Part shown: piece by piece, positions 1 through 64,000 of the stretch
Layout of the letters: each line of letters opens with the position of its first letter
Numbering within the stretch: position 1 is the first letter of the stretch
NCBI RefSeq assembly: GCF_009914755.1
Contig: NC_060944.1
DNA length: 64,000 bases
DNA from: the human T2T-CHM13v2.0 reference genome, Homo sapiens
Direction: 5' to 3' (one strand)
Position numbers and translations under genes: made by a program
The notes under the pieces: model-generated
What the model saw: only the letters and a program-made list of their open reading frames with translations
What the model was told of the DNA's origin: nothing
Databases searched by the model: none

Positions 1-1509
1 CACGACGGCGCCTTCCAATAAAAGGGGAACTCCAGAGACGCTATGAGAAAAGAGGAACAGACATCTGCAATAGATATCTGCAACTTCCTTTTCAAAAACA
101 CCATCGGCATTGCTTTCTCAGGAAGCCACTGCCAGCCTATTGTGATAGCTGACACTGAGTTCCTGAGAATTCTCTAATTAGGATCCCAGATTGGAGGGTC
201 AGCCAGTGGTTAACATATAATGGACACAAAACTGATTTTACTGGAAGACTGAGGGTGGGCACTCACCATGGTTCTAAGCATTCATTACTCAGAAGATCCA
301 TAAAAACATTACAGTTCTGTTGTGTAAGAGTTTAGGAAAAAAAGAAAATCCTGACAAAAATCCCAACCTAAAAAACAGTGTCAACATTTGTAAGTAGGAT
401 GGGGAGGCAGAGATGAATTGGCAGTGTTATCACAGCTACTGGACTATGTGGACTTTAACAAAGTAAGAAACGGGTGGGGGTTGGGTGGTGGTATCTTAAT
501 AGAGCAGGAGTAGAGACGGATGTCCTGGGGCAGAATGGGTACCAATGCTGCCTGAAGCCTGGAGCTGGGAGCTGAGGACTAAGAGGTAGACAGGAGGGTG
601 GGGACCGGTACCTGCTCCAAGGAACTGGTGCCCCAGAACTGGTGAGCTGGGGTATGCATTTAGCTCATTCGTTTACCAGAATGCAGTCACCACCTGATGA
701 AAGAAATGACTAATGGCAGGACTTGAACAGTTCTCTATAAATGAGTACCTGGGAGAAAAACAGGTCTCCAGGCTCCACAATACCCAATAAACACACTGCC
801 TTTAGCCCACTTCAAGCTGCACTTCTTACATGGAACCCAACCCAACCAACCTCAGAGGTAAGGGTGAGAGCAGGCAATGAACAGCTATGATTCTCCATTC
901 CCTGGCCAGGCAGGGAGCCTTTCCATCCACCCTCGTGAGACTGCTTGTAACAGAAATAAGGAAACCGACTCCAAGGCTCAGTAACCCACCCAAGGTCAGA
1001 ACCACGGAGTGGCAGGGCCTGTGAGCCACAAAGGAGACTGAAAACCAGAAAGAGCTTCTCTCTGGTCTGTTATTTTAAGAAAAACATGCCCAGAGGGGCC
1101 ACCTGGAAGCAAGGCTGTGTGGCACCCTCACCTTCCTAATTAAACAACAACTTCCCAGGAGCAACGACAGCAACAACAGCCTGGCCCAGCAGATGAACTC
1201 GAATCAATCCAAGCCCTTCCCCTATACGGGTCAGTTTGGGCACTACTTTACCTGCTGTGAAGTCTACTGGGATCTTCCAGGAAAGTCCCACCTCATTAGT
1301 AAAAAGAAAAACAAAGACTCGGGAAGAAAGTTCCTGCCCTCCCTGTTGAATGCTGTGTGAGGATAAGATGTCTGGAGCATGGCAGTCACCCTGTGACTAT
1401 CAGAAGGCCAGGCGTACCACAAGGTGGTCATTCCAGTGCTCTGAATCAGCCCCAAACCACTTCCCTCAAGACTCATGTTCTGAGGTGATTAAAAGTGTGC
1501 TTTGAAGGT

Positions 1510-1895
1510 AAATCTAGGATGACAGTCAACAGATCAGTGATTGCCAGGAGTCAGGGGTAGAGGGAGGGAAGAACAGATGGAGCACAGAGAATTTTTAGGG
1601 CAGTGAAAATGTTCTGTATGATACTATATATAATGGATACATGCCATTATACACTTGTCCAAATGCACAGAATGTACACCACCAAGAGTGAACCCTAATG
1701 TAAACTATGGACTTTGGGTGATCATGATGTGTCAATGCAGGTTCGTCAATTGCAACACACGTACCATTCTAGTGGAGGGTGTTGATAACAGGAGGCTATG
1801 CATGTGTGGGACCAGGGGATATATGGGAAATCTCTGTACATGCCTCTCAATTTTGCTGAGAATCTGAAACTGCTCTTAATGAAGTCTTAAAAAAA
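1510..1895 (+). mobile_element. Old L1M 3' end fragment
   Basis: Typical L1MC-type 3' UTR text (aaccctaatgtaaactatggactttgg...ggaaatctctgtac). Confidence 0.75.
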
Positions 1896-1921
1896 TAAAG
1901 AAGTCTGCTTTGCCTTAGGTT
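1894..1921 (+). terminator. Candidate poly(A) signal for an antisense lncRNA (recalled SDCBP2-AS1 3' end)
   Basis: AATAAA at 1894-1899 at the end of an L1 3' fragment. The SDCBP2-AS1 assignment is from recall of the locus only. Confidence 0.35.
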
Positions 1922-2533
1922 GGGTCTTCAGTTACCTGCAGCCAAATGAACACAACTGGCGTGAGGTAAACCTCTGACACTTAGTGAGCACGCTACAATG
2001 TAGTGCTGCCACGAAAGGAATAACAAAGAAACAGAACTCAACAACTAAAACCACAAAGAACTATCCCTGATCCGCGACAATGGGAACAGTGTCTCATGTC
2101 AGGACCCAGTACACACCCACATTTTGTCTGTGTATAAACAAAATTTACATGTAAGTTACTACATGGCATATACTTCTCATTTTTAAAAAGAATGCTGATT
2201 GTGACCCACTACATTTATTTCATGATGCATTAATGGTTCATAACCCACAATTTGGAAAGTACGGTATACCTATAAAAAATTAGCCTTATTTCTTGCCAAA
2301 CTTGAACACGGCTCTGACCTGTGCAAGATCGTATTTTGATTGCAGTGAAAGCCACAGGGTACTGAGACAGACTCCCTAAACTTCCTTTTTATTCCTGATC
2401 AAATGCAATGCCAAGCAACCTCCAGACACTACATGCATCAATGTATCAATGTTGCTTTGCCTGAGGTGAGATACTTCAACTATCTATCTGACTGGTACCA
2501 GGCTAGGAGCACTAGGCAGGACACAGCCTGAAT

Positions 2534-2554
2534 CTGCTGCTGCTGCTGCTGCTG
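2534..2554 (+). repeat. (CTG)7 microsatellite in FKBP1A intron 2
   Basis: Direct read. Confidence 0.9.
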
Positions 2555-3182
2555 AGCCAGCATGGAGATGTGTATGTTCTTCAGTGGCTCTATGTGAGGA
2601 TGCCTGTCTAACCCCAGCTCTCCTGAGCCTATCTTGGACACTGAGGGGCAAACCTCTCCCTAGTATCTTAAAACCATAAAAGCCAGGAAGCAGGATTTCT
2701 AAGTAAAGGAGCTTTAAACAGGACCTTTGCCTAGGATCTTAATTTTCCTATGCTATTTTGGATGCTCTGTTGTCCCTGGGAAAGGGGCATGAGACTTGCT
2801 CCAGAATTTCAGACCACAGTCACCAACTGTCAATCTCATCTACTTTCTAAGGAGAAATCTTCGCAGGGCAGGGTTGGGTGGTGGCAGTGATGTTGGGGTT
2901 CCTTGAGTCCAAGGAGAGGATTTCCCATAATCGAGTCCGAAAGCTAAACAATAATCCCCCGAAATGGGTGGGGTGGTATGTGATTAAGTGGGTGTCACAC
3001 AACTGGCACAAGCTACAGGACAAGGAGAAGGAGGGCTTCCCCAGTGGGGAGGAACAGGCCACTTATCTATGGCCCTAAGTTGTCAGCCTGGGGGAGAAGG
3101 TGGAAGCAGTGTTTGTTAAGCTGGAATGAGTGTGCATGTGTAGGAATTATGCTGTTCAGTCTGTAATGTCAAAACAGATAGT

Positions 3183-5215
3183 GAGAACTTCCATTTCTGG
3201 TCACGGTGGAGGACAAGGATCAGATTTGTTCATGAAACAACCAACAACCAACCAACCAACCCCTTCCTCCCTACAAAAAGTCCACTAAAACCTAAAAACC
3301 ACCTAGACAAAATAGCTACAACGATGGTTTGTAGGACACCAGACATCTGTAATGAAGAACAATAAATCCTGAGACATGGGAAACAAGGGCAGCCCTATAT
3401 CCTTGGGAGTTTCCAGGGAGAGGGACCTGGAGTGGAGCTCAAGGCACCTAGAGTCCATAGGACACAGTACCAGCAGGAGAGAGCTATACAGAGATCCCCA
3501 GAGATCTGCAGGGTCCTCTTTGAGTATTCAGCAGAGTCCCTCTCAGTGCATGTATCTGAGCAAACTATTCAAGGCCAGGAAAAGAACTATCCAAAAGGCT
3601 TAGAGGAACAGTATCCAGTGCTCACACAGGGCTAGGATTAGTGCTTACTACCCCCCGGTCAAACTGGAGAAGCTCATGATTGACAAAGCACTGGGCAGAA
3701 TACTCAGGAAGATCTTGCCTATAGTAGGAAATAATCAGCCCTAAACTGAGCTCTAGACCTACCTAACAAATCACAAAAGCAAGACTCGCAAGCATCAAAC
3801 TGTTTCCGGGTAACTTAAATGCTTCTCAGTATAAAACTCAGGAAAATTTATAGGAATAAAAATATCCAGCACCCCAAAAGGCAAAATTCACAATGTCTGG
3901 CATCCAAAGATTACCAGGCATGCAAAGAGGCAGAAAACAGGACCCACAATGAGGAGACTTATCAATCAATTGAAAGCAACCCAGAACTAACACAAATGTT
4001 AGAATTAGTAGAGGAGAACCATAAGACTCCAACTTTCAGAGATGAAAACTACAATGTCTGAGATGAAAATTACATTGGGCTGAAATGACAAAATATCCAC
4101 ACATAACACAGTAAAAACTTCACACCATTATCAAGCATTAACTCAAAATGGATCCTAGACCTAAATGTTAAGTACTAAACCTATCAAATTTATAGAAGAA
4201 AACATAGGAAAGAAATCTTTGTGACCTCGAGTTGGGTGAAGATTTCTTAGTATGATGTCAAAAAGCACTATCTATAAAAGAATAAATTGAACTTCATCAA
4301 AATAAATTCAGTACTTTAAAAAGCACTGTTAAGAAAATGAAAGACAAACCATACACTGGGAGAAAACTTTTGCAAAGTACATATCTGATAGAGGACTTAT
4401 ATCCAGAATATAACAAACCAAAATTCAACAATTAAGAAAACCAATAAAAAAGGGCTAAAGATTTGAACAGATACTTCATTGAAAAAGACAGAGGGCAGGT
4501 AAGCATATGAAAAGATGCTAAACATTCCTAGTTATTATAACAACGCAAATTAAAACCACTAGGAAACGCATCTACCACCACTGATTAGAATGAGTAAAGC
4601 TAAAAAGACTGACCACGTCAGGTGTTAGTGAGGATGTGAAGGAACTGGTATTCTCATACACTGCTAGTGGGAATATAACATAAAGCTTCAGAAAACAGCT
4701 TGATAGTTAAGTTAAACATACACCTCCCATATGACCCAGCCATTCTGATCTTGAGTATTTATCCAAGAGAAATGACAGGCTATGTCCACAGAAAAACTTG
4801 TACACAAATGTTCAAAGCAGATTTATTAGCGATAGTCAAAAACTATAAACTAACCCAAACATCCACCAACGGGTAAGTTGGTAAATACATGTTTCTATAT
4901 ATAGAAAAATATTTAGCAACAAAAAGGAACAAACAATTGATACATGGGACAATACAGATGAATCTCAAAATAATTATACCAAGTGAAAGAAGGCAGACAT
5001 AAGAGAACGTACTGTATGATTCCATTTATATAAAACTTTAGAAAATGCAACAAATCTACACTGACAAAAAAGCATATCAGTAGTTGTTAGAGGAGGGTAA
5101 GGAGGGGTGAATTCAAAGGGAAACAATGACACATCAAAATTTATGAAGCTGTACATTTTTAAAATGTGCAGTATATTGGATTTCAATCACGCCTCAGTAA
5201 CTTTTTTAAAAAAGG
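3183..5215 (+). mobile_element. Old L1M fragments (5' UTR/ORF1 piece plus ORF2 3' end)
   Basis: ORF2 text (aactcaaaatggatcctagacctaaatgt, gaaaagatgctaaacatt) and L1M 5' region features. Confidence 0.8.
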
Positions 5216-6705
5216 AAAAGAAAAAGAGTAGGCAGTGGCATTTACTAAAATGCTATATATGTTTAGCTCCCACATACACACTGGCAATGAATGAAAAGTG
5301 CTTCCTCTCTTTGGGGAGGGAACAGGTAAAGCAGGCAGCAAGTCAAGTCTCAGCAGCTGCTCCAATTTTAACTCTGGAGATCACTTGTGCCAGGAGCTGG
5401 AGCCCTTGAACAGTGAAACCACCTGCCAAGTTAGTGCCATAATTTCCTAAAGAAAGCGTGCCCTGCTCAGAGAAGGCAACTGAGGTTACAGTGCAGACAA
5501 GACAGCTGACAGTCTTTAAGCTCTAAAGGCCACTCAGCATAAAACATCACAAGCATTGCCTTCTAATTGCAGAACTGACCAATTTCATTCCTGGCCGTAC
5601 AAGCCTATAACTCATGCCTAACAAACTGCCTGGAATAGCTCCATATTCTTATTTTAAGTATTTAGTCTTGGCTCTCCTGACTGAATGCAGCCCAAGCTCA
5701 CAGACCTGGCCTGCGTTCTGTGTCCTGGTGGCACGTATGGTGCTGGTACTCAAGAGCACTCTTGGATTTGCTTTACTTGCATGATTTTTAAGAACCAGAA
5801 GGACAAGCATGAGGCCTTCATATTTAGACCTTATTCCCTATATGGTAACAAGAATATGAGGGGTAATCCCAGAATGGTAAACTTTACTTTAAGCACCTTT
5901 AGTTACTAATCAGTAAGAAAAATGTGAAAATGTGCTCCAGTTAAAAGCACAAGACCATGAAAGAAGCCAAAGCTATGACTGACTGCATGCAGAGGCTGTT
6001 GACGTCATCTTCGCCTGGGTCTCCTCCTGAACTGAAATCCTTGGAAAGGGAGCAAAAGGGTTTAAAAAACAAGACGGTGCAGAGAGTCTCAAGTCTGTCT
6101 ACTCCACAGCAGCCTGCTCTTTCCTGTTGCTTTTCAAGGAATCAGCAGAGGGAGACCTGGCCAGCAGCTCCTGGGCAGCAAAGTATCCCCAGACTGTGTT
6201 CCTGGTGGTTGGCTCAAGCCACTGAAGCGGTGGTTAAGACTCAAGACCAGGACCTGGAGATTCACAAGGACCACTGGGATACTATTTCACTAATAACCCA
6301 ATAGAAATGGAGTCACTTCCAAGGCACTCTGCTTTGGGGAAGGGCAGAGTGCCATATACCTTCTACTGGGTAACAGGACTGAAGAAGGCACCTCTACAGA
6401 CTTATGGCTTCACTACTTGTAGTGAAAGCTCATGACTCACAATGCAGTTTATAGTTGCTCATGAATCTTTGCAGGAGTGTTTCCTATAGGCAGCATTTTA
6501 CAGGGACAAAATATGGGAAGTTTTAAGATTAAAAAAAAAAAATGACTAAACTAAACCAAAAATCAAACATAACAAAAAACCAGAATATCCTAAGCCCCAA
6601 ACCTTCAAAATAAAATAAAGTCCTTGCCATTTACAGTTTGGAGAGGGAAAAGGATTTCTACTTTCAACACGCAGGTGAGTTTCTTAATGAGAAAAAGTAC
6701 AATGA

Positions 6706-7038
6706 GGCCAGCTGCGGAGGAGGCTCATGCCTGTAATCCCAGTGCTTTGGAAGGCCAAGGCAGGAGAATCACTTGAGGCCAGGAGTTTGAGACTGGCATG
6801 AGTTTGCAACCAGCCTGGGCAACACAGCAAGACTCATGTCCCCAATCCTGTTTCTGCAAAAAATTAAAAAAAAAAAAAAAAAAAAAAATTAGCCAGACAT
6901 GGTCCTAGCTACTTGAGTGGATCAAGTGGGAAGATCACTTGAGCCCAGAGGTTTGAGGTTGCAGTGAGCTATGACCGCACAAGTACACTCCAGACTGGGC
7001 AACAGAACGAGACTCTGTCTCTTAAAAAAAAAAAAAAA
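6706..7038 (+). mobile_element. AluJ-type element with internal rearrangement
   Basis: Alu motifs, long central A-run, A tail. Confidence 0.85.
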
Positions 7039-8249
7039 GGTGTAATGGTTGAATGGGTGGAGGTAGGGGGAGCCAGTATTTTTCTGCAGCTTTGCATTTG
7101 AAGCCACTCAGAACATTCCCAGATGGGCGTATGGCTCAAGGTCTAATGGTTTAGCTGTTTGCTTTCCCTCTTCTTATTAGACACAGAAGTTCTCTTAACC
7201 ACCTTTTACTCAGCTGCCTTACTTGGAGACTCATAAAACTCACAGCCTTCGTACCCCAGCATAGTGAAGAGCACTCCCCTCATGCTTTAGTCTCTAGCTC
7301 ATGATCACTTCTTCATTCCCATATGAGTTCTGTGTTCACAAAGGGAGGAGTGGTTAGCTGTGTTTGTCCCCAAATCCATTTATGGTAGCTATATTTACTG
7401 TGTAAATATAATGTAATTAAATAGTATGTAAATCAATAAAATGAGTGTGAATACAAACAGCGGTTCTAGCTGACTCCTGGGAAAGACTCAATAAAGGCAA
7501 GTCACTAAAAAACTATTGCTAGTGAATAATCATATGGGAGACTACATTTAGAGAAAGAAATCTTAAAAATCTGGAAAGGTTTGGTTTTTAAATGTTCTCA
7601 CAATACTCTTTGCTCTACTTTAAAAAAGGTCAAATTGGTTTTTGCAAGAACTATGATGGGAAACTCCACTAGCAGAGCCATCCTCAAAGATAAAGACATA
7701 GTCCTTTAGCAAATGATTTATGTTAGAGTTTGAAATCAAATGTTTACAGAAGCCATGTCACTTTTATGTTAGCATACCAACTACCCACTTGTCTCAATCA
7801 TGATGGGTAAAAAGGGATTCTACATTTAGATAGGCAAAAGATACAAATTCAAATCTTACATTCTTATTATTCCATTTCTGGGTCTCTGTGGCTGTATTCC
7901 AGCACAACCTCCCTGAAGTGGGGTTCTGAGAACTCCTTATGAGTGAGGGGTATGACCAAAGGTCCAAGTGCCAACCCAAAGAGGGAACCAGCTCACTCTC
8001 ACTATCATTTTCCTGAGATCACCAACAGTGCAAGCACATTTCCCATACGCAGTATGGAAATGCTTCTAACCTTTGGCTAAATCCCTTTAGATCCTATAAC
8101 CAAAAGTGTATTTTCAAAGGCAGGGCCCATGATGGGAAGAATATGCAGGATCCAACGGCAATAAAAAGAACACAGACCAGAATGCATGCCCTGTGGGTGT
8201 GTCTCTCCATTTTCCACTTTAATCACAGTATAAATAAGAGGAGTTACTA

Positions 8250-8608
<359 letters not shown>

Positions 8609-8689
8609 CTAGCTGGAAGTGGTAGAAATATGCATTTTCTATAGGGTATAATGGTTAAAGGCATGAGTTCTGGACCTCTGTTACAGACT

Positions 8690-9300
8690 ATTATTACAAC
8701 TCCCTCCCTGGTCTCCCTGCTTCTGCTCTTGCTCTCCTACAGTCTAAACCTGACACAGCAGCCAGACCCTACTACCCCTCGGCTGAAAAACTCCTGTGAC
8801 TCCCCCATCTCAGGAGATAAAACTCTTAAAATGGCCTACAAGACCCTCTAAGAAGTGTCAAGCCTCCGCCCCTACCACCATCCCTCTGACTTCACCTCTG
8901 ATTACTCTTGTACTTTTCCAGTCCCAGAACATTGTTTCCTTATGTTCTACATACACACCAGGGATACCTCCACCCGTGGGCCTTTGCATTTGCTGTTCTC
9001 TCTGCCTAAAATGATCTTGCTCAAACAGTCACATAGGTTACATCCTTACCTCCTTCAAGTCTTTGCTCAAATGTCACTTTCTCATTGAGGCCTTTGCCAA
9101 TCTATCTAAAACCTCAACCTTTTCCTATTCCCTCCTTAACACTTACTAGCTTATACACAACAGTCTTGCTTATTAATCATATTTATTATGTCTTTTCCAC
9201 TACAGTGTGAGATGAAGGCAGGAACTGTGTCTTCTTCACTCCTAAATTCTTGGTAGCCAGGACAGTGTCTTGTACATAGCAGACATTCATCAAGTACTTA
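8690..9300 (-). mobile_element. L2 fragment
   Basis: L2 3' text (ggcctttgcatttgctgttctctctgcct, ttcaagtctttgctcaaatgtcac). Confidence 0.65.
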
Positions 9301-10748
9301 CAGAAATATCAAAGGTACCCTTTTCTCCTCCTGGCCTGTGTATATACCTGGAAGACGCTTTCCTCCTGCCTGACTGCACCATACACACCCAAGACCAAAT
9401 GGCACTTCCTCCAAGAAGTTCTAGCCTATAGGTGTAGGTTGCCTGAGGTACTTTCATTGTAACTGACCACTCCCTACAGGGTAAGCTTCTTGAGGGCAAC
9501 ATTGAGGCTTTGCCCAGCTCCTTATATATTCACTGAGTGACCGAGGGAATGCCAGGTCCTAACTGGCCACTCATTCAAACAGTCACTGAATAGCTACTCT
9601 ATGCCAAGACTGATGGGGAGACCTTGGAGAACAACACTAGTGTGGGTCTGGCCTCCTGGAGCCTTCAGTCGGTTGGGGAAAGAGCAGATGTTTAACTACA
9701 CGGATCCTGACTATGATGGGGGCTAAGAAAATAGATGGGTGCATTGTTGCAGAATTAGAAGCATGCATGTATGCATCCAAAGTGTTACTTAAGCTGTGCT
9801 ATAAAGAAAAGAGCCTGTCATGCAGTGGGGAGTGGGGGCAGTGTGGTGGCACCTAAGCAAAGGGGCAGAGACCTCCATGTGGGAAAAGGCTTGGAGCATT
9901 CGAGGAATGAATGCAGGCCAAGGTGGCTTGAGCTCCTGGGAGAGGAAGAGCAAATGTAACAGAAAGAGACAGTAGCATCTAAGAACTGGTTATTTCTACC
10001 TCCCCGACTTTCTGCACTGCTAGAATACACCTGGTCAAAATCAAAGGGGTCCAGGGGAGGGAATGCAGAGACTTGGTTAAGCTTTTTAGCAGGAAAAGAA
10101 AACAAAAAAACAGAAGAAAAAATAGAAGTAAAAATAAACAAATGTCACCATGAGCACCAAAGGGAGAACTGAATGCTATGTGATTAAGTTATTCATAACC
10201 TTGGCTTCTTCCATGGGAAACAGCAGGTGACAATATTTTTAGAGAAAATTCCAAGGCAGACAAATGATTTCCAGTTTATGGATACAATAAACCCCTCAGT
10301 AATTCATAAAAATCAGTTTAAGCCTAAAAATGTTCTAGTTAAAACATCTATGAGTAAATAGGTGAATTTATGGTATGTAAATTATATTCAATAAAGCTGT
10401 TACCAAGAAAAAAAAAGGTCATGGACCCCACTGAAAGGAACCAGAGCTCTTTGAAAGATGGCTGATAATTGGACCAGAGTAGTGAAACCGAGAAATGGAT
10501 GAAGGAATGGTGGGAGCCTGTCAAAAAGGTACTGGAGCCAGCTTAAAGGGCTCCTACTGGCCAAATTTAGGATGATATTAGCATCAAAAAGAATAATGGG
10601 TATCATTGATCTTAAGGCCCTGACAAAAAATTTCAGCCCACAGTACAGTCAAAGCAAATAGAGGGGGAAAAAGTCACTTGCCCCCACTGGGAATGGCAAT
10701 ACCCCATCAGTTAACATTCATTTTTCATTTTAAAAATTGGTAATTAAA

Positions 10749-11039
10749 GGCTGGGCACGGTGGCTCATGCCTGTACTACCAGCACTTTGGGAGGCTAAGG
10801 AGGGTGGATCACTTGAGGCCAGGAGTTTGAGACTAGCCTGGGAAACCTGGCGAAACCCGTCTCTACAAAAAATACAAAAATTAGGACAGGTGGCATGCAC
10901 CTGTATGCCCAACTATTCAGAAGGCCGGATGGGAGGCCGGGATGGGAGTCTGGGAGGTCGAGGCTACAGTGAGCCATGATCAAGCCACTGCACTCCAGCC
11001 TGAGTGACAGAGACACTGTCTCAAAAAATAAAAATAAAA
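10749..11039 (+). mobile_element. AluJ element
   Basis: Dimer with GGAGGTCGAGGCTACAGTGAGCCATGAT; TSD-like AAAATTGGTAATTAAAGG. Confidence 0.9.
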
Positions 11040-14000
11040 TTTGGTATTTAAAGGTAAAGAATTACTTTACCTTATCTTATAGAAGGATAACAGCTAATAA
11101 ATTTAGAAAGAATGAAGGAATTTTAAAAATCAACACTTTGTGAATGCCAGTGACTTCTTCAGGGGAGAATGATCAGATGGTGTAAACACCACCACTAGGT
11201 GAAAGGCTGATGAGCAAGAGACCATCTATGGCTACCTAAGCACTCCACAGATCACTGCTAAATGCAAAGGGAAAAATGTACCTTTACAGAAAAGATCAAA
11301 TTTAGCATCACAACTAGTGATGTTTCCCATGTGTGCTGAGGATGAAGTACTCACACTAAAATGTTTAAACGGAATCTATTCAGACACTTAAAAGATTAAA
11401 CATCCGGTTCAGAAAATCAAGGCAGGGAACAAGTTAAACAATACCATGAGAAAACAGTAAGACAGATGTGGAGTATTCTATAACTAGCCTGCTCTCTTTG
11501 AAGAAATCAGAGTTATTAAGAAAAAAACAGCGTAAGGACTCTTCTAGACTGAGATTACAGACATAACAACTGCGATGAGTGAGGCTCAATGGAACTGTGG
11601 TTTTAAAAAAGAGCAACACTTTGGAGACAACTGGGTAGTCTCGATAGGCATTTGCTTCACAGCAGGCATCGTTACTCCCATTTTATAGACAGCATGTGGA
11701 AGCTGGGAACTGTGGGACAATTTGTTCAAGCTCTCATAGCCTGTTGTATGGCAGGGTCAAGATCAGAACACAGCGAAGAACCCACATGCTCTTTGGGGAT
11801 CACTGTCCACCTGGCACCACTTCTGCCCACTGCCTGAGCTGGCACTCCACACACCTGGGATACAACCAGTGTCCTGTTTCTGCCTTTGCCCCCAAAAGCC
11901 CATTGTCCACACAGTAGCCAGAAGGAGCGTGGGTTGGGGGGGCGGGGGCGGGCATTAAAAGCCAAGCCAGCCAGTGGCTCTCACCTGAGTTAGAAAAAGG
12001 CAACGTTTTTATAAAAACCAACGAGGCTCCACCATCCCCTCATCTCCTGCCACATACCCTTTCACACAATCCACTTCCTGTTCCTCTAACGCACCGGTCT
12101 TCTTACTGTTCCTCTAATGCACCGAGCAGGCTCCAGCCTCAGGGTCCTGCACTAGCTCTTCCCTCTGCCTGGATACTCTAGACAGCCCTGTAGCTCCCTC
12201 TCCAATGTCCTTTGAGTGAATGTTAAAATGCCATTTTTTTCAGAGGCCTTTTCCAATCACCCTCACGAAAAGCAGCCAACTTCCCTTCCCATCCCTCACT
12301 CTGCTTTAATCTCTCCAGCGCTTCTTACTACCTGATGTGCTCCATGGCCATACTATCAGTCTCCTCATGATAAGCAAAGCCCCACCAGATCAGGTCTTTG
12401 TCTATTTAGTTCACTAGCCATGTCCCTAGAGCCTGGCTTGCTGCTGTTGCTCAAAAAACATCTGCTGTGGGAAGGCAAAGGGACTTGTTGCAGCCCTGCC
12501 CAACAGTTACAGCCTGTGTGCCTCAAGACAGCACACGTCAGGGGAAGCCATCTGAGGCATCTCTGCTGAGGGTGAGCCTCCCTCCAGACATCAGATCACC
12601 AACCAAGAGATACCTAGCAAGGGAGTGGATGGAATAAAGCAGAGGAGAGGGGGGAACAAAGCTAAGGAAAAGCAAGGGGCTTGAGGGAGGCTGCAGCAAA
12701 GTGGCCACACCTGTCCCGGGAGCCTCAGCAGCCTTCCCAGTCAACCTCCTGAGGACATGAGGTTGAGGGGCTCCTGGTTTTTCTCAGTCAGAAACCGGGA
12801 GGCTATACCTGACTTAAACCTGATCCCAAGGACAAAATGTCCAGTTAGTTACTTTTTAAGAAGAAAAAAGAAAACATTCCTTCAATCCCCTTGGGGCTGC
12901 TCTCACAATGGCAGGCACACGGCCTGCTGAAGTAAGTAAAAGAGGTCTAAACCTAGCTGTGTGCCAGGACAAGCTAACAGTAAAGATGACGAAGCTACTG
13001 GAGGCAGCAGGGAGGCGCCATGAGAATTCCCTGGCTCCTAAAGGCACTTACTTGGCAGCTTACCTTTCCACCACCTCCCTCCCACCTCAATGCCTGTCAT
13101 GCTCCTAGGAGATGCTTAGCTGGTGATAGTGAACTTTGTATTTTCCCTCTGGTACCACAGAGGTAGTGCAGGCATTCCTTTGAGGCCTTGCTCATGCTGT
13201 GCTCTGCCAGAAGGTCACGGAAGTCACCAGAGGGACCCTTGAGAGTGACATCAAGGTGACTGACAGCCATTAGTGGCATTTAAAGCATCCATGTGGTAAA
13301 GGTCAGTCTGTGCTCTGCACACCTGTGATGGCTAAGGGGAGATTTTGGCCACCTTACTTCCACCCCTCTTTCTCTGGACCCGTGCCCAAATCAGCTGAGT
13401 GGACACCTGGCAAGAGCTGACTGGATCAAGAGTGTTCACCTTACTCAAACTCTCCTTCTCAGAGAAGTAACAATCAGAATCACAGCCAAGAAATCTGAGC
13501 CAGATACTCAAAAGAAGACAGAGAAGCTGGCCATGGGGAGGAGGGAGGGGGGAGGGGGGACGGGGGAGCATGCAGGGGACTTCCACCACCCACCAGTTGG
13601 GAGAAGCAGACAAACACAAATCTCTAACAGGAGACTACTGAGGCAGTCAGGCAGGAAACAAAACAAAACACAAAACAACAACCAAAAAACAGAGATGAGA
13701 ACTAGAGGCATCATGATTATTTCTTTTCCCTTCTTAGGACCCAGTGGGCTTCTGCCTTTGAAAACCCCTGGAACCTTTATAACCTCCACCTTCTGATCAT
13801 GTTCCCCCAAGATGGATTCTGTTCCCAGTGACTTAAAAGCCTTAACTGCTACAGATGAGATCTCCCAGTGCCTACCCACTCCTCTCACGCCCCCACAGGT
13901 CTCAAACAGGTTATTCCTGGGAGGCTGGTGACAAAGACCCACGGGAACAAAGCCACCAGCCTGCTCGAAAACAGTCTATTCTGTGAGCATGAGGCAGAGC

Positions 14001-16020
14001 TGGCTTCTCACTAAGGCGTCTTTATAGGGCTTATCAAAACGAAATCAAAAAGAAAGCTTTTGTCCTAATGCATGCCAGGGTCCTGCTGCTGCTCTGGAAA
14101 CATGTGGGTGCGTGCCACCCGCGAGAAAAACACACACTTCAAGAGGCACTGGAAACCCTGATGGTGTTCTGGGTCTCATGACCATCTGTTCTCATAGGAA
14201 AAGGCTCCAGACATGCTGTGTGGGGATATTTCACAAAGAGGCATGGTGAAGTGCGGCACTGCCTACATGCTGGGGTCCAGTCCTGTTGGCAGCACCAGAA
14301 CATGGGCGAGCATGAGGGGCAGACGTGGGAGTGGGACACATGCTGCCAAGCACCCTAGTGTGGCTATGTACAAGCTAGGGTGGGGAGGGGGTGCGGCAGA
14401 AGGCAGCTCCTCACGGCTTGAGTCCCAATCTTTGCCCCAGTTGGCTGCGGAACTGAATGAACTGCCCACTCACCCCAGCACTGTAAATGGTTACTCTCCT
14501 CATCCTTCCGATGACAAATCACCAAAAGGATGCGCTTTCATCTACCAGACCTCCCAGGCTCAGGTGCTGACTGTGGCCTACAAGGACAGCTATCTAAAAC
14601 ATCAAAAGCACTTTCCAGCTTCCTTCACGGACATGAGACTGCCTGCTCCCCAGAAAGATGGGTTTCAGTAACTCCTCCTTTGGCAGAATTTTTAAAGTTC
14701 TAGTCCTTAACTTCTACCTCCTGCCCCCATTTCTACCCACGGGGAAGGGCCACAGAAATAAAAGGGCATGGGAGGGGGGATGTTAGTTGCCTTTTCCTCT
14801 TTCCAGTGAAAGTCATTTCCCTCAATAGAGGGATCCCTCCATGTTTCCATGATTTGGAAGAGAAAGGTGGAGCTTATTCGTGAGCAACTTGGCCAGAACT
14901 GCCCACAGCCTACTACCCAGGAGGAGGAAGAGGAGGAGAGGGAGTGGGAAAAAAGAGGGAGGAGGAGGGGGAACAGAGGAAAGGGTGGGAAGGTTGAGAA
15001 AGGGGAAGGAGGAGGGGGAGGGAAGGTTATTCGTATCAACAACTGTGGCTACACCAATCACTGCCACCCTTGTGGGACCCACAGCCACTGAGTCTCCGCC
15101 AACTCAGCTCTCCCCCTCCCCCGCCCCCATACAAACCAGGACAAGCTTGTAAGGAGAAGGAGTAAGACAGCCCCAAGGCACACGACTCTGATGTCTGAAT
15201 TCTGGCTGGGGAGGGGGAGGTGTCTAAAATTTCCTTTGGCTTGTATTATCACTATGTATTAGCCTCCAGATGCTTATCTTTAAAATGAGGACGAGAAAAG
15301 TCTCTACTTCTAGAAGAGCTGGGGGACTAAATTACACGTGCAGCTTTCGGTCAGCCTGAGCCAGCGCTGTCACTGAGCCTTGGATTTGTAAGTGGCTCAA
15401 AAGTAAAAAGACGGAAGAAGGCCGTGCAGCTCTACTTCCCCCAAGGCCAGGAAGGGCCAAAGCAATGACTTAGGAAGTGGGATGTTTCCCCACCCTAGGC
15501 AAAGGGGCGAATTCCGAGTTCCCCGGAGGAAGCAGCAGCTCTGCAGACTCGGAATTACCTCGTCCTCATCTCCAGTGAAGGGAGGGATGGAAGTGGGGGC
15601 AGGGGCACAGAAATGGTACAAATCCTTCCTAATGGTCCCTGGCCAGAGCTCTGCCCATTCCTGAAAGTGTGACCTTGGGAAAGTGAGACCTTGGGAAAGT
15701 GACTTCGCCTCGCCAAGCCTCAGTTTCCTCATCTGTGCAGCGGGCATAAGGGCAGCATCTAAGGTGCAGAAATGCTTCTGACGGGTCAGATAACACCTAG
15801 CCCGCAGCCGACGCTCACAGCCGCCGATTCAGACCCGCCCGGGTTCCGCAAGCCCCAGGCTGCCCCTGAGCCACCGCCCAGGCCTCAGCCTCGGGCCATG
15901 CGGACCTCGCCGCCGCCACGCCCCGGACCCCAGGCCCCGGGCCCCCAGGCCTCGACGGCCAGCCGCACCCGGGCTGCGGACTGCGGCCCGGGCCCCCTCC
16001 CCGCTGGGCCCCCGACTCAC

Positions 16021-16068
16021 CGGTGTAGTGCACCACGCAGGTCTGGCCGCGCTTGGGGAAGGTGCGCC
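16021..16068 (-). CDS. FKBP1A: FKBP1A coding exon 2 (48 nt), [17 protein letters not shown]; later exons lie left of the window
   Basis: ctcctcag|GGCGCACCTTCCCCAAGCGCGGCCAGACCTGCGTGGTGCACTACACCG|gtgagt; in frame with exon 1. Confidence 0.98.
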
Positions 16069-16086
16069 CTGAGGAGACAGAGACGG

Positions 16087-16148
16087 GCATGCTGAGCCGA
16101 TGCGCGCGGCGGCAGAGGTACTCCGAGCCGCCGCGCGCCACTACTCAC
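16087..16148 (-). ncRNA. MIR6869: MIR6869 tailed mirtron in the 80-nt FKBP1A intron 1
   Basis: Intron begins GTGAGTAGTGGCGCGCGGCGGC (5p arm, 16148-16127), which can pair with CGCCGCGCGCATCGGCTCAGC (16111-16091). Both match the recalled miR-6869-5p/3p sequences. Confidence 0.8.
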
Positions 16149-16185
16149 CGTCTCCTGGGGAGATGGTTTCCACCTGCACTCCCAT
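16149..16185 (-). CDS. FKBP1A: FKBP1A (FKBP12 peptidyl-prolyl isomerase) coding exon 1, MGVQVETISPGD-G
   Basis: Minus strand reads gccgccgccATGGGAGTGCAGGTGGAAACCATCTCCCCAGGAGACG|gtgagt: strong Kozak context, FKBP12 N-terminus, canonical donor at 16148. Confidence 0.98.
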
Positions 16186-16763
16186 GGCGGCGGCGGACGC
16201 TGAGCGGGCGGGCGGCGCGACGGGCGGCGTGGACCAACAGCGACCTGGCGGCGGTTCCACGGCTCTGCCTAGTACCTCGGCGCGTCGCCTGCGCACGCGC
16301 ACGCCCCCTCACGCCCAGCCCTGCGTGCGCGCCCCACACGGCGCGCGACGTCCCGGAAACCCAGGCCTCCGGAAGAGGGACCGGAAGCCCAGAAGCCCCG
16401 AGACCTCCGGAAGCCCGGAGGCCTCCGGATACAGCTGTGTTTGCCGGGTGACTTGCTTCGTTCTCCTGCCCTTCCTCTGTGCTTCCAGCCGGTTAAGCAT
16501 CTCCCTGCCCAAAGAATGGGAGTAATAATAGGGGGTCCGCCAGTCACTGACTGGGTGACTGTCATCAGGTTTCCACTTAGAAGCACACAGTTACTCATCC
16601 TGGGAAGAGCATGGTTCTGAGAAGACAGCGCACAGGTGGTGGTAGTATGTTAGTATTTTATAAGTGGCTCAAGGTTGTAAGTTCTGCTTTTCTTCACTGG
16701 AGGAGGAGTTGTCCAAATTCATTCACTCACCCATAGCTTACATGCATACATTCTTATTGAGCA

Positions 16764-17194
16764 TGTGAAAGTTGATAATACGAATTGGGTCACTCTTCTT
16801 ATGCCCAACGGAATCAGAATCCAGGGGCCAGGGGAAAAGCACTGGAGGCACGCAGCGCCTGCTCCAAGAACCAATATTTCCACTAACTGCTGCGGAAATG
16901 GCCTGCTGTCCCCCTGAGACCAGATTCAGCTAGTAACTGCTGAAACAACCCGCCATAACCTAATACTAGTTTTACTTACCACTGTCAGTCACCAATCAGA
17001 GCTTGCCAGCTCCCTGAAACTTTACTAGTGCCAATGCATTTCCCTTTCTAATAAAACGCCCAGCCTTCTCTTTGTTTTTCGGACATACCAAAGACCACCA
17101 GATCTGTGTGTATGCTCCGAGTTGCGATTCTCGCTTCCCCAAATAAAACATTACATTTAGAGATTCATCTCCATATTTTATTTTGACTTTGACA
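16764..17194 (+). mobile_element. Solo ERV1-class LTR (MER34/MER39-like) inserted in an L2
   Basis: TG...CA, 4-bp TSD AGCA (16760, 17195), CCAAT and AATAAA motifs. Confidence 0.75.
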
Positions 17195-17643
17195 AGCACC
17201 TTCTGTATGTCATGTACTGTGCTAGGTGCTGAGGATACAGCGGTGAAGGAGTCAGACTTAGTCCCTGACCTCACAGAATCTACGTATGATGTGGGAGAGA
17301 TAATCAAATAACCTGTTTAAGTAAAAAAAGATACGGAATAAATGTAAAGTTTCAAATCTGTAATATTATGAGACAGTAATACATGCTGTGAGGGGCGTGT
17401 TAATATAACAGAGATGCCTCACTTAGTCTGGAATGTGGTCAGATATTTCCCTGAGTTAGCCAGGTTTAGCCAGGTTTAGCCAAGGTTAGAAGGCCAATTG
17501 TGTGTATGTGTTGGGGTAAGGGGAGGCAGAAGGAGCAGTACCTGCAGAGGCACTGTAACGCAAGAGAACACTGTGACATGGTCTAGGACATAAGGAGGCA
17601 CATGTGACTAATCTTTCTCTGATCTGTGTGTGTGTGTGCTTCT

Positions 17644-18327
17644 GCATTAGTCGATTCTCACACTGCTATAAAGAATACCTGAGGCTGGGCACGGTGGCTC
17701 ATGCCTGTAATCCCAGCACTTTGGGAAGCTGAGGCGGGCAGATCACTTGAGGCCAGGCGTTCAAGACCAGCCTGGCCAACATGGTGAAACCCAGTTTCTA
17801 CTAAAAATACAAAAAAATTAGCCAGGCATGGTGGCACAGGCTTGTAATCCCAGCCACTTGAGAGGCTGAGGCATAAGAATTGCTTAAACCAGGAGGCGGA
17901 GGTTGTAGTGAGCCAAGATTGCACCTCTGCATTCCAGCCTGGGTGACAGAGTGAGAACCAGTCTCAAAAAAAAAAAAAAAAAAAAAAAATTCCTGAGACT
18001 GGGTAATTTATGGAGGAAAGAGGTTTAATTGACTCACAGTTCTGCATGGCTGGGAATCCTCAGGAAACTTACAATCATGGCAGAAGGGGAAGCAGGCATA
18101 TCTTACACAGCAGCAGGCACGAGAGAGAGTATGTGAAGAGGAACTGTCAAACACCTATAAAACCATCATTTCTCATGAGAATGCACTCACTACCATGAGA
18201 ACAGCATGGGGGAAACCACCCCCACCATCCAATCACCTCCCACCGGGTCCCTCCCTTGACCTCAGGATTATAGGGATTACAATTCAAGATAAGATTTGGG
18301 TGGGGACACAGAACTAAACCATACCAG
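17644..18327. mobile_element. MST/THE1 (MaLR) LTR interrupted by AluS (17682-17988, +)
   Basis: cacactgctataaagaatacctgag[Alu]actgggtaatttat...gatttgggtggggacacag. Confidence 0.85.
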
Positions 18328-19988
18328 CTCCTGTAGTGTTTTAAACATGACCTCACAGTTTTTTGACACCCCAACCCTCATCTATGTCCCCTTTCCTAAA
18401 ATCTCAGTGAGCTCGTGACTGCTTTGGAAATTTTAATGTAGTAAGAATACAGGCTGTAACAGAACCAAATTAACTGTGGCTGAAAAGAGGCTGAAGTTGC
18501 TGTCTCTCTCATGTAACAGTTCAGAGGCAGGTGGTTCAGTGCAGGTAGGACTTCACAGGCTGCCCAGGGACTCATCCTTCTTCTACTTGTGGCTCCCCAT
18601 CCTTAGAATCCTACCCTCATATGCATGGTCCAAGTTGGCTCTCCAACATATTTTCATCTCAGCTAGTGGGAAGGGGGAAAGGAGGAATGGGGGGTACATT
18701 CCCTTTTCCTTTAAGGGTACGACTTAGAATTGCACACATCTCTTCCCGTTATACTTCACATTGACTATAACTTAGTTATATGGTCAAATTTAGCTGCATG
18801 GGAGGCTAGGGAATAAAGTCTTCATTCTGGGTGTACACACACCCAACTAAAATCAGAGGTTCTGTGCTCATAGAATGGAAGAATGGAGATCGAAAGATGA
18901 AATTAAAAAGAGGGCCCCAGCAGTCGCCAGGACACTGCTTCACACCACCTAGAGAAAATCAGACTGCAGCGAGAATAAATGATGGAGAATGAGAGCAACC
19001 AGGGGCGAGAGAGTTCCTGGATTCCGTTTTCCCTGAAGCCTAGCAGAATAAGGCTTGCCTCACATTCATCCTGTGGTCTCTCTCATGGCTCTGAATTGGG
19101 TATCGGTTCAAAACATAGACCTGCCTTTGAGACAGTGGCCATCTCAATCCATGGATATAAGCTTTGTTTATATAGATGGGGGTTCCCCAAGAACCTCACA
19201 TTTGCACCACTTCTTCCTCAGTGCTTTGGGAAAACACAGGAAAGCATGTAGCTATCAGTTCTGCCACCAGACCTAAGATGAATTGGACCTGGGGACAAGG
19301 GGCACTTATTAAGCATTTATCTGATTTTTTGAAGTAACTGGGAGAGTTCCTTTCTAAATTAATTTAGATTCTGTTTATATATAGCCTAGTTATTAACAAC
19401 TCTGTTAAGTAGTTAAGTTCTTTGGGATCACCCTTAGCAAACCAGAACAAAAAACAGAAAGAGTGAGTGACTCTAAGAGATGGAACTGGGAGAAAGAGCA
19501 GGAGATTCTGACTTTCATTTAATATCATTCTGAACTGATTAAATTTATTTTCACTCTCTTTGTGTAACAGGAGACAGGGAATCATTTCAGTCTGAAGTCA
19601 TAAGCATCCCTCATGACAAGGGGAAGTGACTCCCTCCCTGAAGTTCTAAAACCTGAAAAATGGGGGTTGGATTTCCTTTGGTTTATCCTGTTTGTGGTTT
19701 ACTCAGCTTCCTGAGTCTATAGGTGTATGCCTTTCACCACATTTGGGAAGTTTTCAGCCATTATTTCTTCAGATATTTTCTTCTGCTCCATTCTGTTTCT
19801 CCTGTTCTTCTCAGATCCTGGTAACACGAACATTAGATATTTTGGAATTGTCTCACAGGTGCCTGAAGTTCTGTTCAGCTCCCCCCAGTCCTTTTTCTCT
19901 GTTGTTCAGATTGGATAATTTCTATTTTTCTATCTTTGAGATCACTGGCATGTTTCCCTGCAATCTCCATTCTGCTATTGTACCCATC

Positions 19989-20422
19989 TGTTGGGAGCTG
20001 AAAAGGCCAAAGGGATTGTGACCAACTCAGCATTCCACTGAAGGATATATGATCAAACAGCAAACTGTTTATCATGAATGCAGGATGTGGGCAAACTCAC
20101 AACTGCGCCTGCTGCCAGGAGGTTTGCTGAGGGCCCTGGCGCCATGCTCATTGAGATTATCTACTGGGACATCTAGATCCTATTGTTCAAAGACTGCAGT
20201 CTTGCAAGCCTGCTGTAAATCAAACTGCTAACCGACAATCACCCCCCACTTCTTGCTATCTCTTTTGCCTAATAAATGTGAAGGGCTCTAAAGCTCAGGC
20301 CCCCTGTTTACCAGAAGCAAGGAGCCCCCTGACCCCTTCTTTCAAATATGCTCTCTTGTCTTTGTCTTTTATTCCCATGTTTGCCCCCTTTGTTCAGTCC
20401 CCCAAGGTCTGTGCAGGTGACA
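19989..20422 (+). repeat. 5' LTR (LTR3-type)
   Basis: TGTTGGGAGCTG...GGTGACA, 434 bp, roughly 91-92% identical to the 3' LTR by hand alignment. Confidence 0.93.
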
Positions 20423-20424
20423 AG

Positions 20425-20444
20425 TGGCGACCCAGAACAGGGAC
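20425..20444 (+). promoter_or_regulatory. Primer binding site, tRNA-Lys(UUU) type
   Basis: TGGCGACCCAGAACAGGGAC versus Lys3 PBS TGGCGCCCGAACAGGGAC (two single-base insertions), 2 nt after the LTR CA. Confidence 0.85.
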
Positions 20445-20671
20445 TCCAAGGATGTCGGACACGTGGCATCTGAACACAGCGACTTTGAAGACGTGAATGA
20501 AGAAGCTCTGCTGGAGCAGAGGAATTGAAATTGACAAGATGAACGGGGACCCCAGGATGAGTCTGCTGGCAGCAGATAGAAGGTCAGTGCCCTAAAGAGG
20601 TACTGGGAACGATATAAGGTCAGTGCTCTAAAGAAGTACTTGGAATGGGAAGTTTTCTGAATCAGGGTAAC

Positions 20672-22215
20672 ATGAAGCAGAATTTGTCTATTGAAGAAAA
20701 ACATCATGTGCAGTTGCTTAAAGTTCTGTTGAGACAGTCTGGAGCTCAGGTTAATTCGCAGGCACTAACTAACCTCCTGCAGAAGCCACAAAAGGTTATT
20801 ACGCATAACCCATGGTTTCCACAGGCAGGCACTCTTGATGTGGAAAATTGGGATAGACCAGGAGAAGGATTAAAACAGGCTCATCAAAAAGGTCCTAAAG
20901 TTGATTCTTCTGTTTTCTCCACTTGGAGTCTAGTTCGTACTGTTCTTCTGCTATCTCCTTATTATTCTGCTGGACAGCAGGCTGAGTCTAAAAAATCTGA
21001 AAGAATCTGTTGTCCCACCCACAGCTCCAATTGAAAATAAAAAATGGAGAGGGAGGATAAAAATTGGCCTACACCGCCCCCTCCAGTTGCAGAAACATCT
21101 GTACCGCCTCCTTTGGTAGCAGAAATAGTGACCCCAATACAAAGAATTTTATGCTCTGCTGCCATAGCTAAGGGGAGCCCTTAGGACCTTGTACTTTTCC
21201 TATTTCTGTAAGTGTAACGAGTGTAGCTAATAATGGGGTACAGAGCCCATTCACTTTAGGATTGGTAGAATCTGCATTTGGTGCTATGTGTCTTCTACCC
21301 TTTGATGTAAAACACTTGGCTCAAACTTGCTTGTCTGCTAGTGCATATCTGACGTGGTATTTAAATTGGCAAGAACTGTGTGCAGACCAGGCTAGACAGA
21401 ACCATATTGCTGGACATGGAGACATTACAGAGGATATGCTATTGGGTAATGGCCCTTATTCAGACCTGGAACGTCAAATGGCACTCCCAGACGCTGCTTA
21501 TCAGCAGTGTGCACAGGCTGCTAAACACACCTGGGCCACAATTCCTGAAGAGGGAGTCCCAGTACTGTCCTTTTTACATATCATGCAAGGGTCACAGGAA
21601 CCCTACGCGCAGTTTCTTGCAAGATTACAAGAGGCAGTGAAGCATCAAATTCCTCTTGCCACTGCCACGGAAATGCTAACCTTAACTTTAGCTTTTGAGA
21701 ATGCAAACGCAGATTGTAAACGTGCACTGGCACCTGTGAGGTGTACAAAAAACTTTTCTCAGAGCTTGTCAGGATGTAGGAACTGAGCTTCATGGGTCTT
21801 CAATGTTAGCGCAAGCAATGGCTAATCTAGCAGTTGACAAATCTAAAAGGAGCCAAGGATTAAGCCCTAAAGTAGGAAAATGTTATAATTGTGGAAAAAC
21901 TGGACATTTTAAAAAGGAATGCTGCCAGATCTCAGGACAGAAAGGATCTTATAATGCAGTACCCCTCCCTCCATAGTGGAAAACATGCCAGGACTCTCCT
22001 CGCTGTAACAAAGGAAATCACTGGGGTAATCAGTGCCGCTCAAGATTTCATCAGAATGGCATCCCCCACTGTCGGGAAACGAGAAGGGGGCCTGGACCTG
22101 GGTCCCTCAAACAATGAGGGCATTCCCAGTTCAGACCACAACCCCATTTCAGGGGCGGGTCCCAGGAGAAACATTGATTCCCTCATTCCAGGAACACCCA
22201 GAAGTGCAGGATTAG
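20672..22215 (+). pseudogene. gag: HML-6 gag remnant (MA, PTAP late domain, CA with MHR, two CCHC knuckles), frameshifted and deleted
   Basis: MKQNLSIEEK..NPWFPQAGTLDVENW; PTAP at 21018-21029; MHR IMQGSQEPYAQFLARL; CYNCGKTGHFKKEC near 21881. Confidence 0.9.
22074..22125 (+). promoter_or_regulatory. gag-pro -1 ribosomal frameshift site
   Basis: Slippery heptamer GGGAAAC at 22074-22080, then a GGGGCC...GGTCCC stem, as in the betaretroviral (SRV-1/HML-2 type) gag-pro pseudoknot. Confidence 0.75.
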
Positions 22216-23010
22216 ATCTCCCAGTCAGAGAACAGGTAATGTTAGTTGGTGGAGACAAACCTATCAAAATTCCCACTGGCATCTGGGGACCTTTACCAGC
22301 AGGATACAGGGGACTAATTTTAGGCAAAAGCCACCTTAACTTGCAAAGCATTACTGTAGTCCCAGGAGTTGTTGACTCTGATTATGAAGGAGAAATTCAA
22401 GTAGTTTTAATGTCACAAGATCTTTGGGTTTTTGAACTGGGAGAATATATAGCACAATTATTGCTTATTCCCTGCAAATTATACCCTTCTCCACTAAAGG
22501 AGAAACAAGGAAATAAAGGGTTTGGGAGCACAACTACACGAGAAATCTATTTATCACAATCTATAGCCTCTAGTAGGCCCACCTGTGTAGTACAAATTAA
22601 AGGAAAGAAATTTTATGGGCTTATGGACACAAGAGCTGATGTGTCAGTAATATCCAGTAAGGACTGGCCCCCAGCATGGCCTCTCAGAATAACTGCCACA
22701 TCCCTAGTGGGAGTAGGAGCAGCTAAAAGTGTTCAACAGAGTGCTGAGATTTTTATCTTGTCTTGGTCTGGATGGACAATCATGTACTTTTCAGCCTTAT
22801 GTTGAAAATATAGCTATCAATTTATGGCTATAAATTGATAGCCATATCAGTTTATCGAGATTTACAGCATGGGATATGAGACTTACATATGAAAACTTTG
22901 ATAACCCAGGATTTAAAATGTTGAAGGACATGGGATATCAGAGTGGGAAAGGTTTAGGGAAATCCCTACAAGGAAACCCTAACCCGATATCAGTAACTGG
23001 AAAGGCAGGT
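22074..23010 (+). pseudogene. pro: HML-6 pro remnant: dUTPase, aspartic protease (DTG changed to DTR) and G-patch
   Basis: SAGLDL, GVVDSDYEG, IAQLL, GFGST; GLMDTRADVS; GFKMLKDMGYQSGKGLGK near 22908-22960. Confidence 0.92.
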
Positions 23011-24009
23011 TAAACCCCGCAGGGAGATTCTTCTTTAGATTCCCCGCGGCAATTAACCAGAGGCAGAAGTTGAGTTCGGCAATGGCATGCCTCCCAGCTA
23101 CAGCTACAGAAACCTTTGATTTCATTATCCCTCAGACAAAATTTTGCAGTTTTATAAAGTCCATTCTTTCATTCTTCCTGTGATTACTCATCACAAGCTT
23201 ATTCCAGGTGGCCAGACTTATTTTACTGATGGCTCTTCCAAAGGTCATGCAGCTATTTATGGACCTAAACATACTCAAACAATAATGACCTCTGGGGTTT
23301 CAGCTCAACACTCAGAGTTGATTGCAGTCATTCAGGTTTTACAGCTCACAGCTGCAGATCCTATCAACATTGTCTGTGATTCAGCTTATGTTGTGAATGT
23401 AACCAGTCGCATAGAAACTGCTACAATTAAAAGTACTCTAGACCCCGAACTGCTTAATTTGTTTCACTTATTCTCATATGCTGCCTGCTACATGCCAAAC
23501 AGGTGAGACAGCTGGTCATGTACGGCCACATTGTCTGTCATCATTTGCTCATATGGGGATTCCTAAACTATTAAAAACTGACAATGGACCCGCTTATACT
23601 AGTCATGCTTTTCAAAATTTCTTACAGCTTTGGGCTATAACCCATAAAACAGGAATTCCTTACATCCCTTGAGGACAAGCATTATAGAGCGGGTACATCA
23701 AACATTACAATGTATGTTGAATAAACAAAAAGGGGGAGTAGGAGACCAGTTACCACCTCAAACAAAATTACATTTAGCTTTATTTACTTTAAATTTTTTG
23801 ATTCCTGGTATGGATGGTAAGACTCCAGCAGAAAGACATTGGCAAGTGTTAGAGGAAAAGAGGAAAGTGTATCCAAAAGTGTTATGGAAATCCCCAGAAG
23901 AAGGACAATGGAAAGGTCTGGTGGCTTTACTGACATGGGGAAGAGGGTATGCTTGTGTTTTTACAGGAGATGGACAAACTGTGTGGTTGCCCTCAAGGTG
24001 TGTGTGACC

Positions 24010-25440
<1,431 letters not shown>

Positions 25441-25451
25441 GAATGGGGGAA

Positions 25452-25895
25452 TGTTGGGAGCTGAAAAGGCCAAAGGGATCATGACCAACTCAGCATTCCA
25501 CTGGAGGCTATATGATCAAACAGCAAACTGTTTATCATGAATGCAGGATGTGGGCAAACCCACGACTGCGCCTGCTGCCAGGAGGTTTGCCAAGAGCAAT
25601 CACTCCCTGGCGCCATGCTCATTGAGGTTGTCTACTGGGACATCCAGAGCCTATCGTTTGAAGAATGCAGTCTTGCAAGCCTGCTGTAAATCAAACTGCT
25701 GACCAACAATCACCATCACCTCTTCTCACTATCTCTTTTGCCTAATAAATGCGAAGGGCTCTAAAGCTCAGGGCCCTTGTTCACTAGAAGCAAGGAGCCC
25801 CCTGACCCCTTCTTTCAAATATACTCTCTTGTCTTCGTCTTTTATTCCCATGTTTGCCCCCTTTGTTCAGCCCCCCAAGGTCCATGCAGGTTACA
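25452..25895 (+). repeat. 3' LTR (LTR3-type), preceded by the polypurine tract
   Basis: AGAATGGGGGAA then TGTTGGGAGCTG...GGTTACA, 444 bp. Confidence 0.93.
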
Positions 25896-27032
25896 AGCCC
25901 ATCCGGGAATTTGTTCTTGTTGTTCTCATTTTATTTTTTAGTTCTAACATTTCCACTTTATTCTTCCTTATATGTTCTATTTTATTTGCTTCAACTTTCC
26001 ATCTTGGCTGAGTGTGGTGGTTCACACCTGTAATCCCTGCACTTTGGGAGGATGAGGCAGGCAGATTGCTTGAGACCAAGAGTTTGAGCAACAGCAAAGG
26101 TGTGTCTCTAAGCTAAAACACCTACAGCCTCAAAAGCAGAATGTGCATTCTGAAAGGGCCTCTGCAAATCTGAAGTTTGGAAACATAGCTGAGATGGATG
26201 GGGTCTGAGGTCCCCAAGGTGGAACTGCCAAAACTCCCAACCACCTTCTTCTCCCTTTGAGCTCCTATGGCTCTCATCTTTTACTCAATGGAGAAAACCT
26301 TCTGGATTTGAAGTATCAAATGTATAAATGTCTGACAGTATCTTGACTGTATATTCTATACCTTAAAGGGTTTAAGAATTCTGGTTAAGGGACAGTCTCT
26401 AATGGTGAAATTTCAGACATTCATCAGTAGATGGAGTTGATACATTTGAGCCTTATCACAGTCTTAGGAGGCTCCAGGAATCAGAGACATGGTCTCCACT
26501 TAAATGCCCATATCTTCTCCTCAAAGAAGCTTCCAATGGGCTGCCCAGGTTCTGCTTGAATATCTCCACTGACAGGGAAGCCACTACCTCCAGGAGTAGA
26601 AGCTTTCACCTTTGGATAGTCTGTGTATTGAGTGAAAAGGCCTGCGGGAATGGGGATTAGACCAGCTCTTGTGCTTGTGGGTGGAAGTGAGTACATGAGG
26701 CCAACTCTGAAGGTCCTAAATTTGATGGGCAGCAGGAGGGGGAGGGGAGATGCCTTGCTGTGTCAGTATCATCAGGGTGTGGCTGGGACTGTCTAGTACT
26801 GCACAAAACATAAGGCTTGGGTGAAACTGTAGCCAAAACTCTTACAAATTCTATGGTGGACATTTGGTGACATTTGTCTTTTCCAGTAATAGCACTTTGG
26901 TTTTCATTTGGGGAAGCACTCCTTCTCCACTCTTGGCCATGATGTTCAAGTGGAACTAATGCAACACTCAGCTGCAGGAGTGGTCATGTGACTCAAGCCC
27001 TTAAATACAGTGACTGATTTAGGAATGGACAT

Positions 27033-28882
<1,850 letters not shown>

Positions 28883-29149
28883 AAAAGTTAATCCCCAATT
28901 CTTCTGGGTGTAGTTACTAATTAAAAGAGAACCCTGATTATAGTAGAGCCAGCAGTGTCAGAATCTAGATGACCCTTAAGCTTTCCACTTTATGGGCCAA
29001 TAAATTCTTTTTGCTCATCTAAATTGAATTTTCTGCCACTTGCAACTAAAAGATTCTTGAGTAATATGATCCACAAACTCGCAGATCACTTGATCTCCAA
29101 AGGCTGTACTTGCTGGGTAATCAGTTGCTTTGGGTGTGTGTGTAATGAC

Positions 29150-29338
29150 TGCAGGAGGTTCTTACACTTAAGCCTTCATCAGAATCACCTGCAGAACTTG
29201 GTAGAGCCCAGATTGCTGTGCTTCAACCCCAGTTCCTCATTCTGTAGGTCTAAGGTGCAACTTGAGAATTTCCATTTCTAACAAGTTCTGAAATGATGCT
29301 GATGCTGTTAGTCTGGGAATCCCACTTTGAAAAATGGT
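29150..29338. mobile_element. MER5A-like hAT MITE
   Basis: catcagaatcacctg...tttctaacaagttct..tgatgctgatgctg...ccactttga. Confidence 0.7.
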
Positions 29339-30249
29339 GAAATGGAAGCCCTTGCCTCCTGAAATGAGGACACCTGGAATCTTTGTGGCCCAAGATTGAG
29401 ACAAGGGGTAGGATGAAACTTTTCTTTAGTGGGAAAGAACCATTTTGGTATGTCCTGGGAGTCCTCAGGAAGTTCAGTCCTTACTCTTAGCTCCCAAAGG
29501 GGAGGTATTACAGTTCCAGAAGAGATTTTCTTAGAGATCCTTTAAAAATGTCTGCTGTGCCTCCCTACAGGGCTTTTCTATTGCACTCAGAAAAAATTCA
29601 GGTGCCTTACAAGGCATTTCATGATCTGGCTTTGCCGGGGAAAGTGGAAGGGATCAGAATCCTTCATTCCCTTGACTCTTCTCTCATGTTCTATGTCAGT
29701 AGCTACAGGGCTTATACATGCTGGAATTTCCTGGGCCACTCTGACAGCAAGGAGCATTTTTCAGGCTATGAGATGTAGCAAAATTAATCTTCAAAATAAC
29801 AAAAAACACACCAGCTCTTCTCCTCAGCTCTCTAAATGTCTAGGAAATTCTTATTCTGTGTTGGTCTAAGCTAAACTATATCTCTCAGATGCTTTGGAGC
29901 CCAAAAATAGTTCTTAGACTCCCAAGTATGTACTCAGATATTTGGATTGGGAATTGTGATCAGTAGATCATAGTGGCTACAAATAATGACCCATGGCTTT
30001 AGGAGGATTCACCAAGCAATGTGTACCAAGGGCCAAGACGGGTCTTAATGGCTCCAGGAGATCAGGAAAGTGGCTCTTCACCTTGTAGCAAGGCAACAGG
30101 AAGCTAACTCAACCATAAGAAATGCAGTGATATGTGTTTTGCCTAGAGTGGCTTATGTAATCCTTATCCCAACATCACTATTATTACCCCTCTTTTACGG
30201 AGGGGAAAGCTGAGGCTTAGTGACATAGAATAACTTGCCTATGGCTACA

Positions 30250-30758
30250 TGTGGTAGCTTGAAAAATGGCCTCTCAAAGGTACCAGGTTCTAATCTCTTA
30301 CCTTGCATGGAAACGGGGCCTCTGCAGATGTGATTAAGTCAAGGATCTTGAGATGGGAAGGCTGTCATGGATTAGCAGGGTGGGCCTTAAATGCAGTTGC
30401 ATGTATATAAGAGGAAAGTAGAGGAAGATTTGACCCCACACACACAGAAAAGAAGGTACTGTGACTACAGAGATGAGAGATTTGAAGCTGCCGACCTTGA
30501 AGATTGAAGTGCTGTGACCATAAGCCAAGGAATGATAGCAGCCACTAGAAGCTGGAAGAGCCAAGAACAGACTGTCCCCTAGGACCCCCAGAGGGAGCAT
30601 AGCCCTGGCAACGCCTTGGTTTTGCCCCAGTGATACTGATTTCAGACTTCTGGCCTTCAGAATTGTGAAAGAGTAAATTGTGGAAGAATCCATTTCTTTT
30701 GTTTTAAGCCACCTTATCTGTAGTAATTTTGTACAACAGCCTCCGGAAACTAAAACAC
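30250..30758 (+). mobile_element. MLT1C/D-type MaLR LTR
   Basis: tgtggtag...gcagatgtgattaagtcaaggatcttgagatggg...ggaaactaaaaca. Confidence 0.8.
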
Positions 30759-31763
30759 ATACGCCCAGAAATGTGCCCAAGTCTGTCTGGCCCCAGTAGC
30801 TCTGCTGTTTGCTCTGTACTGTGGAGCCATGCAGGAGGAAACAAATGCTACCCCCAATGTTCTGCACTAATAGAGATGGAGTGGGCATGGGAACCCACAT
30901 AGGACCATTATTTGGCTTGTGAACATTGTGTACTTTTTTTTTAATTATGAAGATTTATTTTGCTACATGTGGAGCCTGAAAAATGCCCCTTGGTTCAGGC
31001 TTCTGAGTAACCAAGTGTTGACCTAGTGGGCCCATAGTGGCTGGATACTGAGGAGGGGTGATGGGCAGGGACAACTTAGGATGAGGGGTGTGCTACAGAT
31101 GACCCCCAGATGGGACAATCATGTTGATGTGAAAGTGATATTGTCAGATAGGCTAACAGATTCTAAGTAGTATCAGAAGCTGCCAGGTTAGCTTGCCACT
31201 CTGTCATCGATTTAGCTGGTAGGAACACATCGAGCCCATATAGATTAAGATGACTTATTACTTACACAGACAACAATGGTATTGCTCCCCATGGCCCTTG
31301 ATCACAGGATGACACTGGAACAGAAGGGGCCAAGTGACATGCAACAGAGGTGATGGGTCCCTGATGCTGAGGAGCCAATTATATGCTGCAGCAAAGCAGC
31401 TTTACAGCCTGCAGCTGTACCCTGAGGGGAGGAGAGGAAGTGGACAGGCCCGCTTCATCAGAACCAGCAAGGCAGATGAGAAATGGCCATGACAGTCTTC
31501 CTGTAGATAGAGAGGTGGGTGAGAGATGGCCTTGTGGCAGCTCCTGGCAAGCTCACCTGACTTCTCATGATCTGGGTGACCATGGGGTATCCCTCCAAGA
31601 CTTAGGTCAGCAGTGGTTAAGCCTTGCCCTGTAGCCTAGGTAAAAATGTGCAAGGTTGTCAGGGCACCAGCATGGAGAAGTTCCCCTACAAATATGAGCC
31701 CTTCAGAGTGAAAAGGCAAGAACTTAGATTTTGCCACTTCTTTGAGTCTTCATTTTTGTATGA

Positions 31764-32082
<319 letters not shown>

Positions 32083-33759
32083 CATTTTAACCATTTTTAA
32101 GTGTAGGTTCAGTGGCATAAAGTACATTCAACATTGTTGTGCAACCATCATCACCATCCATCTCCAGAACTTTTCCCCTTCCCCAGTTGAAACTCTGTAC
32201 CTTTTAAACAATGACTCCCTGTGCCCTTCCCTTAGCTCCTGGCAACCATCATTCCACTCACTTTCTGTTGCTGAGTACGTTTTTTACTGCAAGCTCAGTA
32301 CTAACCCCTGCCTCCTTGATATTGCTCTGCTTTGTATATGAGTTGAATCCTTGAAGGTTGAATATGCACATGACACAGTTCATCTACATGCCTTGGTCTC
32401 GGCATGTTCTCTTTGACTAGAAGAGTCTTTAACAGCACAGCCATGCCTTCTGTTTCTCTGAATCCCACATTCCGAATGTCCTGCCATGCTGTTGGTATAG
32501 ACAAGATGTCTGTTCATTGTGAGTTCTTGGTACCTGATGGTGAAGTTGGGTAGGGCACAGGCTTTGCTGAATTCCCATGAGGTATCTGAGTCCAAGGCTT
32601 TAGAGCAGGTCATACCACAGGGAAGGGACTTTCCCAAGCAAATTGCTGGTTTTCCACCAAATCCATGAGGCCGAGCATGTGGTCAGTTCCCCTGAAACTT
32701 TCATCTTGATTGCATTCTAGATGACATGCCCAGCTTGCTTACATTCTCCAGCCATGTCAGGTATGGCCATGTGACTAGGTTTTGGCAATGGAACTGGAGC
32801 GGAAGTGTCCTGGGACTCAAGCTGAAGACACTGGACCAGTGTCTTCCACTACTTCCTCCTCCTTCTAGCTGGAACTTTGACACAACATCCTAAGTTGGGG
32901 ATCACAACAATGTGCTAGAGGATTGCAGGGCCACCCTCCTCCCAACCTGGGACTCTGGATGACTTCACGGAACAAGCCTGCCTACTTCCCTGGACTGTTA
33001 TGTGAGAGGAAGATAATGCTCTGTCTTGTATAAGCCATTTCATTTCGGGGCTAGCCTTTGCCCTAACTATTACAACCACAGAGAAGGCTGAGATAGAACC
33101 TGGACCTCCTGACTCCCAGGCCATCCCTACACCATAGTACAAGGGGTATTAGATTGGAGGAGAAAGAGAAGTGAGTGTGGCAAAGCTATCTTCAGTGGCA
33201 GCAGGAGAAATGCCTCTGCTCTTGCCTGAAGGTACTTTCTGTCTGGGCCTCAGCCTTAACATCTCACTCCTGGTTGTTTGCAGTGGCTTCCTACTTGGTT
33301 TTCCTATTTCCAGCCTTTCTTATGCTGGCTAACCCTCCTTACCATAATCAGAACAGTCTTTCCAATACCTATGTGGTCTCTGGAACAGACATTTCATCCA
33401 GTAGCCATTCCTTTCCATTGTTTCCCTTCTTGGAAGAGCCTATCTTCCAAGACAGATGGTGAAATATTAGTAATTTGTTCTCCAGTGTCCCTTGCAGCAA
33501 GGATTGGCCATGTAGCCAATGGGACACATTGACATTGTTGTATATGGTAATTTTTATGTTTAATTTTTTAGGTATTTCCAAAGTGGCTCTACCATTTTAC
33601 ATTCCCACTAGTGATGAATGAGGGTTCCAATTTCTCCACATCCTCCCCAACACTTGTTATTGTTTCTCTTTTATTATAGCCATCCTATTAGGTGTCTAGC
33701 CAATGAGAACTGTGGGAACGTCTGTCAGAGGACTTTGGGGAAAGATTTTCCTCCTTAAC

Positions 33760-38900
<5,141 letters not shown>

Positions 38901-40100
38901 GAAGCAAAATACATCTGCCTACTTTCTGATCCAGTAAATCTGCTTCTAGAAATATATTGAATGGAAATATTTGCATGAGACAGGGCAATGGAGGTGGGGG
39001 GAAGGGTTAGATTCCAATCAGTGTTGAAGCTGGAGCCACCAGGACTTGCCAAGGAATTGAGAGTATCCCCGTGTCTCTGACCCAGTCTCCTCACGGTTTC
39101 CCGGCTTCACTCTGCCACATCTAATCCATTTGCCATCGTGTAGCTGAGATGATCTTCTACAAATTCACCCTGACCATGCACCTCCCTGTAGAGCCTTCTA
39201 TGGTCCCCCACTGCCCTCAAAAGCCAGCATTCTTTTCCCTGGCATAGGAGATACTTTGATCTGGCCTCTCTGACTCATGCTCAGTCCTGTCCTGCAGCTC
39301 CCCTGACTCATTGCATTCCCTCTTGACACGAAGCCTGTGCAGATGCTGTTCCCTCAGCCTGGAAGACCTCAGTCTGGGTGACTCATGCTCACGCTTTAAG
39401 TCCCTGGTCAGACAGCACTTCTTCCGGGAAGCCAGCCTGACCTTCTCAGCAGGGTTCTAAGACCCATATTTCCTGCCTAATCACAGCCTTTTGCAAAAGT
39501 GGGTGGTAGTTGTCTCCTCACTGGCTAGGCACACAGTAGGGGCTCAGAGTGTGATTCCTCCAAGTAGAGGGGCTCCCTGTTGCCTCAGGACTAAGTCCAG
39601 ATTCTGCACCATGTTCAGGAGATCCTGTAGCGTCTGGCCTCTCCTGACCTCCCAGCCCTGGATCTAGCCCCCATCTCTCCACAACTTTCTTTATTCAGCC
39701 TGTTGGCTTTTAATAGTTCTTCTAACTCTCCTCATGGTCTTCTCTCAAGGCCTTTGTTGATGCTGTCTTCTCTGCCCAGACATGCCTCCTTCTTCCCATT
39801 TTCACCTGGGTACCTCCAACTCATCCTTCCCACTTCAGTTAAAACATCACCTCCTCCAGGAGGTTTCCCTGACTGCTGGGGCCAGGTGAAGGCCTCTGTT
39901 ATGACCTTTCCCATGGTACTCTGTGCCTCCTCCCTTCCAATGCACATCGTACTTTCATTTATTATTTTTTGCCTGTAATTACACCGGAATGTGAACCCCA
40001 TGAGGGCAGAGCAATTTATGTCTTGCTCACTGCTGAATAGTGCCTGGCACCTAGTAGGAGCTCAGGACATGTTTGTTGAATAAATGATTAATATCCCTCC

Positions 40101-40178
40101 TGAGAGACAAATGCAGGCATGTGGCTTGCCCAGTTGACCAGGGGCCTTTGTGAAGGGAACAGCAATTCTGGGCACCAA
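40101..40178 (-). pseudogene. Possible degraded MFSD2-family exon 10
   Basis: catgcag|LVPRIAVPF/QRPLV/LGKPHACICLS versus LSATLTIPIWQWFLTRFGKKTAVYVGIS; needs two frameshifts and the donor is lost; position is colinear with the other exons. Confidence 0.45.
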
Positions 40179-40687
40179 CTGCATGACAGGTACTCTCGAG
40201 ACCCCACTTATTCCTCACCATAGCCCCTTGTGATAAGTTTATCATCCTTATTCTACAGATGGGTAAACTGAGCTCCAAGAGGTGAAATAACATCTGTAGA
40301 ATCACTGCTGGTAAGTGGGGAGTCAGGATTTGAACCCAACTCTCTGGCCTTTGAAATTGGTTTCTTACTACAAAAAAGCACTGCCTCTTGGTGGTAAGAA
40401 ACCAACTGGTTTTTCCAGATGACCCTGGGAGCTAAGAAAACCAATGCTTCTTGCATGCCCGTTCTGCGCCAGACACTGACATGCTCATCTTGCTCAGGCT
40501 CACCACAGCGCTGTGCGGTGGGAATTAGAGGAGGAGCCTGAAGCCCTGAGAAGCAAAGCCACTTACCGAGATCACATAGCTGAGAAGAGCTGAGCCAGGA
40601 TTTACCCCAGGGTGTTCTGACTCCAAGGCTGGTGGGCTCAGGCAGGGTGGCTACACATTGGTGCCACCTCCCACTTCCTGGACATAC

Positions 40688-40770
40688 CAGAATGATGACA
40701 AGAGGCACTGGAAGCTCCCACCTAGGCCTGCAGGGTTACTACAGAAAAAGACAAAGATCCTTTGAGTCAT
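40688..40770 (-). pseudogene. MFSD2-family pseudogene exon, homolog of exon 9 (83 nt, 1-nt deletion)
   Basis: ttttctcacccag|MTQRIFVFFCSNPAGLGGSFQCL/(L)VIIL|gtatgt versus MFSD2A LVEGNFVLFCTYTLGFRNEFQNLLLAIM (28 codons). Confidence 0.8.
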
Positions 40771-41259
40771 CTGGGTGAGAAAAGGCAGGGAATGACAGGC
40801 ACAGTGTGGTGTGCTAGTGATGGCCTGTGCACAGATGGGGCTTTGCCAGTCCCTTTGCAGGGTGGAGATAACTGAACCTGGAGAGAGTATGGATTTGAAA
40901 CCCTGTCCCCAGCTTGCACAGGGCTGCAAATCACAGGGTTATACGTGTTTCCTGCCTTCCTGGTGTGAAAGTGGCTGAAGAGATTGTGAGGCCAGCCTCA
41001 GTTTTCCCATCCCAGAAGGGGAAGATGCCCTTAGAAGTTGCCCCTGCCCTTCTGGAGACCCTCTTGAGACTGCAAGATTGGCCTCAAGGAAGAGGTCATC
41101 AGGTCTTTGCCAATTGGTCCCTGGGGCCCAGAGAGGGGCAGAAACTAGCCCAAAGTCACACAGGGATGCTTGGCTGACCCAGAATTGGGGCAGGCTTTGG
41201 AATCCCCACCCAGTGCTCTTTTTGCTGCCTCAGGCTGCACTTATGCTACCCCCTTCCAC

Positions 41260-41362
41260 TTGGAAAGCCAAGGAGATGAACAAGAAGCCACTGAGTCTAG
41301 GGGTGATGGTGGAGGATGTGCTGGAGGCTGGGAAAGAGAGTAGTGAGGATGCTGCCAGGGAG
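41260..41362 (-). pseudogene. MFSD2-family pseudogene exon, homolog of exon 8 (TM7), frameshifted
   Basis: ctcctcag|...LFPSLQHILHHHP*/LSGFLFISLAFQ|gtg versus MFSD2A YFRGLRLVMSHGPYIKLITGFLFTSLAFM. Confidence 0.82.
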
Positions 41363-41385
41363 CTGAGGAGCCAGGGAGGGGAGGG

Positions 41386-42003
41386 CTGTCTTAGTTATGT
41401 CAGGTTGGGGTCTGCCACGCACCTGTCATCTCAGTCTCATGCTCTCATCTTGAAGGAACAGCACCCAGATTTTCCTTTAGGGAGTCCCCTCCCAACTGCC
41501 CCTAAGTCCACTCCCCATCCCCAGCTTCAAGGCTCAGCCCATCAGTAAACTTCATCTCCCTGGCTACAGTGATTGGTTTAGGCAGCGTCATATGACTCCA
41601 TTTGAGCAATGAGAGGCAGCTCTGGGATTGTTGCTGGAACCTCTGTGAAAGCAGAGGAAGCTGGAAAGGATGTAATACAGTAGCTGCTGATGATCATCTT
41701 GCCACCATAGGGGTAAGTCATCTGGCAAAGAGGTCAAGATAATGCTAGCAGGGTTGAGAGCCTGAGGCAAGGACAGATCCCTGAGGACACTGTCTGGACG
41801 TCTGACAATGGGTCATCCTGGCTGCCCTCTTTCCTAGCCTGCAGCACATCCTCCACCATCAGCCCTACATCCTGTTACTCAGGCACCCAACCATGCCGGA
41901 ACAGCTATGGAATTTCCAGTTTTGTGAACCAATATACTCTCCCTTTGGTTAAGGCAGTTTGAGTTGTGTTTCCATCATTTGCAATTAAAAGATTCCTGCT
42001 ACA
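41386..42003. mobile_element. MLT1J/K-like LTR carrying a foreign insertion
   Basis: ccctggctacagtgattggtttagg...tttgagttgtgtttccatcatttgcaattaaaagattcctg. Confidence 0.6.
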
Positions 42004-42609
42004 AAGCCCTCATGGATCTGCATTTTTTCTCCCAGGTCTCTTCTACCACTAGAGAGTTGTGGACTCTTGGCAAAGGAGTTAATAACACTACTCACAATTC
42101 ATGTCTTCATTCAATAAATATTATTCTTTACTTCATATGTTCCACGCTCTGGTTGTTTTGTGGGGAGCAAAAGAGAAGTTCCCATTTCTGTTTATGTTAG
42201 AAACAAAACAAGACAAAAAACAAATTAACAAGCAAATACATACTGATTATAAAATAATGTGATGTGAAGAAAAAAACTGCTAAGAAAGAATAATGAGGTA
42301 GGAGGGGGCTACTTGAGATCAGGTGGTCACGCTGAGAGTTGAGAGTGGAAAGGAGCAGCTGGGAAGGTGTCTGGGAGAAGGCTGTTCTAGGAGGCAGAAA
42401 CAACATGAACCAGAAGCTTGAGGAAAGACTGTTCACTAGAGGAACAGAAGGAAAACCAGGGAGGCTGGACAAGAACAGGGATGGGAAGCTGACTAGAGTG
42501 TAGAGAGAAAACTAGGAAGACCTCATAGGGCCTTGTGGGTTTGAGTGTAATTCAACCAAAGAAGCCACTGTTCTTGCCTCCTCTCTCATAGAAAGAGAAC
42601 TCCTGATTT

Positions 42610-44088
42610 ACTTATTTTTATTATTTTTTTAAACGGTTAACTTTTATTTTAGATACAGGGGCTACATGTACAGATTTGTTACATGGGTATGTGGCATGAT
42701 GCTGAGGTTTGGGGTATGGTTCCCATCATCTGGGTAGTAAGCATATAGTTTTTTCACCCACGCCCCTTCCTTATTTCTCTCCACCAGTAGTCCGCTGTGT
42801 CTACTGGAGTGTCTGTTGTTGCCATGTTTATGTTCATGTGTGTTGTTCCCATGTTTATGTCTGTGTGTGTTGTTCCCAATGTTTAACTCCCACTTATAAG
42901 TGAGAACATGTGGTATCTGGTTTTCTGTTCTTGCATTAATTTGCTTAGGATTATGGCCTCCAGATGCATGCATATTGCTGCAAAGGACACGATTTCATCC
43001 TATTTTATGGCTGCATAGTATTCCATGGTGTATATGTATCAAGTTTTCTTTATATAATCCACTACTGATGGCACCTAGGTTGATTCCATGTCTTTGTTAC
43101 TGTGAATAGTGTGGAAATAAAGATATGAGTGCATGTGTCCTTTTGATAGAATGATTTATTTTCCTTCAGGTATATACCCAGTAATGGGATTGCTGGGTTA
43201 AATGGTAGCTCCGTTTGTAGTTCTTTGAGAAATCTCCAAACTGCTTTCCACAGTGGCTGAACTAATTTACATTTCCACAAATGTAACAGAAAGGCCCAAA
43301 ATTAACAGTAGATAAGACTTTATTTCTCTCAGGGAGAAAAAAAAGTCAACGTATAAAGCAACTCTTTATAAGGGTTCTCTTTTCTTTGCAGCCTCGCCGG
43401 CATCTGTTGTTTCTGACTTTTAATAATAGCAATTCTGACTGGTGTGAGACGGTATCTCACTGTGGTTTTGGTTTGCATTTCTCTGATGATTGGTGATGAT
43501 GAATATTTTTTTCAAGTGTTTGTTGGCCACTTGTATTATCTTCTTTTGAGAAGTGTCTGCTCATGTTCTTTGTCCATTTTTTAATGGGGTTATTGTTTTT
43601 CTCTCATTTATTTGTTTGAGATCCTTATGGATTCTGGGTATTAGACCTTTGTTGGATGCAGAGTTTATGAGTATTTTCTCCCATTCTGTAGATTATCTGT
43701 TCATTCTGTTGAGAATTTCCTTTGCTGTGCAGGAGCTCTGTGGTTTAATTAGGTCCCATTTTTCAATTTTTGTTTTTGTTGCAATTGCTTTTGGGGACTC
43801 AGCCAAAACTTTTTTGTGAAGGCCAATGTCAAGAAGGGTACTTCCTAGGTTTTCTTCCAGGATTATTATAGTTTGAAGTCTTACATTTAAACCTTTAATC
43901 CATCTTGAGTTAATTATTGTATATGGTGAAAGGTAATGGTCCAGTTTTATTCTTCTGCATATAGCTAGCCAGTTATCCATCCCAGTACAATTTATTGAAT
44001 AGTGAGTCCTTTCCCCATTGCTTGTTTTCGCCTTGTCAAAGATCAGATGGTTTATAGGGTGTGGCTTTATCTCTGGGTTTTCTATTCT
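42610..44088 (-). mobile_element. L1MA/PB-type 3' fragment inserted in an MLT1 LTR
   Basis: ORF2 C-terminal peptide WKCKLVQPLWKAVWRFLKEL; TSD GAGAAC(T/C)CCTGATTT at 42595 and 44089. Confidence 0.9.
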
Positions 44089-44538
44089 GAGAACCCCTGA
44101 TTTATATTTAGGCACAGAGGACCTCTGATTATGGATACCATTTCCCAGACTCTCTTGCAGCTAGGTGTGCCATATGAGTAGATACTGGTCACTGGAATGT
44201 GAACAAGTGTGAAATGAGTAACATCAGGGTCCTTCCTGTAAAGAGCAGAGAAATACCCACTTTGTCCTCTTTTCTCCCTAGAATAGCTGGCATGCAGGGA
44301 TGAGCCAGAGCCATCTCAGACTGTGGCAGGAGGGCAACACCTTAGGAATGGCTGAGCAACAAGCCAGACAGAGCCTGAGCTCCCAACAGTTTCATGGAAG
44401 AGATGCTTCATAGGTTGACTTTTTTTCTCCCTGAGAGAAATAAAGTCTTATCTACTGTTAATTTTGGGCCTTTCTGTTAATGCAGCTGAAATTATATAGA
44501 GATGTTTAAAACTATGGGTTAGGATGAGACCACCCAGG

Positions 44539-45056
44539 ACAGTAGTCCTCAAACTGTGTTTTCGGGAGCTCTGAGAACTCTGAGTGTCATTGAGATGCTA
44601 TCAGGGGTCTGTGAGGTCAAAACTCTTTTCCTAATAATGCTAAGATGTGTGTACCTTTTACACTCTCATTCTCTCACCAGTGTATGGTGCAGCTTTCCAG
44701 GAGCTATGTGCATGGGATAGTGCAACACGGTGTATGCAGATGTGTATGCAGAAGTAGTATGAAAATCCAGCTGTCTTTTTTTAAAGCCAGACAATGCAGG
44801 GATTCACAAAAATGTAAAACAATGTACTCTTCTCACGAAATGCCTTTTGTTTGGAAATATGGTCAGTTTTGAAAACAGATTATATTTATGTTAACATGTA
44901 ATGCATTCACAATTTTAAAATTAATATTTTTAACTTTTCTCCATTTTACTAACATAAATATTAATAGATACAAACCCACTTAAAAAGCTCTTTCAGATCT
45001 TCAAGAATGTTTAAGCATACAAAGAAGCCCCGAGACCACAAGGGTGAGAACTACCA
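44539..45056. mobile_element. hAT-Charlie DNA transposon fragment
   Basis: cagtagtcctcaaact...ggggtctgtgaggtcaaaact...tgagaactac termini. Confidence 0.55.
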
Positions 45057-45167
45057 TCCTCCCCGCTCTCCGGATGCTCCCACAGCCTGGGCTCCCCAGT
45101 GCAGGTAGGGACTCCCCAGAGCATGAGACCACCCCTGCCTCTCTTGGCCCCATGACCCCCCTCTTAC

Positions 45168-45258
45168 CTAACTGTTCCTTCACCCCCAGAGCCAGCACCA
45201 AGCAGGAGATGCAGTACAGTGTGCCCAGGACCATGGCAGCCATCACATATGCCCTCCA
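45168..45258 (-). pseudogene. MFSD2-family pseudogene exon, homolog of exon 7 (TM6), still intact (91 nt)
   Basis: cctaac..ttcttgttccccag|WRAYVMAAMVLGTLYCISCLVLALGVKEQL-G|gtaaga versus MFSD2A QKAYLLAAGVIVCIYIICAVILILGVREQR-E; ungapped over 30 codons, phase 0 to 1. Confidence 0.9.
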
Positions 45259-46878
45259 CTGGGGAACAAGAAGTGCGTTAGGCTGATGTACTCCACTCCA
45301 CCTCCATACGTGTTTGTGCAGTGACACCAGCCTGGAGGGCCTTCTATCGCCATCTCCCTCCTCTGTAAATCCTACCCACTCTTTGAGTCTTGGCCCAAGG
45401 GCTGCTGTCTCTCTCTCTCTCAAATGATTTCTGTGTTCTCATTTGTCTCTGCCTTCTCTGGGAATCTTTGGTGCCACAGGGTAATCTCCTGTGTGTCACT
45501 CCTGACTTCCTAATTCATCTGCCATCTCCTTCCTTGAAAGCGGAAATAGTGACTTCTTCTGCTTCCCTACATTGCCTAATAACAATAACAACTACCATAA
45601 TAATACTTGCTAACAATTATTAAACAGTCACCATTATAATATTAGCTCATTTACTCCTTGCAACAGCTCTCTAAGGTGGGCTCTATGATATTAGCCTCAT
45701 TTTACAGATGAGAGGACTGAGGCTCAGAAAGGTTAAAGAACTGCCCAAGCCACACAGTTCAGAAATGGAGGCCAGCATATAAGCCAGTTCAACTCTGATT
45801 GGCGACTGCTAGAAATCAATGGAGTGATATGCACTTAGCACTGTGCCGGGGGGATAGAAAGTGCTCTACTACCCAGTAAGCATTTATTGAGCACCTACTA
45901 TGTGTCAGGCACTGCTAGGTGCTGTGGGTTCAGCTGTGAGCCAAGCAAAGTCCCTTCTCTCCTCGTGCTTGTAGGCTGTTCCTGCCTAAGCCTTCCCTCT
46001 GCTGTTCCCTCAGCTTGAAATGTTTTCCCCAGGTTCCCACATGGCTTGCTCCATCACCTCCTTTAGGTCTCTGCTCAAATATCACCTTATCAGTGAGGCT
46101 TCCTCTGACCTCACCACCTAAAATCTCAACTTGCTCTGCCCTTCCCTGCAGCACATCCTGCCCGATGCCTGCATGTGCTATGGGCCTCACTCACTCATGG
46201 GTAATATCTGTTTCCCCTGCAGGACGTCAGCTCTGTGAGGGTGGAAGATGTGTCTGTCTTTTCCCTGCTATAGCCTCTGGCACAGCATAGCACCTGGTAT
46301 ACAGTAGATGCTCAGAAACCATGTGCCAAATGGATGAATGAGCATGGTTGGTGGTGAAAATTGTTATGAGGAAGAATGAAGGTAGTCAAAGGGGATGGGG
46401 TCTGGGGGTCATCTTCCAGAGAGGGCGTAAGATTGGAGACCTGATTAGAGCGTGTGGTGGGGGGGAGTGGGGTCGGGGGGAATGTGTCATGTAAAGAACT
46501 GGGAGAAGTGTCTTCCAGGCAGAGGAAAAGCATGTGCAAAGGCCCTGTGGTGGGAGCATGCAAGGCATGTCTGAGAAACAGAAAAGAGGCTGGTGTAAGG
46601 GAGAAGGGTGGGAGGTGAGGGAGAAGGGCCGGGGGCCAGCTTGTCCAGGTCTTTCAGACCATGCTGAGGGATCTGACGTTTCCTGAGGGTGATGGGGAGC
46701 CATGGAGGAGTCTACAGACATTAGCTGTTATTACTATGTTTCAAGGGCCCACATGGGCCAGGCCCAGGTAGGCCGCCTTACACACACACACTCCCATTTG
46801 ATCTGTGTGTCCATGCTGCAGGCTTTCCTGTCCCCTTTTCACAGACAGGGAAGCAGAAGCCAGCAGGCCCCTCTTTAC

Positions 46879-47051
46879 TGTGTTCTCCAGAGAGTTGGTG
46901 AGCAGGAAGCTGCTGTTGCCATCAAGGGAGCCATTGTCCCATGAGCCATTGAACTCCACGGAGCCCTAGTTTATGCTGCTGTGGAAGTGGCTCCCCAGCT
47001 TTCCCTAGATGTGGGCTCCTACTAGCATGCTGACAGCTTCCATACCTATGC
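46879..47051 (-). pseudogene. MFSD2-family pseudogene exon, homolog of MFSD2A/B exon 6 (TM5 plus glycosylated loop), two in-frame stops
   Basis: ccgcag|GC ATA GGT ATG GAA...CTG GAG AAC ACA|gtaaag; peptide IGMEAVSMLVGAHI*GKLG..NGS..NGS..NSS..SLENT versus MFSD2A MTVEVLGTVLGTAIQGQIVG..SHRET; phase 1 to 0; TAG at 47007-47005 and 46968-46966. Confidence 0.85.
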
Positions 47052-47055
47052 CTGC

Positions 47056-47312
47056 GGAGGCGACTTAGGAGACCAGCGGACTTACTTCCTGGTCCCAGGA
47101 TGAAGTAAAGAAGCCAGCAGATGGTGCCAAAGGCAACCTCTATTTACCCTTGCTGCTCATTAGCATAAGACACTCCCACCAGTGCCGTGACAGTTTACAA
47201 ATGCCATGGCAACGAGCTGCAAGTTACCACCCCTTTCCATGGCAACAACTCGGCATTTGTTCTTTTCTAGAGCATTCTGAATAACAAACCTCTTAATTTG
47301 CATGTAATTAAA
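47056..47312 (+). mobile_element. Partial MER41-like ERV1 LTR
   Basis: cattagcataagacactcccaccagtgccgtgacagtttacaaatgccatggcaac; similar to 58174-58651. Confidence 0.7.
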
Positions 47313-48126
47313 AACTTTTGGGTCTGGTAAAGATCTTAAATGTTTTTAGCACACACACACACACAAATGTAAGTGGGTGAGGTGACAGATGTGTTAACTA
47401 ACACGATTGTGGCACTCATTTCACAATGTATATGTATATCAAATCAGCATGTTGCACACCATAAATTTACACAATTTTGTCAATCATACCTCAAGAAAGC
47501 TGGGAAAACAGAATCATACCACAAATTCACTGTTTTAGAACATGCAATTAAGCAGTTTTAGTATATTTACAGAACTGTGCAACCATTATCACTACTAATT
47601 CTAGCATATTTTAATCATCCCAAAAAGAAACCCTGTACCCATTAGTAGTTACTCCCCAATCCTCTCTCCCTCTAGTGTGTGGCAACAAGTTGTAGCATGT
47701 ATCACTACTTCATTTCTTTTTATGGCCAAATAACATTCCATTGTGTGGTTACACCACATTTTGCTTATCCATTTATCAACTGATGCACATTTGGATTGTT
47801 TCTACCTTTTGGCTATTGGGAACAGTGCTGCTGTGAACAGCCTGTGTACGTTTTTGTCTGAACACTTGTTTTCAATTCCTTGGTCATATACCTAGGAGTA
47901 GAATTGCTGGATCCTATGGTAACTCTGTTATCATAACTTTTTGAGGAACTGCCAAACTGTTTTCCAAAAGGGCTGCACCATTTTACATTCCCACTTTCAG
48001 TGCAGGAGGGTCCTAATTTCTCTACATTTTCACCAACACTTGTTGTCTATCTTTTTTATCATAGCTATCCTAATGAGCGCAAAGTGGTGTCTCCATGTGG
48101 TTTTCCTTTGCATTTAAAGATTACTA

Positions 48127-48411
<285 letters not shown>

Positions 48412-48759
48412 TCATGGGGTGTTCAGAGCAGCAGGCTCCCATGCTGGAGGGCCACACCACCCCCTGGCCAGGCCTGCTCAGCATTGGCTTATGTTTGGCC
48501 CATGTTTGCCAACCACCTCCTTCAGTTCCCTGTTGTTCCCTCCATGTCAGTCACTTTGAATTTCTCCCATTCCTCACACATAGCAAGTTCTTTTCCACCC
48601 CAGGGCCTCTGCACTTGCTGTTCTTTCTGCCAAGCACACTTTCTCCCCAAATCTCTGCTTGGTTGGTTTTTCATGTTGCAGGTCTCAGCTCAAATGTCAA
48701 CTCCTCAGGGTTGCGATCCCTGGCTACCCTAACATAGCCCCAAAATTTGCCGCTAGTAA

Positions 48760-49113
<354 letters not shown>

Positions 49114-51587
49114 TGACTCAGATACTTTATTTTTTATTTACATTTGGTTGAAATAAATTTGCCTATAAGTGGAATCACATAGTTCAAACACGTGTTGTTT
49201 AAGGGTCAACTGTGTTCATTTACTATCTATCCCACTAAGATATAAACTGTAAGAGCAGAAATCATGTCTCTTATTCCCTGCTATAACTTCCGTACCCTGC
49301 ACCTAGCAGGTGCTTAATACATGTTTGATGAATGAGTAAATAAGCTACAAATGAGGAAAATGAGGCTTTGAGATGTTAAGTCACTTGCCCAAGGTCCCAC
49401 AGTTAATTAGTGGAAAAGCCACAACAGGAAAGGTTTTCTATGTGCAGATCCTGCAGCCCAGGAAGGAGAGACTTGCCTGAGTCTAATAGCAAGTCAGCAA
49501 GAAAACAAAGGCCGCCAAGGTCTTTCCATGGGCTGCTGAATGAGGTTGGCACTGGGTGCCTGTCAAGCTCCAGGGGCCTGTCTGCAGTCGGTCTCAGCTG
49601 AGGGAGACCCTCCACCTCCAGGGACTCAGTCAACAAGACCTGGCTCCTCTAGAAGCCTCCATAGATGAAGGGCCCCCTGGAAATCCCCAGAGAGATTTCT
49701 GGAGGCCAGAGGTAGGAGGACAATTCAGCATCCAGAGGAGAAAGGATTTTCTAACAGGCAGAGCAGCAGTGATGGAAGGACAGGTGGCAAACTCCCCATT
49801 GCCTGAGGGAGATAAGCGGAGATGAGTATCAGGAGGGGACCAGCTCCACTCAGCTCTGCCACATGTTACACTCAGGAAAGAGGCTGGGGGAGCACTGGCA
49901 AAACTCAGGAGAGGAAGAGGCACCAGTGCCCAGTCTAGTGCATGTGACATTTGACTGAATCAGTGGGACTGGTGGGAGCAATGATAATGCAGCTTTATTT
50001 TGACATCCCAGTGTCCACACACCCTGATGGGTGAACTGGAATCTTCACAGGCACTGAGATGGAATCTAGGGCAGGTCCCAGTGACTCTGGTAATTGAAAG
50101 TCTTCCTGTCACTTTTTCCCCTCAAAGAGCTTCAATTCATCTATTCATAAAAATAAATTTCTGCAATGATAAAAATGTACCAGAAGCAAGTCAAAAGACA
50201 AAAAACAGAATAGGAAAAAAAATTGTGATTCATATCTCAAAGTGTATGTCTCCCTGATTCTGAGACATTAGTTTCCTATACATAAGTGAACAGAGGATAT
50301 AAATAGAGGTTCACAGAAAAGAGGATGCAATGGCTTCTGACTGCACGAAAAGATACTCAACATCCTTCATAATCAGGGAAATGTTAAGGCAAACTATGAT
50401 GGGGTCAGATCTAGTTCTGGGCAAGATGGAGTAATAAGCATGTTCCACCCCACCTCTCCTGCTGAAGGCAGCTATAAAACCTGGACAGGATGCACAGGCC
50501 AGCTATGTGAGGACTCTGAAAAGTAAATGGTAGAAGGTAACTTGAAGAAGATCAGAAATCAAAGTACCATCCTGAGTTTACCTTTTTGCCCCCTTCTTGT
50601 TTCCTGGCTAGAACAAAATGTAGCCTGGAAGTGGGGACTGGGACCACACAGGAAAACTCCAGTAGAAGCCCTCTAGTGCTGGCTTAAGGACCAGGAATTT
50701 CTAATGCCACTCTCCTGCCCTGAGTTTCTTTCTTCTTCCTGCTCTCCTATGCCCCAGCCACCAGGGAGTCCCTGGCAGGAATGACAGAGGCCTCAAAGCA
50801 TTGGGAACCTGCAGGAGCTGAAACTCAGAGGGAGGAGAATGTTCTTCATGCATCAGCAGAGTTGTGATCCCAAAAGGAAGGGAGCAAACCCCTGTTGCTT
50901 TTTCTTCTTTGTGCTCCCACCACCTGGCCCTGCCATGAAGAGTGCAGCACAGCGGGATGCTGCAGCTTTAGCTTTCTGGCTGGGAGCGTGAAAAGGGAGC
51001 CCCAGGAAACAGGAAAGTACCAGGGAGATTGTAAAAAGGGAGGAGCTTGTGAAAGCAACCCCATTACATTGTTTACGAACTCCTTGAGGCACTCTCCAAT
51101 TGCACATGTGTGGATCTGATTGTAATCACCATATAAAGGCTCTGAGAAATGTGCTAACAGGCCACATGCTCAGGTCCCAGACTCCCTGCTGGGTAGTGCA
51201 CACAGGGTACCAGACAGTCAGCAAAGGCTTTGCAGACTGAGCTGACATTGGAACCACCACACACAGAAGGTTGGGACTTGAGGCCTGAACCTGACCAGGT
51301 TGACTGCCAGCCAAAACACAAGATATAAATGTTTCCCATAGAACTTAAATAAGACCCAGAGCCTCAAAATATAATACAGAAAACGTTCAGGTTACAATCC
51401 CAAACTACTCAGCTTGTGAAGATCCAGGAAAATGTCAACTCTCCTGGGAGAAGACATCAACAGATGCCCACTCCTAGATGACACAGATGTTGGGGTTATC
51501 TGATACCTTTTGAAGAAATTACTACAAAAATACTCAAATGAGTAAGGGTAGATATTCTCTTTTTCTTGAGATAAAATTCAAGTAACA

Positions 51588-51883
<296 letters not shown>

Positions 51884-52214
51884 TCAAGTAACATAAAATT
51901 AATCATTTTAACAGGGCGTTTAGTATGTTCAATGTTGTGTAACCAGTACCTCTATCTAGTTCTAAATATTTTCATCAACCCAAAATAAAGCCTAGTATCC
52001 ATTAAGCAGTACTTCCCATTGTCCCTTCCACACAGCACCCAGCAACCATCAATCAGCTTTCTCTCTCTATGGATTTACCTATTCTGGATATTTTATATAA
52101 CATGTGGCTGTCATAGTATGTGACTCTTGTGTCTGAGTTTTCACTTAGCATAATGGTTTTGAGGTTACCTAGAGTTAGCCAAACTGCAGGTAACCTCAAA
52201 AACATTGTGCTAAG

Positions 52215-52846
52215 GTAGGGTCTTCCAGACCACCAAATTTGACTCCCAAGACTCTGACACAAATTTCAAGTTCAAGGGGTTCCTAAAACCACCCTCAGGT
52301 TGTATAATTCACCAGAAAGACTCGCTGAAACCTATTATATGTACGTCTATGTTTATTACAACAAAAATATACAAATTAGAACCAGCCAGAGGAAGAGATG
52401 CATAGGATGGAGTTGGGAGGGGTCTAAATGGGGAGTGTCCGGTGTCCTCTCCCCAGGGTCATGGACAGTTACTTCCTCGTGACCATGATGTGTGATAACA
52501 TGCACAGAGTATTGCCAACCAGGGAAGCTCACCTGAACTTTGGTATCTAGAGTTTTTAATGAGGCTTCACTACATGGGCATGATTGATTAAACTCAATCT
52601 TCAGCCCACTCCACCCCAACCCTGGAGGTTGGGTTGAAAGCTCTCACAGTAAATTCTATGTTTGGTTTTTCTGGTGTGGCCAGCCCCTCCACCCTAAGAC
52701 TATCAGGTGTGAGTGGCGTTATGAATAATCTCATCAACATAAACTATCAGGTGTGGTCCCAGTGACTCAACAGGAATAAAGAGGACACTCCTGTCATGTT
52801 GGAAATTCTAGACATTTCTTTGAGTGAGGCCAAATTCCTTACAACA
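52215..52846. mobile_element. MER21-like LTR
   Basis: aaaaccaccctcaggttgtataattcaccagaaagactc...ccaaattccttaca. Confidence 0.65.
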
Positions 52847-52849
52847 TGG

Positions 52850-55800
52850 AAGTTTATCCATTATAGCATTTATCAATACTTCATTACTTTTTTGTTTCTG
52901 AATAATCCATTTTATGTGTACACGATTTGTTTATTCACTTGTTTATTGCTGGACATTTGGGTTGTTTCCACCTTTGGGGTATTTTGAATAATGCTGCTAT
53001 TAAACATGGATGTACAAGCATCTGAGTACCTGTTTTCAATTCTTTTGAATATATATCTGGGATGTTTAACTTTATGCATTAATTTGACTGGATTATGGGA
53101 TACCCAGATATATGGTAAAACGTTATTTCAGAGTGTGTCTGTGAGGGTGTTTTCTAGATTAGTATTTGAATCAGTGGATGGAGTAAAGAAGATCATCCTC
53201 CCCAGTGTGGGCAGACATCATGGATGAACTTCGGTGTTGAAGGCCCATTAAAATAGAACAAAAATGTGGAGGAAGTGCAAATTCTCTCTCTCTTTCAGCT
53301 GGATCACCTTCTCCTGCTCTCAGACAATGGAGCTCTTGGTTCTCAGGCTTTTGGACCCTAAGGCTTATATCAATAGCCTCCCACCCCCAGATTCTCAGAC
53401 CTTAGGCCTTGGAGTGGGAGTTACACCACTGGCTTCCCTGATTCTCAGGCTCTCAGACTTCAACTGAATTACATCACCATCTTTCCTGGTTCTTCAGCTT
53501 GTAAATAGTATGTCATGGGACTTCTTGGCCTCTGTAATTGCATGAAACAATTCCCATAATAAATCTTCTCTATATGTATTGCATTGGTTCTGTTTCTCTG
53601 GAGAACTCTGACTAATATAATTCCTAAGAGTGGAATTTCTGGGTCATATGTAATTCTATGTTTAGCTTTTTGAGGAGCCACCAAATTGTTTTCCACAGCA
53701 ACTTCCAACAGTGTACAAGGGTTTCTTTTTTCTTTTATAGGTTCAGTATTCTTTATTATAAACAATCAGACAACAGTGTAAGTGTGCATTTGATGGATAA
53801 CCGAAGCCAAGTTATTATAATAGAAAGCATGACTTCGCTCAAATAGAGTTTCTTTGTTGTTGTTGATCTGTTTTACATTAATTTGAATTTAACATATGCT
53901 AGGATCACCTAAATTTGTCATACAGTTCTGCTATTAAAATTGTAACAGGGAAAGACAAAATGTGAAATGCATGTTATATTTTGCTTTATTTGTTGAATAT
54001 CTATCTATCTATCTACACTAAATATTTGGGACACATTCAGAGTTAAGCAGGTGCTTAAAGTCTATCAAGTGATATTTATGAAATGTTTTTGTTGCTGTTA
54101 TGGGAACATCCATATCCTTAGAAGACAATAAAAAAGAGGATTCTAAATGCTAGGTGGTTGGCTAAATGTTCCTGATTTATACTGAGTGTAAAACAAAATA
54201 AAACAAAACATAAGGTATATGTGTTAAGTAGTGACATCTACATAGTTCCAAAGCACTGGCAACTATTAAAATATCATCCAGCTAAAACAAACTTTTCACA
54301 ATTTTTTTTAACAGAAAAATAATAAACCAACAACAAAAACTGGTAAATGTTCTGGGTCTTGTGAGCAGACCAAAATGTTACTACAGTGTTCTCTATTGTG
54401 TGATCCCAGTGTACAAGTTTCTATTTCTCCATATCCTTATCAACATTTGCTATTTTCCATGTTTTTGATTATAGTTATCCTAGCGGGTGTGAAGTGGTTT
54501 ATCTCTTGCAGGTGTTAAGTGGTATCCCACTGTGGTTTTCATTTGCATTTCTTTAGTAACAAATGATGCTGAACATGCTTTCATGTGCTTATTGGCCATT
54601 TGTATGTCTTCTCTGGAGATATGTCTATTCAGGTTCTTTGCCTATTTCTTAATTTTTTTTTTTTTTTTTTTGTGGTTGAGTTTTAAGTGTTCTTTATATA
54701 TTCTGGATACAAGTCCATTATTTGCAAATACTTTCTCTCATTTTGTGGGCTGTGTTTCTACTTTCTAGATAATATATTTTATTGTGCAAATGGTTTTACT
54801 TTTTATGAAGTCTAATTTATCCATTTCTTCCTTTTGTTGCTCATGCTTTTGGTGTCAAATCTAAGAATCCATTGCCAAGTCTGAGGTTATAAATATTTAC
54901 TCCTATGTTTTTCTCTAAATAGTTTACCCCTATGTTTTCCTCTTGTATTTGGGTCATTGATCCATTTTGAGTTAATTTTTGTGTATGGAGTGAGGTACGG
55001 GTCCAGCTTCATTCTTTTGCCTGTGATTATGCAGTTGCCCCGGCACTGTTTGTTGAAGAGACTATTCTTTCCCCATTGAGTTGTGCTGAACACTTATTGA
55101 AAATCAATTAGCCATAGATATTTATTTCTAGGCTGTCAATTATATTCCACTGGTGTATATGTCTGTCCTTATGTCAGTACCACACTGGTTTGATTATAGA
55201 AGTTTGGAGCATGTTTGGAAATCTGGAAGCATGAGCCCTGAAACTTTGTGTTTCTTTTTCTTTCTTTTTTGGTGTGTTTCTTTTTCAATAGTATTTTGAC
55301 TACTTGGGGTTCATTCCAGTTCCACATAAATTTGAGGATTAGTTTTTCCATTTCCTTAGGAAATGCCATTGGGATTTTCATAGGGGTTGCATTGAATCTG
55401 TGGATCATTTGCAATTAATATTCCAATACATCAACATGTGTTGTCTTCCATTTATTTAGGTCTTCTTTAATTTCTTTCAGCAATGTTTTGTAGTTTTCAG
55501 CATAGAAGTCTTTCTCCTTGGTTTAAGTATTTTACTCTTTTGGATGCTGTTATAAATGGAATTGTTACTTAATTTCATTTTCAGACTGTTCATTGCTGAT
55601 GCATAGAAAATGGACTTTCGTGCACTGATCTTGTAATCTGCAACTATGTTGAATTTGTTTATTGGCTCTAGTAGTTGTGTGCATTTTGGTATTGTTATAT
55701 TTTCTATACATAGAATTATTTCATCTTCAAATAGAGATAACTTTACTGCTTCCTTTCCAGTTTGGAGGCTGTTTATTGCTTTTTCTTGCCTAACTGCTCT

Positions 55801-56320
55801 GGCTAGGACTTCCAGTACAATATTTAATAGTAGTGGTAAAAATGGGCATTCTTGTCTTGTTCCTGCTCAGTGGGGAAGCTTCTGCTCTTTTACCATTGAG
55901 TATAATGTGAGTTGTGGGTTTTGTGTAAGTGACCTTTATCATGTTAAGGAAGTTCTCTGTATTCTGATTTGTTGGTGAGTGTTTGTATCCTGAAAGTGTT
56001 TGAAGTGTTGAATTTTGTTGCATGCATTTAATGTATCTATTGTGATATCATTTCCCTCTTTACAGAGTTGTGTTACATTGATGGATTTTTTTTTTCTTAT
56101 GTTGAGCCACCCTTGCATTTCTGGGAGAAATCCCACTTGGTCATGATCTATAATCCTTTGAATGTGCTACTGGATTTGGTTTGCTATTTTGTTGAGGATT
56201 TTTTGAGTCTATATTCATAAGATATACCGGACAGTCGTTTTGTCTGCCTTTGATATCAAGGTAACGGTGGACTCATAGAATCATACCTTTGATATCAAGG
56301 TAACGGTGGACTCATAGATA
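52850..56320 (-). mobile_element. L1MB-type fragment containing an MLT2 LTR (about 53062-53618) and the retrocopy
   Basis: Reverse ORF2 peptides ([30 protein letters not shown]); MLT2 ends ggttctgtttctctggagaactctgactaata. Confidence 0.85.
53722..54406 (-). pseudogene. 5'-truncated retrocopy of an unidentified mRNA 3' UTR inserted in an L1
   Basis: TSD CAGTGTACAAG at 53709 and 54407; A-rich tail (T-run 53722-53736); AATAAA at 53757-53752; AT-rich body that does not look like a known repeat. Confidence 0.7.
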
Positions 56321-56399
56321 TTCTGCATTTATATTTTTGTAATCACAATTTGTAAAGAATTCTCAAAATCCAACAGTAAGAAAACAAATAATCCAATAA

Positions 56400-56718
<319 letters not shown>

Positions 56719-57061
56719 GGCAAGGACTCTTAAAAATGCTTTATCAAAAAGGATTTATGGGTGGCAAATGGCATATGAAAAGATGTTCAGCATCATTAGC
56801 ATCACAAGACATGCTAATGTCAAAACCATGACAAGAGATAACTACACACCTATTAAAATGACTAAAATAAAAATGCTGACAATACCAAGTGTTGGTGAAG
56901 CTAAGTAGCACCCAAAAATCTCATATATTGCTGACAGGAATGTGCAGTGCAACAGCCACTCTGGGAAATGATTTGACAGTTTTAAATAAAGTTAAACATA
57001 CACTTACCATATAACCCAGCCACCCCAGACCCTAGACATCTCTAGAGTATTCACCCTAGAG

Positions 57062-57591
57062 CAGAGGTCCCCAAAACCTAGGTCATGAACCAGTATCAGT
57101 CCATGGCCTGTTAGGAACCAGCCGCACAGAGGAGGTGAGAGGCTGGTGAGTGAGCAAAGCTTTATCTATATTTATAGCCTTGCCCCACTGCTTGCCACCT
57201 GAACTCCACCTCCTGTCAGATCAGATCAGCAGCAGCATTAGATTCTCACAGAAGTGCAAACCCTATTGTGAACTGTGCATGTAGGGGATCTAGACTGTGT
57301 GCTTCTCATGAGAATCTAATGCCTGATGATCTGTCGCTGTCTCCCAACACCCCAAGATGGGACCATCCAGTTGCAGGAAAACAAGCTCAGGGCTCCCACT
57401 GATTCTACATTACGGTGAATTGTATAATTATTTCATTATATATTACAATGTAATAACAATAGAAATAAAATGCACAATAAATGTAAATGTGCTTGAATCA
57501 TCCCGAAACCATCCGCCCTACTCCCTAAGTCTGTGGAAAAATTGTCTTCCACGAAACCTGTCCCTGATGCCAAAAAGATTGGGGACTGCTG
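57062..57591. mobile_element. MER1A hAT-Charlie element
   Basis: TIR-like ends CAGAGGTCCCC / GGGGACTGCTG; 8-bp TSD CCCTAGAG at 57054 and 57592. Confidence 0.88.
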
Positions 57592-58173
57592 CCCTAGAGA
57601 AAGGAAAATTTTGTTCACAGAAAAACCTGTATATGAATGTTTATAGCAGCTCTATTTCTAATTGCCCCAAACTGGCAACAACCCAAATATCCTCTAATGG
57701 TTGAACAGATAGACAGATTGTTGCACATTCATATCATGGACTATTACTTGGCAATGAAAAAACAATGAACTTTCCATAAGCACAACATATGAAAATTGTT
57801 CCTCCGGATGAATCTCAGAGGAATTATGCTAAGAGGCCAGTCTCCAAGGGTTAAATGCTGTATGCTTCCATTTACATGATGTTCTGGAAAAGACAAAACC
57901 ACAATGATGAAGAAGAGATCAGTGGCTGTCAGGGATTGGGTTTGAGGGGTAGTGTGACTATCAAGGCATTGCATGAGGGAGGTTCTGGGATGATGGAACT
58001 GTTTTGTGTCCTGATTGTAGTGGTGGTTACATGAATCTATACGTGTGCTGAAATCTGTATAATTATATACAACATAGTTAATTTTACTGTATGATAATTT
58101 TAAAAATTAAATGAATTAGAAAATGGTTAACAGTTAATACTCACTCATATGGCCAAATGTATAACAACTCTTA

Positions 58174-58651
58174 TGAGGCAGCAGTCTGGCAGAACTTATT
58201 TTCTGGTCACAACCCTGCTGACCAAAACAGGATGTGGTCTACACAAAGTGAAGAAACCGCAGGAACCAGCAGATGGTGAGGAAAGTGATCCCTAGCTGCC
58301 CTCATTGCTCATTAGCATATGACACTCCCACAAGCGCCATGACAGTTTACAAATGTCATGGTAATTACCTGGAAGTTACCACCCCTTTCCTAGGAAGTTC
58401 TAAATAACCTGTCCCTCAGTTTGCATTGGCTTGCCCCTTAATTTGCATGTAATTAAAAATGGGTTTATGTGAGTATACAGTTGCCAGGAGCCCATATGTT
58501 GCTGACTGAAGTGCACTGCCTAGGAGTTATCCTTGCTCTACAAAGAGCAGTACTGTTCAACAAAAGATTGCCAATTCCACTGGCTTGTCCTTAAAAGCTA
58601 AGGACCCTCCTGGGATAAGCACCAATTTTGGGGCTCACCTATTCTGTATCA
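58174..58651 (+). mobile_element. Solo MER41-like ERV1 LTR
   Basis: TG...CA, near 4-bp TSD CTTA/GTTA, MER41-type core. Confidence 0.75.
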
Positions 58652-59745
58652 GTTATACTGACATACCCATTTTGCAGATGAAGAAAAGGAGGCCCAGAGG
58701 GGCTGTTGGGTTGCCCAGGGTCTCAGAGCTAATAAATGGCAGAGCTGAGAACCTGATTTGGGCAGTTTGCCCTCATGGTCATTATTCAAAATCTCTTCAT
58801 TAACTGACTCAACTGGGGGGCACAAGGCCAAATTTTTCTGAGTTTTCAGGTAGCTGGTGATTGTTTTTGTTTAAGTCTCCTAGGATTTTTTTTTTTTTTT
58901 TTACAAATTACATGTTTTTGTAATTTGTTACATGCTGTAATAAGAACTTTAAAAAAAGTAGATTTACAACAGCTGAATTTCCTAAAATACAGGGTGCTTG
59001 ATCATAAGACTCTTCAAGAAAAAGATATTTTAGAACACTAATAAATACAATGCGAAAAAACTGTATTCTTATCTGGGTCCTTCTATCAGTGAAGCCAAAA
59101 GAGCTATTACAAGACAACTTAAAACTCATTCCAAAGATGAAGGCAGTTGTCTGTACAATGCAGTGCATCCCAGGCATCTCCAAAAGACAGTAATGAGAAT
59201 CCAACCCGACAGTGAAGGGAGCCATGCCCATCAGGGAAGTTGGTGCAATTGGAAGGAAGGAAGGAAAGAAGAGGTGATCCGATCAGCATATTTTTTCTTT
59301 GAGAACATGAATAACAATATTCATCAATTTCTCATACCCACAAAAATGTTCTAAAAAAAACAGAGAAAGCAAGTTAGAAAATCCGCAACCATAGCAAGCA
59401 GTATCCTAAAGAAACATAATTATGTGCTCACATACCTGAAAAATGAACAGGTTATATTATATAGATTTTACCAACTCATCAAAGATTGGCCACATACGAT
59501 GAAGACTTTGAATACCATCCTGAAGTAGGAATAACTAAAATTTGCATAGATGTTATGATCAGATCATTATGAATAAGATGCTAGTATTCATCATTCCAGG
59601 AAACCCTAAGCTGGAAACATTCAACATTCAAGCCTAAGTTGGATATTATTCAACACTTTATGCACAAGTAAATGTTAAGGGAGGCAATATGCAGAGTGAT
59701 TAAGAGTACAAGCTCCGAAATAAACATACTAAGGTCAAATTTATC

Positions 59746-60101
<356 letters not shown>

Positions 60102-60269
60102 CTAGGTGGAATAGGCATGTTGCTTAACCTCTCTCACCCTCATATCTAAAATAGAATTAAAAATGGTACCTGTCTTATAGGGCTTGCCTGAGGATTAAAT
60201 GGGATGATTCATGAGAAATATGTAGTTAATAATGTGGTACAGAAAAATACTCAATAAATAGTATTCATG

Positions 60270-60659
<390 letters not shown>

Positions 60660-63600
60660 TCACAGCGCACCCTGCTGGCGAATCTGTGGGAAAACAGGCT
60701 CTCAAGTCCACTGCGGGTGCAAGAGTAAATAGCACTTACACATCTGGGAATTTACTCTTTACACATTTGCATATACAAGCTTTGCCACTGTAGTACTGTT
60801 TGTAACAGCAAAACCCAGGAGACACCCACATGTCCTTCACAACAAATGACCTCCAAAATCTACTGTTAAATGGAAAAAGATGTAGATAGTGGTGGGCAGG
60901 CTGACACACTTGTGAATAAGAATCGCTGCAGATCTATTGGATCTAAGATGCCAGGAGTGACAAAGCCACCATTAATTTATATGCCACTAAGAAAGACCAT
61001 TGCTGATTAAATTGGCACAATGCTTAGAATTTTATATTTGAGAACTCATTTAGACTTATTTAGACATGAATTTATATCATATCAACTTTGGGCACAAATA
61101 AAAAGGAAACATATAGACAAAATAAATATGTTAAGGTATTAGGTGACACCAGGACTGCCTTCTTGTATGATGCATTCTGATTTCAGAGTTGCTAAAATAT
61201 GGGAAACAATGGATGCCTCAGAATAGACAGAGAGTATCGGCTTGTATTTAGGAACTCTGCAAGGACAACTAAGAAACTTATAGTGGGGAGGGAGGGAGGG
61301 AGGGGAAATTGGGCAAATGGCATGGATAAGAAGGGAGGTATCTAAGACATTTTTTGGCACCATGTAAATATATTACCTATTTAAAAGTAATTTTTTTTAA
61401 AAAGGCCATTCCCAGGTCATAGTCAAGATTTTGAACTTCATTTAGAAGTACAGCTTCTTCCCTCTCTCAGGGGCAGGGTCGCAGGGGACATGGGGAAGGG
61501 CCTGCTGGTTTCCTGTGGCCGGTGCAGATGCTCTGGGCTTCCCTCTAGGGTGCACTTGTTGGTTCTTCAGATCTTGGTTCACTTCCCTTGAGGAAGCCAA
61601 TAGATTCTCTAGCTGGCTGCTTGTAACTCCTCCCTCAGTCCTGCAACCCAAGGTCTATCTTGCACTAAGGTCCCTCTGTCCTTCCAGAGCAAGACCCAGG
61701 ACAGTCCAGTCTGGCTGCCTCATGGGTCCACATTTGGCTGATGGGACATATAGCACAAGCTCCCTCACACCAAGTTCTCTTTGCTTCATCAGCCTCTTGC
61801 TTTCAAGATTGCTCAGGTGTGAGGTGGGTGCCTGGCACCTTCGTCATCTCCAAGCTCTTGAGTGGTCTCCTTGAGACACCAATCCCTAGGCTGAGGGAGA
61901 AGGAAAGCTCCCCCTTCCCCTGTGCACTCAAAGCCCTCCAGTAACTTCCTTTAAAGAAAACTCTTCTCAGAGCTCCAACTTGAACCTTTAACGTCTTTGG
62001 TGTGGGAAAGAGGCAAGGAGACACACAGCTAGTTTTTGACCATGTCTTTGAAAGCCCTGTGTGTGGACAGCAATGCATCCTGGGAGGTGGAGTAGCTAGG
62101 CCCCCTATTGCCTTGGGAACCCAGCCAAATTGGGATGGAAATAATTCCATCTTAGTATATTGTCACATGGATGATCAAACTAAGGAACCTGCCGAGGCCA
62201 CACAGCTAGTACCCAGCAGGCTGACTCCTAAGCCTGAGCTTTTCCTGCTGCAGGTGGTTCACCCAGAGCTGACTTAAAATAAGCTCATGGTACAGAGGCC
62301 AGGCCAGGAGGATGGAGTTAGATGGCCCTTGGTTCAAACTCAGTTGTCATTTATTAGTAGTGTGTCCTTGACTGCTTTCTCCTCTCTGATTCTCCGATCA
62401 TTTAACCAATAGACGTTTAATGGCCAGGTTGTCTACCACGTGCAAGGCACTCAATTTCATTCTCTGTAAAGATGTGAATAATAAAAGCACCTGTTTCACA
62501 GGAGTGTTGAGAATTAATGAGATCATGCTCAAGTGTTTGACAGCGCCCGGCACATGGTAAGGGCTACACAGCAGCACCTATTGTCATTCATAAAGTTCCT
62601 CCTATGCGTCAAGGGCTTCACAGACATCTTTAATCCCCATAGTCTAAGAGGTAGGAACTACCATTATCCCTGTTTTCTGAATGAGGAAGCCAAGGCTCAG
62701 AGAAGCTTAGGTGACTTGTCTAAGGTCATGCCTGGTATAAGATGGAACCTAAGTTCAAAGCCTGCCCCAAGCCTCCACATGCCCTCTGAGTTTGTCTCTT
62801 GAGGAAGGACAACTTTTTTGCCTTTTCGTCAGAGAACCAACCTTTAATCACCCTTCACAACCCAGTTCAAGGGTGTCCGCTTCCGTTTTCCCTGTCCCTC
62901 CCTGCCCGACCCAATCGTCCCTCCTGCCACTGCCTTTGTGCCTGCCTTTTTCACAGCAGTAGAGCCTCGGGGTCAAGGGCTGTGGCTCTGCGTTCAGGTA
63001 GTTGGGGATTCAAATGCCTCTTACTCCGTGTGTGGCTTCAGGCAAGTCCCATCACCGCTCTAAGCCTCAGTAACTTCTTCCATAGTGGGCTAACCATGGT
63101 ACCCTTGGGTTGTTAAGGCACAAACGGCCTGGCACAAAGTGAGTGCTCAAATGATGGCAGCTGCTATTACGATTAGTAGTAGCAAGTCCTAGTCCTGGCA
63201 TTGAGGTTCTCAGTTGCTCAACACGGAGGGTAACTGGCCCTTAATAAACCTCTTGGTCCAGCTGAGACAGGGCAAGAAGGGACTGGGGACATTCCTGTCA
63301 CACCCGCTTCCTACCCCAGACACATCTTCTTAGCACCTGTTGCAGGAACACCCTGTGGCTCTAGGTGCCCTTTAGGACGCCCCCTCATGGCTGAGAACCT
63401 GCTTTGGGAGGAGGGACTGCAGTTCCCAAGCAGGCACCACATGGGGGTGCTTTAAAAGCCTTCTTGCCTTCCATCCTTTTAGATAAGGTCTGGTCTCCAT
63501 TTCACAGGTTCATCCAAGCACGCACTTGTTGAGGATCTACTATGCGTCAGACACCATGCCACCTGCTCCGGATACAAGAGTGAGGAACAGGCATTTCTGC

Positions 63601-64000
63601 CCTCATGGAGTTTATAAGCTAGTGGGGGGACCAAGGAAACAAGCACGTTAATAAATAGAGTACATATTAGATGGAGCAGAGAGAAGAAAAATGAAGCAGG
63701 TCAAAGGGATGGAGGGTGGTGGGAAGGGGCCAGGGCCTATGGGGCTCTGCAGGTCTTAGAAGTTTCCAGGGGTAATGGAAAGCTCCCAAGGACGTTAAAG
63801 GATGGGAGTGGCAGGCTGTGGTTAATGGTGCCAAAGAAGCCCTTTGCCTGGGTGGGGCAAGGGCAGAAGCTGGGGGACTGATGAGATTCTGCAGTCATAG
63901 GTGAGTGACTACGGAGGCTGGCCCAGATGATCGTAGGGGAGGGGTGACCAGGGGCACCCAGAGTATTGCTGATGGACTGGACATGGCATGAGATGAGGCC

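What the first reader, a model, noticed from the sequence alone, without database searches (positions are those of the whole stretch)
40101..47051. Dead MFSD2-family lipid transporter gene upstream of FKBP1A: candidate lost ohnolog ('MFSD2C')
Seen: four segments bounded by AG/GT (47051-46879, 45258-45168, 41362-41260, 40770-40688) and a weaker fifth (40178-40101), all on the minus strand and colinear. They translate to peptides matching MFSD2A/B exons 6-10 with matching splice phases, and carry two TAG stops plus frameshifts. Known: MFSD2A transports lysophosphatidylcholine-DHA, MFSD2B exports S1P, and MFSD2B lies upstream of and on the same strand as FKBP1B at 2p23. Inference: introns are retained, so this is not a retrocopy. 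It is divergent from both A and B and occupies the paralogous position beside FKBP1A, so it is probably a third whole-genome-duplication paralog lost in our lineage. It may be orthologous to MFSD2A-like genes of non-mammalian vertebrates. I do not recall an annotation here, but that needs checking.
Basis: partly seen in the sequence, partly recalled or inferred. Interest (0 to 1): 0.95.

Follow-up and report, generated by a model that had tools for sequence, protein, structure and literature searches.

The report
Lost third lipid-transporter gene in humans
Four broken exons on human chromosome 20 are the remains of a third, unnamed member of the MFSD2 lipid-transporter family that is still intact in tree shrews, marsupials, birds, reptiles and fish, and that likely arose in an early vertebrate genome duplication and likely died near the origin of primates.

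Summary
Four of the five segments are real; the fifth (40178-40101) is not. Exons 6-9 of a dead, intron-containing MFSD2 gene lie between NSFL1C and FKBP1A, with three stops, three frameshifts and a lost exon-8 acceptor. Exons 2-5 and 10-13 were not found, though the scan would have seen them. The remnant is 65% identical to a tree shrew protein but 31% and 28% to human MFSD2A and MFSD2B. It nests (100/97) in a third clade that follows the vertebrate species tree from gar to wombat; AU tests reject placing it in A or B. Synteny: SEP-gene, MFSD2, FKBP1 occur in the same order and strand on chr20 and chr2, and a turtle gene model fuses this paralog to FKBP1A. Among 120 listed hits the tree shrew was the only placental mammal. 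The intact proteins keep MFSD2A's cation-site aspartates but MFSD2B-like pocket residues, the outgroup state, so a cation-coupled lysolipid transporter is predicted. No description in print was found in ten searches; Ensembl and GENCODE tracks could not be checked.

The parts
46879..47051 (-). Pseudo-exon 6, 173 nt, AG/GT intact, in frame, TAG stops at 47007-47005 and 46968-46966 (both at Gln in tree shrew)
   Evidence: tblastn E 1.4e-14 with tree shrew P0276; 124.5 bits
45168..45258 (-). Pseudo-exon 7, 91 nt as in MFSD2A and MFSD2B, no stop or indel; used exactly as an exon by predicted lncRNA LOC105372497
   Evidence: (87.7 bits); hub annotation
41260..41372 (-). Pseudo-exon 8, 113 nt against 122 in A and B. 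Acceptor lost (CT), 1-nt deletion near 41337, TAG at 41299-41297, 8-nt deletion next to it, weak GT donor
   Evidence: (61.8 bits)
40688..40770 (-). Pseudo-exon 9, 83 nt against 84, AG/GT intact, 1-nt deletion near 40701
   Evidence: E 8.7e-5; 57.7 bits
41814..41882 (+). Inverted partial copy of exon 8. It shares the 1-nt deletion but keeps the 8 nt lost from the exon; 53 of 61 aligned bases match
   Evidence: I3; 49.3 bits
42608..44089 (-). Old interspersed repeat in intron 7, about 80-83% identical to its best other genomic copies; L1-like (family name recalled, not from a tool)
16021..16241 (-). FKBP1A exons 1-2, downstream neighbour on the same strand (ATG at 16185, 24.5 kb after exon 9); marks the paralogous block
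   Evidence: hub annotation
40101..40178 (-).
   Evidence: no GT; 9.9 bits

Best explanation
This is an intron-containing unitary pseudogene, the surviving exons 6-9 of a third vertebrate MFSD2 gene ('MFSD2C'), which likely arose by whole-genome duplication and likely died in early primates. Shown: the exons, the lesions, the absence of the other exons, orthology to intact tree shrew, wombat, reptile, bird, amphibian and fish proteins, and a three-gene block (SEP-domain gene, MFSD2, FKBP1) repeated on chr20 and chr2. Inferred: the first duplication round split the C lineage from the A/B lineage and the second split A from B. The human copy then decayed neutrally, lost both ends, and makes no transporter; its exon-7 splice sites are merely reused by a predicted lncRNA. 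Predicted from residues only: the intact protein is a cation-coupled (Na+ or H+) lysolipid transporter (about 0.7). Its pocket resembles MFSD2B and the outgroups, so a phosphate-headed lysolipid such as S1P is my first guess (about 0.45), an LPC-type substrate next (0.3), other (0.25).
For: Identity over exons 6-9: tree shrew 95/147, wombat 77/147, human A 44/142, human B 38/134. Trees: sister to tree shrew 100/97 and 99/97; C clade 100/100, ordered as fish, lungfish, tetrapods. AU tests reject A or B membership. The tree shrew isoforms skip blocks that end at MFSD2A exon boundaries. Synteny: intron-split SEP-domain genes at chr20 (-), chr2 (+) and chr8 (+). SEP to exon 7 is 31.1 kb on chr20 and 44.7 kb on chr2; exon 9 to the FKBP1 ATG is 24.5 and 27.3 kb; each block is on one strand. 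Green turtle model P0334 runs from this paralog into an FKBP whose two exons match human FKBP1A at 35/38 and 37/44, while the last exon matches FKBP1B at 32/42. An unnamed B-clade model P0144 starts with a SEP domain. Decay: 26 of 97 sites shared by tree shrew and wombat changed on the human branch, against 6 of 77 on the tree shrew branch; a simulation fits about 0.12 substitutions per site, and 0.05 is rejected at P = 0.001. Residues among 107 clade-C proteins: D93 104, D97 105, K436 101, R90 99; but Q309 107, Q312 106, L337 103.
Against: Direct synteny outside human rests on one fused turtle gene model; no non-human genome could be read. The searches that found the clade used profiles containing window fragments, which biases ranking though it cannot invent proteins. 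Non-mammalian A and B rows and all outgroups are unnamed representatives, and (A,B) monophyly was unresolved in the region-only tree. The date depends on my simulation model and on recalled primate branch lengths. No primate or tree shrew DNA was available. Function is inferred from residues only; no structure was obtained. In MFSD2A the E312Q change abolishes transport (PMC12871369 table), so LPC transport cannot be assumed. The ESM Atlas gave the tree shrew protein family-level hits only and did not separate the paralogs.
Confidence: 0.85

Rival explanations
1. Same dead ortholog, but the third paralog came from an ancient segmental duplication of the SEP-MFSD2-FKBP1 block rather than from whole-genome duplication.
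For: Only three genes were shown colinear. No fourth copy or remnant was found in 140 kb downstream of the chr8 SEP gene. Outgroups are unnamed.
Against: The duplication predates the split of ray-finned fish and tetrapods. A third SEP paralog sits on chr8. The tree (C,(A,B)) matches the pairing 1p+2p versus 8q+20 known from syndecans SDC1/3 and SDC2/4 (recalled, not tested).
Confidence: 0.1
2. A decayed segmental copy of MFSD2A or MFSD2B made within mammals.
For: Same exon phases and the same 91-nt exon 7 as A and B. The top three PDB hits of exon 7 are MFSD2A.
Against: 31% and 28% identity to A and B against 65% to tree shrew. AU p = 1.9e-7 and 3.1e-5. A loop motif in exon 6 is shared with tree shrew alone.
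Confidence: 0.01
3. The remnant has a present-day role: the lncRNA LOC105372497 keeps exon 7 under selection or encodes a one-helix micropeptide from it.
For: Exon 7 has no stop or indel, both splice sites are strong and used by the predicted lncRNA, and it scores above the simulated median (87.7 vs 56 bits, slightly different codon tables). A RefSeq enhancer lies at 39116-40315.
Against: In both annotated first-exon forms there is no ATG upstream in the exon-7 frame, and 32 ATGs precede it. The transcript starts in a masked repeat. It uses neither the exon-6 acceptor nor the exon-9 boundaries. The model is a prediction only.
Confidence: 0.05
4. The gene died later, within anthropoids or apes, and some primates still have it.
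For: 7 of 8 splice dinucleotides survive and exon 7 is open.
Against: 26 of 97 conserved sites changed, which rejects 0.05 substitutions per site at P = 0.001. The inverted copy already carries a frameshift and has since diverged 8 of 61 bases. No primate protein was among the 120 listed hits.
Confidence: 0.07

Closest known systems
MFSD2A (Na+-coupled LPC flippase, chr1)
   Same: Exon phases 6-9, Pfam MFS_2 in the intact orthologs, cation-site D93, D97, K436 plus R90, R186, F65, F66, D73, Y455 kept in clade C.
   Different: Separate clade; wombat C is 42% identical to the MFSD2A query. M309, E312, L333, M337 are Q, Q, V, L in C; E312Q abolishes MFSD2A activity (PMC12871369 table).
MFSD2B (S1P uniporter, chr2)
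   Same: Same genomic slot between a SEP-domain gene and an FKBP1 gene; Q309, Q312, V333, L337 equivalents shared.
   Different: B has Gly at the D93 position, which makes it cation-independent; G91D makes it pH-dependent (PMC12871369 passages). Clade C has Asp there naturally, as do the outgroups.
Unnamed 'lysophosphatidylcholine symporter 1-like' models, including carp and trout entries named si:ch211-224l10.4
   Same: These are the intact orthologs.
   Different: They carry automatic MFSD2A-type names, some with no '-like' (pigeon, duck, zebrafish, gar rows). No paper naming them was found.
Human unitary pseudogenes (Zhang 2010, PMC2864566; Mudge 2019, PMC6886504)
   Same: Disabled ortholog at the ancestral locus with no working copy.
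   Different: Not found in the parts of those papers I searched. Only 4 of 14 exons remain, and no mouse ortholog turned up, which would explain why screens based on mouse miss it (inference).

Membership tests
MFSD2 family (as pseudogene) | Significant colinear similarity to MFSD2 exons | tested here: met
MFSD2 family (as pseudogene) | Shared intron positions and phases | tested here: met
   173/91/113/83 nt against A 158/91/122/84, same phases once the deletions are counted
MFSD2 family (intact orthologs) | Full-length MFS_2 domain | tested here: met
   wombat profile positions 1-427 of 427; tree shrew isoform X2 28-427, with the missing exon 2 in isoform X3
MFSD2 family (intact orthologs) | 12-helix MFS fold by structure | not tested
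MFSD2 family (intact orthologs) | Lysolipid transport activity | not testable with these tools
   needs an uptake or export assay
MFSD2A orthologs | Monophyly with MFSD2A; E312/M309/M337 | tested here: not met
   AU p = 1.9e-7; Q312 in 106 of 107
MFSD2B orthologs | Monophyly with MFSD2B; Gly at the D93 position | tested here: not met
   AU p = 3.1e-5; Asp in 104 of 107
Unitary pseudogene | Disabling lesions | tested here: met
   3 stops, 3 frameshifts, 1 lost acceptor, exons 2-5 and 10-13 absent
Unitary pseudogene | No working copy elsewhere in the genome | tested here: met
   genome search with tree shrew P0362: 12 of 14 matches are MFSD2A, MFSD2B or this locus; the other two have E above 1
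Unitary pseudogene | Working ortholog at the syntenic place in other species | tested here: inconclusive
   ortholog shown by tree; position shown only by one fused turtle model
Processed pseudogene | Introns absent | tested here: not met
   three introns of about 1.6, 3.8 and 0.5 kb at ancestral positions
2R ohnolog | Lies in a paralogous gene block | tested here: met
   SEP-MFSD2-FKBP1, same order and strand on chr20 and chr2
2R ohnolog | Duplication dated between invertebrate chordates and jawed vertebrates | tested here: inconclusive
   older than bony vertebrates; outgroups and the deepest C row are unnamed

The most novel reading that the evidence does not exclude
Vertebrates have a third, unstudied MFSD2 lysolipid transporter that keeps the ancestral design: a two-aspartate cation site like MFSD2A with a pocket like MFSD2B. 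It moves a lysolipid in a way neither human paralog does, for example cation-driven S1P transport. It was lost independently at least four times in placental mammals (primates, Glires, Laurasiatheria, Atlantogenata) while the tree shrew, marsupials and most egg-laying vertebrates kept it.
Probability: 0.3. Interest if true: 0.82.

Novelty: new member of a known kind. Interest (0 to 1): 0.64.

Why it matters
MFSD2A brings omega-3 lipids into the brain and MFSD2B exports S1P from blood cells. How one family came to have a Na+-driven importer and a passive exporter is open. A third paralog that keeps the outgroup residue set is a natural stand-in for the ancestor and can be assayed from tree shrew or zebrafish. 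It also adds an apparently unlisted human gene loss, suggests repeated loss in placental mammals, and shows that bird, reptile and fish proteins named as MFSD2A in databases are sometimes this other gene.

Tried and rejected
Exon 6 alone: PDB search gave only chance hits, and the word-indexed search found no candidate. Weak hit at 25004-24969 to the end of exon 12: not among the top exon-12 places, treated as chance. DNA-level candidates for exons 2 and 4 at 50-51 kb and 63 kb: not supported. Exons 10-13 in the 10 kb below the window: 15-18.5 bits, none. Fourth paralog remnant on chr8: no tblastn hit at E 0.05 with 11 queries in 140 kb. Micropeptide from the lncRNA: no in-frame ATG. ESM Atlas: family-level hits only. 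No structure model and no earlier scan findings were obtained, so fold and pocket geometry are open. Literature: ten searches listed no paper on a third MFSD2 paralog or this pseudogene; most listed papers were judged from listing and abstract only. Supplements of PMC3296468 could not be read, files 1 and 8 of PMC6886504 were not searched, and only one supplementary file of PMC13450315 was held; these may bear on novelty. Rows left out: 117 of the 120 MFSD2A proteins, proteins outside 440-600 aa and the fused turtle model (107 of 117 kept); trees used 46 and 25 hand-picked rows.
Full report
1. Observation. The five segments were read and translated. Four are flanked by AG and GT as stated; the fifth ends in GG. 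Exon 7 alone returns human, chicken and mouse MFSD2A as its top three PDB hits, weakly (E 0.019-0.11). I fetched human MFSD2A and MFSD2B from the genome and fixed their exons; the joined MFSD2A reading frame matched a database MFSD2A at 525 of 530 residues. Exon 10 did not find the fifth segment.

2. Finding the ortholog. A profile of two MFSD2A proteins and three window fragments was run over 1.84 billion representatives. Scored against five window peptides, a set of proteins beat both human paralogs: 321, 308 and 291, against 202 for A and 159 for B. A second profile, from one of these plus five window fragments, named the set (156 hits, best 120 listed). It holds geckos, lizards, tuatara, turtles, non-passerine birds, salamanders, lungfish, gar, bowfin and teleosts (carp and trout entries named si:ch211-224l10.4), wombat (a cluster of 10) and the tree shrew Tupaia chinensis (2 rows). 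No other placental mammal is listed. The tree shrew shares 27 of 243 query words and zebrafish, with 10, was still found, so the search had power. The 36 unlisted hits scored below 147 bits, against 237 for tree shrew. Absence from an annotation database is still not proof of loss, and the tree shrew cluster has 3 members that I could not see.

3. Anatomy. The tree shrew protein hits exon 6 at E 1.4e-14, exon 7 at 1e-8 and exon 9 at 8.7e-5. A frameshift-aware scan of both strands gave exons 6-9 124.5, 87.7, 61.8 and 57.7 bits. Exons 2-5 and 10-13 gave at most 26.1, within the reversed-sequence range of 18.6-33.6. So both ends of the gene are deleted, not just hidden; exons 1 and 14 were not scanned because they are short and variable. 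Lesions: TAG at 47007-47005, 46968-46966 and 41299-41297; 1-nt and 8-nt deletions in exon 8; a 1-nt deletion in exon 9; exon-8 acceptor lost. The deletions are placed by comparison with the tree shrew protein, not its DNA. An inverted partial copy of exon 8 at 41814-41882 shares the 1-nt deletion but keeps the 8 bases, so the gene was already broken when it was copied. The two copies differ at 8 of 61 bases. A genome search with the tree shrew protein found no further copy.

4. Phylogeny. In a 46-row tree the remnant is sister to tree shrew (100/97), then wombat (100/100), inside a clade (100/100) that branches as one unnamed deep row, ray-finned fish, lungfish, tetrapods. That clade is sister to A+B (99/98). 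A 25-row tree on exons 6-9 only, with a mixture model, gives the same placement (99/97) but leaves A, B and C unresolved. AU tests reject remnant+A (p 1.9e-7) and remnant+B (p 3.1e-5). Identities: tree shrew 95/147, wombat 77/147, A 44/142, B 38/134.

5. Synteny. FKBP1B starts 27.3 kb after MFSD2B exon 9 on the same strand; FKBP1A starts 24.5 kb after the remnant's exon 9. Intron-split SEP-domain genes lie upstream on both: chr20 minus (NSFL1C by the hub annotation) and chr2 plus, with a third on chr8 (the names UBXN2A and UBXN2B are recalled). A green turtle model runs from this paralog into an FKBP domain closer to FKBP1A than FKBP1B, which is the human order and strand. An unnamed B-clade model begins with a SEP domain closest to the chr2 gene. 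No remnant lies in 140 kb after the chr8 SEP gene. The tree (C,(A,B)) fits the recalled pairing of 1p with 2p and 8q with 20 in this paralogon.

6. Date. On the human branch 26 of 97 sites shared by tree shrew and wombat changed; on the tree shrew branch 6 of 77 did. Neutral simulation fits about 0.12 substitutions per site, with 0.08-0.15 comfortable, 0.05 rejected at P 0.001 and 0.22 at P 0.004. Recalled human branch lengths are about 0.05-0.06 to the anthropoid ancestor and 0.13-0.15 to the tree shrew split. That puts death before anthropoids, near the primate stem. This depends on the model. The short tree shrew branch argues that its gene is under selection.

7. How the intact protein likely works. 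Human numbering, 107 clade-C proteins: R90 99, D93 104, D97 105, R186 105, K436 101; position 309 Q in 107, 312 Q in 106, 333 V in 102, 337 L in 103. Thirteen outgroup rows (one more grouped with A) all have both aspartates and 12 have Q312, so E312 looks derived in A and the Gly derived in B. From passages and a table of PMC12871369: E312Q abolishes MFSD2A activity, MFSD2B needs no cation, and its G91D mutant becomes pH-dependent. Passages of PMC10013850 name D93, D97 and K436 as the sodium site. Clade C therefore resembles MFSD2B-G91D at these positions, and I predict cation-coupled lysolipid transport. Substrate and direction are untested. The human remnant makes no such protein; the predicted lncRNA reuses exon 7 with no in-frame start.

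8. Novelty. RefSeq lists only a predicted lncRNA here (hub annotation). 'mfsd2c' and 'ch211-224l10.4' occur in 0 papers. Eight other searches listed nothing on a third paralog (listings and abstracts). Term searches: PMC13450315 main text and one supplement, none; PMC2864566 main text, no MFSD term; PMC3296468 main text, none, supplements unreadable; PMC6886504 passages and supplements, with no MFSD2 term, no chr20 term in the table of 44 unitary pseudogenes, and none of 54 chr20 places in table S1 near this locus, two files unsearched; PMC9546575 and PMC12338730 passages mention only A and B. The library lacks most subscription journals, and GENCODE, Ensembl and ZFIN could not be checked. The intact proteins are already in public databases under automatic names, so the clade may be visible in gene trees.

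9. Verdict. It is a new member of known kinds (MFSD2 family, unitary pseudogene), not a new kind of system. Interest 0.64, because it points to an unstudied transporter that makes the evolution of LPC versus S1P transport testable.

Noticed in passing
window 43284-43366 and 44398-44479: An 83-nt inverted copy of nearby sequence interrupts the old L1-like repeat; 60 nt are perfectly complementary. It looks like a young templated insertion or gene conversion, and the arms could allow a 1-kb inversion.
   Followed up: partly
window 41814-41882: A second short inverted local copy within 2 kb, this one of exon 8, preserving bases lost from the exon. Two such events so close together are unexplained.
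   Followed up: yes
L004+L005, offsets 12721-12786 (chr2 about 24,054,720): An extra copy of MFSD2B exon 9 lies in intron 6 of human MFSD2B, upstream of the real exon 9.
   Followed up: no
proteins P0300, P0332, P0358, P0377: Pigeon, duck, gar and zebrafish clade-C proteins are named 'sodium-dependent lysophosphatidylcholine symporter 1' without '-like', so they can be mistaken for MFSD2A.
   Followed up: partly
one search list: No chicken, passerine, crocodilian, snake, frog or monotreme appears among the 120 listed hits; further losses are possible, but 36 hits were not shown.
   Followed up: no
protein P0131: An unnamed long-branch representative groups with MFSD2A (99/94) and lacks the usual cation-site residues; it may be a divergent A copy or a further paralog.
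   Followed up: no
   Followed up: no
L007 minus strand: A 626-codon open frame lies antisense between MFSD2B and FKBP1B (WDCP by recall); the chr20 block has no annotated counterpart.
   Followed up: no
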